Shown here piece after piece: positions 1 through 64,000 of a stretch of 64,000 nucleotides of DNA. How positions within the stretch are numbered: the stretch's first letter is position 1; each line of letters starts with the position of its first letter. The position numbers were made by a program, and so were the translations under genes. This DNA comes from an uncultured Verrucomicrobiae bacterium (GTDB taxonomy: Bacteria; Verrucomicrobiota; Verrucomicrobiia; Chthoniobacterales; JAFAMB01): assembly GCA_963762565.1 (NCBI GenBank), contig CAVXLD010000007.1:320001-384000 (forward strand), written 5' to 3'. The notes beneath the pieces are model-generated. The model saw only the letters and a list, made by a program, of their open reading frames with translations, did no database searches and was not told the DNA's origin.

Positions 1-146
1 ATCATCTACAAAATGTGGACCCATCGAACTCCTTACAACGCCGAGCTCCATCACCGCAATCAACTCCAGCACGGATCTTGGATCTTTCAGCTCAAAGTAA
101 CTTAACCCCTAACCTATTTTTCCCCTTGAAGACCGATAGAAAGTCT
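1..146 (+). mobile_element. Right end of a probable IS110-family element (transposase C-terminus 1..105, end at CT core 145-146)
   Basis: Frame 1 reads IIYKMWTHRTPYNAELHHRNQLQHGSWIFQLKVT*, resembling IS110 transposase C-termini (II.. W....PYD). It is followed by TTGAAGACCGATAGAAAGT-CT and then exactly half of the palindrome CCAGCCCCGAAAG-CT-TTCGGGGCTGG that is intact at 51579-51604. Confidence 0.55.
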
Positions 147-1142
147 TTCGGGGCTGGAATAGGTTAGAAAAGGCATCCCGTCCTGTAGGGACGCTGTGAT
201 CTCTATCCCTGGCTGTGCCTGAGAGCTAACGGCGCCGTTGACCGACTCAATCATACCGTCCCGCTGGGACGGGGCACCTTTTTATACGCACCCCAGGCAG
301 TAAACTGCCTGGCTAGTGCGCCGTGGAACGCGCATCACAGCAGGTGAGAGTCCTGCATTGTTAAACCGTGAAAGAACAAGAAGTACAAAGTAAGGGCGTT
401 GTCGAGAGGCGGGGTCTGAAGCAACCGAGTACGAGACACCTAGTCCGCAACGCAAGTGAACACGATTCGGCAAGGCAAGCTGGTGAGCCTGCTAGCCAAG
501 AGCGAAACCAAGTCCGCCAAGAGCGGAACCAGTGGCATTCACAGAGCACGGGAAAGGATGGCCATTGGAGCTTGTCGGGTGGTTGGTGGTGGAATGGGAG
601 TCGAAGTGATGAGCGGTTAACACGGGAGAACCACGTAGAGAACGAGACTGGCGTTCATTCCGCTGAGAGGGCAAAGAGGGCGGACAAAGAACCAGGCTAC
701 GTGGAAGTCAGAGCGTCCATAGTAGCGAAGAAGCGGGGTAACGCCCGTGGAGCCAAGGGACGTAGGAAGATAGAACGAATCAGGTCAGCCGGAAGGAAGA
801 AAACCCCGTTAGTGATCAACCTCTTGAGAGCTCGATCTATACAAGGGTGGAGAACTCTGTCCCGCGAAGGGAGCACAGAGGAATACCTTCCAGCCAACAC
901 TGATCCATTGCTGGCAGGCTGCCGCAAACGGCAGTCAGACACCGGGGAAAAGCAAGCCCGATGTCGCCGAACCTCGAACTTTCTCGTTGAGGTTCCCAGG
1001 TTCAATTCGGCATGTCAGTCTCACTGTAGACCCTATCGACTGGAGAGCCGGATGCGGGAAAACCGCCTGTCCGGTTCGGAGGGAGGGGCGGCTCCAATAC
1101 AGTCGTCCCTACCCCTATCCTTCATTCAGTCCCTTCGGGACA
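145..1142. repeat. REP-like palindromic element, interrupted by the IS110 end (left arm) and a group II intron (right arm)
   Basis: 145-196 matches the reverse complement of 51544-51592. 249-315 joined to 1119-1142 rebuilds CCAGGCAGTAAACTGCCTGGCTA|CCTTCATTCAGTCCC, matching the reverse complement of 56428-56465. Confidence 0.8.
316..1118 (+). ncRNA. ORF-less group II intron (IIB-like, AGC catalytic triad)
   Basis: 5' end GTGCGCC at 316; domain V GAGCCGGATGCGGGAAAACCGCCTGTCCGGTTC at about 1045-1077; domain VI ending CCCTACCCCTAT at 1118; a typical DII/DIII segment AGTAGCGAAGAAGCGGGGTAACGCCCGTGGAGCCAAGGG; no reverse transcriptase ORF; flanks rejoin into an intact repeat. Confidence 0.9.
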
Positions 1143-1203
1143 AACGGCTTCGCCGCGAATTCGCAGCCCCGTAAAAGACCGGGTTTTTCAACAGCCTGCG
1201 GGG

Positions 1204-1767
1204 CTATAATCTATCAGCGCTTCGCGCCTTACTTTGCGGCAGCCGCCGAACTCCCGTCTTTTGGCGCTTCGCCCCGGACTTCCGAAGTTCTGAACCCATT
1301 TTCTCGTTATATATCAAGACCGAACACCGGGCTTGATGCATAATATTGGACGGTTCATTCAGGCCAAAAAGACTGCTAAGGATATTCGAATTGTGGCTAC
1401 CGGTCACAATCAGATCAATATCATTATCATAAGCAAACGCGGCAATTTCATCTGCCGGATCTCCGACCAAAAAGGTCCATTCAGCTTCAGGCACAATCTG
1501 GCGGACCTTCTTGGTTAACTGGTCGAGTCGGGTTGCTTTTTCATGACGTCGTTTTTCGAACGCGCGAACCGTTCCTTCTCCGGCAAAATCGTACCTTGGT
1601 TCCGCGGGAAAGACGTGAGCCAAAGTCAGATCGGCATGGAAAGATTTGGCAACTCTTGCCGCGAAAAACGCCGTAGCTTCGGAGTGCTTTGAAAGATCGA
1701 CTGCTACCAAGATTCGATCAGTTGCTTTTTCTGCTTTACCCGACGAACTAAGAGACAGAGTTTTCAT
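1204..1767 (-). CDS. Universal stress protein
   Basis: ILVAVDLSKHS...LTLAHV...GDPADEI...DLIVTGSH...ARCSVLIY. Confidence 0.9.
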   Translation of the reverse strand: MKTLSLSSSGKAEKATDRILVAVDLSKHSEATAFFAARVAKSFHADLTLAHVFPAEPRYDFAGEGTVRAFEKRRHEKATRLDQLTKKVRQIVPEAEWTFLVGDPADEIAAFAYDNDIDLIVTGSHNSNILSSLFGLNEPSNIMHQARCSVLIYNEKMGSELRKSGAKRQKTGVRRLPQSKARSADRL

Positions 1768-2310
1768 ACCGCGCGTCTATTTTTGCTGAACGAGGAGGAG
1801 CTACAACCGGCCTTGCCGGTCTCACTGAGGCCAACTCTTCGATCGTAGGTAACTCTTCTGGATGAAACTTCTGTGCTGGCACACAGAGCACTGGACAATC
1901 AGCTTTTCGCACAAGTTCATCCAGCAATTCCTCGGGTAGCCAGCACCACCTAATTAAATCCAAAGGCAATGGTACAGCGATGAGGTCGGCTTTTAACGCC
2001 TGGCTTTGTCGAACAATCTGGGTAGCGGGAGAGCCTAAAGCAACTCGCCCAATGCACTTGCTGTAGAGGCTTCGAGCTGCCGTCAGCCAGCTCGTACAGA
2101 CGGGTTCGCACCCTGCCGCAATGCAGAGACACGTCGGCCAGCGCCACGTCGCCCACCGCAAAATCAAAACTTGGCGGATCGACATAGCAGTGCAAGAGCG
2201 TTACCGTAGCCCCCAGCCGGCGAGCCATTCGCAGAATCGGGCTCAAATCGCTCAGCTTCGTGTGAAATGGCATCTACCGGAACCAGGATCTCGTTGATTT
2301 CCGATTGACC
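1748..2310 (-). pseudogene. Frameshifted universal stress protein
   Basis: USP motifs lie in three frames: EILVPVDA; ARRLGATVTLLHCY; GSPATQIV...ADLI...KADCPVLCVP. 5' limit approximate. Confidence 0.75.
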
Positions 2311-2504
2311 TGCTTGAGGTTGCCTCAACGGGTCCACATGAGGGCCCGGATCTGGGGCGCCCGATGCCGCTTGAGGACCAACCTTTTTGGTCGCCGTTTC
2401 TGTTGAGTCCTGTTCACAGAACTAGATTAGTCGTACCCGGCAGCAACCACTCTCCTTTTGCGTTGCCAGCCTTTGGGCGTCCATTTGTAGCAGAATTGAA
2501 ACCG

Positions 2505-3182
2505 CTACATCTGCTGCTTCGATTGAGTCGCTGCCCAACGAGCTGAAAAAGAGATCAGCTCAGCTGTCGTGTTGATCTTTAACTTCGTTTTGATATTGGC
2601 CCGGTGTGCGTCCACCGTTTTCGCGCTTAGGTGCAGCTTCTTGGCAATCTCGTGGGATGATAGTCCTTCGCCTAATGCTTCAAAAACTTCGAATTCTCGG
2701 TCGCTCAGTTTTTGGATCGATGAGCGATCAATCCCGGTTTGACCCCCAGAGAAAATTTCCAGGATATGCGCTGACATACTTTCGCTGACGTAGATCCTGC
2801 CGCTCAGGACATGCCGGATTGCGCCCATTAATTTGTCGCCGCCCTCATGCTTAGTGATATAACCGCGAGCGCCTGCTCTGAGGACGCGGTCGGCATACAA
2901 AGATTCGTCGTGCATCGAGAGCACCAGCATCGGCAGATCGGGATGCATCGCCTTAACATCCTTGATTAGTTCCAAACCGCTCTTACCGGGAAGGGTGATA
3001 TCTATCAGCATTAAATCGGGGCGCTTGCTGGCGAGTAAATCAAGCGCTTGAGCAGCATCCTCAGCCTCTCCATCCACAACCATTTCAGGCTGATGGTTGA
3101 TCAAATGAACCAAACCGGCCCGGGTCATCGGGTGATCGTCCACAATCAGGATGCGAGTCTTTTTTTCTTTCTCGGCTTTCAT
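2505..3182 (-). CDS. NarL/FixJ-family response regulator (REC + LuxR HTH)
   Basis: ILIVDDHP...DLMLIDITLPGKSGLELIK...LSDREFEVF...LSAKTVDAHRANIKTKL. Confidence 0.95.
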   Translation of the reverse strand: MKAEKEKKTRILIVDDHPMTRAGLVHLINHQPEMVVDGEAEDAAQALDLLASKRPDLMLIDITLPGKSGLELIKDVKAMHPDLPMLVLSMHDESLYADRVLRAGARGYITKHEGGDKLMGAIRHVLSGRIYVSESMSAHILEIFSGGQTGIDRSSIQKLSDREFEVFEALGEGLSSHEIAKKLHLSAKTVDAHRANIKTKLKINTTAELISFSARWAATQSKQQM

Positions 3183-4894
3183 CAGCCTAGCCTCAATCTG
3201 CAGGCAACCTTCGTCCCTTTGCTTTCGACAGAATCGATCCTCAACATCGCTCCGATCATCTCCGCGCGATACTCCATAATTCTTAACCCCATGCCCTCGA
3301 TTGGCCCAGTCTTCTGAGCAAAGCCGGCGCCATCGTCCTCGACCGTGAGCACGAGTTCGCCATCCAATTTCTTTAACCCGACAAGGATAGTCTTTGCCCT
3401 TCCGTGTTTGACTGCGTTACCGATCGCTTCTTGCGCAATGCGATAGAGATGGGTGCCGGATGCTCGATTCTCCAATAAAACCGGTTGCGGGCACTCAAAA
3501 GTACAGGCGATCCGGAAGAGGTCGGCGGCATTTGCGGCTAAACGGCTCAGCGCCGCCATCAGACCATTAGACTCAATTTCGACCGGCGCGAGTCCTCGAG
3601 CTAGCGCCCGGGCTTGTTTAGTCGCGTTGCGAATCAGTTCGCCGATTTGAGCCGCTTCTGCTTTGGCTTTCGGATTCTTCGCTAACTGGTGCACCAGAAC
3701 CGAATTTCGAAACTCGATCCCAGCTAATTGCTGGCACAAGCTGTCGTGTAAATCTTGCCCTATGCGCTGTTGCTCGCGGCTGCTGACATTGAGCAGCTCT
3801 TCTTCCAATACTCGCCGCTCGATCGCGGCTGCCAAAACATCAGCCACGGACTGCAAGAAGTGCACATCATCCCCGGTGAATGACCGTCGCCGGCCCGTGT
3901 GCGCTCCCAACACCCCATAGGGTTTGCCTAAACCGTGGATGACGACGCTGATGCCGCTACGAATCCCGTGATCCAAGAAAAATGCCGGCGCCTGGAAGCG
4001 AGTTTCGTTGGTGAGATCTTCCACCACAACGGGAGAACTGGATAGCAGGGTAAAACCACCATGAGATCCTAACCCAGTCGGTAAAGCTACTTTCCCAACG
4101 GAGCCTTTTTTCCAGCCAACACCTGCCCGTAGACAGAGAGATTCGCCTACCAATTCCAGCACCTTGCAAAATTCTACATCCAGAACGCTGGTGACCAGTG
4201 AGACGGCATCATCCAAGAGCGAGGTTAGATCGCGGCCTTCCAATGCACGGCGGTTCAGTTTTGCTACCGCGCCCTGCTGACGAGCCCGGTTCTCAAAAGC
4301 GGTTACCGCGGTTTGGGTCGCGTAGGTCAATTCCGCAGTCCGTTCTCGAACCCGGGCTTCCAGTTCCTCGCGTGATTTTCGCAGCGCCTCTTCCGCTCTT
4401 TTGTGTTCGGTGACATCCCTGATTGTAGCGATCACCGTTCTCCCTTCTTCGGTATCGATTGGGCTGAGCATGATGTCGACCGGGAACTCCGAGCCATCTT
4501 TGCGTAGGGCGAACAGATCGAGATTTATCCCCATTTCGCGCAGACGAGGTTCGGCCATGTAGTTCTGGCGATGGCCGAGGTGACGGCCCCTAAAACGCGG
4601 AGGTATGAGTATTTCGATCCGCTTACCCACCAATTCACGAGCGGTATAGCCAAACATCGTCTTAACATGATCGTTTACCTGGCTGATGGCGCCTTGTTCA
4701 TCGACGATAATCACCGCATCAGGAGCAAAGCGGAAGAACGTGGCCAGCGCCCTGTCTGTCTTCTGGGATTTCTTTGGGATCTGCCTAGCCCTGCGAGCCT
4801 TTGGGGTCTGTACAGAGCGGTTGCGCTTGTCCTGAATTGCCGAAACCTGGGAACGCGCCTTGACCTTCTTTGCCACGCTTTTTTGTGACTTCAT
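3182..4894 (-). CDS. PAS-GAF sensor histidine kinase (HisKA_3)
   Basis: PAS/PAC (APDAVIIVD...RKDGSEFPVDIMLSP...IRDVTEHK), GAF, H-box EQQRIGQDLHDSLCQ, HATPase YRIAQEAIGNAVKH...DDGAGF...GMGL; overlaps the response regulator start. Confidence 0.95.
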   Translation of the reverse strand: MKSQKSVAKKVKARSQVSAIQDKRNRSVQTPKARRARQIPKKSQKTDRALATFFRFAPDAVIIVDEQGAISQVNDHVKTMFGYTARELVGKRIEILIPPRFRGRHLGHRQNYMAEPRLREMGINLDLFALRKDGSEFPVDIMLSPIDTEEGRTVIATIRDVTEHKRAEEALRKSREELEARVRERTAELTYATQTAVTAFENRARQQGAVAKLNRRALEGRDLTSLLDDAVSLVTSVLDVEFCKVLELVGESLCLRAGVGWKKGSVGKVALPTGLGSHGGFTLLSSSPVVVEDLTNETRFQAPAFFLDHGIRSGISVVIHGLGKPYGVLGAHTGRRRSFTGDDVHFLQSVADVLAAAIERRVLEEELLNVSSREQQRIGQDLHDSLCQQLAGIEFRNSVLVHQLAKNPKAKAEAAQIGELIRNATKQARALARGLAPVEIESNGLMAALSRLAANAADLFRIACTFECPQPVLLENRASGTHLYRIAQEAIGNAVKHGRAKTILVGLKKLDGELVLTVEDDGAGFAQKTGPIEGMGLRIMEYRAEMIGAMLRIDSVESKGTKVACRLRLG

Positions 4895-5018
4895 GATCAG
4901 GTTTTACGGACTTCGAATCGGTTCCAACCGCCGAGGTCTCTATAAAAAGCCCGCCAGGAAAGTCAAGAATTCACCCGCACCCCGAACCAATTGACCACTG
5001 ATTTTGCCGTCCGCCGTC

Positions 5019-5555
5019 CTAGTCACTAAGCAATTCAATATCGACGTTATCGTTCGGCCAATCCGCATCCGCGGCGGTGAGAATTACGATCGGACAGGGC
5101 AAAGAACAGTCGCCAGTCTCAAGTGCGGCGAGCCCCGGCCGCTGCAAACCAGCAGCTAGCTCCTCGGGAATTAGGATGACATCCGCCTTACGTTCTGATG
5201 CCTCGGCCAGGAGCTGTCGCCAAGAGTGCATAATGTGTCTGCTAATAGAGAGGTCGGAGTAATGGTTTTTCAACTCCCAAGCAAAACAAAGCAGGTCGAC
5301 GAGGTCATCGCGATCAGACCCTCCAGCCGCTCGATCCGAACTCCGAAGTTTGCCTCCGTGCAAGAGGGTGATCTGAGGATACCAGCGTTCTGCTAACTGA
5401 AGTACCATGGCCAAGACTGCTTCTGGAGGATCGCCTGGATCTATCACCAGGAGTAGAGGGCCAACCCCCCGGGGAAAGAGGTTCAAGATATCACGCATTT
5501 TTCGGGCGTGGGTAATGAAATGATCGGCTGTTGGCAGATGTTCGATGGATCGCAT
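5019..5555 (-). CDS. Divergent USP-like protein
   Basis: Same layout as USPs: LLLVID...LQLAER...ITLLH...ADVILIP...PCPIVIL. Confidence 0.55.
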   Translation of the reverse strand: MRSIEHLPTADHFITHARKMRDILNLFPRGVGPLLLVIDPGDPPEAVLAMVLQLAERWYPQITLLHGGKLRSSDRAAGGSDRDDLVDLLCFAWELKNHYSDLSISRHIMHSWRQLLAEASERKADVILIPEELAAGLQRPGLAALETGDCSLPCPIVILTAADADWPNDNVDIELLSD

Positions 5556-5793
5556 ATTGGTAGCGAGGGTTAAAACTTGCGGTCAGTGCTTTGACGGCTG
5601 GTGGTCTTCGCTGTAAGAAATCATCGTTTGCTACCTGCAACTACACGGATCTTGTCTAGGACTTATCAGGCATTGCCAACCTTAGATCAGCCGTCGCCTT
5701 ACTAAATAATTAAGATTGCCGGTTACAACCAGTGGTTAACAGTGGACAATCTCCGGTGAGTTACCGAATGGCGGCTCCGATAGTTTACTGTAA

Positions 5794-6132
5794 ATGAAAA
5801 AGATCGAAGCTATCATACCGCCGGCGACTGTAGCCACAATAAGAGCGGAGCTGGAGCGTCGAGGCGTCTACGGTAAATTCACCTTGACCGAGGTGCGTCA
5901 CGGCGAAACCCAAAGGCCTTCGATCCGCACTGAACACGACCAAAACGAGTCGTTGCAATCAAAGATCAAGGTGGAGCTCATCGTGTCTGACCGGCAGGCC
6001 GAAAAAGCCATCAACGTAATTCTCAGGCATGCCACCACCGATTCGGATGCGCATGATGGCCATTTGACCCTCGTCAATGTGGACGAAGTTTTGCAGATTA
6101 CCCAGCCGAACGGAACTGGACCGGCTGTCTAG
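5794..6132 (+). CDS. Divergent P-II family (GlnB/GlnK-like) protein
   Basis: MKKIEAII...KIKVELIVSD...DG(H)LTLVNVDEVLQI. Confidence 0.8.
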   Translation: MKKIEAIIPPATVATIRAELERRGVYGKFTLTEVRHGETQRPSIRTEHDQNESLQSKIKVELIVSDRQAEKAINVILRHATTDSDAHDGHLTLVNVDEVLQITQPNGTGPAV

Positions 6133-6441
6133 CCAGGATCAACTGCTGTAAGTTGGAGCGTTCAGCCTCCTATCACTAGGTAAAATCCCTAGTCGGACTA
6201 GGGAACTCTCCGCTAGTCCGGTTACACTGCTCGACTACCCTGATTGGGCTTTTGCCTAGATGCGTCGCGGACTTCGCCCAATTGTGGGTTTGCGTCGCCT
6301 AATTCACAATACAGGAGCATGAGAGAACAATATTTGATGATCGCACCTGCTCCCGGCTTGGCCGCTGGCGCCGCGGCGATTCATCCCACTGTTCTTCCCA
6401 AAACAGAGTTTTAACCGAACTGAACCGAAGAGAGTCCCACC

Positions 6442-7335
6442 ATGAACCGTCCAGCAGATCTAATCCAGCGGATTTCGAAATCCGACATCTATAAAGATTA
6501 CGAACGCGCCTTCAGCGACGCCACCGAACTTCCTATGGCCCTCCGGCCAACTGAGATCTGGAGGTTCGCTCTAGAAGGAAAACGCTACCGAAACCCTTTC
6601 TGCGCCATGCTGGCCAAAACGAGTCGAACCTGTGCCGCTTGCTTGGAAACCCAGAAAAGAATGCAAGATATGCCGGGCGAAGGACCGAAGACAGTCACTT
6701 GTTTTGCCGGCCTCTGCGACACGGCAGTACCGGTGCGAGCCGGCGACAAACTGATCGGGTACTTGCAGACTGGACAGGTAGCCCTCCGGAAACCGAACGA
6801 GGTGCAGTTCAATAAGATCACTCAGCAACTCGTCGACTGGGGCGTGACGGTCGATCTGACTCAGCTGCAAGATGCGTACTATCACTCGCGAACTTTAGCT
6901 CCTCAACAGTACACGGCCGTGGTTAAGCTGCTGGAGATCTTTGCTACCCATATCTCGACCTTAGCCAATGAGATCGTTGTGCAAGAGGATGAAGCCGAGT
7001 CACCAATGATCCGGCGGGCACGTGCTTACATCCATGCGAATCAGGCCGATCCTATCGATCTCGATCAGGTAGCCAAAGCCATGCATGTTAGTACCTTTTA
7101 TTTCTGCAAAATGTTCAAGAAGGCGACCGGCTTGACCTTTACGGACTACTTGAGCCGAGTGCGAGTGGAAAAGGCCAAAACACTGCTGCTCAATCCGCAT
7201 CTCAGAATCAGTGAAATCGCCTACGATATAGGTTTCCAATCATTAACCCACTTCAATCGTATGTTTCGCAAAATTGTGGGTGAGTCGCCTACGCATTATC
7301 GGGACACGAAGTCGGTACGGCAATTGTTGAACTAA
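6442..7335 (+). CDS. AraC-family regulator with PocR-type sensor domain
   Basis: NPFC...CAAC...CFAGLCDTAVPV...GYLQTGQV; C-terminal RISEIAYDIGFQSLTHFNRMFRKIVGESPTHYR. Confidence 0.9.
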   Translation: MNRPADLIQRISKSDIYKDYERAFSDATELPMALRPTEIWRFALEGKRYRNPFCAMLAKTSRTCAACLETQKRMQDMPGEGPKTVTCFAGLCDTAVPVRAGDKLIGYLQTGQVALRKPNEVQFNKITQQLVDWGVTVDLTQLQDAYYHSRTLAPQQYTAVVKLLEIFATHISTLANEIVVQEDEAESPMIRRARAYIHANQADPIDLDQVAKAMHVSTFYFCKMFKKATGLTFTDYLSRVRVEKAKTLLLNPHLRISEIAYDIGFQSLTHFNRMFRKIVGESPTHYRDTKSVRQLLN

Positions 7336-7345
7336 GGTCAGCCAT

Positions 7346-7894
7346 ATGGAGATGGGTGCTATCAGAGACGAGGGCCTACGGGCTAATAAATTGCTACCGG
7401 GATACACAAAAGAAATTCCGCGGCGGTTGATTCGTTGCCTGAACGACAGCGGTGTTCGCTACTATATTCAGCACGAGCCGGACTCGAATAGGCTAGTCCA
7501 GGAATCGGTCGATCTCGTGGGCCTCGTTCACACCGCCGTGATTCGGGCTGGTAAGCAGCGCCTCTTAGCGGTTGTGCCAAATGGCTGTGACATCGACTTG
7601 AAAAAGTTCGGCACGTTAGTTGGTGAGCCGGCGCGTTTGGAGACCGAGGACGAATTCAAATGGCTGTTTCCTGACTGTGCGCTTGGCGCCGTTCCGCCCT
7701 TTGGTAATCTGTACGGCCTAGCGACCTGGTTAGACACAAGTTTGACTAAGACAGCGGAGATTGCCTTCCTCGCCGGAACTATTATTGACGCCATCAAGCT
7801 CAGCTATTCCGCCTACGCGGAGGTGGTCGAGCCAAGGGTTGGTAAGTTCGGAGCGAAATCCGGAGAGAGCAAAAGAGCGCTGAAGGCGCGGTAG
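7346..7894 (+). CDS. YbaK/ProX-family aminoacyl-tRNA editing domain protein
   Basis: EDEFKWLFPDCALGAVPPFGNLYGL..LD.SL. Confidence 0.8.
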   Translation: MEMGAIRDEGLRANKLLPGYTKEIPRRLIRCLNDSGVRYYIQHEPDSNRLVQESVDLVGLVHTAVIRAGKQRLLAVVPNGCDIDLKKFGTLVGEPARLETEDEFKWLFPDCALGAVPPFGNLYGLATWLDTSLTKTAEIAFLAGTIIDAIKLSYSAYAEVVEPRVGKFGAKSGESKRALKAR

Positions 7895-8174
7895 AGGGCG
7901 TTGAACAGACTCGCACGAAGGGCAAGTTCGGCGGGCGTGCTTTTCAACGGCTCTACCGTGTCTTCAGCGCTCGAGGCGCTGGCTTTGCACTCCGGTGCGA
8001 ATAAGTGGCCGTCGGCGGCTCATCCATGCAATCTGTGGGTAAAGTTGAACAACCATCGGTGAGTCAACCTCGGTCGGTGGGGTTAATTGAGCTACAACAG
8101 GTTGGCAAATTCACCCCGCGACGAGCGACGTGGCTGGCCCGTCGAGATTGAAATGACGAAAGTGACCCAGGCCC

Positions 8175-9815
8175 ATGAATACCTTTGAACGACAAAACGT
8201 GATCGGAATGCGGTTACTTCACGATCCTGTGTTGAATAAAGGGACCAGTTTTACCGAAAAGGAGAGAGATGTGTTTTGCTTGCGAGGTTTGTTACCGCCC
8301 CGCGTCTTTTCTCAGGAGCAGCAGGTCACGCGAGCTCTGGAGAACCTTCGTCGCAAGAATTCCGATATTGAACGCTATATTTTCCTGATGGCTCTTCAGG
8401 ATCGAAACGAGAAGCTGTTTTACCGGCTAATCTTGGATCATTTGGAAGAGATCGTCCCAATTATCTACACGCCGACCGTCGGGCAAGCTTGTCAGGAGTA
8501 CGGGCACATATTCCGGCGTCCTCGCGGTATTTTTATCTCGCTGGAAGATGCAGGCCGAGTCGCGAATCTGCTCTGTAACTGGCCGTACAAAGATGTTCGC
8601 GTGATCGTGGTGACCGACGGTGAACGGATCCTCGGTCTGGGCGATCTAGGCGCAGACGGCATGGGAATCCCGGTCGGAAAACTCTCTCTTTACACCGCTT
8701 GTGGAGGTATTGACCCAACCGTTTGTCTACCGGTTACCATTGACGTCGGTACGAATAATGAAGAGCTGCTGAAAGACCCGCTTTACATTGGTCGAGGACA
8801 TCACCGGGTTCGCGGCCCAGCTTATGACAGCTTGATCCAGGAGTTTGTAGAGGCGGTCCAAGGTCTTTTCCCACAAGCATTAATTCAGTTTGAAGATTTC
8901 GGAAACAAGAACGCGTTCCGTCTTTTAGCAGAGTATCGGGACAAAGGGTGCGTCTTTAACGACGATATTCAGGGAACTGCCGCCGTGGTGCTCGCAGGGC
9001 TCCGTTCGGCCAGTACGTTCACTGAGAGGCCGATTTCAGAACAGCGGTATCTCTTTTTTGGAGCCGGCGAAGCGGGGACCGGCATTGCCGATCTGCTAGT
9101 CGAAGAGATGAAAGCAAGCGGCTTATCAGAAAAGGCGGCCCGGCGTTCTTGTTGGTTCATCGATTCGAAAGGATTGGTGGTAAATGGCCGGCACGACCTG
9201 CCGGAGCATAAACTTCGGTACGCGCATCATCATTCTTTTATAAGTGACCCTCTCGCCATTGTTGAGGCGGTTCGACCGGCGGTAATCATCGGCGTGTCCG
9301 GACAGCCGGGTATCTTTAGCGAATCCATCCTGACGCGTATGGGCGAGATCAACGAACGACCGGTTATCTTCGCGCTTTCGAATCCAACGTCCAAATCAGA
9401 ATGTACGGCCGAAGCTGCGTATCGTCTGACCGGCGGGCGCGCGATTTTCGCCTCTGGCAGTCCTTTCAATTCGGTGATGCTGAATGGTCGGAAGTTCGTC
9501 CCCAGCCAAGGTAACAATGTTTATATTTTCCCTGGGCTAGGCTTGGGAATTGTGGCGAGCCAAAGCCGGCGAGTTACGGATACCATGCTTTTGGCAGCCG
9601 CACGAGCCCTGGCCAATGAAGTCTCTGAGGCGGATCTTGGCGAAGGCCGAATTTATCCTCCTTTGGGTCGGATTCGCGAAGTGTCCGAGAAGATCGCTCG
9701 AGCGGTCGCTGAAGTAGCGTACGCTGAGGGGTTGGCCGACTCTCCACGGCCGGCTGATCTTGAGTCATCTATCCGGGAACACATCTTTGTGCCTTCTTAT
9801 ACAAGCTACGTATAG
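8175..9815 (+). CDS. maeA: NAD(P)-dependent malic enzyme
   Basis: VTDGERILGLGDLG, FNDDIQGTA, GAGEAG, ALSNPTSKSEC, QGNNVYIFPG. Confidence 0.95.
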   Translation: MNTFERQNVIGMRLLHDPVLNKGTSFTEKERDVFCLRGLLPPRVFSQEQQVTRALENLRRKNSDIERYIFLMALQDRNEKLFYRLILDHLEEIVPIIYTPTVGQACQEYGHIFRRPRGIFISLEDAGRVANLLCNWPYKDVRVIVVTDGERILGLGDLGADGMGIPVGKLSLYTACGGIDPTVCLPVTIDVGTNNEELLKDPLYIGRGHHRVRGPAYDSLIQEFVEAVQGLFPQALIQFEDFGNKNAFRLLAEYRDKGCVFNDDIQGTAAVVLAGLRSASTFTERPISEQRYLFFGAGEAGTGIADLLVEEMKASGLSEKAARRSCWFIDSKGLVVNGRHDLPEHKLRYAHHHSFISDPLAIVEAVRPAVIIGVSGQPGIFSESILTRMGEINERPVIFALSNPTSKSECTAEAAYRLTGGRAIFASGSPFNSVMLNGRKFVPSQGNNVYIFPGLGLGIVASQSRRVTDTMLLAAARALANEVSEADLGEGRIYPPLGRIREVSEKIARAVAEVAYAEGLADSPRPADLESSIREHIFVPSYTSYV

Positions 9816-9899
9816 AGAACAATTGGCGAGAGACCTTCGACAAGGCGGGTAAGGCGGCCGCGGGCCCCTGGCTTACGGTCATTAAGACAAAGAAAGCGG

Positions 9900-10439
9900 G
9901 TGACTATGAATCTTTTGGTACCTCCTCTCCTCGAAGGACGCACAACGACCACGTCTCACCGGTTAGTCCGTCAGCAAAAAAGATTGTTACGGATACGCGC
10001 TGCCCTATTACAACGGATTAAGCGCCTGACTCAGGACGCCGCTGAAGACACGCCGGGATATAGTATCCACATGGCTGACGCAGCAACCGACAGCTTTGAC
10101 CGTGACCTTACGCTCGGCTTGGCGTCGTTCGAGCAAGAGGCTCTTTACGAAGTTGACGCCGCCTTAAACCGGATAGCGGACGGGACCTACGGAGTTTGTG
10201 AACTAACCGGGCAGCCCATTCCCTGGATACGGTTGGAAGCTGTTCCCTGGACCCGGTTTTCCGTTGAAGCTGAGGCAAAACTGGAGGCCGGCACCCACCC
10301 TCATATCGGCCTGCTCGGAACCGTGCAGCCAGTTAGTGAAGAGGCTGTTGAAGCCCTTTCCAGCCAAAACGTTGAACCGTTGTTGGGAGAATTTATAGGC
10401 GGGCTTTCTAATCGCCGGGTTAGCGATGAAGATTCGTAA
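9900..10439 (+). CDS. DksA/TraR-family protein (YteA-like, one Cys)
   Basis: HMADAATD...ALNRIADGTYGVCELTGQPIP..RLEAVPW. Confidence 0.85.
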   Translation: MTMNLLVPPLLEGRTTTTSHRLVRQQKRLLRIRAALLQRIKRLTQDAAEDTPGYSIHMADAATDSFDRDLTLGLASFEQEALYEVDAALNRIADGTYGVCELTGQPIPWIRLEAVPWTRFSVEAEAKLEAGTHPHIGLLGTVQPVSEEAVEALSSQNVEPLLGEFIGGLSNRRVSDEDS

Positions 10440-10457
10440 TAACCTGAGGTAATTCTT

Positions 10458-10946
10458 ATGAAGACACTTTTCACTGCGGAACCAAGATCCTATTTTTCGC
10501 TGGCCGCGCGAAGAAACATTTTTAGCGAGATCTTGGTTCCGACCGATTTTTCGACCCGATCAAACCGGGCGGTGGACTATGCTGTCGAGTTAGCGAGAGG
10601 ATTAGCATCGCATCTGACTTTGTTACATGTTGTTCCGGCGCCATTCGCGCTCGACTACACGTTGGGCGGCATCCCGAATGGAGAGTGGGAAATGGTCCGA
10701 CAGCTAGCAGATCGGAAGCTGGAAGCGGCTCTCCAGCGAGCCAGAATCAGATATGAAAAAGTCGATACCTTGGTTCGAACTGGCTCCGATCTACATGAGG
10801 AAATTGTAGACGCCGTGATGGAAGTACAGGCGAAGCTGATCGTGCTCTCGAGTCACGGATACAAGGGCTGGAAGCACGTTCTGTTCGGCAATGACGCAGA
10901 TGATTTATTGCTGGAGGTCCCTTGTCCCGCCCTGGTAATTCGTTAG
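10458..10946 (+). CDS. Universal stress protein
   Basis: ILVPTDFS...LTLLHVV...LIVLSSHGYKGWKHVLFG...PCPALVIR. Confidence 0.92.
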   Translation: MKTLFTAEPRSYFSLAARRNIFSEILVPTDFSTRSNRAVDYAVELARGLASHLTLLHVVPAPFALDYTLGGIPNGEWEMVRQLADRKLEAALQRARIRYEKVDTLVRTGSDLHEEIVDAVMEVQAKLIVLSSHGYKGWKHVLFGNDADDLLLEVPCPALVIR

Positions 10947-11285
10947 ATGAGACTACCCGAAGCAGCGCAAACCAAATCGTCCTCCCGCCGTCGTCCAACA
11001 ACTTTCCCCGGGCATTGAATTGTTGGCGGACTATGGCGGGCAGGCTGTCCTTCGTCGTCGTCCTCGTCCTCGAAAACAAGTTTCTTCCCAGGATTTCCTA
11101 ACTCCCTAGAAATCGATTCTGCCAAGGCGCATTAGGAGTTAAGAAAGCCAGCGGCTCGACTGAAGGTCACCGAAGTCCTGCCCAACGTAGCTTTTGTTCC
11201 GTCGTTCTAGAGATCTCCGTTGCCTTTGTTCAAATCCGTCTTTGTCTTAACTCTGTGTGTCTTGGTGCCGAGTTTGGGAATTGGG

Positions 11286-11798
11286 CTAATTCCCGAATCG
11301 CTCCACACCGGCGTTCCACCATTCCTGAACGCGAGCCACTATTTCTGGCACGATGGCTTCGACCCTCGGACTCAGCTCTCGGCCGCAGTCAAACGAACTA
11401 CCAGCCACGGAGATCAATAGAGCCTTGGGGCTAGCGCCGTACATGGCCTGCGCATAACTCAGCAGATTCATCGCTGTGAAATAGTGGGTGTATGCGTCCA
11501 CCGGCTTCGGATCTGGATGAATGGTTTCGCAGGTCCAACTCCCGGGTTGCCCTTCGTAGCACGCATCGATGAAGATAACCAAGTTAGCCTCGCTGATCGG
11601 TTCCGCGAGTTCGGGTGTCAGTTGGTGCACCGCCAACACCTTGGTCGAGTCGCCGGCGAGCTTAGCCAGTTGATCAACCACTTGCCAGCCGATACCGTCA
11701 TCTCCACGTAGCGGGTTACCATACCCAATGATCAGCACTCCGGAGGGCGGTTCTCGCTTAGCTAGAGTTTCCGGCTTGTCAGTTGCGTTTGATTTCAT
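11286..11798 (-). CDS. hoxW: Hydrogenase maturation endopeptidase
   Basis: [17 protein letters not shown]...HQLTPELAE...VIFIDA; directly downstream of hoxH. Confidence 0.9.
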
Positions 11799-13266
11799 CC
11801 AGTACTTCCTTCCCAGGTCCGAGGAGTTGGATATGAAGCGGCATTCGACCGATCGCATGCGTCGAACAGCTCAAACAAGGATCGAAACAGCGGATCACGG
11901 CTTCAACCCGGTTAAGCATCCCTTCCTGCAGATGCGTGCCTTTAACATAGTGTTGTGCGACTTGTTTTACGCCGCGGTTCATGGCCAGGTTATTATGCCC
12001 GGTAGCGATGATCAAATTCACCGATTTGATCAATCCATGTTCGTCGATGGTGTAATGATGAAACAGCGTACCGCGGGGCGCTTCGGCAACCCCGACCCCC
12101 TCGAATCGGTTAGGCTCGGCAAAGGCTCGAACGTGTTTATCTAAGATGTCGGGCTCGTGCAAAATCTGTTCAATTCGTTCGATGCCGTACAAGATCTCAA
12201 CCAGCCGGGCGTAGTGCTGATGGAACGAGCTTAAGATTACCCCTCGATCCTGCGCCCGGAATTCGGTCCAGGCCGCGTCCGCCTTTGGTGTGCCGCACCG
12301 ATCGATGATATTCAGGCGAGCCAGCGGTCCCACTCGATAGATCCCATCGGGATAACCCGCCGGTTTGAAATAAGGCGATTTCAGATACGAGAACGGCTCA
12401 ACCGCCTCTGCCAGGTAATCCTGATACCTGGTTGGATCTACTCCATCCAATACGATGTTACCCTCAGCATCCATCATCCGCAGCACCCCATCATAATGTT
12501 CCAGCGCCGCCGCCTGCCTCAGTTCCCGCCCGTTCCCGCCTCCCGCGGCCGCGGGGCTCGGTTCTCGCTCGTTATTTGGAGCGACCAGACCCATGAACAT
12601 GCTGGGAAAATTTCCGAAAATGCGGATCTCATCCTTGAACTGTTCCTGGATGCCTGTATACCAAGCCAAGGTCCGCTCAATCATCGTGACGGCGTCGGGA
12701 AGCATTACCAGGATTCGTTCCCTTTTTTCTTCGGAGAGCGGTTCGCTGACACCACCGGGCACTACCCAGGCCGGATGAATTCGTTTACCGCCCAGCATGG
12801 CAATGATCTCCTGACCAAACTTGCGGAGAGCGATCCCATCCTTGGCGAGTTGTGGATGGGTTTCGATGACCCCGAAAATGTTACGTTTGGCTGGATCGCT
12901 ATCCATGCCAAACAACAAGTCGGGCGATGACAAATGGAAAAAACTCAGGGCATGTGATTGCACGAGTTGCGCCAGGTTCATTATGCGGCGGAGTTTGGCC
13001 GCCGTGGGCGGTATCTCCACCGCCAGGAGCGCGTCGCAGGCCTTGGCCGATGCCATGAGATGACTCACCGGACAGATGCCGCAGATCCTAGCCGTGATTG
13101 CGGGCATCTCGGCGAATGGACGCCCTTCGCAAAATTTTTCGAATCCACGAAATTGGGTGACGTGAAAACGAGCGTCCTGGACTTCACCCGCGTCGTCCAG
13201 CTGGATGGTGATTTTCGAGTGCCCCTCGATGCGAGTAACCGGATCGATAACGATTTCTTTGGCCAT
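11779..13266 (-). CDS. hoxH: Bidirectional [NiFe] hydrogenase large subunit (group 3d)
   Basis: TRIEGH, L1 [18 protein letters not shown]2 DPCLSCSTH with C-terminal extension. Confidence 0.97.
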
Positions 13267-13268
13267 GG

Positions 13269-13802
13269 CTAAGCTCCAAATCGGGTGAGACCAGTCAGAT
13301 CAGGTTTCGGTCCGGCTAATAATTGAGTTAGTACAAAATAGATGGTGTCGGCCGAGGGCGGGCACCCCGGGACAAATACGTCCACCGTTACATACTCATG
13401 CACCGGACGAGCCTTGGGTAGCAATGGGGGAACCACCTGTTTCGGCACTTGCCGATTCAGCTGCGCGTTTTCGATGTACGAACGATTCTCCAGATCCCGA
13501 ACCGAAAACCGGTTCCGCATACCGGGTACATTCGAAGTCACCGCGCAGTCTCCCAGTGAGACCAGGATTTTGCTTCGTTGCCGAACCTTCCGGATTTTCT
13601 CCAGATCCTCTTCACTGCTCACGGCCCCTTCGACGAGCACAATATCCACATTCTCCGGATACTCTTTGGTATCGACTAGTGGGCTGTAAACCAGATCAAC
13701 TAACCCGGCCAGCTCAAGCCAGCGTTCATCCATGTCCAGCGCCGACATGTGGCAGCCGGAACAACCATCCAGCCAAATTGTGGCTAGTTTCACTTTGCTC
13801 AT
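13269..13802 (-). CDS. hoxY: Bidirectional hydrogenase small subunit
   Basis: [20 protein letters not shown]. Confidence 0.95.
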
Positions 13803-14503
13803 CTTGGTTGTTGGCGCATGAGCGCCAGGTAGGGCAGAAACTCTCGCTGTTTCGCCATCTCAGCCACGGATTTGCCTTTTTCAAAAAGCGCACCAGTAGG
13901 ACAGACTTGGACACACTTCCCGCAACTTGTGCAGGTCTCAGAACTGCCCCATGGCTGATTCAAATCGGTGATCACCCGCGAATTGGTGCCGCGTCCCATT
14001 ACATCCCAAGTGTGAGCCCCTTCAATCTCATCGCAAACCCGAACACACCGGGTGCAAAGGATGCAGCGATTGTGATCGACCACGAAGCGATCATGCGACG
14101 CATCTACCGTCGCTTGGGGATACAGATAGGAGAATCGCACGTGCGTCATTCCGTGCTGCTGAGCCAGGCTCTGTAATTCGCAATGGCCGTTCGAAACGCA
14201 TACTGCGCAAATATGGTTTCGTTCCGCAAACAGCAGCTCCAGAATCATTAGCCGATATTTGCCCAACCGCTCGGTATCAGTCTTCACCTCCATGCCTTCT
14301 GAAACTTTGGTAACGCATGCCGGTAACAGTTTCGCGGAGCCCGCTACTTCCACCAGGCATAATCGGCAGGCGCCGGCTTCGCTTAGCCCTTCTAACCGAC
14401 AGAGTGTGGGAATCTTTATCCCGGCATCAGTCGCTGCCTCGAGGAGCGTTTGTTCATCCTCAGCACTCACATGCTGTTCGTTGATGGTTAACGTTTTAGC
14501 CAT
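13799..14503 (-). CDS. hoxU: Diaphorase Fe-S subunit
   Basis: IPTLC...CRLC, HICAVC...[24 protein letters not shown]. Confidence 0.95.
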
Positions 14504-14517
14504 AGCGTGGAAGTGAT

Positions 14518-14727
14518 CAGTAAGCGGTAAGCAGTAAGCGGTAAGCAGTAAGCGGTAAGCGGTAAGCGGTAATAGTGCTTGCGAACACAGGGGCTTGGAC
14601 GCAGGAACGTGTGCTTACTTTGTATAAATAACTTCATTAGAAGTTGGCAGGTTCTTACTGTTGTGATGTTTATTTTTCGAGTAGCTATTGCTTACCGCTT
14701 ACCGCTTACCGCTTACTGGTTTACTGG
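14518..14727. repeat. Inverted pair of heptamer tandem arrays (CRGTAAG / CTTACYG)
   Basis: 8 units at 14518-14573 and about 5 complementary units at 14691-14727, between hoxF and hoxU. Confidence 0.9.
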
Positions 14728-16319
14728 TTAGTGTCCTGGAGTAATTCCAGATACTCGTTTCTAAAATAACGGAGGGTACTTAGCACAGGATTTGGGGCGG
14801 TCTGTCCAAGGCCGCAAAGACTGGTGTGTTTAACCAAATCACAGAGCTCTTCTAATTGCTCCAAGTCTTTCAGAGTGCCCCGGCGTTCGACAATCTTGTT
14901 CAAGAGTTCGTACATTTGCACGGTGCCGGCCCGGCAGGGGATACATTTACCGCACGACTCCTCCATGCAGAACTGCATGTAGAAACGAGCCACGTCCACC
15001 ATGTTCGTATGCTCGTCCATGACGACCATGCCGCCTGATCCCATAATCGAGCCTAAGCTCACTAAGGATTCGTAATCGACCGGCGTATCAAAGTGTTCGC
15101 TGGGAATACAACCTCCGGAGGGTCCCCCGGTTTGCACTGCCTTGATTCTAGCTCCATCCGGAGCACCGCCTCCCAGATCTTGAACGATCTCACGAATCGT
15201 TATCCCGATTGGCACTTCAATTAGCCCGGTATTTCGTATCTTTCCGGTCAACGAAAAGACTTTCGTTCCTTTGCTTTTTTCCGTGCCCAATGCGGCGAAC
15301 CATTCTGGCCCTTTGTCCAGAATCGGGACGATGTTCGCATAAGTTTCGACGTTATTAATTAACGTAGGATAACCCCACAGCCCGCTTTGAGCCGGGAAAG
15401 GTGGACGAGGGTGCGGCTGTCCCCGTTTGCCTTCGATCGACGCCATCAGGGCCGTCTCTTCGCCGCAGACAAAAGCGCCGGCGCCGATGCGAAGTTCAAT
15501 ATTGAAATTGAACGGAGATTCAAAGATACCGCTCCCCAGCAAGCCATGATGTTTGGCTTGACGGATCGCGGTTTGCAGGCGGCTGACTGCCAGCGGGTAT
15601 TCAGCACGGACATAGAGGTATGCCTGGTCCGCCCCAACCGCGAAACCGGCGATCGCCATTCCTTCCAGTACCCGATGCGGATCGCTCTCCAGCACGCTGC
15701 GATCCATAAAAGCACCCGGGTCACCCTCGTCGCCGTTGCAGATAACGAATTTGTGCAGGCCCGGAGATTTTGCAACAGTACCCCACTTAAGACCGGTCGG
15801 GTAACCAGCGCCGCCCCGGCCGCGCAAACCGCTTTTGATGACTGCGTCGATCACCTCGGTTGGCTGCATTTCCGACAAAACATGATGCAACGTGCTATAC
15901 CCTCCGGCTTCGATGTAATCCTCGATTCGTTCCGGATCGATGCGTCCGCTGTTGGCGCATACGACCAAGGTTTGACGTCTGAAGAATGGATGGCTCGGGT
16001 CTCCCAGCTCGGCCTCAGCTACGCCGCCGGCGAGCGCCTCCACAATGGACGGAGCGTTCTCCGGAGTGACATATTGGTAAAGCAGGCCGCCCGGTTCTAC
16101 GGTCACCATTGGCCCTTGACCACACGAACCCATACAACCAACCCGCCGGACCTCTACTCGGCTGACCATGCCTTTGTCGGAGACAGCCTGCTGAAGCGTT
16201 TCTTTGATTTCGGCTGCTCGGGAGGACATGCAACCTGCAGCCATACAACAACGAATGCAGATTTCCTTTCGGGCCTGCTTTTCCTTCTCGGCAACCTCTT
16301 GCAATTGTTCAAGGACCAC
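14721..16319 (-). CDS. hoxF: Diaphorase FMN/NAD-binding subunit (NuoF-like)
   Basis: [52 protein letters not shown]...SLCGLG. Confidence 0.96.
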
Positions 16320-16809
16320 AACCGATGACTCCTTTTAGCTTTTCCACTGCATTGTCCGGTGTCCGATGACCCGCTACCACGCCGTCATAGACCACAGCCG
16401 GTCCGATGGCACAGGCACCGATACATCGAGCCGTCAAAAGCGATAGCTGTTTATCCGGCGTTGTTTCGCCCGACTTAATGCCGCCGAACTTTTCGATAGC
16501 TGCTAGTATCTTGTCAGCGCCTTTGACATAGCAAGCCGTACCCAGGCAGACCACGCAGGCGTGGGCGCCTTGCGGTTTGAGGCTAAAAAAGTTGTAAAAA
16601 GTAGCGACACCGTAGACGCGACTCGGTGGGACACGCAGTGCCTTCGCGACAAAAGTCAGCGCTTCGTGATCCAAATAACCGAACGATTCCTGGACCGTAT
16701 GCAACGTTTCAATCAGCGCGTGGCCTGCATAACCGAGGCGGCGCATCTTCGCATCGACGATTTTCCACCGTTTATCTTGTGATGGGAGAGACTGCTTTAT
16801 CGGTTTCAT
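16309..16809 (-). CDS. hoxE: [2Fe-2S] subunit (NuoE-like)
   Basis: GVATFY...CLGTAC...RCIGAC; first gene of the hox operon. Confidence 0.95.
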
Positions 16810-17339
16810 GGTTTCTGGGTGGGCGATCCTTACGTTTTCTCAGGCATTCCGTAACAACACGTTGCCTGTAAAGTTGGCCCTCGTGCTAACCCGTTGCCCG
16901 GTCATCTTTATGCTTCTTGGGGGAAGTTACCAATGCGCCGCAGATCGCTCTTGGCTTCTAATGGCTAACTATAACCGAGTGTTGTCAAGAGTTTAACCGT
17001 TTCCACAAAATCGACCCGATACTAGTGCACCAAGTCAGTGACTGGGGTAGTGGCGCTGCTGCGTTGCTCCTCAGTTACGTATCGATTCAGATATGCTCCT
17101 TCGTCGCGTCCGGCAGCTGTCGGACCGACGGCCCATTTTGATCGCAACGCCGCTACCCCAGTCACTGACTTGGTGCGTTAAGCCGAGTCCTTTTCTTGTT
17201 TCCGGTTCATTTGTCAGCTTGGTCTGCCACCCTCGCCGAAAGAAAGGTGGGCAGTACCAGAGCTGGTCAGCAAAAAGCAAAACAGGGCGAGACAACGCGC
17301 TCGTTTTTTGAAATGATCAGGCTACAGAAAGCAGCCCCC

Positions 17340-18542
17340 ATGATTACTCCCCACGTGATCGTGATTGGCGCCGGATCCACAGGATCGGCAACCGCCCACG
17401 ATTTAGCGTTGCGCGGCTTAAGTGTCACCGTCATCGAACGCGGCGAAGTCGCTTTCGGCACGACCGGGCGCAACCATTGTCTGTTGCATTCCGGCGGCCG
17501 CTACTGTGTGACCGACCAGGAATCCGCCATAGAGTGCATCGACGAGAATCTCATTCTGCGGAAGATCATGCCCGATCTTCTCGAATTGAATGACGGTCTT
17601 TTTGTGGCGGTCAGCGAAAGTGATCTTGCGTTCAAGCAAAAATTCCTCGAAGGCTGTGCCGCTTGCCATATCCCAGCCCGCGAGATTACCGTTGCTCACG
17701 CTCTGGCCATTGAGCCATTTCTTAACCCGGCGATTTTGACGGCAGTCCAGATACCGGACGGCGTTTTTGAACCATTCCGGTTTTGTCTGGCCTTTCTGGC
17801 GACCGCCCTCCAAAACGGCGCCACGGTTCGCACTTTTACGGAGGTCACTGATTTTACCTTTTCCAACCGGAACCTATCCGGCGTGAAAATCCACGATCAC
17901 CGGACGGGTAACGATGAAACCCTGGGCGCCGACCTGATTATCAACGCTTCCGGCCCATGGGCTGGAGAAATGGCCGCTAAAGCGGGAGTTCAGGTTCCAG
18001 AGGTGCCGACTGCGGGGGTGATGGTGGCACTGGATTGTCGCTTGAACAACATGGTTATTAATCGCCTCAACAAACCGTCTGACGGCGATATTGTTGTGCC
18101 GCAACGCGCTACTTCGGTGATCGGCACCACCTCCTGGGCGGTCGAAGATCCCGACTTAATTACCATACCGGCCGAGCACGTGGAGCGGATGATTTCCCAA
18201 GGGGAGCAACTATTGCCCGTCGTGAAAAAAGTGCCCATGCGGGCGAAGATGGCAGTTGCTCGGCCGCTCATTGCCACGGCTGGGACGGATGCTCGAGAGT
18301 TAAGCCGCACCTTCGAGTGTTTCGACCATGCTCGTGACGGCGTGAATGGCTTTGTCACGATAACCGGCGGCAAAACCACTACCGCACGCGCGATGGCCGA
18401 GCGCGTCGCCGACATCGTTTGTCAGAAGCTCGGTATCAAGGCGGAGTGTCGGACCCGAGATGTTCCACTTAGTTCTTACCGCTTGTTCTTTGCTAAACAG
18501 AATCTTTTTAAAAAAACGTCCCCGCTGCTGGCCGCAGGCTAA
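17340..18542 (+). CDS. GlpA-like FAD-dependent oxidoreductase (glycerol-3-phosphate dehydrogenase family)
   Basis: VIGAGSTG..A.DLALRG, GTTGRNHCLLHSGGRY.V.D.ESA.EC..EN, SDGDIVVP, ITGGKTTT.RAMAE. No C-terminal [2Fe-2S] domain. Start 17313 or 17340. Confidence 0.88.
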   Translation: MITPHVIVIGAGSTGSATAHDLALRGLSVTVIERGEVAFGTTGRNHCLLHSGGRYCVTDQESAIECIDENLILRKIMPDLLELNDGLFVAVSESDLAFKQKFLEGCAACHIPAREITVAHALAIEPFLNPAILTAVQIPDGVFEPFRFCLAFLATALQNGATVRTFTEVTDFTFSNRNLSGVKIHDHRTGNDETLGADLIINASGPWAGEMAAKAGVQVPEVPTAGVMVALDCRLNNMVINRLNKPSDGDIVVPQRATSVIGTTSWAVEDPDLITIPAEHVERMISQGEQLLPVVKKVPMRAKMAVARPLIATAGTDARELSRTFECFDHARDGVNGFVTITGGKTTTARAMAERVADIVCQKLGIKAECRTRDVPLSSYRLFFAKQNLFKKTSPLLAAG

Positions 18543-18564
18543 CCCGTTTAGGGAGGTATTTCGA

Positions 18565-19335
18565 ATGAACATGCTTAAGGTTCCAATAGAAATCTTCCGC
18601 TATAAGCTAGGGCAGCCGGCTCGTTACGATACTTTCACGATCGAAATCGCAGACACTGCCCATGTGATTGATGCGATTGATATGGTTTGGGCGAAGCATG
18701 ACCCAACTCTAACCTTTCGCCGAGCTTGTCACCATTCGTCGTGTGGTTCTTGTGCGTTGCGGATTAACGGGGTCGAGAAGTTACCCTGCATCGCTCGCAT
18801 AACCGACGTTTGGAATGGTAAAATGCCCGTACGCCTCGAGCCGCTTCGTAATTTCCCGGTTGTCAGCGATCTGGTAGTAGAAGTTGGCTACTTTTTTGAA
18901 CGGATGGCCGCTGCCGGAATGACAATTACCTGCGAAGCCGAAGGCTTCTTGCCATTGACTGTCGACAGCTTTGCTGTGGCTGACGTTCTTCCCAAAACCG
19001 TCGAACTACCGGAGAACCTTTCTCGGTTCAATCGGTTCGAGCAATGCATTGAGTGTGGGATTTGCATGAGCGCTTGCCCAACCATGGCGACCGACGACAA
19101 ATTTCTTGGGCCGGCGGGTCTAGCCGCCATTTATCAGGCTCGACAAAAAACGAATGATCCGGCAACGATTAAACATTTGTTAGGATTAGCCGACGGAGAG
19201 CATGGCGTTTGGCGGTGTCACAGTGCGTTCGAATGCACCGAGGCATGTCCACAAGCCGTTGATCCTGCCTCTAAGATAATGGCTTTGCGCCGCGAGCTCG
19301 CTCTCCGCCGGCTAAGAACGCTGTTCAAAAGATAG
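18565..19335 (+). CDS. sdhB: SdhB/FrdB-type Fe-S subunit
   Basis: CHHSSCGSC...C ([2Fe-2S]), CIECGICMSACP, CHSAFECTEACP; GGAGG RBS at 18552. Confidence 0.9.
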   Translation: MNMLKVPIEIFRYKLGQPARYDTFTIEIADTAHVIDAIDMVWAKHDPTLTFRRACHHSSCGSCALRINGVEKLPCIARITDVWNGKMPVRLEPLRNFPVVSDLVVEVGYFFERMAAAGMTITCEAEGFLPLTVDSFAVADVLPKTVELPENLSRFNRFEQCIECGICMSACPTMATDDKFLGPAGLAAIYQARQKTNDPATIKHLLGLADGEHGVWRCHSAFECTEACPQAVDPASKIMALRRELALRRLRTLFKR

Positions 19336-19337
19336 GT

Positions 19338-19727
19338 ATGTCAACGCTCAACTACAGTAAAGCCAAGCGAGCCGCTCGTTGGTTCGATGTGCGTGGGCGG
19401 AAATCCGGGATGTGGGCTTATGCTTTGAATCGTATTACCGGGATTGGTTTGGTTATCTATCTCTATCTTCACTTGGGAGTGTTAAGTACCCTGATAAGGG
19501 GCCAATCAGCCTGGGATTCGTTTGTGGCGCTAGCGCGTTCCCCATTCTATTTGGCGCTCGATGTGATTTTGCTTGCCGGCATATTAATTCATGGCCTTAA
19601 CGGCTTACGCCTGGCCGTGACTGGTTTCGGGTTCAATGTTGGTGCACAAAAAGCTTTCTTCGTTGTCTTAATGATTATCGGCGCAATCATTTTGATAATT
19701 GCCGCTTTGAAGATTTTCCAGGTGTGA
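19338..19727 (+). CDS. sdhC: SdhC-type cytochrome b556 membrane anchor
   Basis: NRITGIGL.IYL.LH...HGLNGLR; three hydrophobic helices. Confidence 0.85.
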   Translation: MSTLNYSKAKRAARWFDVRGRKSGMWAYALNRITGIGLVIYLYLHLGVLSTLIRGQSAWDSFVALARSPFYLALDVILLAGILIHGLNGLRLAVTGFGFNVGAQKAFFVVLMIIGAIILIIAALKIFQV

Positions 19728-20092
19728 ATATGACAGAACATTCCTTTGCTGAAGAATCGAAACCTACTGCGGCCTGGCTTTGGCAGGTATTCACCGGGGT
19801 CGGACTTGTAGTCCTGCTTGGGCTGCACATGATCGCTAACCATTTCGTGGCTAAAGGTGGGTTACGCGATTACGCCGCCGTGGTCTCCTACCTCCGGAAC
19901 CCGGTCGTTTTGACGCTTGAAGTACTCTTTCTCATTTGTGTAACCACTCATGCCTTGCTTGGCGTTCGGGCAATTTTTCTCGACTTTGGTCTGAACCAGC
20001 GCGCCGAGAAACGATTGACTAAGATTCTGAACATCGTCGGGGTTCTCACTGTCGGTTACGGGTTAGTGGTGATGTGGTTTGTTATCCGGTAA
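19724..20092 (+). CDS. sdhD: SdhD-type membrane anchor
   Basis: WLWQVFTG...LHM...HALLGVRAIFLD. Confidence 0.85.
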   Translation: MNMTEHSFAEESKPTAAWLWQVFTGVGLVVLLGLHMIANHFVAKGGLRDYAAVVSYLRNPVVLTLEVLFLICVTTHALLGVRAIFLDFGLNQRAEKRLTKILNIVGVLTVGYGLVVMWFVIR

Positions 20093-20280
20093 TGTTTGTC
20101 CTCGAGGGACCGAATGAAGGTAGCCAGAAATCGCGGCGAGTCCTTTGCTTCGGGCGACGCAACGGTTCTCATCAGCCTGACGCAGGCAATCCAAGATCGA
20201 TGTTCCACAATCGATGGTTAGTTCGGTCGCAATGCCTCCGTACAATTAGCTCATCAAGTTTATCACCACGGAGCCCATCT

Positions 20281-20754
20281 ATGAAAAGTTTAGTTTCCCA
20301 AGAGCCGGTTACGCACATCCAACCGTTTATTCGGAGGGTCGTAGTCGCAGTCGATTTAACCGCCCGTTCCACCACCACCTCCGAGTATGCAGTCAAGATC
20401 GCTAAATCCTTTGGTGCCTCGCTGCTATTCGTTTACGTCCATCCCATGGAAACTATGTTCAACTTTGTCATGAACGGTGGCTACGATCTGATCGACGAGG
20501 AGCAACTAAATCGGCGATATGCGCTCAGTAACCTGGTGGAAGCGGCCTGCAAAGAATATCCCTTCTGTACCTCCACTTTTTTGGTTGGCGATCCCGCTGA
20601 AGAAGTTGCTAAATATGCCCAAGAGACGGACGCCGATCTAATCGTAGTGGCTAGCCACCATCCGAATGTCCTGGCGAGCTTACTTCATCTCGACCAAGCT
20701 CCCAAGATGATCCATCGAGCGCCGTGTCCGGTGTTGGTTTATCAGACAGAGTGA
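20281..20754 (+). CDS. Universal stress protein
   Basis: VVVAVDLT...GDPAEEV...DLIVVASHHP...DQAPKMIHRAPCPVLVY. Confidence 0.9.
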   Translation: MKSLVSQEPVTHIQPFIRRVVVAVDLTARSTTTSEYAVKIAKSFGASLLFVYVHPMETMFNFVMNGGYDLIDEEQLNRRYALSNLVEAACKEYPFCTSTFLVGDPAEEVAKYAQETDADLIVVASHHPNVLASLLHLDQAPKMIHRAPCPVLVYQTE

Positions 20755-20757
20755 AAG

Positions 20758-21024
20758 AAGTGAGAAGTGAGAAGTGATTGGTAGAGTGCGCCGACGCCGT
20801 TGAGTGACATCGTTTGATTACTCCAACGCTCACTACTCCCCGCCGATCCCCCGATTCACCGTCCCCCCTGACGCTTACCAATCACTAATCACCAATCACT
20901 AATCACCAATCACTAATCACTTCTCACCTCTCACGCCTACTTCTCCCCGGCTAGCGCTTCGAATCCAGCGATCATAACTGCGAACAGCGAACGGTGAACG
21001 GTGAACCGCCAACCGCCAACCGCG
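20758..21024. repeat. Heptamer tandem arrays (AAGTGAG; ACYAATC/ACTTCTC; AACCGCC-type)
   Basis: 20758-20782 is complementary to part of 20877-20934; a third array lies at 20976-21024. Confidence 0.85.
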
Positions 21025-21070
21025 AAGCCCACCAACCCGCGGTTAAGCTCGAACAACCGCGGGTTGGTGG

Positions 21071-22483
21071 ATGTCCAAGGATCAGCCACACTTATCCACC
21101 GTGAAAAAGCACTATCAATTAGCAGTTGTGGGATCCGGATCCGGAGGTCAGGAGGCCGCGCTGGCTGCGGCAAAGGAAGGAATATCCGTGCTTTTAGTTG
21201 AAAAAGCGACTCTGGGCGGGACCTGTCTTCATCATGGCTGTTACCCTGTCCGAGCGCTGCGGGCGTGCGCGGAAGCAGCCAAGGATCGCCAGCTAAGCTC
21301 GAAATTCGGCCTGGAAAACGGTGGTAGCATGGTGGGTTTAGAAAAATGGCTTACCATTCAACGGCGAGTTAGCGCTCGCTTGACCCAAGATATAAACAAT
21401 CAACTCGAAAAAGCCGGCGTCACAATTCGGTTTGCCAAAGCTTCGCTCACCTCCCGGAATGAACTTCGGATAGCCAGCAGCCATGGCGAGATCGAGGAGA
21501 TCAAAGCTGACTACGTCGTAGTGGCTACCGGTTCGAGGCCCGCCTTTGAACCGAGGCTGTCTGGAACACACTACGTCAATAGCGATGCCTTGCTGACTCG
21601 AGCCGAGATACCGAAACATCTACTAATCGTTGGAGGTGGCTACATCGGCTGCGAGTTCGCTTCAATATTTCGTTCCTTAGGATCCGTTGTCACCCTTGTC
21701 GAAAGGGAGAACCGGTTGTTGCCAACTTGGGACGCTTCACTAGGCAGGTATATTGCTGACTGTCTGCGTTCGGCCGGAATCAATATTTTGCTTGAGCACG
21801 ATATGGACTTCCCAAGTCCAGGCCAGACCTTGGATGAACCGCTTATTGTCCTCGAGAACGGGATCCGCATTAACCCCGACCTGGTTCTGGCTGCGATTGG
21901 ACGGAAACCGAACATCGAAGATCTCGGCCTAGAAAATTTGGGTATTGAGACCAACCCTTTTGTGGTAGTCAATGAGCAACTGCAGACCAGTTGTCCGACA
22001 ATCTTCGCTGTCGGAGACATCAATGGATTAAGTTTGCTGGACAGCTCAGCGGTAGCGCAAGCTCGCATCGCGGTGGGTGCTATTTTCGGAAGGAAAGAGC
22101 CGTTCTCAGCGCGCTGGATCCCGCGATGTATCCATACGGATCCTCCGATTGCTTCTATCGGTTGGAACGAAGAAGAGGCGAATACAGCCGGCCTTGAAGT
22201 GATTTCTCATTGTCAGACTTTCCGGTTGGTTACGGATGATGAAAGAACGGTAGTGAATCCGTTGCCGACGATGGTGAAGGTTTTACTGCAACCCGAATCT
22301 CGCCAAATCATCGGTGTACACGTCGTTGGAACCCATGCGGCGGAGATTGTCAATCTCGCATCGATAGCAGCCCGGACTGGACTGACGCTTGATCAATTAC
22401 TGCAAGTTCCCTTAGTTCACCCCAGCGCGACTGAAGTGTTCCAGGAATGCGCCAAAGGTCTGGGGAAGGTCCCGGCGGGGTAG
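21071..22483 (+). CDS. Dihydrolipoamide dehydrogenase-like pyridine nucleotide-disulfide oxidoreductase
   Basis: GSGSGG, GGTCLHHGCYP, GGGYIGCE, IFAVGD, HPSATE. Confidence 0.85.
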   Translation: MSKDQPHLSTVKKHYQLAVVGSGSGGQEAALAAAKEGISVLLVEKATLGGTCLHHGCYPVRALRACAEAAKDRQLSSKFGLENGGSMVGLEKWLTIQRRVSARLTQDINNQLEKAGVTIRFAKASLTSRNELRIASSHGEIEEIKADYVVVATGSRPAFEPRLSGTHYVNSDALLTRAEIPKHLLIVGGGYIGCEFASIFRSLGSVVTLVERENRLLPTWDASLGRYIADCLRSAGINILLEHDMDFPSPGQTLDEPLIVLENGIRINPDLVLAAIGRKPNIEDLGLENLGIETNPFVVVNEQLQTSCPTIFAVGDINGLSLLDSSAVAQARIAVGAIFGRKEPFSARWIPRCIHTDPPIASIGWNEEEANTAGLEVISHCQTFRLVTDDERTVVNPLPTMVKVLLQPESRQIIGVHVVGTHAAEIVNLASIAARTGLTLDQLLQVPLVHPSATEVFQECAKGLGKVPAG

Positions 22484-22493
22484 GGGTCAGGGG

Positions 22494-22760
22494 GTTATGA
22501 GTTATGAGTTATAAGTTATAGGTTGTGGGTTGTAGTTCGCGCCTGCAATTTTCGCTGCGGTGGCTTCCGTGGGTTGGTTCTGGTGTGTTTTCGCTATCCG
22601 CTTAATCGAGCAAGACCGGAGCTTTGTTGACCAAAACGCGGATAGCAGGTCAGAGGGGAATCCGGGAAATTCGGAATCATGAAACCAGGTACGCGACGAG
22701 AATTAATAACCCTGCACGTGGTTACCTAAAACCCATAACAGATAACCTATAGCCTATAAC
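22494..22760. repeat. Inverted pair of heptamer arrays (GTTRTRR / CTATAAC-like)
   Basis: 6 units at 22494-22535 and 5 degenerate complementary units at 22726-22760, between convergent genes. Confidence 0.85.
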
Positions 22761-23309
22761 TTACGACTTGTGATCCAATAGCAGCCTGGTCGTGACCACG
22801 CCCGCTAAACAGGTGATCCCTCCGGCAACCGCCGCCGGTATCGAGGCGGTGGTTAACAGTGGAACGTTCAGAGAGAACCAAAGTGCGGACGTAATCATGC
22901 AGCAGATCACCGCGTCCAGCCACAAGGCGGCAATACCAATTAGAACGCCAGCCAACGTGCACAGCAGCCATTTAGAAAAGACGACATTCGGAGGAGCGAA
23001 AATGTCAAAAGCAAAAAAAACAATAATCCAAGGAAGCATAAGAGGAAATCCGGCAACCGTGATCATTAGGGCAAGCGCTGCGGCAATCATCGCTGTGGAC
23101 GTTGGTGAAAATGGAAGCTGGGCATCGAAGCCGCCCAGCCCGATGATCCCTTGAATTGTTAGGGTAAGCCAAAGGGCGAATAAGCCCGTTAAGAGAGCCA
23201 GCGTGGCTCCCTGGAGCTGCTTCGTATACAAAGCTAAGCTGCTGGTCGGATGCGAACTCTTAGGTTGTGCAATGTGGTTGAATTCAGGAAGAAAATGGAC
23301 GGTGTTCAT
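22761..23309 (-). CDS. Hypothetical membrane protein
   Basis: Several long hydrophobic segments; no recognised family. Confidence 0.55.
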   Translation of the reverse strand: MNTVHFLPEFNHIAQPKSSHPTSSLALYTKQLQGATLALLTGLFALWLTLTIQGIIGLGGFDAQLPFSPTSTAMIAAALALMITVAGFPLMLPWIIVFFAFDIFAPPNVVFSKWLLCTLAGVLIGIAALWLDAVICCMITSALWFSLNVPLLTTASIPAAVAGGITCLAGVVTTRLLLDHKS

Positions 23310-23421
23310 ACTTCCGTTTATACCCGTAACCAGAGTCGCACCTCCCGCCCTTTGGCAAAGGTTCAACTTGGATTGCTTTTGCGATAGCTCGCCTGACCCG
23401 GAACGAGGACGCTTCCCCCAG

Positions 23422-23463
23422 CTACAACCTACAACTTAAAACCTATAACCTACAACCTATAAC
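23422..23463. repeat. Heptamer array (CTAYAAC x6)
   Basis: ctacaac ctacaac ttaaaac ctataac ctacaac ctataac, abutting the deacetylase stop codon. Confidence 0.9.
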
Positions 23464-24324
23464 TTAACCTCTATCCCATGCCGCGAGGAAAGTATCCACC
23501 AACATCGGTAGCAGGTGGCTGTAACCTCCCTCTAAGATGGCGGCGGTGGGTAGGCCTGTTTCTCTGAGTCGTTGGCCAAGGCCGGCAAAATGTTCAGGCT
23601 GTAACGTCATATCGGTGAGTGGATCACCAGCAAAGGCATCAAAGCCGGCTGATACCAAGAGCAGGTCAGGAATAAACTGCAGGCATCGATCCAGTGCTTG
23701 GTGGAGGGCTGACATGTGCTCAGTAGCGTCGCTGCCCGGGGAGATCGGCCAATTGAACACATTGCCGCCAGAGCTGTTGCCAGTACCTGGATAGCCCGGG
23801 TATTGGTGGACTGAGGCGAACCGGATCCGATTATTACCGGAAACAATCGCTTCCGTACCGTTACCATGGTGGGCGTCGAAATCCCAGATGGCGACTCGTT
23901 CACAACCGGTGGCGATAGCGTGTAGTGCGGCGATGGCGATCGAATTTAAATAGCAGAAACCCATCGCCTTGCTCGACGTGGCGTGATGGCCAGGGGGGCG
24001 CATAAGCGAGAAACTTTCTCGACCGCGAAGTGCCAGATCAATGGAACCAATCGCAGCTCCTGCGGCGCGGCGAGCGTGTTCGTCGATACCCGGATAGTAG
24101 GGGGTATCCGCGTCGAAATCGACGGGTTGCCGCAGCCGGTCCAGATGCTCCTGGCGGTGCCCGCGCAGGACCTCTTCCTCAGCGGCTAGTCGCGGTCTAA
24201 TCCAAGGCCAATCGGAGTGTTTATCGAGTAGATAAGCCTCGGTGTTGATCAACCGCGCCGGATGTTCAGGATGCTCATCCTGGCCAAACTCGGTCGCGGC
24301 TTTGTCATAGATCAACGTAACCAT
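23464..24324 (-). CDS. Histone-deacetylase-family (AcuC/AphA-like) Zn deacetylase
   Basis: HPEHPARL, RPPGHHA, GFCYLN, DFDAHHGNGT, SAGFDA..DPL, LEGGY. Confidence 0.95.
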   Translation of the reverse strand: MVTLIYDKAATEFGQDEHPEHPARLINTEAYLLDKHSDWPWIRPRLAAEEEVLRGHRQEHLDRLRQPVDFDADTPYYPGIDEHARRAAGAAIGSIDLALRGRESFSLMRPPGHHATSSKAMGFCYLNSIAIAALHAIATGCERVAIWDFDAHHGNGTEAIVSGNNRIRFASVHQYPGYPGTGNSSGGNVFNWPISPGSDATEHMSALHQALDRCLQFIPDLLLVSAGFDAFAGDPLTDMTLQPEHFAGLGQRLRETGLPTAAILEGGYSHLLPMLVDTFLAAWDRG

Positions 24325-24353
24325 GAATAGAAATCGATTCCGGCTGCCTGGAA

Positions 24354-24416
24354 CAAACACCTAACACCTAACACGTAAAACCTAAAACCTAAAACTTACA
24401 ACGAATAACCTATAGA
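24354..24416. repeat. Heptamer array (CTAAMAC-like, about 9 units)
   Basis: caaacac ctaacac ctaacac gtaaaac ctaaaac ctaaaac ttacaac gaataac ctataga. Confidence 0.85.
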
Positions 24417-24486
24417 AACGTCCACGTTGCCGGCGCTCACGTGGAGTCACCATATTACTCGGGACGCACGATCTGCACAGCGCCTT

Positions 24487-24777
24487 TCATATCGCGGCTC
24501 GGTGTACCAGTGATTCTTGCCGAGATAAAATTCTTTGGCACTTGAGCGCTTGCTCCGCTTCAAATTTCGCTTCACCCAGCGAGAAGTAGCCGTGAGGGCT
24601 GCCAATCAATTGGCTGTTTTCTATGCAGAAGTGTGGTCCGGCGCTGTACAGCACAAGCCACCGCCTGCAACCGACCGAACTATCGACTCGACTGAATATA
24701 AAGAGATATCCAGGCCCGCTTTTCGCGAGCCATCCGTCTTCATGTCTAGACCATTCAACTGTGTCAATCGTAATCAT
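24487..24777 (-). CDS. Hypothetical protein
   Basis: ATG ORF with a purine-rich upstream region, co-oriented with neighbours; no family recognised. Confidence 0.4.
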   Translation of the reverse strand: MITIDTVEWSRHEDGWLAKSGPGYLFIFSRVDSSVGCRRWLVLYSAGPHFCIENSQLIGSPHGYFSLGEAKFEAEQALKCQRILSRQESLVHRAAI

Positions 24778-24857
24778 TTTCTTCCGCGACCGGTGTGGGT
24801 TTTACATTATAAGTTAAGGTTGTTACCTCTATTGGTAATCAGTGGAAATTGACTTGC

Positions 24858-25091
24858 TTACAAACCATTGTCGCCGATTGCTTCAACCGGGCAATCTGCC
24901 ATTGCCTCCTGACACAAAGCTTCTTCGTCCGGTGTCTCCGGTTGACGGAAAACATAGGAGTGACCACTTGCCTCGTCGCGCCTGAAGATATCAGGTGCGA
25001 TTTCCCGGCACTGATCGCAATCAATACACTGGTCGTCCACATAGAATCGCCCTAGGGCATTTTCTTGGTATTTGTTAGTTACGTCTGCCAT
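24858..25091 (-). CDS. Single-cluster ferredoxin
   Basis: FYVDDQCIDCDQC...AP..F...CPVEAIG; acidic, 77 aa. Confidence 0.92.
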   Translation of the reverse strand: MADVTNKYQENALGRFYVDDQCIDCDQCREIAPDIFRRDEASGHSYVFRQPETPDEEALCQEAMADCPVEAIGDNGL

Positions 25092-25404
25092 ATGGTATGG
25101 ATGCGTCTGGTTCGACCGTCGTACTGCCCATGCCTTGGCCAATTGCATCCGCAGATTGATGACGCGCCTCGTTTTTGATAGGAGCCAAAGTCCGCAGAGT
25201 GTCCAGTTTACGGTTTTAGGGATTATGACTCGTTACCGGTTCAACTGGTACTTTGCTCAATCCGCAACGCGCCAGACCTAAGACCGTATCTGCGTTGATC
25301 TGTGTGATTTCACCCCGAAAGCTTTCGGGGCTGCGGATATTTCAATCTGAGGATCGGAGTTGATATCCTTGGCAAAGTCCACGGATCATGACATCAAAGA
25401 AAGC

Positions 25405-25590
25405 ATGAAAATCGGCATCGTCGGTTGTGGAATGGTGGGATCAAGTGTTGCCTTTGCCTTGGTCATGAGGGGCGTGGGTCGAGAAGTCGTCCTTAGCAGA
25501 ATTCCGTTACGTCTTGACCCTTGTGAACAAAAGGACTTAGAACGCAGCGCATCGATTGTCCACGACGCGATCGAATCCCTGCGACTCTAA
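25405..25590 (+). pseudogene. ldh: L-lactate dehydrogenase remnant (internal deletion)
   Basis: LDH N-terminus MKIGIVGCGMVGSSVAFALVMRGVGREVVL is fused directly to an LDH-like C-terminus (PLRLDPCEQKDLERSASIVHDAI). Confidence 0.8.
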
Positions 25591-25791
25591 AATAATTCCA
25601 CCAAGATACAGGTGAGAAATTATAGACATCCGCAGATTACACAGACTTACACGAAGTCTCGCTAGCGAGGTAGGACAAGAACAGCGCGGCCCTGTTGGAA
25701 CGGCTTTCTTTATCCCAGAACAAGCATTCAACCTCTAAACGAAATCTGCGGAGTCTGCGGATATTTCCACTAGTTGGCTATCGGCTATTGA

Positions 25792-26286
25792 CTATGCGGC
25801 TTCCGTTTGATAGACCAAAACCGGACAACTTGCCCGATGGAATATATGCGGCGCCTGGTCCAATCCCAAAGTCCGGGCTAAGAAGCCGGGATGATGACTA
25901 GCAGCAATGATAAGGTCCGCGTCGATGGCTTGGGCTGAGAGCACGACTTCTTCGGCGGGATCGCCGACTCGAAAATCATCATGACATTCAATGCCGGTCC
26001 GCCGGAGGTTTTCGATCAGCTTAGCTAACTTAGCTACCGTTCGGCGCCGCCCTTCCTCGAAGGCGTCGTGAGCTAGTTCGCCGGTGAATTCGGTGACCGG
26101 TTCCGGCGCGAACACGTGTACGACCGTAAGAGCCGCATCGAAGCGTTTAGCCAACTCGGCGGCGTAAGCCGCCGTCTTCTTCGATCGTGACGTCAAGTCG
26201 ATGGCCACCACGATCTTTCGTATGTTCAAGTTGGATGTACTCAACTCTTCACTCTCTGCCTCTGTTCTCGATAAAGCCTGGGACAC
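25792..26286 (-). CDS. Universal stress protein
   Basis: IVVAIDLT...GDPAEEV...ASHHPGFL...DQAP.IFHRASCPVLVY. Confidence 0.92.
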   Translation of the reverse strand: MSQALSRTEAESEELSTSNLNIRKIVVAIDLTSRSKKTAAYAAELAKRFDAALTVVHVFAPEPVTEFTGELAHDAFEEGRRRTVAKLAKLIENLRRTGIECHDDFRVGDPAEEVVLSAQAIDADLIIAASHHPGFLARTLGLDQAPHIFHRASCPVLVYQTEAA

Positions 26287-26325
26287 GTTCTGTTCCTTTC
26301 TCTAACTGCGGGTAACGCCAAGCTT

Positions 26326-26820
26326 TTACTCGGCGCCCTCGTGATAGACGAGAACCGGACAGCCGGCGCGATGCAAGATCCTCGGCGCTTGATCCAACCC
26401 AAACAAACGACCCAGGAAACCGGGATGATGGCTGGCGGTAATAATCAGATCAGCGTTCGTTTCCCGAGCCAGTTGCGTTACTTGTTCAGCGGGGTCTCCA
26501 ATGCGGAACTCCACATTGCAATCCGGATAGCCTTCACGGAGACTTTCCATTAGCGTCCGTAATCTTCGCTGAGTCGCGCGTTGCTCCTCTTCGAAGGATT
26601 CGTGAACTTCCTGAGTAGTGAATTCAGTGATGTGCTCCGTTGGGAACACGTGCACCAAAGTAATTGACGCCGCAAAACTTCTGGCAAACTCAACCGCATA
26701 AGCCGCCGTCTTTTCAGAGTGCGGCGACAGGTCGACCGCCACCACAATCGTTTTGATATTCAAGTCGTATTCGCTCGATATATCTTTTTCTGTTTCTCTT
26801 TGTTCTAGGATTTCGTTCAT
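26326..26820 (-). CDS. Universal stress protein
   Basis: IVVAVDLSPHS...GDPAEQV...ASHHPGFLGRLFGLDQAPRILHRAGCPVLVY. Confidence 0.92.
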   Translation of the reverse strand: MNEILEQRETEKDISSEYDLNIKTIVVAVDLSPHSEKTAAYAVEFARSFAASITLVHVFPTEHITEFTTQEVHESFEEEQRATQRRLRTLMESLREGYPDCNVEFRIGDPAEQVTQLARETNADLIITASHHPGFLGRLFGLDQAPRILHRAGCPVLVYHEGAE

Positions 26821-26915
26821 ATCGTCTCCTAACCTTTTCTCTGTGTGACTGTAGATTACTGGATGGGTGCTTACTGATCCTTTATTGACCAAAGCAGCAC
26901 GCTGGTTGCCGTGAT

Positions 26916-27425
26916 TCAGCCTCGCCCACAGGCCAATTTCTCTGGTGCTTCGTGATAGACCAAAACCGGACAACTAGCCTGATGTAAAATCCTTGGCGCC
27001 TGATCCCAGCCGAACAGCCGAGTCAGAAAAGGTGGGTGATGGCTTGCTGTAATGATCAGATCAGCGCCCAAATCCTGTGCTAGCCCTGTGATCTGTTCAG
27101 CCGGATCACCGTTTCGAAATCGCATGTCACAATTTTCGTAAGTCTGCCGGATCTTTCTGACCAATTCGCCGAGCTTTCGCTCGGTCTTGTGTCGTTCCTC
27201 CTCCGCAGGCGTCTCATTGGCGTTGTGCGTTCTTACCGGCTCGGTGTTGAAAACATGTACCAGTGTGATCGAAGCGCCGAAGCTCTTAGCAAAATCCGCT
27301 GCATAGGCAGCGGTCCTCTCTGAATGCGGAGATAGATCCACCGCAACGACGATCCTCTTAATGTTAAGGTCGTCCATGCTTGTCTCTTTGGCGTTTGTTG
27401 CTGATTGCTCTAAGACTTTTTTCAT
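26916..27425 (-). CDS. Universal stress protein
   Basis: Close paralog of the two adjacent USPs with the same motifs. Confidence 0.92.
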   Translation of the reverse strand: MKKVLEQSATNAKETSMDDLNIKRIVVAVDLSPHSERTAAYAADFAKSFGASITLVHVFNTEPVRTHNANETPAEEERHKTERKLGELVRKIRQTYENCDMRFRNGDPAEQITGLAQDLGADLIITASHHPPFLTRLFGWDQAPRILHQASCPVLVYHEAPEKLACGRG

Positions 27426-27518
27426 GATCTTCCTTCTGTCTTTGATATGAGCAAAGCTAGGGCAGCAATCGTTCTAACGCTGACCCGCCATTGCTCAAAG
27501 CCAGTCCTGTTTTGCTGA

Positions 27519-27965
27519 TCATACGAGAAAAGCCCATCTCGCTTCATCCTCGATTCTGTCCCTGATCTCCGGCCATAAGGTCCCAAAAAAACCCTCTACG
27601 GCTAAATACCGAATTAACGCCGCTTCGCGCTCAGGGGTTAAGGGACGGCAGCTTGCCAATCGAAATTGCTTTTTCCCGTCTGGGGATTCGCTTTCGTATG
27701 CGACGAGGTAGTAGCCATGAAGTTGAATGGAACCCAATTCGACACCGTTTATTTCCATTGGTAGTCCATCTTCTTCAGTCGCGATCAGGAACAATCTAAA
27801 TCCAATGATGCACAGGGTAACTCCCCCGAGCCCAAGAGCGAGATTCACCGCCAAACAAACAGAGCTTTCCCAGTTTAGTATGCCGATTAGGACGAAACCG
27901 CTGATTAAACTTAAAAATCCGCCACAGGTGTGCAAGAGAACCCATTTCTTTTTACGTTTTTGCAT
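27519..27965 (-). CDS. Hypothetical membrane protein (two N-terminal TM segments)
   Basis: Basic N-terminus, two hydrophobic helices, soluble C-terminus. Confidence 0.5.
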   Translation of the reverse strand: MQKRKKKWVLLHTCGGFLSLISGFVLIGILNWESSVCLAVNLALGLGGVTLCIIGFRLFLIATEEDGLPMEINGVELGSIQLHGYYLVAYESESPDGKKQFRLASCRPLTPEREAALIRYLAVEGFFGTLWPEIRDRIEDEARWAFLV

Positions 27966-28229
27966 GGTCTGCTATCGGTTAAATTCTTTTGTCTTTGTGT
28001 TCTTATGTGTTCGAAAATCAAACGGCTTGGTGGAATTAAAAACGACTGACCATACATGCCGGCTGAACAGCGCGCTGCGCGTCTATTGTTCGATATGCCG
28101 CGGATTTTGGTCTAGCAGGCTGCTGAAGAGAACGAAGGGGATTGCTTTGTCCGCCAGGGACTAACCGACGTTAGTCTGTTATGGCGCCAAGCGGTCGCTA
28201 TCAGGTCAAACCCACCCTATTCAATAGTC

Positions 28230-29684
28230 TCAAGACAACTCAGAATCCCCTGCTGGTAGAAATAGCCGGTGGAAAGGCCGACGGGCCAGGCGTCCCTTGG
28301 TTCTCCGGTTTAAGAGCGATGTCCGGAACCGCTCCAGATTATCTTGGCAATGTGGTTGGAAACAGATGTTCTGTGCTTGAGTCGAGCAACAATTGAAATC
28401 GACCAAATCATCGTAACCGGCAAGAATGAGTCCGGCAAAGACCCGAGTAAAAAATTCCGCTCTGGCGGCTGGGTCGTAATTATTACAATAGACTTTCCCC
28501 TCAAAATCACGCTCAAATCGTGAGCGGATCAACCCGGCGATGTTACGAGGATGCCAGCCGAGCGACAACAATGTGATCACGACTCTTCGCATGCTAGAGG
28601 GACGGAGCAGAAAATCGTTCGGGTTTTGCAGCAAGAACCGGACACACGGAGGTAAATGATTCATGTCGATGCCATCAGAAGCTGTGAGCCAGCTCTCTAG
28701 TGGATCCGGTTCTTGGGCATAGAAGTCGCAATGAAACTGGGCGAGATCGGACGAAAGGCAGCTGTTTAGCAACCTTTCGGTTCCCTCCGAGCAATCTGGA
28801 ATCTTTGCCGGCGCATAGCGAGCAAGAGCAATGACCGCCTCCGGATTACGCATCGTATGCAAGGCCTCAGGTACGTCCATCTCATAGAGGGGGATCACAA
28901 ACAGTGGCGGTAGACTCGATGCGACCTGACCCATAGTGTCGCCAACCTGTACCGGGCCTTCAAGGTAACGACTGTAGGCGGCTCTCGTGAAACGCGCATA
29001 CAGCGGATCGCCAAACTCGGAAATATCAAAACAAATCATCTCTCGACCCAGCTCGCTTGGCCCCACTTCGATAGCGGAGAGCTCAATCGGCAATTTCAGG
29101 ATGGGCGCGCACTGTTTTTTTATCTCGGCGGCGAAGTATTCGACGATCTGGCCGAGGCCGGCAAAGGCATTGCCTAAGAGGTGATCAATCTTGGCGCCAG
29201 AAGGCAAAATCTGTTTATCGTAGCGATCTCTCAGTGAAGAAGGCATTCTGCCCAAGTGGGCGAGTCGAGAAAAACAATCTGAGTTGCGCCGAATCCGCCA
29301 CAGGAAATGGTGGCCTCGTCCGCTCAGCAAGTGAAGCGGCGCGATTCCATAGCTCAAGAGAGTTTTTTGTATCTCGTGCCTTAGCGGTTCTTGCAGGCTG
29401 AATGCCCGTTCAAACTGAGTATCCGGTAGAGCCGGGTTATCGAAGTTAACATATTGGATATGCAGATCGGCGAGCAGAGAGTCTCGATCCCAGAGCGGAC
29501 CAAAGATTTCCCGATGGTTGCGCAAGCTAGCGCTTAACTCGCTGAGGGGGCGGGGAGCAGGAGAGAGCTGCGTCTCTATATCGGGGGTAGCGAAATAGAC
29601 CGCTGCGCAATTTGAACTATTTGCTTCGACGCCCAGAAATTCCGCGATCCTGGCGCGGACTGACCAATCTGAATAATGGTTCAT
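28230..29684 (-). CDS. Hypothetical protein with archaeo-eukaryotic primase-like motifs and a Cys-rich C-terminus
   Basis: 484 aa; LSGRGHHF, ICFDISE, LPPCV...NCC..Q...C....C. Confidence 0.6.
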   Translation of the reverse strand: MNHYSDWSVRARIAEFLGVEANSSNCAAVYFATPDIETQLSPAPRPLSELSASLRNHREIFGPLWDRDSLLADLHIQYVNFDNPALPDTQFERAFSLQEPLRHEIQKTLLSYGIAPLHLLSGRGHHFLWRIRRNSDCFSRLAHLGRMPSSLRDRYDKQILPSGAKIDHLLGNAFAGLGQIVEYFAAEIKKQCAPILKLPIELSAIEVGPSELGREMICFDISEFGDPLYARFTRAAYSRYLEGPVQVGDTMGQVASSLPPLFVIPLYEMDVPEALHTMRNPEAVIALARYAPAKIPDCSEGTERLLNSCLSSDLAQFHCDFYAQEPDPLESWLTASDGIDMNHLPPCVRFLLQNPNDFLLRPSSMRRVVITLLSLGWHPRNIAGLIRSRFERDFEGKVYCNNYDPAARAEFFTRVFAGLILAGYDDLVDFNCCSTQAQNICFQPHCQDNLERFRTSLLNRRTKGRLARRPFHRLFLPAGDSELS

Positions 29685-29977
29685 GTGCTAAACGACTTAA
29701 ACAAGGGGAAACACCAGACTACGTGTGATCCAGTGTTTGGCATTCACTAACCTAACATCGAAGAGTGCCGCTGGGTCGCTCACCGCTTCTTGGCAGAGTA
29801 TGACCGCTGATTGCGGCGCTGCCGGTGGAGGCGAAAGGATCTAAATCCACGCGAAACTCGGAAGAATGATCACTCATCACTACGCGCATGCCAGAGCAAA
29901 TGGCGCGTAGCTTTCGACAATCCGGCGCTGGTTAGCTTTATCCAGAAAGCTAATTTTCTTAAAGGAGGAGGTTCACT

Positions 29978-30557
29978 ATGATCCCTTTGAAACAAAACAA
30001 CCTAGGCTGGCGGGAATCGCTCGCTCCTTCCCTGATGACCCGGATCCTCGTACCGACGGATTTAACCGATGATTCTCGGATCGCCATCTGGTATGCCATC
30101 GGTTTAGCCCGACGAGCTAGGGCAAAGCTGACGCTCTTACACGTCCGGATAATCCGACGCCAGCTTGGCCGCCCTCCAGCCCGTACTATCACGCTGAGCT
30201 TGAATTGGATGGTAGAAGAATGTTGGCGGAAAGCGAAGAAGCGGAGTTGGCGCTCCGCTCGATGCGAGATTGGACTCGAGCTCTGTACTCAGCTACCGAG
30301 GACTGCTTCTTGATCGGTGAAACGGGTTCGCTGGTTTTGCGGGCCGCTAAAGACTTGGCCAGCGACCTATTGTCGTTTCAAGAAGCGACGATGAGCGCCT
30401 AAGCGGGTCGTTGTTGGGCAAGACCTGTGACTGGATTGTTCGGGAAGCACCATGTCCTGTGCTTGTCGTCCCTGAAATCAGGCGGAGATCCTCTCACGCC
30501 GGCGCGAATCGTATTCGGAAGCGAGCAAAGCGTTACCCTTGGGTGTTGGCGACCTGA
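29978..30557 (+). pseudogene. Frameshifted universal stress protein
   Basis: ILVPTDL...LTLLHV / GETGSLVLRAAKDLASDL / IVVS...LLGKT.DWIVREAPCPVLVV are separated by two frameshifts. Confidence 0.8.
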
Positions 30558-30727
30558 TCGCGGTGAATAGCTTCAGTGAGCGGTACTAACACAAAGGGCG
30601 CGCCGTTCGCGCCGAACATCATCGCGCCGCAGCAGCTCACCAATCAGTAGGGGATAGTCGCTGAGGGTTCTGATATGCGGCGAATACTGAACGGATTCTT
30701 GTCGCTCTGAATATCTCTGATGCAAGA

Positions 30728-31105
30728 TCATAAGTAGCTCGTTGTTAGTTTGCCGGACAATTTTACCCGTTGTACCGATTTGCGCCGCGATAGGCCGGCG
30801 CACATCAGCCGAGTATGGTACTTTCGCATTTTACGCGCCACCCGATCGACCGCTTGGTCAATCGATGCATACATATCGTCGGTTTCTGCACTGATCTTGA
30901 TCGTAATATGCCGGTTGCAACGCAAAATGATGTCCACTCGGTTGCGATATTTTTCGTGACTGAGAAGCCCGTGAATCTCCAGAATTGCCGGATAATCGAG
31001 ATGCAGCGCTGCCAGACGATGGCGAAAGTAGCCTTCCATGGCTTCCGTCATGATTAGGTGCCGGCCTGTCAGCCGGATGGGGGGATTCGCATTCTTAGTT
31101 TGCAT
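30728..31105 (-). CDS. hpf: Ribosome hibernation promoting factor (HPF/RaiA)
   Basis: ITGRHL.MTEAM-like start...ETDDMYASIDQAVDRVARKMRKYH. Confidence 0.88.
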   Translation of the reverse strand: MQTKNANPPIRLTGRHLIMTEAMEGYFRHRLAALHLDYPAILEIHGLLSHEKYRNRVDIILRCNRHITIKISAETDDMYASIDQAVDRVARKMRKYHTRLMCAGLSRRKSVQRVKLSGKLTTSYL

Positions 31106-31571
31106 AGTTTTCTCGCTTCCAGTGGCCATGACTTTCCAAGTCGGCCAGGATGGTTGCTAAATCGGCGGTCCAAGCCGACCTCCTGGCTTCGTGAGCGCCA
31201 GCCGCGTTCCGATCTAAAACAAAGGTCGCGCGCGCCGAATCGGTAATAAGCACCAGAGGAATGGCGCTCCATTGCTCAGAGTGACGTAGCAGGTGCGCGA
31301 AATTGATGGCGCTGCCCCCCGATAAATTCGAATCGGCGACGATGAGATGATACGGTATACATTTGAGCAGCGGCAGAGCTTGTTGGACCCTGCTTGTTCC
31401 ATGAGCGATCCAGCCTCGTTTCTTTAAATAGTCGGCTAACAAACCCCGCAGCAAGGTGGATTCCTCGATAACGAGAGCGCTGCGAAAGTTTAACCGGTCG
31501 ATACGGACATTAATCGTTGGCGAACGATGCGTAACTCTATCTGCAAGGATCGCAGGCGATCTTAAAAACAT
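31095..31571 (-). CDS. Divergent stand-alone receiver domain
   Basis: ALVIEES.LLR.LL...L...YHLIVADSNL...IPLVLIT. Confidence 0.65.
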   Translation of the reverse strand: MFLRSPAILADRVTHRSPTINVRIDRLNFRSALVIEESTLLRGLLADYLKKRGWIAHGTSRVQQALPLLKCIPYHLIVADSNLSGGSAINFAHLLRHSEQWSAIPLVLITDSARATFVLDRNAAGAHEARRSAWTADLATILADLESHGHWKRENYAN

Positions 31572-31605
31572 AGTAGTTCCTTCCTTGAAAGATGTTGGTT
31601 AACGG

Positions 31606-32496
31606 TTATTGGTTCTTGGCGAACGCCCACTGCACGGTATTAGACACCGCCTTCTCGCGGTCTGATGGGAAAAGGATTTCCAACTTCTCGGCCCCGTGCG
31701 CGGCTCGAACCTGCAGAGCAAGAACTCCAAAGCGCCCGTGATGAGAAATATGATAGTCTGATAGCCGAGCAATCGGAAAATAAGTGATGATTCCGCCGAA
31801 TTTGTGAAGGTCGCCAGGGTGTTGACGCTGGGCTGTTTTCTGTTCCAGAATTGATATTAGGCTGCGTGAGGTCACCAGGAGAGCTCCGGCGGGGGACAGG
31901 TCTCGCTCAAATCCACCGGTAACGGCATTCCAACGGGTCGCGGTGATCAGACTCTGATCGTTTGGCCGATACCGCTCAGCTTCCAATCGGAACTTCATCG
32001 GCCACGTCTGCAGTAACGGCTGCCGCTGGTTATTCGGCCAGGTCTTTACGGATACGGTTTGGTCGATACCGTTGAGGATGAGACCCATCGCTTCGCGATA
32101 CAGTTCTTCGCGGACGGTATTGAATGGAATGGAGGTGGCATAATAGGTGCCCACCGAAGCAAAATGGATTTTTAGTTCGCCCGAAAGAAGGATTGAAGTG
32201 AGCTCTAGGAACAGGGTGTCGCTAAACTTGGAATTCTCAACTTCGATACCGTCCTCTCCGTCGGTGACCAGTACCCAGCCATCTTCTAGAACCGCTAGGA
32301 CCGTCGCCGGCGCGAAAATAGTCACGGGCCAGGCTGGTACCGGGGAGAGGTCATCCAGAGTGGAAAAAAGGGGAGAGTAAATGATTAAGCGAGCCTGCTT
32401 GTTAGGTGGGATATTGTCTTTCAGCACGTGACGTAGTGGTTCTGGCAAATCGTCGACCGTCTGAACCTTAGTGGGGAAGTCAGTGTCGATGTTCAT
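31606..32496 (-). CDS. Hypothetical protein
   Basis: 296 aa ATG ORF with a possible internal two-domain duplication; no family recognised. Confidence 0.65.
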   Translation of the reverse strand: MNIDTDFPTKVQTVDDLPEPLRHVLKDNIPPNKQARLIIYSPLFSTLDDLSPVPAWPVTIFAPATVLAVLEDGWVLVTDGEDGIEVENSKFSDTLFLELTSILLSGELKIHFASVGTYYATSIPFNTVREELYREAMGLILNGIDQTVSVKTWPNNQRQPLLQTWPMKFRLEAERYRPNDQSLITATRWNAVTGGFERDLSPAGALLVTSRSLISILEQKTAQRQHPGDLHKFGGIITYFPIARLSDYHISHHGRFGVLALQVRAAHGAEKLEILFPSDREKAVSNTVQWAFAKNQ

Positions 32497-32779
32497 GCCT
32501 TTTTCTAGCCTCGCACTTAGCCCGCTGCGACACGTCCTTTGGCTATAAGTATCCCTAAATTGTTCAGCGATCTTGGGTTAATAGCTGACTGCTAACCGTC
32601 GATCCGTAACGAAACCTTTCACCTTTCACTTCTGACCTTTCACCGTTCCGGTGCCTCCTAGCTTCTAGATTTTAGCTCCTTCTCAGAAGGCCCCACAAAA
32701 GAGGGTTAGGATTTGCCAGAAACGGTCTTGGGGTGCTACCGCGAGCTGGGATAGAGTGCCTTGTAGAGGTGAAAAGAAT

Positions 32780-33043
32780 ATGACCACTATCTTTGCCGAT
32801 CCTCAAGACAAGCGAATCCAGAAAAAGGCTTCTTTCGCTGAAGGGTTCACCCATTTTGAATGGATGTACCTCTGTTCATATCGGTGGTTCTTAAAGAGTC
32901 TGGCTCGAGCCGCCGAGAGTGGAGACTTTACCAAACTTCAAATCAGCGCCGAAAGAGCCCTGATAGAGGGTCACCTCCGCCGGCCAGATGGGACCTCGAA
33001 TGATGAGTTGACCCTTTGCCACGCTTGTGATTGGTACGAATAG
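32780..33043 (+). CDS. Hypothetical protein
   Basis: ATG preceded by GAGGT; short ORF; no family recognised. Confidence 0.35.
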   Translation: MTTIFADPQDKRIQKKASFAEGFTHFEWMYLCSYRWFLKSLARAAESGDFTKLQISAERALIEGHLRRPDGTSNDELTLCHACDWYE

Positions 33044-33331
33044 CGGCTTGTCGCCTCAAATGGGTTTCACAAAAAGCGACGGCTGACGACCCGTTTTGGC
33101 TACGCAATCTAGTCTCCGCCTCGATCCGCCGATGGTCTTGATAAAGTGCGTCTGGCCGATGATTACGTTGACGGCGTCTGGTTTCTCGACTTTTACGGTG
33201 ATCAAATCCATTCGTCTGAGCGTCGACCTTCGCTAAGTAAAATGCGAGCCATTTTAGATTAAGCCAACTCTTGGTGAGGTTTAGACAATCCTTGCCCTGC
33301 CAGCCACGGGCATAATCCTAAATTCGAGAAT

Positions 33332-35416
33332 ATGATCACACCGTCCTTAGCGACAGACTTTCCTATAGGCGCCAGCATATGGATTGCCTTGATCTGCGCC
33401 TTGTTAGCGCTCGGAGTGGCTTTGTTTTTAGTGAGAATGGTCATCCGATCCTCACCGGGGAACGACAAGATGCGCCGAGTTGCCAGCGCGATCGAAGAAG
33501 GGGCCAAGGCTTACCTGAATAGGCAGCTTCTGTCCGTGGGCATTATTGCTGTTATTATCTTCTTCTTGCTCGGTTTTACCCGGGACTTTTTTACCGCGTT
33601 CGGCTTTGTCATCGGCGCAACCTGTTCTATGGCTGCCGGGTACATCGGGATGCGCGTAGCCGTGATCGCAAACTCGCGGGTAGCCCAGTTAGCCTCTAGC
33701 TCAAAGGAAGGCGCCGCGCGGATGTCTTTCAACGCCGGTGCTGTGACTGGTCTTCTCGTCGTGGGACTTGGTCTACTTTCGGTCGGGATCTTCTTTTTGA
33801 TCGGCGAACAGCTTTTCGGACGGGAAAAAGCGATCTCCAGTTTGGTGGGTTTAGCACTAGGCGCCAGTCTTATTAGCGTGTTTGCTCGTCTAGGAGGCGG
33901 GATCTACACTAAGGCCGCTGACGTTGGTGCGGACCTGGTAGGCAAGCTGGAGAGCAACTGGGAGGAGGATGATCCCAGGAATCCTGCCACCATCGCTGAC
34001 AATGTCGGTGATAACGTGGGAGACTGTGCTGGTATGGCTGCGGACGTGTTTGAAACGTACGCCATTAGTATCATCGGCACCATCCTAGTCGGATTTTTAA
34101 CCTTGGCCGAAACCCCGCAAGCCGTGATTTATCCCTTCTTATTGGCAGGGATATCGGTTCTGACCTCAATTGCTGGTATTTACTATGTTAATAAGAGGCA
34201 CGGAGATCCCGCCCGTCTATTGACTCAGGGGGTCATGGTGAGCAGCGCAATTTCTGCAGTCCTCTACTGGCCGGCCACTGTGATCTTGTTTCCTGCCAGC
34301 TTCAAGATTGGGGGCGAAACGCACACTTCCTTTCAAGTCTATCTCGCGACGTTGATCGGCTTAGCTATGACGGGAGTGATTGTGGCGATTACGAACTACT
34401 ATACGTCCAAAAATTTTGCTCCCGTCAGGGAGATCGCTCAAGCTTCCGAGACGGGGCACGCCACTAACATCATTGCGGGATTAGCCATGGGTCAACGGGC
34501 AACCGCGCTGCCTGTCGTTTTCATCGTGTTGGCTATCATGCTGAGTTACTCGGCTGCCGGTCTGTACGGAGTGGCGGTTGCGGTGACCAGCATGCTCTCC
34601 TCCGCCGGGATTATTATCTCACTGGATTCGTTCGGACCGATTACTGACAATGCCGGCGGTGTGGCGGTCATGAGCGGCATGTCTAAGGAAACCCGTGAGG
34701 TTACCGACAGTTTGGATGCAATTGGGAACACCACGAAAGCGGTGACAAAGGGTTACGCCATTGCTTCTGCCGGACTGGCGGCGTTGGTTCTCTTCGGTTC
34801 TTATGTAGCCGAACTAAAAGCGCATTTCGGATCGGCTGGTGGCAACGGAGTGAATTCGGCTGATTTTTCACTCGGGCGGCCCGAGGTCTTGATTGGACTC
34901 TTTATTGGAGGGCTGCTGCCGTTTCTCTTTAGCTCTTTCAGTATGAAAGCCGTGGGAAACGCAGCAGGGGCTGTGGTGAAGGAAGTGAGGCGTCAACTGG
35001 CCGAGAAACCAGGAATTATAAATGGGACGGAGCAGCCCGAGTACGGTGCGTGTGTCGACATTGTAACCAAAGCTGCGCTCCACGAAATGATCGTACCGGC
35101 GTTGTTACCGGTTATTTTTGTCGTGGTGGCAGCGTTTATGGGGCCTTTGGTCTTGGGAGGTATGCTAATTGGCACGATCGTGACCGGGTTATTTCTGGCG
35201 ATCTCAATGACTTCGGGGGGCGCTGCTTGGGATAATGCGAAGAAGTTTATCGAGGAAGGTAACCTTGGTGGAAAGGGTTCTCCTGCGCATCAGGCGTCAA
35301 TAACTGGCGACACCGTGGGGGATCCGTATAAAGACACCGCGGGTCCAGCGATCAATCCCGTCATTAAGGTCGCTAACATTCTTGCGATCTTGATCATTCC
35401 GATTGTGTTTCGGTAA
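33332..35416 (+). CDS. hppA: Membrane pyrophosphatase, K+-independent H+-PPase type
   Basis: [33 protein letters not shown] (Lys at the K+-dependence position), [14 protein letters not shown]. Confidence 0.96.
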
Positions 35417-35537
35417 CGCTTGCCAGGCCGAAGCCGGCGGAGCTGGTCTCGATGCCATGGCGGACAGCCCATGGTGAAAGCTCGCCAAACAATGGGGGGT
35501 AATTACCAGCAACCTGGCGAGAGTAACCAAGAATCCT

Positions 35538-35957
35538 ATGAGACGCTTGGCTGCACCATTTCGTCCACCGACAACTCCAATCGGATTACCATTTGTTCAG
35601 CCGGAGACGGTGGCAGCGGCATTATTCTTACGACCCGCCATAGAAGAGCCTAAACCGGCGAGTTCGACGAACGGGCATTACCTACTGGAGATCGAACGTT
35701 TGAATCTCCATTTTGGCAATAAAATGGTTTTCGACAATTTTAATCTACAGGTCGCAGCCGGTGAATGTCTGGTGCTACTTGGGCCTAGCGGCATCGGAAA
35801 AAGCACCTTGCTACGGCTTTTGCTTGGAACGCTTCAACCCGAGAACGGCCGGATCTTGTTTGAAGACGTTGACATCGTCCATCTGGGCCGAGAGAAACTG
35901 AATCGACTGCGAACTAGGATCGGAATGGTTTTTCAATCGTCTGCCCTGATCAGTTAG
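35538..35957 (+). pseudogene. Truncated MlaF/Ttg2A-like ABC ATPase
   Basis: Walker A GPSGIGKS and Q-loop IGMVFQSSAL, then a stop; no signature or Walker B follows. Confidence 0.75.
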
Positions 35958-36155
35958 TTGTTGAATTTCTTGCCTCAGCCTCCGAAGAGCCTTCCCCCCC
36001 TTTGCTCGTGGAAGTCGGCGCGTAGCTATTATTTTCCCCAAATGGCTCACGCCGGCTTCCCGACGCATTGGCGGTTGACCGTGACCGGCACAAACGCAAG
36101 CCGGCCGGGAATGGCGGCTAACAGCAACTGTTCCGTCGTCGCCGGTAAGATCTGC

Positions 36156-36947
36156 CTATAATTCCCCTTCATTCGGCTGGTGAAAGACTAAGACAGGGCA
36201 GGGCGCATACTTCACGATGCGGTGCGCCTGACAAAACAGGTAGCCAAGAAAACCGGAATGATAACTCGCGGTAACGATCAAGTCCGCCTTCAGCTCCCGT
36301 GCTGCCTGCGTGGTCTGCTCGGCGACATCGCCGATGCGGAATTTGGCTCCACATCGCGGAAAGTTGTGACGCATCTTATCAGCAAAATGGGTCAGCTTTT
36401 GCTTTCGCCAATTGCGTGCTCGCTCGTACGCCTCGAGGCCGTCTTCGGCCGTGAATATTGGAATTGCCTCTGCCGGAAACACATGCAGGAAGGTAACGTA
36501 CGCTCCAAACGGCTTAGCCAATGCCAACGCATAGAAAGCAGTCTGTTCGGAATGGGCGGATAGGTCCACCGGGACAATGATCCTTCGAATATAAACTTTG
36601 CTCTCCTTGATCGATTCCGATTCGGGCTTAGGCTCAGCAGAAGGTGATGGCGCCGAGCTGAACCCTAGCGCCGAGCTTACCCGTGCCGGACCCCGAAACA
36701 CCGGGTTGAAGATAGCTCCAGCGAGCGGGTCAAACGGTCGTACGAGTATAGGAACGCCCGAGACGTCTGAATCAAACGCTGATAATTCTAAAGGCGTGGA
36801 ACACCGGGCACAATAGCCGGGTGCATACGAAACGACGTCTGGGTGCGCCGGGCAGACGTATTTTACGCCTCTACTTGGATCGCTCGTTTTATAACCGGTC
36901 TTCGTCCCGATTTCATGCCGGCACATTTTTGATCGGAAAAATCGCAT
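36156..36947 (-). CDS. Heavy-metal-binding domain fused to a universal stress protein
   Basis: YVCPAHPDVVSYAPGYCARCSTPL, a low-complexity linker, then IIVPVDLS...DLIVTAS...APCPVLVF. Start uncertain. Confidence 0.8.
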   Translation of the reverse strand: MRFFRSKMCRHEIGTKTGYKTSDPSRGVKYVCPAHPDVVSYAPGYCARCSTPLELSAFDSDVSGVPILVRPFDPLAGAIFNPVFRGPARVSSALGFSSAPSPSAEPKPESESIKESKVYIRRIIVPVDLSAHSEQTAFYALALAKPFGAYVTFLHVFPAEAIPIFTAEDGLEAYERARNWRKQKLTHFADKMRHNFPRCGAKFRIGDVAEQTTQAARELKADLIVTASYHSGFLGYLFCQAHRIVKYAPCPVLVFHQPNEGEL

Positions 36948-37083
36948 CGGACCTCGTTTCAAAAGATAAGTATGGCCGATCAAAGCGATCTGATACCCAA
37001 TTCTTGGCGAATCGTTTTCGCCCATTGGCGTGTTCGTGAGGCGCTTCGTTCTCGTCCTCCCAATGAACACCGTGCCGTCCCAT

Positions 37084-37313
37084 GCCCAGGGCCTGGAGGG
37101 GAGCCGCTTTGCAGTGCCGCAGTTCTATCGGATGGCAGCAGGCGGCTCCCGGGAATAACCCAGCGTGTACTTTTACCTGGCGGCCTCTTGTTGCGAAGGG
37201 ATCGATCGGCGCGGCCCATAGAACTGCCCAACCATGGGTCGTTCCCGGGAGCCGCTTGCTGCCAAATCGCAGAGCTGCCCCCTTTCAAAGCGGCTCCCCT
37301 CTAGGCGCTGGGC
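37084..37313. repeat. Long imperfect inverted repeat (about 79-nt arms)
   Basis: GCCCAG..GAGGGGAGCCGCTTTG...GGCAGCAGGCGGCTCCCGGGAA..ACCCA pairs with TGGGT..TTCCCGGGAGCCGCTTGCTGCC...CAAAGCGGCTCCCCTC..CTGGGC. Confidence 0.85.
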
Positions 37314-37458
37314 CGCTTCTGCGCGCTGCGTCTTTGCAAAACTGTCGGACCCTTATGTTAACGCCCAGTGACGGCCGCCCCGAGCACCAACCAAGAGTTA
37401 GGACTAGCCAATAGACAGTAAGTCAAAGCAGATCAGGTCAGCGTAAGCTAAGTCACTA

Positions 37459-38097
37459 ATGAACCTTGCCGATATCCGCACCGACTACCGCAGTGGCCGC
37501 TTGCGCCGCGAAGACCTGAAAGAGAATCCAATCGAACAATTTGAGGTTTGGTTGGGACAGGCGTGTCAGGCCGAGGTCACAGAACCGACTGCGATGGGCC
37601 TAGCCACTGCCGGCGCTGACGGACGGCCGCTTCTCCGGACGGTTCTGCTCAAAGGCCTCGACCACCGCGGCTTCATTTTTTTCACGAACCTGGAAAGTCG
37701 CAAGGCTCGCCAAATTCAAGAAAACCCAAGCGTATCACTTCTGTTCCAATGGCTCTCGCTCGCACGCCAAGTTATCGTCACGGGATCTGCGGCGAAGATC
37801 TCGGTTGCCGAATCGCTCAAGTATTTTGCCATCCGGCCACGCGGCAGTCAGCTAGCAGCCTGGGCGTCGAGACAAAGTAGCGCTATTTCCTCGCGCCGGC
37901 TCCTGGAGATGGAATGGGAACATTTAAAACAGAAGTTCGGCGCTGGTCAGATTCCGTTGCCCTCGTTTTGGGGAGGTTACCGGGTTGCACCTCAAACGAT
38001 CGAGTTCTGGCAGGGTGGCCATGATCGCTTGCATGACCGCTTCGAATATCAGCGCTACTCGGACGGTCCCTGGCAAATTGAGCGTTTGGCGCCATGA
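37459..38097 (+). CDS. pdxH: Pyridoxine/pyridoxamine 5'-phosphate oxidase
   Basis: RTVLLK, FFTNLESRK, RPRGSQLAAWAS.QS, EFWQGG.DRLHDR, W.IERLAP. Confidence 0.96.
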   Translation: MNLADIRTDYRSGRLRREDLKENPIEQFEVWLGQACQAEVTEPTAMGLATAGADGRPLLRTVLLKGLDHRGFIFFTNLESRKARQIQENPSVSLLFQWLSLARQVIVTGSAAKISVAESLKYFAIRPRGSQLAAWASRQSSAISSRRLLEMEWEHLKQKFGAGQIPLPSFWGGYRVAPQTIEFWQGGHDRLHDRFEYQRYSDGPWQIERLAP

Positions 38098-38118
38098 GAG
38101 GTTAACCACAGACCGAAT

Positions 38119-39870
38119 ATGCAGACCAACGCCCCAACCCGAAATATAATGCGGGACGTTTGGCAGACGGCCAAAGTCTATTGGGAGTCAGAAGAGAAAT
38201 GGTCCGCCTGGGGGCTGCTGGTCGCTATCGTCGCGCTGAACCTCGGAAACGTCTACATTAGCGTGCGTATCAACAATTGGAATAAAGACTTCTATGACGC
38301 GCTCCAGATTTTCAACGGCACCGAGGTGTTTCGGCAACTGGGCATCTTCTGCCTATTAGCTGGTTTCGCCGTCACCATATCTGCCAATGCGCTGTACTTG
38401 AACCAAATGCTGCAGATACGCTGGCGCCACTGGCTCACGCACCGATATGTGGACGGCTGGCTGGCCGACGGTGCTTACTATCGTCTTCGGTTTGGACATG
38501 GAACGGATAACCCGGATCAACGTATCGCCGAGGACGTCCAGCAGTTTGTTACCTATTTTATGACCTTATCGGTTGGACTGCTGACTTCTTTTGTCTCCTT
38601 GGTTTCTTTTCTGGTGATTCTCTGGGAGCTTTCAGGCCCTATGGCGATCCCGCTCGGTCGCTTCGGTATCCTACAGATCCCTGCCTATCTCGTGTGGGTG
38701 GCGTTGCTCACTGCCGGGATCGGAACCTGGCTGGCCATGAAAATTGGCCAACCCTTAGTACCATTGAACTACGCGCGGCAGCGCTTTGAGGGCGATTTTC
38801 GGTTTAGTCTGGCCCATTTACGAGAGAACGCCGAGAGCGTAGCTCTCTACGGCGGTGAGCGGGCAGAATTTCGGCTTTTTAAAGCACGCTTTCGAAATAT
38901 CGTTGAGAACTTCCGCCAGATCATGCAACGGCAGCGGCGCCTCAATTGGTTTACGTTAGGATATGCTCAATTGGCGGTAATAGTTCCGCTTGTGGTGGTC
39001 TCTCCCCGCTACTTCGCACGCCAAGTCGGGCTGGGTGGCTTGATGCAGGTAGCCAATGCCTTCGGCTACGTGCATAACTCGCTTGCTTTCATCATTAACG
39101 CGTATAGCGACATCGCTAACTGGCAGGCGGTGACCCAACGTTTAAGTAATTTCGAAAAGCGACTGCATGAAATTCAGACATCAGCACGTGCTGCCCAGCG
39201 GATTACGATTCAGCGCCAGGGTGCCGGCGTCGCCGTAGACAATCTGGATCTCGACCTGCCTGATGGGACCCCTCTTTTGCGAGATGTTTCCTTCGCCGCG
39301 AAATCCGGCGGCTCCGTCCTAGTCACCGGGCCATCAGGTGCAGGTAAGAGCGTCTTGTTGCGGGCAATTGCCGGAATTTGGCCGTTCGGACGTGGTCAGA
39401 TCCGACTTGGTGAAGGGCGCACACTCTTCATTCCGCAACTTCCCTATTTGCCGCTGGGGACGCTAGCCAACGCGTTACTTTACCCACTCGCCGACGAGAG
39501 CAGTTTTTCGCCGGAACTGCTCAGGGCAGCGCTAAGAGACGTTGGCCTTGGCGCGCTAGCCGGCGAACTAGACAGTGTTGAGAACTGGAGCCAACGCTTG
39601 TCGCAGGCCGAAGTGCAGCAACTCGCATTCGCCCGGGTTCTACTGGCCAAACCAGCCCTTATCTTTCTGGATGACGCGACATCTGCCCTCGATGACTCCT
39701 CAGAATCCCGACTCTACAATTTGTTACGCGCTGCCCCCTGGCGACCCACCATAGTGACGGCTAGCTACAAGAGCGCCTTACTCAAATTCTACGACGAAAT
39801 GTTAGACATATGCTCTTTCTGCCCGTCGCGAGAGCAAATGCCCGCCGACCAAAAACTAGCCCTGCTTTAG
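38119..39870 (+). CDS. Fused ABC permease/ATPase, YddA/BacA (ABCD) type
   Basis: DNPDQRIAED, EGDFRF...ENAESVALY.GE, GPSGAGKS, PYLPLGTL. Confidence 0.9.
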   Translation: MQTNAPTRNIMRDVWQTAKVYWESEEKWSAWGLLVAIVALNLGNVYISVRINNWNKDFYDALQIFNGTEVFRQLGIFCLLAGFAVTISANALYLNQMLQIRWRHWLTHRYVDGWLADGAYYRLRFGHGTDNPDQRIAEDVQQFVTYFMTLSVGLLTSFVSLVSFLVILWELSGPMAIPLGRFGILQIPAYLVWVALLTAGIGTWLAMKIGQPLVPLNYARQRFEGDFRFSLAHLRENAESVALYGGERAEFRLFKARFRNIVENFRQIMQRQRRLNWFTLGYAQLAVIVPLVVVSPRYFARQVGLGGLMQVANAFGYVHNSLAFIINAYSDIANWQAVTQRLSNFEKRLHEIQTSARAAQRITIQRQGAGVAVDNLDLDLPDGTPLLRDVSFAAKSGGSVLVTGPSGAGKSVLLRAIAGIWPFGRGQIRLGEGRTLFIPQLPYLPLGTLANALLYPLADESSFSPELLRAALRDVGLGALAGELDSVENWSQRLSQAEVQQLAFARVLLAKPALIFLDDATSALDDSSESRLYNLLRAAPWRPTIVTASYKSALLKFYDEMLDICSFCPSREQMPADQKLALL

Positions 39871-40283
39871 CTGTATTGGATGTTGTCTGCAAATTAGCTG
39901 CTACGTCTTCACGGGATGCAGCTTAACTTCGTTCTCGTCCTCGTTCTTCGGACTTCGCCAACGTTCCGGTTGTGGAGCGCGCCTCGCTTGCGAGGCCGAC
40001 CCGAGCGGTTGGCAACATAGAGTACAGGCTTCGTCGGACAAGCTGTCCTCGAATCCGGCCGTGCGGGGTGATGATTCATGGGGTACTGGAGCGTGGGAGT
40101 CCTGCGCCAAGTCCAAATTGTGCCCCCAGCCACAAGGGCTGGGCGATGCCGAAAGGCCAGCAGCAAGGGTCATATTTTATCATCACATTTTTCCCTGACC
40201 AACCCCTGGTTAGTATTCTTCAACGCAAGGTGAGTCAAATGTCACGCTCCGCGGCATGATCTTGGCGAGAAGGAAAGTTTAAG

Positions 40284-40784
40284 ATGAAAACCGTCACTGA
40301 AAAGTTAACCCAAAAAAAAGATTTGTCCGGTCGACCTGCCCCGATACCTCCGTTTAGCTTGAAACGCGTCCTGGCTCCGACGGATTTTTCGCCGAACTCG
40401 GAGAAAGCAGTGAGCTACGCAGTTCAACTAGCAAAACTGGTTGGAGCGAAGCTGACCTTGCTGCACGTGGTGCCTGAACCGTCCGCCCTCGACTATACTA
40501 TGGAAGGAATTCCAACCAAAGAAATTGAGGGATGGAAAAGGGAAGCCAAAAAGCTGCTGGCGGACGAGCTGTCGAGAGCAAAACTCGAATATGAAGATGT
40601 TGATTCAGTCCAGACCACTGCGCTTCACCCGTCTGACGAAATCATAGAGGTCGCAACCCGTCTCGCAGCCGATATAGTGGTGCTGTCGACGCATGGATAC
40701 AAGGGGTGGAAACACATGCTGCTAGGAAGTCACGCCGAAAAGATTTTTAAGGAAGCTCCTTGTCCAGTCCTGGTTGTCCGCTAA
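40284..40784 (+). CDS. Universal stress protein
   Basis: VLAPTDFS...LSTHGYKGWKHMLLGS.AEKI...APCPVLVVR; paralog of 10458. Confidence 0.93.
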   Translation: MKTVTEKLTQKKDLSGRPAPIPPFSLKRVLAPTDFSPNSEKAVSYAVQLAKLVGAKLTLLHVVPEPSALDYTMEGIPTKEIEGWKREAKKLLADELSRAKLEYEDVDSVQTTALHPSDEIIEVATRLAADIVVLSTHGYKGWKHMLLGSHAEKIFKEAPCPVLVVR

Positions 40785-41180
40785 TTACTGACCAGCACCG
40801 AGAAAACCGGTCTTTGATAAGCCTAGGCAAATGGCCGCAATAAATGCCAGGATCCATGGAGAAGCGTAAAATGGTAGCTAAATAAAAGGTCCAAGGCGTG
40901 GAGATTTCTTGTGGCTGTCACAATCAAATCGTCCGGTTCACCCCATTCGGAAACGGTGACAATTTAAGTAAGGTCGTTTTTTCAGCTAACAACCGGTCGC
41001 ACCCTTGTCGTGATCACCCATCGGGCCGGAAAAACCTGTTCGGTCTGGATGCGGTGCTGACTCTGTGCGACGGGCGGCTTGTTGCGTGAGACGCGAGACG
41101 CTGGAAAGATTTTAGCCTGGGTTGCTAGGCCCAGACTCCTTCGGCACAACATTCGTGCTTTCTGAACCGCGAAATTTGCG

Positions 41181-41663
41181 CTAGAAACCGGAATCCTCTC
41201 CTTTCGGTTTCAGACTGATGAGGTAAGCGACTAGATCGTTCAACTGGTCGTCGGTAAGCATATCCTTGAAACCCGGCATGTGCAGCGGCGGCGCCGGCCC
41301 ACTCGGATCCAGCTTCGGCTCATCAGGCACACCAATTTTAATCTTCTCGATCAGTTCGGGTTTGGTATAGCCGTCGGCCACCTTGTTAAGCGGGGGAATT
41401 TCCTGTCCCGATTGCGCATTAAAATTATGAACGCCGCCTTTGCCACCCGGACCGTGGCAGGTCTCGCAGCTGAATTCTTGGTAAATCTTTAATCCGCGTT
41501 GCAGCTCAGGACTCAGCGGCGCCGCCGAGGCCGAGGCTTCCGCTCCGGGCGGGACATTTTCTTTTTTCCGGCGTTGAGAATCGAGGTAGCCGGTTGCGAT
41601 AACAGACCCGACGAGAATCAAACCCATAATTCCAACCAGATATTTTTGCGCGTTGATGCTCAT
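41181..41663 (-). CDS. Membrane-anchored monoheme cytochrome c
   Basis: N-terminal TM helix, CETCH, distal HMPGF...LTDDQLNDLVAYL. Confidence 0.9.
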   Translation of the reverse strand: MSINAQKYLVGIMGLILVGSVIATGYLDSQRRKKENVPPGAEASASAAPLSPELQRGLKIYQEFSCETCHGPGGKGGVHNFNAQSGQEIPPLNKVADGYTKPELIEKIKIGVPDEPKLDPSGPAPPLHMPGFKDMLTDDQLNDLVAYLISLKPKGEDSGF

Positions 41664-41677
41664 GCTTAAGTTCCAGT

Positions 41678-42712
41678 TCAACCGACAATCGCCTCCCAAA
41701 GCATGAACACGATCGTCATCAAAAAGCACGATGTCCCGACGATCACCCACAAATGCCTTCGAGGCGCGATTTTTTCCAGCGCGGCATCAATGAACGGCCA
41801 CAGAAACAGGCCGGCTACGAAGATCACACTTCCCCAGATTCCGACGGAGAGTGAGGTTAGCTTCAGCCAGCGATAGGTAGGAAAGAAGTACCACTCCGGA
41901 CGAATATGCCCAGGGGTATTGCCCGGTGTTGCCTGCGCACCGACGGTAGGCGGAAAGAACATAACGAAATTGACCAACGCGATCAGGATGACAAGACCGA
42001 CAATCATTTCCCGTAGCATATGGTCGGGAAAGAACGGATAGGTTTCTTGGCGTGGATCGCTTGGCAGTGGGGCCACTCCGTGCAAACGCACGAGGAGGAC
42101 GTGAGCGACAATCAGCAGCGTCATCATCGTGGGCAGCACACCGATATGGAAATCGTAAAACCTGCTGAGGGTGTTCGGATTTACTTCGGACCCGCCGCGC
42201 AGGAGATAAAGCAGTGGCTCGCCGATCACTGGCACGGCCGCAATCATGTTCGTGCCGATCGTGGTAGCCCAATAGGAGAGCTGGTCATAAACGAGCGAGT
42301 ACCCGGTAAATGCGAACGTCAGGGTGATCATAAAGAGCGCCACACCGAACATCCAGTTCAGCTCCCGCGGATTGCGGTAAGCGCGCGTGAAGAAGACGCG
42401 GATCATGTGCAGCAGCACGGTCACAATCATCAACTGAGAGGCGCCCTGATGGATACCGCGAATAAACCAACCCATGCGCACCTTGAAGGTGATGTTGCTG
42501 ACGCTAGCGTAAGCGTGGCTTGGAGATGGTACGTAGTAAAAAGTTAGTAAAATTCCCGTAACCGCGAGGATGCAGAAGAGTAGGGCCGGCGTTCCGCCCA
42601 GGCAAAAAACCCAGTTTTTCATATGAACGGGCAGCGGTTCGCGCAACGCCTTTCGGACGAGCTCCTGATCCACCGGCACTCGTTCCCCAATCCACCGGAG
42701 CGCACGCTTCAT
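41678..42712 (-). CDS. Cytochrome b (b6-like part fused to subunit IV-like part) of a Rieske/cytochrome b complex
   Basis: FCLGG, RGIH...LHMIRVF, GYSL.YDQ..YWA, FH...AH, HIRPEWYF. Confidence 0.93.
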   Translation of the reverse strand: MKRALRWIGERVPVDQELVRKALREPLPVHMKNWVFCLGGTPALLFCILAVTGILLTFYYVPSPSHAYASVSNITFKVRMGWFIRGIHQGASQLMIVTVLLHMIRVFFTRAYRNPRELNWMFGVALFMITLTFAFTGYSLVYDQLSYWATTIGTNMIAAVPVIGEPLLYLLRGGSEVNPNTLSRFYDFHIGVLPTMMTLLIVAHVLLVRLHGVAPLPSDPRQETYPFFPDHMLREMIVGLVILIALVNFVMFFPPTVGAQATPGNTPGHIRPEWYFFPTYRWLKLTSLSVGIWGSVIFVAGLFLWPFIDAALEKIAPRRHLWVIVGTSCFLMTIVFMLWEAIVG

Positions 42713-43182
42713 GCCTGTTGCTCCTTGGGCGAATTCATGAGCACAAAAACCTGGCCGTCCCGCAATGTAACCTGAAGTTTTACCAATGGGCGCGGCGGCG
42801 GACCGGAAACGACATTTCCGTTCAAATCGTAAACCCCTTGATGGCACGGACAAATGAATCTCTTGTCCTCCGGATGCCATTGGACGGTGCAGCCCAGGTG
42901 AGTGCAAACAGCCGAAAAGGCATGAACTTCGTTCTCCGCTTTCTCTAAAATCACGGGACCCGCCGGCAACTGGATGAGCCGAACGCCGTCAGCTGGAATA
43001 TCCTCTGGTTTTCCTGCGGGCACCTCAACGAGTTTGACGGCCGGGATGACCGGATAAAGGTATTCCAGGAACCGATAAGCCAAGCTCCCCAAGCCCAGCA
43101 CCGTTCCTGCGCCGAGAACGATATTGGCTATGAAATCGCGGCGCGAGCCCAAAGCCACTTCGGATGGAGCCGGTTCTTCCAC
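42709..43182 (-). CDS. Rieske [2Fe-2S] protein
   Basis: Tat motif SRRDFI, TM helix, CTHLGC...CPCHQG.Y, GPPPRPL. Confidence 0.95.
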   Translation of the reverse strand: MEEPAPSEVALGSRRDFIANIVLGAGTVLGLGSLAYRFLEYLYPVIPAVKLVEVPAGKPEDIPADGVRLIQLPAGPVILEKAENEVHAFSAVCTHLGCTVQWHPEDKRFICPCHQGVYDLNGNVVSGPPPRPLVKLQVTLRDGQVFVLMNSPKEQQA

Positions 43183-43196
43183 GAAGCAGGCGTTCG

Positions 43197-43649
43197 TTAC
43201 TTGTACTTGTCGACGACCGCCTTGATCTTCGCTTCCGCAGCAGCCTTTTCCGCAGCCGAGATCGTCGCAAGTTTTGCATCAAGCATCGCCTTCTTGCGGA
43301 CGCTGGAGTCGTACACGAGGAAATCGTAAATCTTAGCGCCTGAGCCACCGTCAATTCCTGAGGCGGGCTTACTCATCATGCGGTGAATGTAGCGCGACCA
43401 CTCGTCTGGCAGTACAAAATCAGAGTTAATCGGGCGGCTCAACTTATGACACTGTGAGCACTTCTCGGTAAACACCGTGTAGTCTTGTTGGATGGCACCC
43501 GGATATTTCGAGACATTGATCGTCGCCGGGCCTTTGTCGAACTGTGCGATCCGAGCGTCAACTGCCTGAGCGAGCGCGAAGCCTGCCCCGATCACGGTGA
43601 CTGCAGACCCTAGCAGGAGGATGGTGGAGAGCTTGATTTTCATTGGCAT
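43197..43649 (-). CDS. Periplasmic monoheme cytochrome c
   Basis: Signal peptide (ALA-QA), CSQCH, W..YI.RMM. Confidence 0.85.
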   Translation of the reverse strand: MPMKIKLSTILLLGSAVTVIGAGFALAQAVDARIAQFDKGPATINVSKYPGAIQQDYTVFTEKCSQCHKLSRPINSDFVLPDEWSRYIHRMMSKPASGIDGGSGAKIYDFLVYDSSVRKKAMLDAKLATISAAEKAAAEAKIKAVVDKYK

Positions 43650-43670
43650 AATATTGGTATTTGCGGTCGT

Positions 43671-45152
43671 CTAAAATCCGTACGAAAGCTGGAAGACATA
43701 TTCGTTGGACGGAGCGACGATAGGGCCGCGGCTATGCACCCATTCGTAGTCGCCTTCCAATAGTAAGGTGTTAGTTAGATAGTAGACGTATCCAACCGTT
43801 TCACGTTGAGTTCTCGTCCCCAGACCGTCATCCACCCAATCAAAGCGGGCGACCAATTGAAGGTTGTTCAAGAACGGGAGATTCATGGTCTGATTTAAAG
43901 CTGCCAGCTTGAAAGCAGGCTGAATCCACCAACCTCGCGGAGCAAGCGTACCCATGTTGCTGGTCTGCCACCAGGTATTGATATACTCACCCTTAATTTC
44001 GAAGTAGGGACTGATGTGCACAGCGGCGTCGGCAACGATAGCTGACCAGTTTTTGTTCCCTTGGTTGTTCCAAGGACCCGTGTCACCCGAAATCCCGAGT
44101 TCCAAATCATAATTAGGTTTCAGCGGGAAGAACCACCCCAGCCGGCCACCGCCACCGACCGACGCGTGCTCATTCGCTGTCGTGCCATTGGATTGAATGC
44201 CGACATTACCAAAATCAAGATTCGGCAACACGTTGCCATTGCTGTCAATGGTTGTCGCTCTTCCGGTCCCGTCTACTGATCCCGGTCCGTTCGTTGCGTA
44301 CACGGAATAGGTTACCATCTGTCCGTTTTGCCCGATCGGAACGGAGCCCCGCAACTGGACGCCAATCCCAGTTTCCGGCAGGACGGCGCGTGGCAATGGA
44401 TCATCCGGTATCAAATTGAGCCAACCCGCATTTCGCTCAGTATAGGTACCCAAGGGCAGCAACATCTCGCCAGCGACAACCGTTACGTAATCATTAAGCA
44501 GATAGTCCAATTGGCCGAAACTGAGACTGATCGATGTCTGAGTGCCGATATTACCTGTTTGCCCGTTCGCCAGCGTTACCGCGCCGTTCTGCAACGTAAC
44601 GTCGAACCCGGCTTCGAAGAGGACGTTGTCTCCAGCCCGATACAAGAAAATCGGCGCGAAATCGGCCAGCGTAAAGGCGCTATGCTGCCCGGTGGTCTTG
44701 CCGAATTGAACCTCTGCGTCTCCGGCTAGAGTGAAGTTATGCGTCGCGAGGGACTCGGGAGAAATCGGAGCAACGGGCTGAATTTGGGTCACAGATACGG
44801 CCTTCTGTTCCGCCGCAGTCGCAGTATTTTGGGCTTCGCCTACCTGTTGCTGGAGTTTCTTTTGCATCTGGGCCGCCGCTTGTGCTTTGCGCTGGGCATC
44901 GGTAGCAGCTTTTTGCGTGTCCCCGACCTGCTGCTGTAATTGCTGGATTTTCTGCTGGTCCTGCTCGTGGATCTTCTGGTCTTCCTCGTGCGTCTGCTCC
45001 AGTTTCTGCATTTTTTCGCTGAGTTGCCGGACTTGTTCCTTCAAGGCATTGAAGTCGTCATCGCTGATCTCTGCCATCACCCGCGGCGGCGAGGACATAC
45101 CCATTACACAGCCAGCAACCAACAGTTCTAAGATTCTGGAACGAATTTTCAT
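43671..45152 (-). CDS. Outer-membrane beta-barrel (porin-like) with N-terminal coiled coil
   Basis: Signal peptide, Gln-rich coiled coil with an internal repeat (LQQQVG..Q..AT.A..KA x2), amphipathic aromatic strands, C-terminal YVFQLSYGF. Confidence 0.85.
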   Translation of the reverse strand: MKIRSRILELLVAGCVMGMSSPPRVMAEISDDDFNALKEQVRQLSEKMQKLEQTHEEDQKIHEQDQQKIQQLQQQVGDTQKAATDAQRKAQAAAQMQKKLQQQVGEAQNTATAAEQKAVSVTQIQPVAPISPESLATHNFTLAGDAEVQFGKTTGQHSAFTLADFAPIFLYRAGDNVLFEAGFDVTLQNGAVTLANGQTGNIGTQTSISLSFGQLDYLLNDYVTVVAGEMLLPLGTYTERNAGWLNLIPDDPLPRAVLPETGIGVQLRGSVPIGQNGQMVTYSVYATNGPGSVDGTGRATTIDSNGNVLPNLDFGNVGIQSNGTTANEHASVGGGGRLGWFFPLKPNYDLELGISGDTGPWNNQGNKNWSAIVADAAVHISPYFEIKGEYINTWWQTSNMGTLAPRGWWIQPAFKLAALNQTMNLPFLNNLQLVARFDWVDDGLGTRTQRETVGYVYYLTNTLLLEGDYEWVHSRGPIVAPSNEYVFQLSYGF

Positions 45153-45173
45153 TAGCGTTGGTTGGTTACTCTT

Positions 45174-45506
45174 CTAGTTTCCGGCTTCATCCTGGAGATA
45201 CTTCATGATCTCCCTGGCTTGCGCCGCGGGCAGGTTAGCCCGCACCCGCATGTGGATCATGATGGTTTTCCACTGGGCTGCCGTGAACTCCTTAGGGTAC
45301 CGTTCTTGGTGGCACCGGCTGCAGTTGATGGCGTACAGCGTGGCGCCGGAGAGGCCATTGGTCACCGCCGGCTTCTCCGGTGTAGTTTGCTGCGGTCCTG
45401 CTGAAACGAGAGGGCTGTTGACCACCCAAGTTGCTCCAGCAAAAATCGCGAGGCCGATAGCCAACAGCCGAGGCTTGAATGAACCAACGTGCTTGACGGT
45501 TTTCAT
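45174..45506 (-). CDS. Small exported monoheme cytochrome c
   Basis: Signal/TM segment, GATLYAINCSRCH...W.TIMIHMRVRANL. Confidence 0.88.
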   Translation of the reverse strand: MKTVKHVGSFKPRLLAIGLAIFAGATWVVNSPLVSAGPQQTTPEKPAVTNGLSGATLYAINCSRCHQERYPKEFTAAQWKTIMIHMRVRANLPAAQAREIMKYLQDEAGN

Positions 45507-45844
45507 TGGGGCTAGAGTCGTTCTTCGCGTTCGGGGCAAAACGACTCCGCATCGGTGCCGGATGGTATCGCCCCTCGTGGGCTAACGGGGAAATTCCCTT
45601 TTATCCCTAAAGGAACCTACCCTGACAATTTTTCGGGTTTTGTACTCCACCCGAATTGCCTTTTTCTTGGCTTTTCTTGCTTAAACGAAACCCTCAAGGC
45701 GCGTGAGCCTGCGATGACCCGCATTCCCTGGACACTTTCCCACGTTTCGATAAAACTCGGCGCGGCAACAGATAGCCCTGGGCATGATCCGGAATGAAGA
45801 AACTCCGGCCCTCGAACGTTCACATCAGTTCGCTGGTCGCCGAT

Positions 45845-46753
45845 TTAGCTGATCTCAGGCAATCTAGACCGGTATTCTGTCGGAGAGAACCCGACCAGCT
45901 TACGAAAGATCCGGTTAAAGTGGGTAATCGTTTGGAAACCTGCCTCGTAAGCTATCTCGCTAACTCGCAGCCTTTTCTCCGACAACAAGACTTTCGCCTT
46001 CTCAATTCGGATACGGCTCAAGTAGTCAATGAAGGTTAGACCAGTTCCCTGTTTAAATACCCTGCAAAAATGAAACTCACTGACATTGAGGGCATGAGCA
46101 ATCTGTTCCAGCCTAATCGGTTCGGAGTGATGACTCGCCACATAATCTTTGGCGCGGGTAACCAGTGGCGAATCGACATTGGCGTGCTGGAGCGAAATCT
46201 GGTTGGCCACCAATGCCAGGTGTTCGGAGAAAATCTCCAAAAGTTGTACTGCTCCGTTATATAGACTGGATGAAACTACCCGTGAGCCCAGATACGCAGT
46301 TTTCAGGCGAGCCAAGTTCATGTTCGTACCTAGACTAGCTAAACGCGTAGCGATCTTCTTGAAGCGGCTTGGATTCGGAGCTCGCAGGAAGACTTGACCC
46401 GTCTGCAGAAACGCGATGACGTGGTCCATCAGCTTTACCGGCACGCTGGTAACCGTGAGTCCAGCGAAACATTTCGCCGCTCGTGTTTCCGTTGTCTTCG
46501 CGCCCAACGTCTGCTGTGTTTCTAAGCAGCTCGCGCAAGCCTGGTTACTCAGTGCAAGGATAGCGCAAAAAGGATTTTTATATTTGTTCCGAGGGAGGTG
46601 GATTTCCGACTCGTGTCCGACGGATGCGAGTCCCAAAGGTAACTTTGTTGTCTTTCCGAAGGCGACCTGATAATTTTGGTAAATTCGCGAACGGCTGAGC
46701 ACGTCCACGACGTCAGCACCGTTATTCATGATATGATCTATACCTCGGGCCAC
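45845..46753 (-). CDS. AraC-family regulator with PocR-type sensor domain
   Basis: NPFC...CASC...CFAGL...VPV...LQTGQV; AraC HTH; paralog of 6442. Confidence 0.9.
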   Translation of the reverse strand: MARGIDHIMNNGADVVDVLSRSRIYQNYQVAFGKTTKLPLGLASVGHESEIHLPRNKYKNPFCAILALSNQACASCLETQQTLGAKTTETRAAKCFAGLTVTSVPVKLMDHVIAFLQTGQVFLRAPNPSRFKKIATRLASLGTNMNLARLKTAYLGSRVVSSSLYNGAVQLLEIFSEHLALVANQISLQHANVDSPLVTRAKDYVASHHSEPIRLEQIAHALNVSEFHFCRVFKQGTGLTFIDYLSRIRIEKAKVLLSEKRLRVSEIAYEAGFQTITHFNRIFRKLVGFSPTEYRSRLPEIS

Positions 46754-47112
46754 AGCGAAAGACTCATCACGGATTGGTCTGTTCTTATCGCTGGTTGCCT
46801 ATGCAGATTTTGGCCGGGCGACTTGGTTGGTCGTTGCCTCAATTCCCGCGATGGGTAGGTGGTTGAGTGAAGTCGTTGGTCGCGAAGTGCCAACCGCCAT
46901 CTGCGAAACAGCGAGCGAGTCGCCGCTACCAAAGGTCCGATTATGCTTGCCGATTGGACGAACGCTCGCTTAATGCGGATCCATTGTCCGCCAAGACGTC
47001 GAAATTCCGCGGATACGATCACAATCGCCTTGCGCGATGTTCCAGGAAGATCGGAAGCCTCGCCCTGCCAGTCTTGGGCGACCGCATCGAATCACTGGTC
47101 ACCAATCGCGAA

Positions 47113-49893
47113 TCATTTTTTCTCTAAGGCAGCTTGGGCTGCGGCCAAACGTGCAACCGGTATTCTGAAGGGACTGCAACTCACATAGTTTAGGCCGATT
47201 CGATGACAGAATTTTACGCTTTCCGGGTCGCCACCATGCTCACCACAGATCCCAAGTTCGATATCCGGACGTGTCTTGTGCGCCTGATCCCTGGCGAATT
47301 CCATTAGTTTCCCGACTCCCTGCTGATCGATCGTGGCGAATGGGTTATTCGCCAAGATCTCCAGTTCTTGATACTGAGGAAGGAACCCCCCGGAATCATC
47401 CCGACTCATACCCAACGTGGTCTGCGTGAGGTCGTTTGTTCCAAAGCTAAAAAACTCCGCCTCTTTGGCCAGCTCATCTGCAACCATGGCCCCGCGAGGT
47501 ATCTCCAGCATGATGCCAACCAGGTACTTGAATCTAACACTCTGTTCCTTGGCGACCTCTTTCGCTACGCGATGAACGATTTCGAATTGCAGACTCATCT
47601 CTCTGTAGAACCCAACTAACGGAATCATGATCTCGGGTTGCACTTTAATGCCGCTCTTGTGAACTTCGGCAACCGCTTCAAAAATTGCGCGAGCCTGCAT
47701 CTCCGTGACTTCGGGGTAGGCGATGCCAAGCCGGCAACCACGCAACCCTAGCATCGGATTGAACTCACGTAATTCCTCGACTCGATGCGCGATCCGCTCG
47801 AAAGAAACGCTCAATTTCTTAGCCAGATCTCTCTGCTGAGGTTCCGTATTCGGCAAAAACTCGTGCAGCGGCGGATCCAGGAATCGGATGGTCGTTGGCA
47901 GACCTTTCATTTCACGGAAGATTCCGACAAAATCAGCTCTCTGCAGCGGTAGTAGCTTGGCCAGCGCTGCCTTGCGTTCTTCTAGGGTTTCCGCCAAAAT
48001 CATCTCTCGCATTGAATCGATGCGATTGCCTTCGAAGAACATGTGTTCCGTGCGGCAAAGTCCAATGCCGGTGGCTCCGAAAGCGATCGCGACCGCGGCT
48101 TGGTTTGGCAAATCCGCATTGGCTCGCACTTCGAGTGTTCGCACTTGATCTGCCCAACGCATGAGCGAAGCGAATTCCTGGTAGACCTTGCTCTGTTTGG
48201 GATCGAGTTTCTTTTCCACCAGGACCTGTACGACCTCGGAAGCAGCGGTTTTCACTTCACCCGCGTAAACTTCGCCCGCCGTACCATCAATGGAAATATA
48301 GTCGCCTTGTTTGAGGGTTAGTTTTCCGGCGGTTAAGGTTTGAGCGGAATAATCGGTCTGCAGCGCTGACGCACCGCAAACACAGACCTTACCCATTTGC
48401 CGGGCCACGAGAGCCGCGTGCGAAGAGACCCCGCCTCGAGCCGTTAATATTCCCTGCGCGGCGATCATGCCCCGTAAGTCCTCCGGCGACGTTTCGATCC
48501 GGGCAAGAATCACTCTTTCGCCTTTTTGAGCCAATTCGACTGCTTCTTTGGCAGTGAACACCAGGCGGCCGGACGCAGCGCCTGGGCCGGCAGCTAGTCC
48601 GGTTGCGATCTTGGTTGTCTTACGAACGCTTTCCCGATCGAAGATAGGAGCCAAGAGATGACTCAATGAATCTGCCGGGATTCGCCGGATCGCTTCCTCT
48701 TTCGTAATTAGTTTCTCGGCCACCATATCCATGGCAATCCGGACCGCGGCAAAACCGGTTCTCTTTCCGTTTCTGGTCTGGAGGATGTAGAGCTTATTGT
48801 CTTCCACGGTGAATTCGAGATCCTGCATATCTCGGAAATGCTCTTCGAGTTTTGAGCGCACTTGCAATAGCTCTCGATGCGCCCTCGGCATCTCTTCAGC
48901 CAACTGAGCTACTGGGTGCGGTGTACGGACACCGGCCACCACATCTTCTCCCTGGGCGTTGATGAGATACTCACCGTAAAACACTTTTTCTCCCGTCGCC
49001 GGATCGCGGGTAAAAGCCACTCCGGTTGCGGAAGTGTCGCCACGGTTACCAAACACCATGGTCTGGACATTGACCGCCGTGCCCCATTCATGCGGGATGC
49101 CGTATTTGCGACGATAAACGATCGCTCGGTCATTGTTCCAAGAACCAAAGACGGCTCCAATGGCGCCCCATAACTGTTGGTCGGGATCTTGAGGGAAATT
49201 TTCCCCGGTCCGCTCCTTAATTAAGCGTTTGAACCGTTCTACCAGGATCTTCAAGTCGTCTGCGGACAGATCCGTGTCTTTCTCAGCGTTCGCGGATCGC
49301 TTGACCTCATCGATGATGGTTTCAAAGGGATCGTGATCTTCGCCGGCTCGTTTCTGGACACTCATCACGACATCGCCGTAGGTCTGCAAGAATCTGCGAT
49401 ACGAGTCCCAAGCAAACCGAGGATTATGGGTCTTTTCCGCCACGACTTCCACGACCTCGTCATTCATTCCGAGGTTCAAGATGGTGTCCATCATTCCGGG
49501 CATCGAGTCACGTGCTCCAGAACGGACGGAAACCAGCAGCGGATTGGCGCGATCTCCGAGCTTCTTACCTACGGATTTCTCGACTTTTGCCAACGCCTTT
49601 GCGACCTGAGCGGCAAGCTCAGGGGGATACTGTTTTTTGTTAGCGTAAAAGTAAGTGCATACTTCGGTGGTAATAGTGAATCCCGGAGGTACCGGCAATC
49701 CGATCCGCGTCATTTCGTGGAGGCCGGCGCCCTTGCCGCCTAACAGAGGTTTCATTGATCCTTTTCCATCGGCCTTACCATCGCCGAAAGAATAAACGTA
49801 GTGGCTTTCTTTTGGCGTGACGGGAGTGGTTCCCGCAGTCCGCGCGCGAGCGGGCGATTTCTTAGCGATCTTTTTTTTGAGTAGTTTGGACAT
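47113..49893 (-). CDS. ppdK: Pyruvate, phosphate dikinase
   Basis: [29 protein letters not shown] (phospho-His), [26 protein letters not shown]. Confidence 0.97.
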
Positions 49894-50085
49894 AAGACGG
49901 GAGTTCTAAGGGAGATAAAGAAAAAGTTTCCAATCCAGGCTGTACTAACATGAACTAATTGCCTTGCGCCGACATTCCATCGATTGGCAATTGCTCGTCC
50001 TCCCTTGTCCCCCCCTGGGGCGAACTGCTAGCGTTGGTTAGTTTTCCTTGTCGTCAGATGTTTGCTGAGAGAGCATCTTCCAACA

Positions 50086-50643
50086 ATGTGGGTGAGCAAA
50101 AGCATTCATCGATTGGTACGATTTCGGCGGCGGACGCTCCTATTCCTAGCCGCGATGGGGCCGGGGATTATTACGATGATCGCGGACAACGATGCCGGTG
50201 GCATTTCCACTTATGCTCAAACTGGCGTGAGGACTGGGTTCAACTTGCTGTGGGCGTTCATTATCCTGGTGCCGATGGCGTACTACGTGCAGGAGATGAC
50301 GGTTCGTTTAGGTGCGGTCACTAAACGCGGTCACGCCGAGGCCATCTTTGACGGATTTGGAAAGTTCTGGGGCTGGTCTGCAGTGGGGAAAGGGTTTTAC
50401 AGTCCGAATTTCCATTTTAGCCAGACTTTCACCCCCGATCGCGTTGCTGACTTTGATCATGGCGAACATCGGTACCACCATCACTCCTTGGCAGATCTTT
50501 TTTCATCAGTCAGCGGTAGTAGACAAAGGTATGGACGTCGCCGACATCACGGCGGGCAAGATCGATACTTTTGTCGGCTCGCTGATGACCTGTGTAGTAG
50601 CAGTGTTTATCATTATTGCTACGGCCGGGGTCTTTCATTTTAA
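50086..50643 (+). pseudogene. NRAMP-family divalent metal transporter remnant
   Basis: GPGIITMIADNDAGGISTY...QEMTVRLG in one frame and ANIGTTITPWQIFF.QSAVVDKG in another; much shorter than full length. Confidence 0.8.
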
Positions 50644-51023
50644 TCTCGATCAGGATCCGAAATGGCGGTTCGAGGAGTTCAAGGAGGGGAGTCAGGAGCT
50701 AGAATCCAGGAGCTAGGAGGTCTTGGGCGAGGGGGGCTCCTGGAGACGAAGAGCTAGGAGACGCTGGGTACATCCGTTCCAGGGGACGCCTGACCCCTGC
50801 AGTAATGGTCTATTTGGTAATCACTCTTCCTTGTTTCCGCTTTCTTACCTCGCGCCTTTGCGGCTTTGCGTGAGATGTTTCTCTGGTCCTAGCTCCTTCC
50901 TCCTTGCACTCCTCCTAGACCTGCCAGGACGTGGTGGCCCGCCAAGAGAAGAGATGAATTGATCAAGCCAGGTGGAGCGGTCGGTCGCTTGTTGGGACAG
51001 CGTTCCGTAACGGAAGGAAGAGC

Positions 51024-51572
51024 ATGATCAGCACAAGCGAAAAAGAGCCCAGCAAAGTTAATAGTCGACCTGCACGTCTGGCCAGATCGCGAGTCCCGTT
51101 TGGAGTGAGACATATCCTCGTGGCGATGGAATCGGATGAAAAGGTTCCGAGAGCGGTCGAGTACGCGAAACGATTTGCACGGCTTTGCCATTGTCAGCTG
51201 ACGCTGATGTCCGTCTACCGGGTCAAATACAGTTTCGCACCGTTGCACGGTTTGGAAGCAGTGAGGTCCATGGAGCAGGAGATGGACCAAGCATTTCAAG
51301 ACCTTGAGAGTCTCACGACGCAAGTCCGGCAAGGCTTCCAAGAGTGCGACGCTTGCTTTCGAGCAGGTATCCCAGACGACGAGATTTCTTGGACGGTTAA
51401 TGCCCTGGGCATCGACTTGATCGTGATCGGGAAACGCTGTGGGCAACCGACGCAGGATAAGTCTGACGGGATTAAGGCGGAGACGATAAGGCAGCGGACC
51501 GGCTGCCCGGTCATAGTGGTTCAGGAAGACAAACGGTCGTCAGGTCCCTCCGGGACGGGCTGCTTTTCCTAA
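51024..51572 (+). CDS. Universal stress protein (divergent)
   Basis: HILVAM...LTLMSVY...GIPDDEI...DLIVIG...GCPVIVV; the 3' end runs into a repeat. Confidence 0.8.
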   Translation: MISTSEKEPSKVNSRPARLARSRVPFGVRHILVAMESDEKVPRAVEYAKRFARLCHCQLTLMSVYRVKYSFAPLHGLEAVRSMEQEMDQAFQDLESLTTQVRQGFQECDACFRAGIPDDEISWTVNALGIDLIVIGKRCGQPTQDKSDGIKAETIRQRTGCPVIVVQEDKRSSGPSGTGCFS

Positions 51573-51630
51573 CAGATTCCAGCCCCGAAAGCTTTCGGGG
51601 CTGGCTGCGTTCATTCAGTCCCTACGGGAC
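51544..51630. repeat. REP-like unit with a perfect 26-nt palindrome
   Basis: GTCCCTCCGGGAC...CCAGCCCCGAAAGCTTTCGGGGCTGG...TTCATTCAGTCCCTACGGGAC. Confidence 0.85.
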
Positions 51631-51651
51631 GTTAGTCGTAGATAGAACGGT

Positions 51652-52659
51652 TCAAAGAGCCTGAGAGTGGCGCCACGACGTTGCAATCCCGCGAACATAT
51701 TGCGCTCTTTCGAACGCTTCCGGGTTCGGGGATTTCATTTGACTCAAACTGCCTTTCAACTGTTCGACGGAGTCGTATTCGTGTTTCTCTAACCATTCCG
51801 CCAGCTCTTGTTCAATCAAAGTAAGAGAAGGTATGCCTCTCCGTAAGAGGATGGAGCAAAGCATGGTAACGTCGGCCCCTGCCATCAACATCTTAACCAC
51901 ATCCTGGCCGTGATGGATGCCACTGGTGGCTGCGAGGTCCGCCTTTACTCTGCCGTACAGCAGCGCGATCCAGCGCAAAGGCAAACGCATTGCCATGGGA
52001 GTACTTAGAAGAATATTTGGGCTAATCTCGAGCGATTCTAAATCGATATCTGGTTGGTAAAACCGGTTGAATAGAACCAAGGCATCGGCTCCTCGACTAA
52101 CCAACTGTTTTGCCATGTTAGCAAAACTGCTGAAGAAAGGGCTGACCTTTACGGCGATGGGGATCGCGACAGTCCTTTTGACGTGGGAAACGATGTCGAG
52201 ATATCTTCTTTCGACATCGTCTCCGGTTAGATCGAGGTCGGTCGGAATCCAATAGATATTGAGTTCGAGCCCATCGGCGCCTGCCTCCTCGATTCGTTTT
52301 GCATAATCGATCCAGCCGCCGGCGGTGGAACCGTTCAAACTAGCAATGATAGGAATCGAAACGGCTGCCTTAGCCGCCACAATTTCGTCGAGATAGCTCT
52401 CGGGCCCGACCGCTAACTCGTGCATCTCGGGAGTGTAGGTTAAAGCTTCCGCATAGCTCTCTGTCCCGTGAGTGAGATAGTGTAGAAATTGATGGCGCTC
52501 GAACGAGATATGTTCTTCGAACAACGAATGCATAACCACCGCAGCCGCACCGGCGTCTTCCATACGTTTGATATTGTCCAGGCTTTCGCTCAAGGGCGAG
52601 GCAGACGGTACCAGTGGGGTTCTTAGAGTTATTCCCAAATATGTCGTCTTTAGGTTCAT
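51652..52659 (-). CDS. Dihydroorotate dehydrogenase-like FMN protein (nifJ-associated)
   Basis: [49 protein letters not shown]. Confidence 0.88.
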
Positions 52660-52712
52660 GACAGGTGAAAGTTAGGGGTTAGCAGTTAGCAATTGGCGGT
52701 TCTTGTCGGCAG

Positions 52713-55700
52713 TCAGCGGTTAGGAATAGCTGTTGGAGATAGGTCATTAGTTTCTTTCGATCCGTTATTGGCGAGTTGCTGAAAGTGTTGCCAACGCTTC
52801 TGGATATTCTCCTGGGCTTGTAGGAATAAACGCCCGGCTTCTTCTGGTTTGCTCTTACTGAGCATTCTGAACCTGTTTTCCAACTTGAGATACTCGGATA
52901 CAGGCAATTTAGGAGCCGCCGAATCGATATGCAGCGGGTTTTCTCCTTTTGTGACCAGTGAGGGATTATAACGATAGAGCAACCACTGCCCTGTCTGGAC
53001 CGCAGCTTTTTGATTCTGCATCGCCGTGGTCATATTGATCCCGTGGGCGATGCAATGGCTGTAAGCGATGATCAGAGCGGGACCGTCGTAGGCCTCGGCT
53101 TCTAGAAATGACTTTAAGGTGTGTTCGTCTTTCGCGCCCATGGCAACACAGGCGACATAAATATTGCCGTAAGTCATGGAGATCAGTCCAAGGTCCTTCT
53201 TAGCAATGCGTTTGCCGCCCGCAGCGTATTTTGCGACTGCTCCCAGCGGAGTCGACTTGGAACATTGGCCGCCGGTGTTTGAATAAACCTCGGTATCCAG
53301 CAGCAAGACTTTCACGTTGCAGCCACTGGCGAGAACGTGATCGAGACCTCCGTAGCCGATGTCGTATCCCCAGCCGTCCCCACCAATTACCCAAACACTC
53401 TTGCGTACCAGGGTGTCAACCACAGGCAACAATTGCCGGGCAACCTCTGAGTCAGCCTTCTCCAACTCCCGCTTGAGCTGGGTGACTCGCGCGCGTTGTG
53501 CATACACGCCGGCGGCGTCCTTTTGATCTGCTGTGAGAATTTCCTCGACCAATTCAGCCCTGACCAGACCATCGAGTTGCCGCAGCAACTCGGCTGCGAA
53601 TTGAGATTGTTTGTCCAGAGACACTCGAAATCCCATGCCGAACTCGGCAGCGTCTTCGAATAGCGAGTTGGACCAGGCTGGTCCTAACCCATCGGCACCT
53701 GCTGCATAGGGAGTCGTTGGTAAGTTCCCGCCATAGATGGATGAACAACCGGTCGCATTCGCGATCAGCAACCGATCTCCGAACAGCTGGGTCAATAATT
53801 TAATATAGGGCGTCTCGCCACATCCGGCGCAAGCCCCGGAAAACTCGAAAAGCGGCTCGGCGACCTGCATGCCCCGGACATTCTCGAAGGAAAGCTGGGG
53901 GCGCTCCTGGTTAGGCAGAGCAGAGAAGAATTCCCAATTTTGACGTTCGGCGTCACGCAACTCGGAATGAGAGCGCATATTGATTGCCTTCAGCCGTGCT
54001 TCGCTCTTGTTGCGCGCCGGACAAACATCGACGCAAATGCCGCAACCAGTGCAATCCTCAGTGGAGACTTGCAACGTGTAGTTGAGCCCCTTCCATTCAG
54101 GAAGTCTGGCCTGGTTGGATTTGAACGAATCCGGCGCCGAAGTCAGAAATGACGGCTCGTAAACCTTACTTCTAATCACCGCGTGCGGACAAACTAAGAC
54201 GCACTTTCCGCACTGGATGCAGATGTCCGGATCCCAAACCGGCACTTCGAGGGCCAGATTCCGTTTCTCCCAGCGGGCAGTTCCCGTAGGATAGGTTCCA
54301 TCTACAGGCAATGCGCTGACGGGGACTTCGTCTCCGTGCCCGGCGATCAGTTTGCCGAGCACATCTCGAATGAATGGTGGCGCTTTGGTTACTGCGGCTG
54401 GTTCGAGCTCGGGTCGGGGAGTGACTTCTTCAGGAATATGAACTTCGAACAAGTACGTGAGAGTGTGGTCGACCGCGTTCAGGTTCGTCTGTACGATGTC
54501 GGCGCCTTTTTTTCCGTAAGTCTTACGAATCGAGTCTTTGATTGCGGACATCGCTTCTTGGCTGGGAAGCACGCCGGAGATGGCGAAGAAACAGGTCTGC
54601 ATGATCGTGTTGATCCTGCCGCCCATCCCGGTCTCATGAGCCACCTTATGTGCGTCGATCACAAAGAAGTGCGGCCGTTTTTCGATGAGTTGTTTCTGCA
54701 CCGATTCCGGCAGACGGCTCCAGACCTCGTCGGGGCCGAATGGCGTATTCAAAAGGAACGTCCCGTGTGGCGCGACCTTGTCTACGACATCGTAGCGTTC
54801 AAGAAAACCAGGCTGGTGACAGCCGACGAAATTTGCTTCGCTGACTAAATAAGTTGAACGAATTGGGCGGGGGCCAAACCGCAGATGCGAGATCGTCATC
54901 GCTCCGGATTTCTTGGAGTCGTAGACGAAATAACCTTGAGCGTAGTTGGGGGTATTTTCTCCGATGATCTTGATGGACTCCTTATTCGCGCCGACGGTGC
55001 CGTCAGATCCGAGCCCGTAAAAGACCGCTCGCACGACATCACTGGATTCTACCGAAAAGGAAGCATCATAGACCAGACTCGTTCCGGTAACGTCGTCATT
55101 GATCCCAATGGTAAAATGATTTTTCGGGATCGGTTCCTTCAAATTGTCCAACGCCGCCTTGACCATGGCCGGCGTGAATTCTTTCGAAGATAAACCGTAC
55201 CTTCCGCCAACGATCCGCAACTCGGTTCTGTTAGCTTCTTGCAGAGCATTAACGCAATCCAAGTAAAGCGGTTCACCAGCGCTACCCGGTTCCTTAGTTC
55301 GATCCAAAACTGCAATCGCTTTGACGGTGGATGGCAGGGCTCGAACGAAGCCGGGAGAGTCGAAAGGCCGGTATAGGCGAACTTTCAAAACCCCGACCTT
55401 CTCCCCCTGAGAATTCAAGAAATCCGCAGTCTCTTCTGCTGCTTCTCCGCCGGAGCCCATTATAACGATCACTCGCTCGGCATCGGCTGCCCCCTGATAG
55501 TCGAAGAGATGGTACTGGCGTCCGGTAAGAGCGGCGAAACGATCCATCGCGTCCTGTACGATATGCGGACACGCCTGATAAAATTGGTTAGCAGCTTCTC
55601 TCGCCTGGAAATAAACGTCCGGGTTCTGAGCAGTACCGCGGATAACTGGATGATCGGGAGACAAGGCGCGAGCTCGATGCGCGCGAACCCATTCTTCCTT

Positions 55701-56288
55701 GATCATGGTCCGCATAGTCTCGGGGGAAAGGATTTCGATCTTGGCGATTTCGTGCGAGGTACGGAATCCGTCGAAAAAGAAAAGGAATGGTACGCGCGAT
55801 TCAAGGGTTGCGGCGTGAGCAATCAAGGAAAAATCCTGTGCTTCCTGAACTGAAGCCGCAGAAAGCATGGCAAAGCCGGTTGCCCGCGCGGCCATAACAT
55901 CGCTATGATCGCCAAAGATGGAGAGGGCTTGGCCGGCTAATGACCTGGCGGCTACATGCAAAACGAACGGTGTTAGCTCACCCGCGATTTTGTAGAGGTT
56001 CGGGATCATGAGTAACAATCCCTGCGAAGCCGTAAACGTTGTGCTGAGAGAGCCGGTTTGAAGCGCGCCATGGATTGCACCGGCGGCTCCGCCTTCGCTT
56101 TGCATTTCAATGACGGCAGGAACGGTACCCCACAGATTCTTTTTACCGGCAGCAGCCCAAGCGTCCGCTGACTCGCCCATGGGGGAGGCTGGGGTAATGG
56201 GAAAAAGGGCGATCACTTCATTGAGTTGATAGGCGACCCGTGCCGCCGCTTCATTTCCGTCGATTGTGGCAAAAGATTTCGGGTTCAT
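52713..56288 (-). CDS. nifJ: Pyruvate:ferredoxin (flavodoxin) oxidoreductase
   Basis: PITPAS.M.E, FDGFRTSHE, GLGSDGTVGANK, two CxxCxxCxxxCP, FSGACAGCGETPY, GGDGW.YDIG, YSHCIAHG. Confidence 0.97.
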   Translation of the reverse strand: MNPKSFATIDGNEAAARVAYQLNEVIALFPITPASPMGESADAWAAAGKKNLWGTVPAVIEMQSEGGAAGAIHGALQTGSLSTTFTASQGLLLMIPNLYKIAGELTPFVLHVAARSLAGQALSIFGDHSDVMAARATGFAMLSAASVQEAQDFSLIAHAATLESRVPFLFFFDGFRTSHEIAKIEILSPETMRTMIKEEWVRAHRARALSPDHPVIRGTAQNPDVYFQAREAANQFYQACPHIVQDAMDRFAALTGRQYHLFDYQGAADAERVIVIMGSGGEAAEETADFLNSQGEKVGVLKVRLYRPFDSPGFVRALPSTVKAIAVLDRTKEPGSAGEPLYLDCVNALQEANRTELRIVGGRYGLSSKEFTPAMVKAALDNLKEPIPKNHFTIGINDDVTGTSLVYDASFSVESSDVVRAVFYGLGSDGTVGANKESIKIIGENTPNYAQGYFVYDSKKSGAMTISHLRFGPRPIRSTYLVSEANFVGCHQPGFLERYDVVDKVAPHGTFLLNTPFGPDEVWSRLPESVQKQLIEKRPHFFVIDAHKVAHETGMGGRINTIMQTCFFAISGVLPSQEAMSAIKDSIRKTYGKKGADIVQTNLNAVDHTLTYLFEVHIPEEVTPRPELEPAAVTKAPPFIRDVLGKLIAGHGDEVPVSALPVDGTYPTGTARWEKRNLALEVPVWDPDICIQCGKCVLVCPHAVIRSKVYEPSFLTSAPDSFKSNQARLPEWKGLNYTLQVSTEDCTGCGICVDVCPARNKSEARLKAINMRSHSELRDAERQNWEFFSALPNQERPQLSFENVRGMQVAEPLFEFSGACAGCGETPYIKLLTQLFGDRLLIANATGCSSIYGGNLPTTPYAAGADGLGPAWSNSLFEDAAEFGMGFRVSLDKQSQFAAELLRQLDGLVRAELVEEILTADQKDAAGVYAQRARVTQLKRELEKADSEVARQLLPVVDTLVRKSVWVIGGDGWGYDIGYGGLDHVLASGCNVKVLLLDTEVYSNTGGQCSKSTPLGAVAKYAAGGKRIAKKDLGLISMTYGNIYVACVAMGAKDEHTLKSFLEAEAYDGPALIIAYSHCIAHGINMTTAMQNQKAAVQTGQWLLYRYNPSLVTKGENPLHIDSAAPKLPVSEYLKLENRFRMLSKSKPEEAGRLFLQAQENIQKRWQHFQQLANNGSKETNDLSPTAIPNR

Positions 56289-56417
56289 GGCTTCTCGTAG
56301 AAGTTATCCCGGTGGTTGCGATTGGCTTACCGCGGATTGGCCAAACCTGATTCTCTTTTGTGGGGGGCCGTGTGCGGCCAGGTAATTCATTGCCGGGTCT
56401 GCGTGCAAAAAAGGGAC

Positions 56418-56759
56418 CCGTCCCGTAGGGACTGAATGATGGTAGCCAGGCAGTTCACTGCCTGGAACCTCCCGCCCAAGACGATACCGTCTCGTAGAGA
56501 CGGTATGATTTAATGGCCCTCCTAATCGTGTTCAGGTCGATTTTTAGCGCTAACGCATGGAGACTGGTATCGGGTTTGGAGGAAATCGAAACGCGAGGCA
56601 ACTCACAAACGCTCGGCAGAACGCGCTTTCGAGCCCGCGTGCCAGCACGATTACGTGACCGTTAACTAATCATACCGTCTCTACGAGACGGTATCGACTT
56701 GGGTGCGGGTTCCAGGCAGTGAACTGCCAGGCTACGATCACTTAGTCCCTACGGGACGG
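56418..56759. repeat. REPIN/MITE-like element: two inverted about 92-nt arms around a about 157-nt spacer
   Basis: 56418-56510 pairs with 56668-56759; each arm holds three hairpins (GTCCC.TAGGGAC, CCAGGCAG..CACTGCCTGG, TACCGTCTC.TAGAGACGGTA). Confidence 0.9.
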
Positions 56760-56919
56760 ATGCCTCGTTTGGGCAAATCGAGGTCGATCAACTGTGCAGC
56801 CACGGGTCATTCATGTCCTCGGGCGCAATCCGACACTCTTGGCACAGCCATGTCTCGGACCTGAATACTACTATGTCTTCAACGCCCCCTACCGATCACC
56901 AATCACTGGTCACTGATCA

Positions 56920-59682
56920 CTAATCACCTGCACTACCCCCTGGCCTTTCCCCGTCGAGATACATCTCCGCCAGCATTACCTCGGTCATACGATCATAATT
57001 GACCTCGAAGCCAACTTTCCGGGAGACGTCTCGCATGCCATAATTATCGGGTAATATATGCCCGATAATGCGGTTAACACCTTCCTGCCGGCCGATATCT
57101 ACCAGCAGCGTCAGGAGGCGGGTCCCTAATCCTTTTCCCTGGAACTGATCGCTAACCAAGAGGGCAAACTGAGCTTCATCCCCGCTATGCGCTTTGATCA
57201 ATCTGCCGGTCGCAATGATCTCATCCTCTTTCGTTTCCGGATTTTGACGAATCGCAACTAGTGCAATCTCCCGGTCGTAGTCGTTGAAACAAATTCGAGT
57301 TAATCGTTCATGCGCTACTCGTTTTTCGAGCTTGGATACGCCGAAGTAGCGAAAATGCACGGTTTCTTCGGACAAAGTGCCATGAAATCGTACCATCAAA
57401 GGTTCGTCCTCCGGCCGGATCGGCCTGAGTGTCACTGGGGTTCCATCTTTCAATGTCCAGGTGCTGGCATACTGTTGCGGGTAAGGCCGAATCGCGAGCG
57501 GCGGTAAGTCTTTCTTCGCCATACCTGACTCGTGCAAAACGATCCTGGCATCGAGAGCTAGCAGCTGGTCGGACGAGACCACCAGTGGATTCACATCGAT
57601 TTCTTTGATCCAACGTTGTTCGGCTACTAATAAGCTGAACTGCACCAGCACACGTTCCAATTCTGCCAAATCGACAGCGGCTCTGCCGCGTACGCCTTGC
57701 AGGGCAGTGTAGATATGGGTTCGCTCTATCAGCCTCCGAGCTAACGTCGCATTCAGGGGCGGCAATCCTAACGCATAGTCCTTCATGACCTCAACTAGTT
57801 GCCCTCCTGATCCGAACAAAAGTACCGGACCAAATTGTGCATCGATACTGCTGCCAAGGATCAATTCATAACCCTCTGCTTTGACCATAGGTTCGACCGT
57901 AACTCCGAGAAATGCTCCCGGTTTGTCCCTGACCGCGTCCTCGATTTGCCGGTAAGCACGCCGAATTTCGTCTTCGCTTTGCAGGTTCAATTTGACGCCG
58001 CCAACATCAGTCTTGTGGGTAATAACCTCGGAACACAATTTCAGAACTACCGTTTTACCTAGCTTCTTCGCTCCCTGTACGGCTTCTTCCTCGTTACGGG
58101 CAATGAGAGTTTTGACCGTCGGTATGTCATAAGCTTCCAGTACCTCTTTTGATTCTACCTCGGTCAGAAGCGTGCGATTGCTCTTTCGCACTTCCTTGAG
58201 GATCTTTTCCGCTCGCAAACGGTTTGATGAATCATCGGACCATTTGCTGGAAAGGGCCGGCGTTTCGTAAAGCAGGCGCAGGTTGTCGCTGTAGCGCCAC
58301 ATGTAACAAAAAGTTCGAGCGGCGGCATCCGGGAACTGGAAAGTTGGTATACCACCTGCATTGAGGATGGCTTCACCTTCGGCAACCTTAGCGGCCCCCA
58401 TCCAGCTAGCCAAAATCGGTTTCCCGGAGAGATTCTTAAAGCCGGCCAGTCCTTTAGCGATCGCGGTAGAATCGGTCATTGCTTGAGGCGTCACAATGGC
58501 CAAGACACCATCGATGTTGGGATCGGCACTAACAATTTCAATGGCTTTGATGTATCGTTCCGCATCGGCATCGCCGAGCACATCCACGGGATTGTTGCGG
58601 CTCCAATGGCTGGGGAGCAGCGCATTGAGCTGCTGAAAGCTTTCAGCGGATAGCTGGGCAATTTCTCCGCCTTCTTCCGCCAACATATCCGTGGCCAGCA
58701 CAGCGGGTCCGCCGGCATTGGTTACCAATGCCAAGCGGGGGCCTTCAGGTCGCGGTTGCTTGCTCAGTACTTCTGCCATCGAAAACAGATCCTCGATGGT
58801 CTTTACTCGCAGCACGCCGACTCGCCGAAAGGCCGCTTCCAACACGGCGTCGTTACCGGTAAGCGTGCCCGTATGGGAAGCGACTGCTTTGGCGGCGGCC
58901 TCCGTACAGCCGGCCTTTATTACGATAATTGGTTTGCGCAGGGCCGTCTCGCGAGCGGCGGAAAGGAACGATCGAGCGTCGCCCACTGATTCCATGTAAA
59001 TGAGGATACTTCTGGTATGGGGATCCTGTGCCAGGTAATCGATTAAATCTCCCCAGGTTACGTCCAACATCGACCCGGTGGAAATAAATGCGCTAAATCC
59101 AACCTGCTCGCGAATGCTCCAATCCAGTACGGATGTGCACAGGGCCCCGCTTTGGCTGATGAAGGCGACATTTCCCTTTAGAGCCATGCTATCGGCGAAG
59201 GTGGCGTTCAAACCCAGATTCGGCATCATGACCCCGAGGCAATTCGGCCCAATGATCCGCATATCGCCTTGGCGTGCTACTATCTCTTGCTCCAATTTTA
59301 TCCCGTCAGCGCCGATTTCTTTGAATCCGGCGGTAATGATGACTGCACCATTCACTCCGGCGGCGGCACATTCGCTGATCAGGTTCGGGACAGTTGGAGC
59401 AGGCGTAGCGATGATGGCCAGGTCGACGGGCTGAGGTGTGTCGCTAATCTTGGCGAAGGTGTTCACTCCTAACACCGTGGCTCGCTTGGGGTTGATAGGA
59501 TAAACGTCTCCGCTGAACGGACGGAGATTCTCCATCAAGGTACGCCCAACGCTGTTCTCTGTTTCAGTCGCGCCGATCACTGCAACGGCTCGAGGATTCA
59601 ACATGGCATCCAGCCTGGACCGACGGTGGTCAATGCGGCGACGGAATGGCTTGGTAACAGGCGAAGCTGATGTCGTGCTCAT
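56920..59682 (-). CDS. Acetate-CoA ligase (ADP-forming)-like domains fused to a GNAT acetyltransferase (Pat/YfiQ type)
   Basis: [32 protein letters not shown]-terminal LRPIRPEDE...V.D..QGKGLG..L. Confidence 0.93.
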
Positions 59683-59935
59683 AGTGACTAATATCAGTTG
59701 TTTACTTCAAGCGGCTTATCCGAGATTGCTTAAATGTCTGCCGATTTTGGCGACCAAAATCCGGTTATGATGATGGCAAAAACTCGACGAATCGAGAATA
59801 AAAGCGAGCATTACCCGCTTTCTCTTTTGTGGAAGTAAATAGCAGCCCACATATGGCCAATCTATGGCCAGACAGGCATAGGCTAGACAACCTATTTTCA
59901 AAGTAAGGGGCTTTTGCTCGAAACTAACAATGTAG

Positions 59936-61246
59936 ATGAAATCAATGAATACACCTGTTTGCGAAACACCGACAGGCGTTGCGCCGGCGGCAATCCCGAA
60001 TTGCTGGACCAGGGCAGAGCCGCGGTGGAAAGATATCGTTCGCCCATATAGCAAAAAGGAAGTTGAACGGCTCCAAGGAACGGTAAAGATCGAACATACC
60101 TTGGCGCGATTGGGCGCCGAGCGGCTCTGGAAGCTGCTCCAGGAGGAGGATTACGTGGCGGCACTAGGAGCGCTGACGGGAAATCAAGCGGTCCAGCAGG
60201 TTCAGGCTGGCCTAAAGGCTGTCTACCTCAGTGGGTGGCAAGTCGCGGCAGATGCCAATCTCGCAGGCCAAATGTATCCCGACCAGAGTTTGTATCCAGC
60301 CAACAGCGTGCCGGCCGTCGTTAAGCGAATCAACAATGCGTTGCTCCGGGCGGACCAGATTTGTCATCTGGAGGGAAAACATCAGACCCATTGGCTAGCG
60401 CCGATCGTCGCTGATGCCGAAGCCGGATTCGGTGGACCGCTGAATGTCTTTGAATTGGTTAAATCGATGATCGAGGCGGGTGCTGCCGGAGTTCATCTGG
60501 AGGATCAACTCGCCGCCGAAAAGAAGTGTGGCCACATGGGCGGAAAGGTCCTAATTCCAACTCAGCACGCGATTAAACATCTGATTGCGGCCAGGTTGGC
60601 AGCGGACGTCTGCCAAGTTCCAACTGTGCTCCTGGCCAGAACTGATGCGAACGCGGCTAATCTTCTGACAAGTGATGTGGACGAGCGAGATAAGCATTTC
60701 ATCACCGGTGAACGAACCGCGGAGGGATTCTATCGAGTTCGTGCCGGAATCGATCAAGCCATTGATCGCGGACTTTCTTACGCTCCTTATGCGGATCTGC
60801 TCTGGTGTGAAACCGGCGAGCCGAATCTGGCTGATGCCAAGCGATTTGCCGAAGCAGTGCATCAGCAGTATCCGGGCAAAGTACTGGCTTATAACTGCTC
60901 GCCGTCATTTAACTGGAAAAAGAAACTTGATGATGCGGCGATCGCGCGGTTCCAGCGCGAGCTTGGGGCGATGGGATACAAGTTCCAGTTCATCACCCTG
61001 GCCGGTTTTCACGCGTTGAACTACAGCATGTTTACCCTGGCCCGAGGTTACCGAGAGCGCGGTATGGCCGCCTACGCCGAGTTGCAGGAGGCCGAGTTTG
61101 CCGCCGAGGCGGATGGATATACCGCCACGCGGCACCAACGGGAGGTCGGTACCGCGTATTTCGACGAGGTAAGCCAGGTCATCTCCGAAGGCGAATCTTC
61201 GACAACGGCGTTACATGGGTCTACCGAATTAGAACAATTCCATTAG
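59936..61246 (+). CDS. aceA: Isocitrate lyase
   Basis: [36 protein letters not shown]. Confidence 0.97.
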
Positions 61247-62977
61247 TTGAACTGCGAACTGCAATCCGGGAAACTGACTGATAGCCGGTTGGCGGCTCTC
61301 TGCGCGACCGCTGCCTACCGGGCATTTCTAAGGTATCGCGCTGAGTTTCACACGATTACCCGGCGAGCTGCAGACCGGTTTTTGCGTCGTGACTGGCCGG
61401 GGGCCTACTCAGATGCGGCAGAGCGCCTCGGTCTATATAGCCAGGTACTGGACGAGCTAGTCGCTGCTATTCACGGGTTGATGGGCAATCGTCTCGAAGA
61501 AAAAACTGTCTGGGTTGCAATCAAAGCGGTTTACTCATCCTTGATCACCTTTTGCGACGATTGGGAAATTGCTGAGAGTTTTTTCAACTCTTTGACCCGG
61601 CGTGTTTTCACCACCGTCGGCGTCAATCAGCAGATCGAGTTTGTTGACAGCGACTTTGATGCTCCACCTACCGGGTCTTCCGGCACAGGGCAACGAGTTT
61701 ATCAGGGAGGCGCACCTCCAGTGTTACTGGGAGCGATCTTAACTGATTTGGGTTTTCCCGCGGAATATTATGCCGACTTGACCGCGGCGGTCACGGCTGC
61801 TGCTGCTCGTTTAGAGATTGAATTGGGGGGTACCGTCACTCGGATTGAGATGGTGGAAAATGTCTTCTTTCGCGGAAAGAGCGCTTATTTGGTGGGCGCC
61901 GCGTTTCGGGGCGACGATCAACGCGGCTTTCCTATCGGACTCGCATTGCTGCACCGCCAGACTGGAATAACCCTCGACGCTTTGCTCGTGGGCGAAGATG
62001 ACATCGCCATCCTTTTCAGCTTCACTCGTTCATACTTCCGGGTGGATGCGACACAGCCCTACGAGCTGGTGCGTTTTTTAAAATCGCTGATGCCCCGCAA
62101 GCCTTTGGCAGAACTCTATACTGCAATCGGTTACAATAAACACGGCAAAACCGAATTTTACCGTGACTTCCTGCACCACCTTGACGTCTCCGAAGACCAA
62201 CTCGAGAAAGCTGAAGGAGAGCGGGGAATGGTAATGGCCGTTTTCACTCTTCCCTCCTATGATGTCGTCTTTAAGCTGATCAAGGATCGATTCGACTACC
62301 CAAAGGACTCTTCTAGATCAGAGGTGATGCGCAAGTACCGCTTGGTCTTTGAGCATGACCGCGCCGGACGGTTAGTTGAGGCATATGAATTTGAGCATCT
62401 ACGAATTCCAAGCGACCGCTTCCGGCCGGAGTTACTCGAAGAGCTGCAGCGCGGTGCGGCGAGTACGGTTACTATCGAGGACAGTGATGTCGTGATTAAG
62501 CATGTTTATGTCGAGCGCCGGGTGCGACCACTGAACCTCTATCTTGCGGAAACGAACGAACTCGCTGCTCGCGCTGCGGTGCTTGATTATGGCCAGGCGG
62601 TTAAAGACCTTGCCGCGACGAACATTTTTCCAGGAGACCTCCTTCTGAAGAACTTTGGCGTCACGCGACACGGACGTGTGGTTTTCTACGATTATGACGA
62701 GCTCTGCTGGCTGACCGATTGCAATTTTCGTGAGCTACCGGCAGCCACTAGCTATGAAGAAGAGATCGCAAGCGAGCCGTGGTTCTTCGTACATGAAAAC
62801 GACATTTTCCCGGAAGAATTTCTGCGCTTCCTAGGCTTCCGCCCGGATCTAGTTAAAATCTTGGTTGCCTACCATGGCGACTTGTTCGAAGCCGCGGCCT
62901 GGCGACGCGTGCAGAGCGCTCTTCTGGCTGGAAATATCCTGGACATCTTCCCGTACAGTGCGGACAAACGGCTGTAA
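61247..62977 (+). CDS. aceK: Isocitrate dehydrogenase kinase/phosphatase
   Basis: KHGKTEFYR, G..GMVM.VF, VFKLIKD.F, HDRAGR, NIFPGDLLLKNFGVTRHGRVVFYDYDE. Confidence 0.95.
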   Translation: MNCELQSGKLTDSRLAALCATAAYRAFLRYRAEFHTITRRAADRFLRRDWPGAYSDAAERLGLYSQVLDELVAAIHGLMGNRLEEKTVWVAIKAVYSSLITFCDDWEIAESFFNSLTRRVFTTVGVNQQIEFVDSDFDAPPTGSSGTGQRVYQGGAPPVLLGAILTDLGFPAEYYADLTAAVTAAAARLEIELGGTVTRIEMVENVFFRGKSAYLVGAAFRGDDQRGFPIGLALLHRQTGITLDALLVGEDDIAILFSFTRSYFRVDATQPYELVRFLKSLMPRKPLAELYTAIGYNKHGKTEFYRDFLHHLDVSEDQLEKAEGERGMVMAVFTLPSYDVVFKLIKDRFDYPKDSSRSEVMRKYRLVFEHDRAGRLVEAYEFEHLRIPSDRFRPELLEELQRGAASTVTIEDSDVVIKHVYVERRVRPLNLYLAETNELAARAAVLDYGQAVKDLAATNIFPGDLLLKNFGVTRHGRVVFYDYDELCWLTDCNFRELPAATSYEEEIASEPWFFVHENDIFPEEFLRFLGFRPDLVKILVAYHGDLFEAAAWRRVQSALLAGNILDIFPYSADKRL

Positions 62978-63033
62978 CGAGCGTGTGGGCGTTGGGCGCG
63001 TATGGACGAACGGGCAGCGCGGCGGGACGCATC

Positions 63034-63273
63034 GGTAGGGCGAGGCTCCCGAAAGACCTGGACGCGTTGCCAGGGTGTAGAGTGATCCATACGGCGTTCG
63101 TAATATTAGGCCGACAGGCGCGCCGAGCCGTTCACCCCAGACGTGCCACCGTCCAACGCGAAGCCACATCGGTCACCGCGGCTCGGCCGGTTTTCGGCGT
63201 AGCGGGCGAATCGGCCAATCAACCGCATCATCTCCGCACAAGCTGCCAGTGTATTCGGGAGCCTCGCCCTACC
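63034..63273. repeat. GTAG-type REP inverted pair
   Basis: GGTAGGGCGAGGCTCCCGA (63034-63052) and its exact reverse complement (63255-63273) between convergent genes. Confidence 0.85.
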
Positions 63274-63346
63274 AGCGTTTCGTGCCGCGCCGCCCAACAT
63301 GCCCACCTGCCGATCCGCCGACACGCCCGGCATGTTCCCCAACGCG

Positions 63347-63898
63347 CTACAATATGACTTCCGGCGGCACACCCAGCTGATTGCGGGCCGCGAACCAATC
63401 GGACTCTGCATCCCCAGGGTAACTCCCGCCCCCTTGGACCCGTCGCGCCCAAATCGAGAATGCAAGGTTCTGCACCTTAGCGCGCAATTCCTCCATTTTT
63501 GATTGAGCCACCTCCGATTTCAGTTCTTCGAGAGCGGTGTAATCCTCAAGTGTGCTCAGGTCGCCCAACGGCTTCTCTTCCACGACGGCCTGAATCGCGC
63601 GTCGCACAATCTTGCCAGACCGGGTTCGCGGCAGCTGTTTAACAATGTGGATTGCAACCGGACGCGCAATCGCCCCGAGACGCCCGAGAATAATTTGAAT
63701 GATCTCATTCTTCAGTTCCGGTTCCTCTTTTAGCGAGCCTTGACGAACAACAGCGAAGCAATGAATTACTTGCCCTTTTATCTCGTCGTCGAGGAAAGGA
63801 GTTTTCCAATGGATTGCTTCCGCCTGGCCTTGCCAAAAGGAAGTCGGATCGGTTACTGACCAGTTATACAATTCACTATAAGAGCTCGAGTCGTTCAT
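63347..63898 (-). CDS. Internally deleted acyl-CoA synthetase (Acs/PrpE N- and C-termini) fused to a DUF2934-like domain
   Basis: Y..SVTDP..FW..QA..IHW..PF joined to DEIKGQ...LPRTRSGKIVRR...GDLSTLED, then LAFSIW..R..GG...G.AESDWF.A. Confidence 0.75.
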   Translation of the reverse strand: MNDSSSYSELYNWSVTDPTSFWQGQAEAIHWKTPFLDDEIKGQVIHCFAVVRQGSLKEEPELKNEIIQIILGRLGAIARPVAIHIVKQLPRTRSGKIVRRAIQAVVEEKPLGDLSTLEDYTALEELKSEVAQSKMEELRAKVQNLAFSIWARRVQGGGSYPGDAESDWFAARNQLGVPPEVIL

Positions 63899-64000
63899 GG
63901 GAAAGCGCACCCTTCACGTTTCGTTTATTTGCTTCCGCCTTTGGCAGTGGTAGGAACTGCGATTCCCTCACCGTGAGGCGGATGCTTTTCGGACTTGGCG

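Follow-up and report, generated by a model that had tools for sequence, protein, structure and literature searches.

Group II introns of class C (IIC) insert just downstream of DNA stem-loops, and the E. rectale intron particle provides a structural account of how such a target is held. As described for this particle (PMC10190682), EBS1 lies at intron nt 184-188, EBS2 is lacking, and the protein, D1d, and D4a jointly hold the DNA stem. In the same source the E. rectale intron has a CGC triad in domain V, and its target consists of a stem of about 12 bp, a 4-nt spacer, and a 4-nt IBS1; D4a is presented as a maturase-binding subdomain, and IIC-type introns are characterized as almost wholly protein-dependent for lariat formation. 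The IIE and IIF introns are described with a 5-nt domain V loop and a clear, covarying EBS2-IBS2 pairing (PMC3753933). Mobility after loss of the intron's own gene has a parallel in T. elongatus, in which TeI3 introns that lack an ORF are reported to derive from one deletion and to be mobilized by the proteins of "driver" introns (Mohr et al. 2010, PMC2882425). PMC4424553 describes bacterial introns without an ORF as rare and gives only homing sites, terminators, and attC sites as target rules. A link to REP elements is found in a table on P. putida KT2440, according to which two of nine copies of a group II intron lie at REPs, and the IS110 family and other insertion sequences (ISs) are reported to target REPs as well (Tobes and Pareja 2006, PMC1525189). 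Our literature search for group II introns in combination with REP, RAYT, or REPIN returned only this table entry, and a search with "Verrucomicrobia" returned nothing relevant. Here we describe a locus that brings these themes together, and we consider it quite probable that it contains an ORF-less, non-autonomous, hairpin-homing group II intron that retrohomed into the head of a RAYT-associated REP by means of a reverse transcriptase (RT) from a sibling intron.

The stretch of DNA that we analyzed (the window; 64,000 nt, C7:320001-384000) is part of the 6.1-Mb genome assembly of a soil bacterium, which comprises 15 contigs and is 93.7% complete (G000, hereafter the host genome). On its plus strand, to which all coordinates refer unless stated otherwise, the window contains an ORF-less group II intron of 803 nt at 316..1118. 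The assignment is based on the intron termini, an Rfam match, a second copy, and the lack of an RT, and it bears out the original prediction, which had recognized an intron with these boundaries from its GUGCG start and domains V and VI. The 5′ end reads GTGCG (GUGCG in the RNA) at 316-320 and the 3′ end reads ...CCCCTAT, with the last base at 1118 (UAU at 1116-1118), in agreement with the 5′ GUGYG and 3′ AY termini of group II ribozymes. The Rfam model of domains V and VI (RF00029; gathering cut-off of 40 bits) matches 1043-1118 with 54.8 bits (E 2.4e-9) over the full model, positions 1-77, and the match stops at the final intron base. The Rfam model of domains I to IV (RF02003; cut-off of 49) gives a sub-threshold match of 31.1 bits at 338-455 of the window intron, and the RT-bearing copy in the host genome has no match to the Rfam D1-D4 models.

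Based on the Rfam alignment and folding, domain V occupies 1045..1077 (33 nt) and has the AGC triad that had been predicted, a 2-nt bulge, and a 5-nt terminal loop, and domain VI occupies 1078..1118; it terminates in ...UAU, and its bulged A lies 8 nt from the 3′ end. Domains II and III extend over approximately 612..700, with edges placed by a single-sequence fold and by alignment to relatives. Domain IV contains the D4a hairpin at 713..766, which we discuss below, and its remaining part (767..1040) is structured filler without a remnant of RT coding sequence, as judged by tblastn and folding. The original prediction had allowed about 270 nt between domains III and V; this is roughly right, as the fold gives approximately 335 nt for domain IV. 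Its further claims that the intron lacks an RT and is non-autonomous agree with our results: no RT ORF is present in the 803 nt, and tblastn with the family RT detects just 22 N-terminal residues (E 0.11). The core ribozyme motifs, namely the GUGCG start, EBS1, the domain V triad and bulge, and the bulged A of domain VI, are all intact.

An intron without an RT could still contain a real gene for a novel protein, given that frame 2 is stop-free from nt 50 to 802, an open frame of 251 codons, and that each of the other two forward frames is interrupted by 12 stops. This length is reached by only 1 of 5000 mononucleotide shuffles, and an ORF with a GTG start encodes 268 aa in the window copy and 293 aa in the second one. 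However, the translation has no Pfam match at E values up to 1, is charged and of low complexity, and overlaps the RNA-constrained domains I to VI. In addition, the longest forward stop-free frames of five other ORF-less relatives span 81-110 codons, and three of the four differences between the two copies fall at first or second codon positions. A protein-coding role of this frame is therefore extremely improbable in our judgment, and we treat the element as an RNA without a gene.

We located EBS1 by covariation with the 5′ exons. In an alignment of 13 family introns from six genomes, the terminal loop directly after the conserved GAGCCUGC pairs with the last 5-6 bases of the intron's own 5′ exon in 12 introns, and the pairing is maintained across five different EBS1 sequences (UAGCC, GUAGG, CCCUGU, GAGUG, and UAGGG). 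The sole exception is the broken RT-bearing copy of the host genome, the EBS1 of which is mismatched to its flank. In the window intron the loop is UAGCCA (TAGCCA in the DNA) at 493..498, corresponding to intron nt 178-183, and is complementary to the final six exon bases; the EBS1-IBS1 pairing comprises 6 bp at this copy and 5 bp at the second copy. The original prediction had put forward this segment and TGGCCA at 559-564 as alternative candidates. The former is EBS1; the latter is rejected, as it lies at a non-homologous position that does not covary. In a larger set of introns fetched with the RT protein, at least five contiguous EBS1 pairs are found at 42 of 56 distinct junction candidates, a number that includes some false anchors that were counted and not dropped, compared with 18 of 1120 control positions. 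A search for EBS2 across nine introns with six target types identified no complementary stretch of at least six bases at a consistent alignment column, which is negative evidence only. Nearly all 3′ exons in the family begin with C, so EBS3 gives no covariation signal.

Domain I (316..611), failure of which to fold had been named as grounds for giving up the prediction, has a well-supported structure. When 21 family members, drawn from several phyla, were folded to a consensus over their first 330 nt, 68 pairs were obtained, 39 of which show compensatory changes, and the domain is closed by a helix between nt 18-23 and nt 291-296 of the intron. Across this alignment 96.2% of the cells in domain I are paired, compared with 38-43% when the partners are slid, and none of 500 shuffles reaches a value as high.

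The sequence that the intron interrupts is a composite repeat. The 5′ exon ends with a hairpin, which we refer to as hairpin B, followed by CTA (293..315); its perfect 8-bp stem encloses a 4-nt loop and ends 3 nt before the intron junction, as had been predicted, and IBS1 (TGGCTA, 310..315) overlaps its 3′ foot. Farther upstream, at 258..275, REP unit 1 consists of a GTCCC..GGGAC-type hairpin followed by a T run, similar to a terminator; it is the upstream part of a composite REP and is found again, ahead of hairpin B, among the 44 copies of the repeat in the host genome. The 3′ exon (1119..1141) begins with the C that is the candidate for IBS3 and continues into REP unit 2, composed of TCATTCA and a GTCCC..GGGAC hairpin. 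When the flanks of the intron are joined by script, the product differs at 2 of 38 positions from an uninterrupted target REP at 56428..56465 (minus strand), and removal of the intron thus restores a near-identical repeat, in line with the earlier proposal. The uninterrupted copy is the left arm of an inverted doublet, and its partner 247 bp away, the right arm at 56712..56749 (plus strand), has six mismatches. The window intron's own REP belongs to a doublet with a truncated sister arm, which is adjoined by a fragment of an IS110-family transposase.

Hairpin B plus CTA is found in the oriented form in 44 copies in the host genome, of which 2 are occupied by the intron and 42 are empty. The GGCTA is kept in all 44 copies, and at the empty sites the 3′ side opens with C in 41 of 42 cases. 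In every copy TAG stands immediately before the palindrome on the complementary strand, and most empty copies have GTAG, the tag by which we name this REP class following PMC3733652. Twenty-eight of the 44 copies are arranged as 14 inverted doublets. A Y1_Tnp (RAYT) gene is enclosed by each of three doublets, the arms of which are separated by 672-684 bp; these three genes are among the best five of the 12 PF01797 matches in the genome. The repeat, originally called "REP-like", is a true RAYT-associated REP, and the intron splits it between CTA and C, inside the complement of the GTAG head.

A second copy of the intron is located 69 kb away, at C7:389586-390388, and differs at 4 of 803 nt (99.5% identity). 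It occupies the identical position of the REP in another copy of the repeat. Both introns are preceded by the hairpin and GGCTA and followed by the same 3′ unit, and both have convergent genes on either side, share the orientation of the upstream gene, and follow a terminator-like hairpin. The surroundings are otherwise distinct: differences are found in the hairpin (both loop and stem), in the upstream REP unit, and in the spacer, and the window copy is flanked by the IS110-family transposase fragment and a Usp gene, the second copy by a LysR gene and an SDR gene. Because the REP flanks and the neighboring genes differ, we conclude that the two copies represent two insertions and not the duplication of one.

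The same landing is seen in relatives. Of 61 genomes searched at the DNA level (the host genome plus 60 relatives), 25 gave matches; among the 36 other genomes of the same family, the number is 19. Two genomes of the same genus (G003 and G004) have intron copies that are 90-94% identical and lie at contig ends; this breaking of contigs is the mark of a repeat. Together these genomes provide seven distinct 5′ junctions, six with the same hairpin and all seven with the GGCTA end, and five 3′ junctions, all of which run on into the REP unit. In a genome of another genus (G022, genus g4), diverged ORF-less introns of 748 and 747 nt, which are only about 70% identical to the window intron in domain I, have the same EBS1 and are found at the same REP position, twice. 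In three genomes from two genera, the landing on the REP is base-exact. The prediction of homing into a multicopy repeat is well supported by the second copy at the same site and by the six further 5′ junctions in the same hairpin; copies in unrelated targets, which had been expected if the prediction were wrong, are not what we found, as the copies in the host genome, G003, and G004 share one target.

The nature of the target raises the question of whether the intron spread as DNA, either by hitch-hiking in a REP or REPIN moved by a RAYT or through recombination or gene conversion among REPs. The RAYT-associated repeat that serves as the target is regarded as mobile in its own right, and the two occupied sites have the same 23 nt as their 3′ flank, which is found exactly in none of the 42 empty sites, with four of them one base off. 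Such a route is difficult to reconcile with the 5′ flanks of the two copies, which differ although the introns themselves differ at only those 4 nt, or with junctions that are base-exact at every copy in three genomes. Moreover, relatives with other EBS1 sequences occupy other hairpins that match them, which copying at the DNA level does not predict. We consider DNA-level spread very unlikely and favor retrohoming as the route by which the copies arrived.

The hairpin in front of the window intron is characteristic of the whole family. The family RT has 428 confirmed relatives in a species-representative collection, from phyla that include Verrucomicrobiota, Acidobacteriota, and Planctomycetota, and some metagenome-assembled genomes (MAGs) contain more than 12 copies of family introns in hairpin repeats of their own. 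At the 44 junctions with a good EBS1 match, which represent 15 EBS1 types, the 30 nt upstream of the junction fold with -8 kcal/mol or less in 38 cases, compared with 143 of 880 random positions from the same loci; these counts are not independent events, as kin share targets, and some of the junction candidates are false anchors that were left in the count. The median upstream energy is -7.4 or lower in every one of the 15 EBS1 types. A strict hairpin detector that requires at least six contiguous pairs finds hairpins at 24 of 56 junctions and at 114 of 1120 control positions, the lower yield being due to stems with one mismatch, which it misses. The target hairpins of the family are of the REP type and mostly lack a T run directly behind them. 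The hunch that the position of the window intron recalls IIC targeting therefore holds family-wide: the RT-intron family as a whole inserts just behind hairpins, like class C.

Outside domains V and VI, the best-conserved segment of the intron is D4a. Intron nt 394-460 are 88-92% identical to relatives, compared with approximately 70% in domain I, and the consensus hairpin of this segment (713..766), which includes one G-C/C-G compensatory pair, is presumed to be the high-affinity maturase-binding site. In RT-bearing relatives the RT begins in this segment, together with its ribosome-binding site, which is where a maturase-binding D4a is usually located; in an ORF-less element its constancy is explicable by RNA function alone. 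Given this conservation of about 90%, it is plausible that an RT acts on the intron in trans, as the original prediction had supposed.

RT-containing relatives, for which a search had been suggested, are present in the host genome, but both of their RTs are broken. In the full-length relative (C7:605990-607903) the ORF is interrupted by stops and contains 10 indels, and a second relative on contig C12 is a frameshifted internal RT fragment without D1, D4a, or D5. We did not identify an intact cognate RT in the 93.7%-complete assembly. The sole intact group II-type RT of the host genome, encoded on contig C11, has 453 aa and is 35-37% identical to the cognate family; we rejected this locus as a sibling intron because it has no recognizable D1-D3 upstream and its domain V scores 39.3 bits, just under the cut-off. 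Since both cognate RT copies are broken, present-day activity in the host genome is doubtful, and its two intron copies may now be stranded.

A stricter reading is that the intron is a dead or stranded remnant that is immobile now, possibly no longer splices, and is decaying in place. The two broken RT genes fit this reading, as does the filling of only 2 of 44 REP sites, with around 40 seemingly suitable sites unoccupied; the strong dependence of IIC-type lariat formation on protein (PMC10190682) points in the same direction. It sits less well with the intact core motifs and with two copies that are 99.5% identical, and the genomes of the same genus hold several more copies at contig ends. 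The incompleteness of the assembly and the intact, though distant, RT on C11 also weaken it. We give the remnant reading a sizeable chance, short of an even one; it concerns the present state of the element only, and the route of arrival that we favor, retrohoming, is not disputed by it.

Relatives illustrate how a gene-less intron and an RT source may coexist. The g4 genome G022 contains, in one genome, ORF-less introns and an intact cognate RT (P0003) of 456 open codons with RVT_1 and GIIM domains and no endonuclease domain. Of the five RT-bearing copies that we read in relatives, this type of integrity is seen in one, and four are broken, one of them by a single in-frame stop. We did not find a close RT-bearing parent of the 803-nt type; the best match is 67% identical over D1-D3, in G055. 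The ORF-less introns of G022 and of G027 (743-749 nt) align end to end at 85-86% with common deletion ends, yet this lineage has three EBS1 variants at three target types. Shared deletion ends combined with three EBS1 variants indicate that the g4 lineage was still moving after the loss of its gene.

Based on these observations, we posit that the intron arrived through retrohoming, by reverse-splicing itself into the RAYT-associated REP at its conserved head. The site would be read by an EBS1-IBS1 pairing of 5-6 bp, UAGCC(A) with (U)GGCUA, to which a one-base EBS3-IBS3 pair with the C of the 3′ exon probably adds. The DNA hairpin that ends 3 nt upstream would be read as well, with no involvement of EBS2, and by analogy with class C we expect that the stem-loop is recognized by the protein. 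Because the intron has no RT, cDNA synthesis must be external: the RT/maturase of a sibling intron may bind the conserved D4a and supply this activity, and probably efficient splicing also. For such an element, the approximately 44 REP copies with GGCTA followed by C would constitute a large stock of harmless landing sites, placed behind terminator-like hairpins between convergent genes.

The system is of interest as a gene-less intron lineage with RAYT-associated REP hairpins as its dedicated landing pad in three genomes of two genera, accompanied by a second gene-less lineage, in g4, in which EBS1 changed after ORF loss. The insertion splits the unit of GTAG and hairpin that is thought to be needed by the RAYT and may thereby disable the REP copy that it occupies. 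With an intron of about 800 nt and a defined DNA target of 40 nt, the system is compact and natural, and suits questions of how a DNA hairpin is read jointly by protein and RNA, how far a maturase reaches to foreign introns, and how layered selfish elements (RAYT/REP, intron, and RT donor) coexist. Since the mechanisms involved are already known, the gain is incremental. More tentatively, and with more doubt than belief, we suggest a joint reading of these data in which Chthoniobacterales hold long-lived lineages of gene-less, hairpin-homing introns specialized on the GTAG head of RAYT-mobilized REPs. These lineages would persist and retarget across genera by acquiring new EBS1 sequences, with only D4a, D5, and D6 constant, and would be part of a lineage that is sister to class C, is widespread, and has a distinct target geometry (IBS1 on the stem foot and an AGC domain V). 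If this reading is true, the intron parasitizes a parasite and in turn relies for its enzyme on a third element, the RT-bearing intron.

Among the systems described, the IIC introns (E. rectale/MarathonRT, GsI-IIC; PMC10190682, PMC4424553) are those that the element resembles in behavior. As far as those accounts describe, both insert just downstream of a DNA stem-loop and lack EBS2, and both have a small domain I and a short EBS1, at intron nt 178-183 here and 184-188 in the E. rectale intron, together with a one-base EBS3, which is a candidate in our case. An RT without an endonuclease domain is another shared feature, found here in the RT-bearing relatives (P0003), the window element itself being proteinless. 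The element differs from the E. rectale IIC intron as described in having an AGC instead of a CGC triad and in its 5-nt domain V loop. Its target geometry also stands apart, with a stem of 7-8 bp, a junction 3-5 nt beyond it, and an IBS1 of 5-6 nt on the stem foot without a spacer, and its targets are REP-type hairpins mostly without a U/T run. The family RT scores highest against the solved IIC structures (6AR1, 192 bits; 7UIM, 179 bits) and lower against LtrA (131 bits), a ranking that has no power to discriminate class since the C11 RT, which is unrelated, orders them identically. The element therefore works like IIC in its behavior, with a triad and target geometry unlike those of solved IIC introns. 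With IIE and IIF introns as described in PMC3753933, it shares a small ribozyme and the 5-nt domain V loop; our search found no EBS2 to compare with theirs.

The TeI3 introns, as reported, resemble the window intron in the deletion of the ORF from domain IV, the retention of the D4a region, and good EBS/IBS matches, and the diversification of EBS after ORF loss has its counterpart in the g4 lineage. RT-bearing relatives are present in the same genome in both systems, those of the host genome having decayed. Unlike the window intron, TeI3 is of the IIB/CL type, with an endonuclease-bearing RT, EBS2, and targets that are not hairpins, and its mobilization in trans was established experimentally, whereas we propose it here by inference. 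With the REP-targeting ISs and the P. putida intron, our element has in common that a mobile element lands on REP palindromes. It is distinguished from those cases, as they are reported, by landing that is base-exact across genomes and genera, brought about by RNA that pairs with the DNA complementary to the GTAG head. The element unites two habits already known from introns and does not represent a new kind.

The RAYT-associated hairpin repeat (REP) that holds the window intron, an 803-nt group II intron lacking a reverse transcriptase (RT) gene (window 316–1118), is one arm of a doublet. The C-terminal fragment of an IS110-family transposase (Transposase_20, E = 4.4e-8; window about 1–105) ends just 5′ of this REP, and the left sister arm of the doublet (window 146–200) keeps the outer hairpin and is missing hairpin B, the hairpin of the 5′ exon, where the IS110 fragment adjoins. 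The arrangement of the sequence suggests that two distinct REP-targeting elements, one of the IS110 family and the other the intron, have struck a single REP doublet. The two occupied REP sites of the genome share an identical 23-nt 3′ flank (window 1119–1141 and C7:390389–390411); this flank has no exact match among the 42 empty REP copies, four of which differ from it by one base. The common flank may mean either that one REP subtype is preferred or that the flanking sequence was co-converted.

Frame 2 of the window intron is free of stop codons for 251 codons (window 365–1117, intron nt 50–802), corresponding to a GTG-started ORF of 268 aa (L001:1553–2359). The other two forward frames contain 12 stops each, and only 1 in 5000 shuffles of the intron produced a frame of this length. 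The frame has no Pfam match, and no comparably long frame is present in the other five ORF-less relatives; we regard it as unexplained and probably not coding.

The same genome carries a full-length RT-bearing relative of 1914 nt (C7:605990–607903; L009:291–2204), the ORF of which has 10 indels. Its EBS1, the loop predicted to pair with the end of the 5′ exon, reads CUCUUA and does not match its own 5′ exon; a complementary stretch of 7–8 nt sits 17–24 nt upstream. The insertion is possibly ectopic or rearranged. An internal, frameshifted fragment of a cognate-family RT (C12:184002–185105), sharing at most 74% identity with the intact RT of the related genome G022 (P0003), is accompanied by no D1, D4a or D5. 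An intact group II-type RT/maturase of 453 aa is encoded on C11 of the genome that holds the window (224500–226000; L011:501–2000), followed 3′ by a D5-like element scoring 39.3 bits, just below the cut-off, and a long D6. No recognizable D1–D3 lies upstream, and the locus is either a 5′-truncated intron or a free-standing RT.

Among related genomes, the RT gene of L063 (G017:C12) is open except for one in-frame stop (intron nt 1488–1490; ..WP*KK..) at a position where relatives have arginine; of the five RT-bearing copies compared, one carries this stop. Two ORF-less introns of 749 nt in G027 (L060 and L026), with EBS1 CCCUGU, occupy a different repeat that ends in GGCTACAGGG and is followed by a 3′ motif common to both. 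One Verrucomicrobiae MAG contains more than a dozen RT-bearing copies (L097–L104, L107–L109, L115, L116 and L122), 86–89% identical to P0003. Each is inserted 3 nt past another repeated hairpin, both arms of which covary from copy to copy, and their EBS1, UAAGUG, pairs with the six exon-end bases in most copies.

Follow-up and report, generated by a model that had tools for sequence, protein, structure and literature searches.

A candidate glycerol-3-phosphate:menaquinone oxidoreductase built on a complex II chassis: the conserved glpA-sdhBCD module in a Verrucomicrobiota genome

At positions 17340-20092 of the window, by which we mean the whole stretch of 64,000 nucleotides analysed here, the list of open reading frames and the domain search place four plus-strand genes in the order glpA-sdhB-sdhC-sdhD, next to a divergent set of hydrogenase genes. 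The features are the following:

11779..16809, minus strand: hoxEFUYH-type bidirectional NiFe hydrogenase genes, divergent neighbour of the module
17340..18542, plus strand: short GlpA-type FAD flavoprotein of 400 aa with the DAO fold and no C-terminal [2Fe-2S] domain, the likely catalytic head
18543..18564, plus strand: intergenic spacer of 22 nt with a Shine-Dalgarno-like AGGGAGG, holding neither room nor remnant for a fifth gene
18565..19335, plus strand: SdhB-type Fe-S subunit of 256 aa, TIGR00384 over cut-off
19338..19727, plus strand: SdhC-type membrane anchor of 129 aa, PF01127 over cut-off
19724/19730..20092, plus strand: SdhD-type membrane anchor of 120-122 aa (start GTG at 19724 or ATG at 19730), PF01127 over cut-off

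The junctions are short: 22 nt between glpA and sdhB, 2 nt between sdhB and sdhC, and an overlap of 4 nt between sdhC and sdhD. The GlpA model TIGR03377 aligns to the flavoprotein over model positions 1-378 of 530 with 443.6 bits; the score stays below the cut-off of 552.8 because the C-terminal tail is absent, and PF04324, the bfd-like [2Fe-2S] domain, is not among the domain matches on this protein. The head belongs to the DAO family, its PF00890 match being confined to residues 5-42, and the domain search gave no PF02910 match on it. An earlier note on this DNA had described four tightly coupled genes for a tail-less GlpA, SdhB, SdhC and SdhD, and the reading frames, domains and short junctions bear this out. 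It was also right that the window contains no sdhA/frdA, glpB or glpC: all four PF02910 genes of the assembly (6.12 Mb, 15 contigs, 93.7% complete) lie outside the window, and neither GlpB nor GlpC was found over cut-off anywhere in that assembly. A promoter scan returned 3 sites, with 3.1 expected, and a search for RNA runs listed none.

The glpA-sdhBCD order is a conserved unit and not the product of a deletion. A genome scan gave 153 relatives of the short GlpA, mostly from Chloroflexota, of which the best 80 were taken. Among these best 80 of 153, sdhB lies directly 3´ of glpA in all 76 complete loci, and the short GlpA frame is complete at 385-412 aa in 75 of the 76 (it breaks at 286 in L047). 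The genes sdhB, sdhC and sdhD are all present in 64 of the 66 loci with 2 kb of downstream room; because of this recurrence the order is not due to chance, with the qualification that the loci come from related genomes and the counts are not independent events. One exception, L031 from Bacillota, encodes a CCG-domain protein instead, and the other, L061, is without sdhC. Upstream of the module glpK is found in 66 of the same 80 loci (54 of 60 where there is room), and dhaK, dhaM and glpF occur near it in 46, 42 and 41 of them. In one locus, L027, GlpABC and the short-GlpA system stand side by side.

A metagenome scan seeded with a GlpA-SdhB fusion added 79 loci. Both proteins are seen in 72 of them; the other 7 hold one of the two, and 6 of these 7 are cut before SdhB. 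GlpA and SdhB are fused into one chain in 8 of the 72 (some near-identical), and fusions of the two also make up the best five longer homologues from the protein database. Among the 51 metagenome loci with room, 47 contain two anchor frames, one an SdhB-SdhC fusion plus SdhD, and three a long SdhB; the two long proteins that were checked both have a CCG domain. The glpK gene is present in 44 of the 79. A plasmid collection yielded 40 matches, all below 60% identity, and the 25 of them that were listed stand at 39-45%, like canonical GlpA.

As an alternative to a hybrid enzyme, the earlier note had considered an operon deprived of a former SdhA- or GlpB-like fifth gene. The neighbourhood survey it proposed, glpA-sdhBCD with against without sdhA, refutes this: sdhA is found in 0 of the 80 genome loci (best 80 of 153), where no protein matched any SdhA-family protein of the host, and in 0 of the 79 metagenome loci, that is in 0 of 159. 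That the operon lost sdhA, or that SdhBCD borrows a distant SdhA while GlpA acts alone, is in our opinion extremely improbable. SdhA is indeed encoded elsewhere in this genome and scores over cut-off in 32 of 38 module-host genomes. Yet these SdhA proteins come with an SdhB of their own: the sdhB gene is present at 27 of 30 fetched sdhA loci of module hosts, and in the present assembly, where three of the four PF02910 genes encode SdhA and the sequence and surroundings of the fourth point to NadB, each SdhA has its own SdhB and an adjoining membrane subunit gene. The nearest PF02910 gene lies some 30 kb upstream within this contig; it was considered as an orphan partner and rejected, as its own sdhC and sdhB adjoin it. 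The natural GlpA-SdhB fusions speak against a lost or borrowed SdhA too, as do the changed [2Fe-2S] loop of GlpA-linked SdhB and the predicted binding of the GlpA-SdhB pair, both described below.

In trees, the flavoprotein of the window groups with GlpA, not with GlpD, and the short GlpA proteins form a single group, separate from canonical GlpA and GlpD (SH-aLRT 100, 51 rows). Residues H50, R54, Y55, R308, R323 and K345 are invariant in the alignment of 61 short GlpA sequences (61/61) and align to H50, R54, Y55, R317, R332 and K354 of E. coli GlpD; we assume that they bind G3P, as the aligned GlpD/GlpA residues presumably do. At seven active-site positions the residue is the same in all the GlpA proteins compared (61 short, 115 canonical, 5 fused). 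One might imagine a real complex that, at least among the soil subgroup outside the glycerol operon, acts on some related polyol phosphate or hydroxy acid instead of G3P. The DAO fold serves many substrates, and glpK is adjacent neither in the window nor in the nearest homologues (it is missing from loci L001-L004, L006, L008 and L011). We nevertheless hold another substrate for very unlikely, since the active site is identical to that of canonical GlpA and copies within glycerol operons share 65-76% identity with the window protein, which nests among them. Four of five tested carriers of the closest homologues possess glpK, over cut-off, elsewhere in the genome.

All 11 cluster cysteines are present in the SdhB of the window. 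Their assignment follows from alignment to 1kf6_B/1nek_B together with the usual SdhB pattern; presumably, C55, C60, C63 and C75 hold the [2Fe-2S] cluster, C161, C164, C167 and C228 the [4Fe-4S] cluster, and C171, C218 and C224 the [3Fe-4S] cluster. The first cluster loop is remodelled (CHHSSCGSC). In complex II, this loop of SdhB faces the flavoprotein. Its position +4 is S, T or N in 77 of 77 GlpA-linked proteins and I, V or K in 30 of 30 SdhA-linked ones. We used it as a marker in place of position +3, where Gly proved imperfect, being found in 28 of 30 SdhA-linked proteins and also in 9 of 72 GlpA-linked motifs from metagenomes. The SdhB phylogeny for which the earlier note had called (67 sequences: 43 of the 77 GlpA-linked and 24 of the 30 SdhA-linked, six short fragments dropped) puts GlpA-linked SdhB on one side of a branch with support 86, in a quick tree that carries long-branch warnings.

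In the membrane anchors, H45 and H85 of SdhC and H33 and H74 of SdhD make up the four heme histidines and are invariant (36/36 and 35/35); H38, Y54 and E64 of SdhD are likewise invariant. The heme ligands of Sdh2 from M. smegmatis are His C47, C87, D65 and D107 (PMC7447783), and our alignments map SdhC H45/H85 on C47/C87 and SdhD H33/H74 on D65/D107. Sdh2 is also the best structural relative of both anchors of the module.

The model of the complex, computed for GlpA 1-386 and SdhB 1-252 from alignments of 61 rows each, supports the prediction that GlpA and SdhB bind and that GlpA takes the place of SdhA in complex II. This multimer prediction, another of the checks proposed earlier, scored 0.93, the best of three controls 0.00; the score mark, which 116 of 157 solved complexes reach as against 2 of 215 mismatched pairs, is only a rough guide with own alignments. 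The modelled pair makes about 198 contacts with at least 95% agreement between runs and a partner pLDDT of 91. No GlpA chain is among the PDB search matches listed, and it is therefore unlikely that the score merely reproduces a GlpA-SdhB structure already solved. In the modelled interface, residues 52-62 and 75-76 of SdhB, belonging to the [2Fe-2S] loop, would lie against residues 35-47 (the FAD-side loop), 142-147, 232-238, 254-258 and 379-386 of GlpA. Among the conserved positions of GlpA, 11 of 20 at the interface vs 32 of 128 elsewhere depart from the canonical protein (Fisher p 0.015, for kin that are not independent), and 4 of the 11 belong to the C-terminal motif, from which canonical GlpA runs on into its tail. 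GlpA residues N84, R147, Q255, R256 and R301 are retained in five of five fusions.

We suggest that the four products quite probably assemble into a single membrane-bound enzyme, a G3P:menaquinone oxidoreductase with a complex II chassis. The first of the two readings in the earlier note, a hybrid G3P:quinone oxidoreductase, is favored by the gene order, the fusions, the conserved residues and the predicted interface. We infer the substrate, direction, quinone and quinone site of the complex. G3P would be oxidised to DHAP at the FAD of GlpA, which would take up two electrons; these would pass to the [2Fe-2S], [4Fe-4S] and [3Fe-4S] clusters of SdhB in turn, and from the last of them through the two b hemes of SdhCD to menaquinone. 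The [2Fe-2S] cluster of SdhB would stand in for the lost [2Fe-2S] tail of GlpA, and SdhBCD would replace GlpB and GlpC. The host possesses a futalosine-pathway menaquinone gene, and no menB was found over cut-off in its assembly. Because the G3P couple lies at about -200 mV and menaquinone at -75 mV (PMC11962113, supplement), electron flow from the former to the latter would be downhill. In diheme succinate dehydrogenases, an uphill step is powered by the proton potential through an outer site (PMC12663545); GlpA-SdhBCD would need no such drive, its reaction being downhill.

Several aspects count against the proposed oxidoreductase. A two-heme anchor would be superfluous for a downhill reaction, and use of the outer site would spend proton motive force. 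Neither glpK nor a gene for glycerophosphodiesterase is present in the assembly, hence no source of G3P is visible, and the loci of the closest homologues are without glpK as well. Interconversion of succinate and fumarate is not expected of a module without SdhA.

Among known systems, the nearest in design is GlpA-SdhBCD of Thermofilum pendens (Tpen_1127, A1RZ95), named from gene order by Schmerling et al. 2025 (PMC11962113). By the description in that source, its GlpA is almost without C-terminal extension and is followed by counterparts of sdhB, sdhC and sdhD; membrane anchoring and electron transfer are proposed, in the available text for an archaeal subcluster only. Our locus likewise has a flavoprotein of the GlpA group almost without extension (the TIGR03377 match ends at 378 of 530), then counterparts of sdhB, sdhC and sdhD. 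Unlike the archaeal case, the module described here is bacterial and comes with fusions and anchor variants. The same paper has canonical bacterial glpA accompanied by glpB and glpC, and it reports that in the GlpA-CoxG system of Sulfolobus acidocaldarius a truncated GlpA oxidises G3P without GlpB and GlpC (PMC11962113). The module shares with that system the truncated GlpA and independence from GlpB/GlpC; the Sulfolobus protein, in contrast, retains about 50 aa of tail, forms a dimer, reduces quinone directly and relies on a CoxG anchor and no Fe-S wire (PMC11962113). With E. coli GlpABC (TIGR03377/8/9) the module has in common a catalytic domain about 41-44% identical and the conserved residues of the FAD/G3P site, but it is without the [2Fe-2S] tail, GlpB and GlpC and has a b-heme anchor instead. 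With Sdh2 of M. smegmatis (PDB 6LUM; PMC7447783) it has in common a three-cluster SdhB and an SdhC and SdhD with four heme histidines; unlike Sdh2, it has no SdhA-family flavoprotein and its [2Fe-2S] loop is altered, and its donor couple would be more negative than menaquinone, so that no reversed electron transport would be needed. Judged by sequence and model, the module probably joins GlpABC-like chemistry to diheme complex II-like wiring and is a member of neither family, fitting the GlpA-SdhBCD kind proposed in print. In the open literature, subscription journals lying outside our coverage, nothing on bacterial GlpA-SdhBCD was found beyond PMC11962113 and a preprint. The design itself is already in print from gene order for T. 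pendens (PMC11962113), which limits both its novelty and the surprise.

The gene content of the host invites a different assumption, namely that the complex runs in reverse, as a menaquinol:DHAP reductase making G3P for phospholipids in bacteria without the NAD(P)H-dependent GpsA. In this assembly gpsA has no tblastn match and is deleted from an intact syntenic site, 318 bp separating the flanking genes vs 1258 bp in G009 of the same genus; a PF07479 match is absent from 30 of 38 module-host genomes. Neither glpK (best match 212 of 590 bits) nor glpD is found in the assembly. A distribution survey counts GlpA/GlpD among possible G3P-forming enzymes (PMC5059525). If the reverse reading were true, a complex II chassis would have turned biosynthetic and provided a new route to the G3P of membrane lipids. 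Still, we regard it as very unlikely. Our control comprised 151 genomes from the class of Thermanaerothrix, 30 of them with GlpA-type SdhB, 32 with a gpsA-family match and 130 with glpK. In this Anaerolineae-centred sample, loss of gpsA is class-wide (gpsA in 3 of 30 carriers vs 29 of 121 non-carriers, p 0.13), so that a link between gpsA loss and the module is unsupported, and glpK, present in 29 of the 30 carriers, offers an alternative route. Three genomes of the same genus, G006, G007 and G010 (81-95% complete), lack both gpsA and the module yet have glpK-glpD. The reverse reaction would be about 125 mV uphill, and an outer quinol site would set the membrane potential against it too.

As for the missing glpF-glpK-glpD of this assembly, purE, tsaC, rsmI, queG, argG and tsaE, which flank these genes in relatives, are also absent. 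Because six flanking housekeeping genes are missing too, the loss is probably an assembly gap, and absent glpK is weakened as a sign of another function. In G008 of the same genus, the genome of locus L002, glpK and glpD are present.

The usual picture of complex II is a fixed SdhA-SdhB core on interchangeable anchors. Here it is the head that appears to be exchanged: SdhB would be joined to a flavoprotein from a different family, and the two faces of the predicted interface show changes that match. Should this be confirmed, respiratory G3P oxidation would have one more architecture, which in one class of Chloroflexota occurs in about one fifth of the genomes sampled (30 of 151, the carriers being scored by GlpA-type SdhB alone). 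The module could be mistaken for an extra succinate dehydrogenase. It is present in two cultured Thermanaerothrix strains (L070, L071), which together with the natural single-chain fusions make direct testing possible.

Three things are particular to this copy: the Verrucomicrobiota host, the Hox neighbour and the deletion of gpsA at its usual site. A functional tie to the Hox hydrogenase was considered and rejected, as only 1 of the 80 homologous loci (best 80 of 153), L002 from the same genus, has Hox genes beside the module. The full short GlpA occurs in 3 of 36 relatives from the family and in 0 of 24 others of the order, with a fragment in one more. In both the GlpA and the SdhB tree, which are unrooted, Verrucomicrobiota copies nest among those of Chloroflexota, and this nesting suggests that the module probably reached its present host by transfer from Chloroflexota.

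In the host assembly (G000), the gene for the NAD(P)H-dependent G3P dehydrogenase, gpsA, is absent between flanks that are syntenic with those of the same-genus genome G009, and an empty site is left in its place (G000:C10:421195-421513). Among family relatives gpsA is present in 19 of 36 genomes, and in the rest of the order in all of them (24/24). In the class sample around G092 (151 genomes, class of Thermanaerothrix), 119 genomes have no gpsA-family match, and glpK, a route to G3P from glycerol, is present in 130. G000 also carries a dhaK-dhaL-dhaM/PTS cluster (G000:C5:303472-308057), which resembles that of Chloroflexota glycerol operons and is unlinked from the GlpA-SdhBCD module, as well as a second dhaL-dhaK pair (G000:C3:657434-659104).

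Two SdhA-linked operons, L108 and L117, possibly represent the source lineage of the module. Their gene order is A-B-C, their cluster loop reads CRHAICGSC and their anchors score highest with the model of GlpA-linked SdhC.

The anchor itself is variable among homologous loci. The following variants have either a CCG domain, separate or fused to SdhB, where SdhCD would be, or an SdhB-SdhC fusion:

L031:7170-8183 (Bacillota)
L196:4954-6738, followed by an ETF gene
L218:4923-6773
L233:5150-6298

Two further genes recur in the glycerol operon. One (L063:3831-4433), which clustering places at 41 loci, codes for a protein of about 200 aa that resembles methyltransferases and has conserved cysteines; the product of the other (L057:5493-5762) is a membrane protein with two helices, 80-110 aa long and without Pfam match.

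In the window of the Verrucomicrobiota-related host, the module has these neighbours:

11779-16809, - strand, hoxEFUYH-type bidirectional NiFe hydrogenase operon
20212-20754, downstream of module, universal stress protein gene
21071-22483, downstream of module, gene for dihydrolipoamide dehydrogenase/transhydrogenase-like flavoprotein

In L001, L006 and L008 too, the module has genes resembling the latter two in its vicinity. The window further contains eight intergenic short tandem arrays with 7-bp units, whose sequences differ between arrays (14518-14572, 14690-14716, 20756-20777, 20877-20928, 20976-21026, 22494-22524, 23422-23467 and 24356-24395).

Follow-up and report, generated by a model that had tools for sequence, protein, structure and literature searches.

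To our knowledge, only two builds of outer-membrane electron conduit are known, multiheme wires and the fused Cyc2. In Cyc2, a single c-type heme is placed at the periplasmic opening of a 16-strand OprP/OprO-like barrel, and the substrate has to enter the pore (PMC13741234; available part of 10.1101/228056). The available part of the same preprint gives its motif as AxPxFAR[Q/K][T/Y], five residues before CxxCH, and the Fe(II) oxidase Cyc2 sits in a cyc2-cyc1-cup-cox operon (PMC13741234). The MtrAB/PioAB/MtoAB, Pcc, PCC3, PCC4 and Uet systems are porin-multiheme conduits tied to an inner-membrane quinone-active protein (PMC5566968; PMC10734462), the MtrB barrel having 26 strands according to the available part of 10.1101/228056. 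In Geobacter, the extHIJKLMNOPQS cluster brings together an OprP-like porin (ExtI), a Rieske protein (ExtO), a cytochrome b (ExtP) and c-type cytochromes; its role is in selenite and tellurite reduction, and ExtI was interpreted as perhaps conducting anions (PMC5877670). Kuenenia has two Rieske/cytochrome b complexes (Kuste4569-4574 and Kustd1480-1485) with an NAD(P) oxidoreductase and a hexa- or octaheme cytochrome, and the available part of their description mentions no porin.

We consider here an operon in a 64,000-nucleotide stretch of DNA (the window) from an uncultured Verrucomicrobiae bacterium, which an earlier note had read from the sequence as a split Cyc2-like, all-monoheme electron path. 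That note knew of no described system with this gene set. No description of the set was found in the open-licence PMC and bioRxiv literature, but porins clustered with Rieske and cytochrome b genes are already in print, since the Geobacter Ext cluster has been published. The supplements of PMC6344600 list unnamed porin-cytochrome clusters in Verrucomicrobia that could bear on novelty.

The operon and its regulator

Six ORFs, all on the minus strand (41181..45506), read as one tightly packed operon, with the upstream regulator gene listed last:

45174..45506, minus strand: cytA, exported monoheme cytochrome c (CSRCH; PF09626, E 7.5e-5)
43671..45152, minus strand: porin, 493 aa, ending in F (16-strand OprP-like barrel at 43674-44765)
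43197..43649, minus strand: cytB, exported monoheme cytochrome c (CSQCH; no Pfam match)
42709..43182, minus strand: Tat-type membrane-anchored Rieske protein (SRRDFI, CTHLGC/CPCH; PF00355, E 5e-13)
41678..42712, minus strand: cytochrome b (PEWY at 272; PF00033, E 7.5e-49, and PF00032)
41181..41663, minus strand: cytC, N-terminally anchored monoheme cytochrome c (CETCH; PF00034, E 1.7e-11)
45845..46753, minus strand: PocR-sensor/AraC regulator, 338 bp upstream and co-directional (PF10114 and PF12833)

From cytA to cytC, the coordinates give gaps of 21, 21 and 14 bases, a 4-base overlap and 14 bases. ORFs, motifs and Pfam matches agree with the six-gene operon and heme motifs that had been reported at this place. 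The arrangement is not due to chance, as the identical genes recur in identical order in 5/7 close loci of relatives. Scans for promoters (4 vs 3.4) and terminators (7 vs 7.7) stayed at chance level. The PocR-sensor/AraC gene is probably the regulator of the operon; it lies upstream in six of the seven close relatives' loci, and the seventh contig ends there. Translation of this gene may in fact begin at the ATG at 46729.

A porin probably plugged by a cytochrome

The porin has a signal peptide, a predicted periplasmic coiled-coil stalk of ~95 residues, and a barrel whose L3 loop is long and whose lumen is rich in acidic residues. The AF2 model supports the barrel that the earlier note had proposed (16 strands, pLDDT 93), while the coiled coil that it had added is predicted at about residues 29-122 from weak matches to coiled-coil profiles and from composition. 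No CxxCH occurs in the porin ORF, the hemes being on separate genes. A relationship to Porin_O_P (OprP/OprO) is found in both fold and profile: OprP is the best structural match of the barrel (Z 27.9, rmsd 3.2, 301 aligned) and gives a profile match at E 6.5e-8, and the Atlas clusters (0.97) agree with it. PF07396 has no match in the query porin itself, and several distant family members pass its cut-off. The OprP/OprO phosphate porins have a basic, anion-selective lumen (arginine ladder). In the close clade that includes the query, strand alternation, with strand 4 out of phase, puts 15 acidic vs 7 basic conserved positions inward, and by the same assignment the distant clade would be just slightly acidic (9 vs 7).

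In cytA, CSRCH lies at 62-66, and W79 and H85-M86-R87-x-R89 are conserved among homologues. TorC matches 84/119 of these homologues and SorB 72/119 (E<=0.001), so that by sequence cytA belongs to the TorC-C/SorB/DHC-like monoheme cytochromes c; its invariant Met suggests a His/Met-type heme. Lipoprotein-like signals are seen by eye in some distant cytA proteins, for which a lipobox pattern count was too loose.

The family extends to 316 confirmed genome stretches and 280 metagenome stretches, gathered with narrow search patterns, and cultured Alteromonas strains carry the porin and cytA pair. Of the family loci with full flanks (500 bp on both sides), 126/127 have a homologue of cytA no more than 400 bp away from the porin, that is, 79/79 close and 47/48 distant loci; in the single miss, cytA is read through from the porin frame. 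Regardless of flank, the counts are 81/82 close and 75/85 distant loci, vs 0/17 outgroup porin loci. Natural cytochrome-porin fusions also occur within the family. The conserved unit, family-wide, is the porin plus cytA.

Multimer prediction, proposed in the earlier note as a check for a cytochrome plugging the barrel, was run on the porin and cytA. It places cytA in the porin's periplasmic mouth with a score of 0.89 (best of three controls, 0.01), the runs agreeing in at least 88% of contacts and the partner pLDDT being at least 89. No porin-cytochrome complex is among the fold-search matches listed, which leaves room for one elsewhere. The score mark was reached by 116/157 solved and 2/215 mismatched pairs, a guide that is rough here, being calibrated without ligand and on other alignments. 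The 47 porin contact residues have a mean conservation of 0.66 vs 0.52 elsewhere, and none lies in an extracellular loop. When mutual information between the two proteins was computed (119 paired sequences, effective 69), none of the 30 highest-ranking pairs fell within the interface of the model; gapped end columns dominate this signal, which therefore lends the model no independent covariation support. On the strength of the model, cytA very probably plugs the periplasmic mouth of the porin. Since no contact is predicted on the extracellular loops, it is unlikely that solid minerals or humics in bulk serve as substrates, although humics had been named as a possible external partner. Direct contact with minerals or bulk humics was rejected on the same ground and for want of an outer cytochrome.

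The quinone-side genes

Downstream of the porin in 59/82 close loci, cytB is probably a periplasmic relay. It has CSQCH at 64-68, an invariant W-x6-M and a C-terminal helical tail (model pLDDT 91). Its fold is PscC(cz)/SorB-like, with a weak profile match to cytA; the top Foldseek rows (3a9f and 2blf_B) reach prob 0.97-0.99 at E 0.2-0.6, none at E<=0.001, and phmmer against the PDB gave nothing at E<=10. The cytochrome b is of the b6 plus subunit IV type in one chain, with seven hydrophobic helices, His88/102/189/204, PEWY, and a CLGG that we take to be the heme ci site. Its best NCBIfam match is ExtP (225 bits, under the cut-off of 290). cytC, a class I monoheme cytochrome with a hydrophobic N-terminal segment (8-26), shares homology with the C-terminal portion of the hexaheme that variant operons encode, and is probably the electron exit of the bc complex. 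A Tat Rieske with two cluster boxes, a four-His PEWY cytochrome b and a c-type exit cytochrome are all present, as in a b6f-like complex. The Rieske CPCHQGVY carries Gly where high-potential Rieske proteins carry Ser. The Ser/Tyr rule for Rieske potential (PMC12954380) is not reliable, a Kuenenia Rieske without the Tyr having had the higher potential.

This type of cytochrome b was found at E<=1e-100 in 6/301 genomes, each copy ~1 kb from the porin. Among the genomes searched, the Rieske/cytochrome b half is dedicated to the porin (6/6 copies adjoin it), as the earlier note had held.

Partner modules and genome context

Neighbours were assigned by directed labelling, all-against-all ORF clustering having been swamped by shadow ORFs. 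The window's exact six-gene, all-monoheme bc form occurs in just 6/80 close loci, and the six genes were rejected as a conserved unit. In 36/80 its place is taken by an NAD(P)-linked bc complex of the anammox type that includes a multiheme cytochrome; 29/80 have a diheme without adjacent bc, and 38/80 lack an adjacent bc complex. In 11/80, diheme, cupredoxin-like and cox genes follow, so that aa3-oxidase genes come directly after the module. Loci L040, L045 and L069 likewise have cox genes behind the bc variant (ribH, cupredoxin-like and cyoE in the order of the region), so that this adjacency may be one lineage's location. Relatives couple the porin and cytA to quinone-linked modules that are unrelated to one another (bc, NAD(P)-linked bc, ACIII, NrfC/NrfD-like); the pair is fixed and the bc half exchangeable. 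The proposed linkage of the porin to Rieske/cytochrome b thus gives way to one with cytA, and the all-monoheme path describes this operon, but not a family in which multiheme-bearing bc complexes are frequent. Among the 42 distant loci of at least 5 kb, 11 have copper or heavy-metal genes (CopA-type ATPase, CusA, multicopper oxidase/CopB or HMBD, by rough BLAST tags) and 18 no tagged neighbours. The porin module is absent from 5/5 same-genus genomes (78-95% complete).

The window lacks multiheme and terminal-oxidase genes, as had been noted. Elsewhere, the genome carries a second bc complex, three coxI-type (aa3-type) oxidase loci and two clusters for alternative complex III; no ORF in it reaches five CxxCH except those of two 5-heme ActA-type proteins, which lie on other contigs. 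A menaquinone pathway gene is present, and RuBisCO was not found in the genome (93.7% complete). The window also holds eight Pfam-confirmed Usp genes, a NiFe hydrogenase cluster, PFOR, PPDK and H+-PPase, by which its context reads as fermentative/low-O2.

What the pair may do

Our leading explanation, held tentatively and at somewhat less than an even chance, is a two-piece outer-membrane electron gate that works like Cyc2 on small soluble metal species, is wired to the quinone pool and here exports electrons. With cytA docked beneath L3, at the periplasmic end of the 16-strand porin, any small solute that came in from outside through the acid-lined pore would meet a single heme; the likeliest would be Fe(III), Mn(III) or Cu(II), as the metal ion or as a small chelate. 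Electrons would pass from menaquinol to the Rieske/cytochrome b complex (Q cycle, proton-motive), anchored cytC, cytB, cytA and the acceptor in the pore, an order that we infer. That the cytA heme exchanges electrons with an outside solute is quite likely. If the gate exists, flow under O2 shortage would rather be outward; the menaquinone pathway gene, the Rieske without Ser, the missing RuBisCO and the low-O2-type window genes make this the most likely direction. Counting against the proposal are the close loci without an adjacent bc complex, the distant loci without tagged neighbours, the aa3-type oxidases, which could also drain the bc complex, the absence from the same genus and the only slightly acidic distant-clade lumen; the close loci just upstream of aa3-oxidase genes fit uptake and count against outward flow.

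The same gate could run in reverse as a Cyc2-like oxidase of Fe(II), Mn(II) or Cu(I), passing electrons from cytA to cytB and cytC, from where they would either run downhill to an aa3 oxidase or be driven uphill by way of bc (to NAD(P) in the GltD-type variant). In its architecture the system agrees with the Fe(II) oxidase Cyc2 and the operon around it (PMC13741234), and the loci with downstream cox genes, the NAD(P)-linked bc variant and the inferred His/Met heme all agree with uptake; the lack of RuBisCO, the cox genes that also follow the bc variant and the fermentative/low-O2 context speak against it and leave it unlikely, though the strongest of the rivals. Less likely still, though to be reckoned with, is metal homeostasis, in which the plugged porin would reduce or oxidise entering copper (or iron) for uptake or detoxification, the respiratory module only supplying or removing electrons. 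For it there are the metal genes of the distant loci, an Alteromonas plasmid with the pair between copCD/RND genes and a hydrogenase cluster, and distant porins that keep an L3 His (48/51) and Glu residues on strand 3; but the close clade, query included, lacks this His, no copper family is among the labelled recurrent neighbours of close loci, metal islands gather mobile cargo, and a dedicated proton-motive bc complex would exceed the needs of micronutrient uptake. It is improbable that the porin is an ordinary solute porin, with a co-transcribed cytochrome chain serving a periplasmic enzyme and cytA not acting at the pore. The nearest solved relatives of the barrel are solute porins, and the TorC-C and SorB folds of cytA normally serve molybdo-enzymes; ExtI, too, though within a Rieske/cytochrome b cluster, has been interpreted as perhaps an anion channel (PMC5877670). 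No catalytic periplasmic enzyme is found, however, in the operon or recurrently beside family loci, and the near-obligate porin-cytA linkage, the clean outgroup, the fusions and the complex model argue for action at the pore.

It is somewhat less likely than not, yet well conceivable, that porin plus cytA pairs are widespread, unnamed two-piece single-heme gates that evolved apart from Cyc2 and plug into whichever quinone-linked module is available for low-O2 respiration or oxidation of dissolved metals. If so, the 16-strand porin with a small cytochrome of its own gene as the cork would add a third conduit build, one that screens for the Cyc2 motif or multiheme counts would miss. Its carriers would be Verrucomicrobiota of soil and peat together with many other heterotrophs, and abundant heterotrophs of these habitats would thereby be able to cycle Fe, Mn or Cu between redox states at low O2. 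The parts are small and the core pair is present in cultured Alteromonas strains, making the idea testable.

Comparison with known systems

Like MtrAB/PioAB/MtoAB, Pcc, PCC3, PCC4 and Uet, the locus has separate porin and cytochrome genes for a quinone-linked (here predicted) outer-membrane conduit. Those systems use multiheme wires and larger barrels, whereas here a single heme, predicted at the inner mouth, could not bridge the membrane; the periplasmic multiheme gene beside the porin in MtrAB/PioAB/Pcc/PCC3/PCC4 is absent at the query operon. With the Geobacter Ext cluster it shares an OprP-like porin grouped with Rieske, cytochrome b (ExtP being the best NCBIfam match) and c-type cytochromes, but the rhodanese ExtH and the 4- to 12-heme cytochromes are absent from the six-gene operon. 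The query porin has no match to ExtI (NF040900) at E<=0.1, and 2/27 distant members match weakly (best E 2.9e-5). The Kuenenia complexes resemble the commonest partner module in relatives (FAD/Fe-S oxidoreductase, Rieske, cytochrome b and hexaheme), whereas neither the oxidoreductase nor the multiheme belongs to the window's bc complex, which is only ~35% identical to that type.

As for Cyc2, its motif occurs in 0 of 26,367 genome ORFs and in none of the ORFs of the loci compared, and no Cyc2 model is among the NCBIfam matches of the query or distant members; the barrel reads as neither Cyc2 nor ExtI. Descent from a split Cyc2 was rejected on the missing motif and the different cytochrome class, the Cyc2 barrel being compared by description only, and the split Cyc2-like label of the earlier note survives at most as a statement of how the pair may work. 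The heme of Cyc2 is fused to its barrel, whereas here it is on a separate TorC-C/SorB-type protein with an invariant Met, and an N-terminal coiled-coil stalk takes the place of the heme domain. Shared with the Fe(II) oxidases Cyc2, Cyt572 and Cyc2PV-1 are the 16-strand OprP-like barrel, a single heme at the periplasmic opening (a plug geometry that is modelled here and has been proposed for Cyc2 in 10.1101/228056), and small cytochromes with bc or oxidase modules downstream.

Operon and genomic setting

The operon described in the earlier note (41181..45506) is borne out, with all six genes present on the minus strand, namely those for the cytochromes cytA, cytB and cytC, the porin, a Rieske protein and cytochrome b. 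The gaps, in operon order, are 21, 21, 14, minus 4 and 14 bases, and a PocR/AraC regulator precedes the operon. The host genome is 6.1 Mb and 93.7% complete, with one copy each of porin, cytA and cytB; the nearest named homologues are from Chthoniobacterales and other Verrucomicrobiota. On a different contig of this genome is a PF01578 homologue for cytochrome c assembly, of system II type; in most close relatives such a gene lies directly 3′ of the operon.

The surrounding region (1204-56288) resembles a low-oxygen island, encoding eight Pfam-confirmed Usp proteins, a NiFe hydrogenase (11779-16809) that includes diaphorase-type subunits, malic enzyme, a ribosome hibernation factor, H+-PPase, PPDK, PFOR and a second PocR/AraC regulator (6442-7335). 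The window also holds an FAD oxidoreductase (PF01266) followed by an SdhB-like Fe-S protein (17196-19335), alongside which no flavoprotein/membrane subunit was seen.

The porin and its predicted plug

The porin has no porin match in Pfam or NCBIfam. Folded with 143 homologues, it is modelled with 16 strands and a long loop, L3 (pLDDT 93). Among solved structures it matches OprP best (Z 27.9, rmsd 3.2, 301 aligned; family profile against OprP, E 6.5e-8), and trimeric porins are among its Foldseek matches. Inward positions were assigned approximately, by strand alternation only, strand 4 being out of phase with predicted contacts; those conserved in at least 80% of the close clade (68 sequences) comprise 15 acidic vs 7 basic residues, including D16, E18, D35, E51 and D55 (barrel numbering) on strands 1-3. 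The equivalent approximate count in the distant clade (51 sequences) is 9 acidic vs 7 basic.

When the barrel was modelled with the cytA heme domain, using paired alignments and including heme, cytA was predicted to plug the porin, scoring 0.89 against 0.01 for the best control, as the earlier note had proposed checking by multimer prediction. Contact agreement between runs was at least 88% and partner pLDDT at least 89. Of 157 solved pairs 116 reach this score mark, as do 2 of 215 mismatched ones, frequencies which hold only roughly for porin-cytA. The 47 modelled porin contacts fall at the periplasmic ends of strands, in turns and in L3 (residues 110-116), with none in any extracellular loop; on cytA, the CxxCH segment takes part together with the helix H-M-R-V-R-A. 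Neither the Met nor the Trp of cytA is listed as a contact, which suits their roles as heme ligand and core residue, respectively.

The TorC C-terminal domain is matched by 84 of 119 cytA homologues and SorB by 72. No family matches cytB, whose model (pLDDT 91) most resembles SorB and the C-terminal domain of cytochrome cz (probability 0.97-0.99, E 0.2-0.6). Since W-x6-M is kept after CxxCH in both cytA and cytB, their hemes are probably of His/Met type; H85, R87 and R89 of cytA are also kept family-wide. A membrane anchor is present in cytC, a class I cytochrome.

An N-terminal class I cytochrome is found in 4 of 269 porin homologues. Such fusions (P0182, P0215, P0261, P0263; loci L142, L178; L204:4636-6912) carry one cytochrome domain, or three in L204, and where the locus is known a separate cytA gene still follows. 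Two further homologues (P0199, P0246) have a cytA-like domain without CxxCH ahead of the barrel; both heme cysteines are absent, the His is kept and a His lies near the Met position, possibly forming a non-covalent heme site.

Conservation of the pair and exchange of modules

Porin loci were divided into close, distant and outgroup by porin score, independently of neighbouring genes. They comprised the best 80 of 316 genome matches, the best 80 of 280 metagenome matches (distant subfamily), and 20 regions found by searching 401 genomes of the phylum, 17 of these regions coming from the 28 weaker match places of that search; they are not independent, some being near duplicates or from one genome. 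Within 400 bp of the porin, a homologue of cytA is present in 81/82 close and 75/85 distant loci, and in 0/17 low-scoring outgroup loci. With 500 bp available on both sides, it is near the porin in 79/79 close and 47/48 distant loci; in the single exception (L131) cytA is in the reading frame of the porin, perhaps through a sequencing frameshift. The gene is upstream in 78 close loci and downstream in all 75 distant loci that have it, and this varying order indicates that the linkage outlasts rearrangement.

Neighbourhood conservation thus holds for the porin and cytA, but the window's Rieske-cytochrome b-monoheme form follows the porin in only 6 of 80 close loci. In 36, the downstream genes encode an FAD/Fe-S protein linked to NAD(P), a Rieske protein, cytochrome b and a multiheme cytochrome; 28 of these loci show the cytochrome b gene, and 8 are on contigs that end before it. 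There is a diheme only in 15, diheme with cox genes in 11 and diheme on short contigs in 3; the rest are ACIII-like (2), other (4) or truncated (3). Over a midpoint-rooted FastTree porin tree, the five main module labels switch 22 times across 71 labelled tips, and deletion from a single ancestral operon explains part of these changes. The porin occurs in 15 of 301 genomes of the order and the window's cytochrome b type in 6, always ~1 kb from the porin; the bc complex is therefore dedicated to the porin, and the porin itself is not bound to that bc complex.

Among the 42 distant loci of at least 5 kb, rough BLAST tags mark quinone-linked modules at 12 and copper/heavy-metal genes at 11, with 3 loci carrying both; 4 have just a cupredoxin-like gene, and 18 have none of the tagged neighbours. 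On Alteromonas and Glaciecola plasmids (L203:8848-10556; L205:5848-7568) the porin is followed by a cytochrome gene, which in L203 is a cytA-diheme with genes for copper resistance on one side and a NiFe hydrogenase cluster on the other. Many Limisphaerales-type loci (L034-L092) have a cupredoxin-like gene and cox operon after the module, and genes flanking it that we take to be riboflavin synthesis-like ribBA and ribH (e.g. L056:7855-9099, L038:17859-18347). The porin-linked operon of L068 and L077 adjoins a second Rieske/cytochrome b operon, which includes a nine-heme cytochrome. Next after cytA in L118, L127 and L170 come genes for a membrane cytochrome bearing an FMN-binding domain and for an FAD/2Fe-2S protein like NqrF.

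Direction of electron flow

A single heme at the inner mouth would be unable to span the membrane, hence the substrate should be a small one that gets into the pore, an argument already made for Cyc2 (10.1101/228056). The host has a futalosine menaquinone gene, and RuBisCO was not found in its 93.7% complete genome. The Rieske protein is without the Ser described as potential-raising in PMC12954380, and stress and fermentative genes are abundant in the window. The simplest energetic reading, which we favour tentatively, is forward quinol oxidation with electrons passed out, under O2 shortage, to a metal acceptor in solution. Quinol would be oxidised in the forward direction by Rieske/cytochrome b, and electrons would leave through cytC, cytB and cytA; we infer this relay order, and likewise the role of the stalk, the porin's N-terminal coiled coil.

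Uptake of electrons in the manner of Cyc2, whose architecture the system resembles, is a distinctly weaker candidate. Metal homeostasis, a reading that the copper/heavy-metal genes at some distant loci bring to mind, is less likely again, and that this OprP-like, cytA-linked barrel is an ordinary porin is the least likely.

Comparison with known systems

The system was compared with those in PMC5877670, PMC5566968, 10.1101/228056, PMC13741234, PMC10734462, PMC6344600 and PMC12954380. No description of the porin-cytA pair was found in the main texts of open-licence PMC and bioRxiv papers. The combination of porin, Rieske and cytochrome b genes is already on record for the Geobacter ext cluster (PMC5877670), and a 16-strand barrel with one heme for Cyc2 (10.1101/228056). 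Membership tests place the window's system outside both. The earlier note's reading, a split Cyc2-like, all-monoheme path between an external donor or acceptor and the quinone pool, is partly supported. In architecture the system would work as Cyc2 does, but it is not a Cyc2; it fits best among the porin-cytochrome conduits, as a further form of them.
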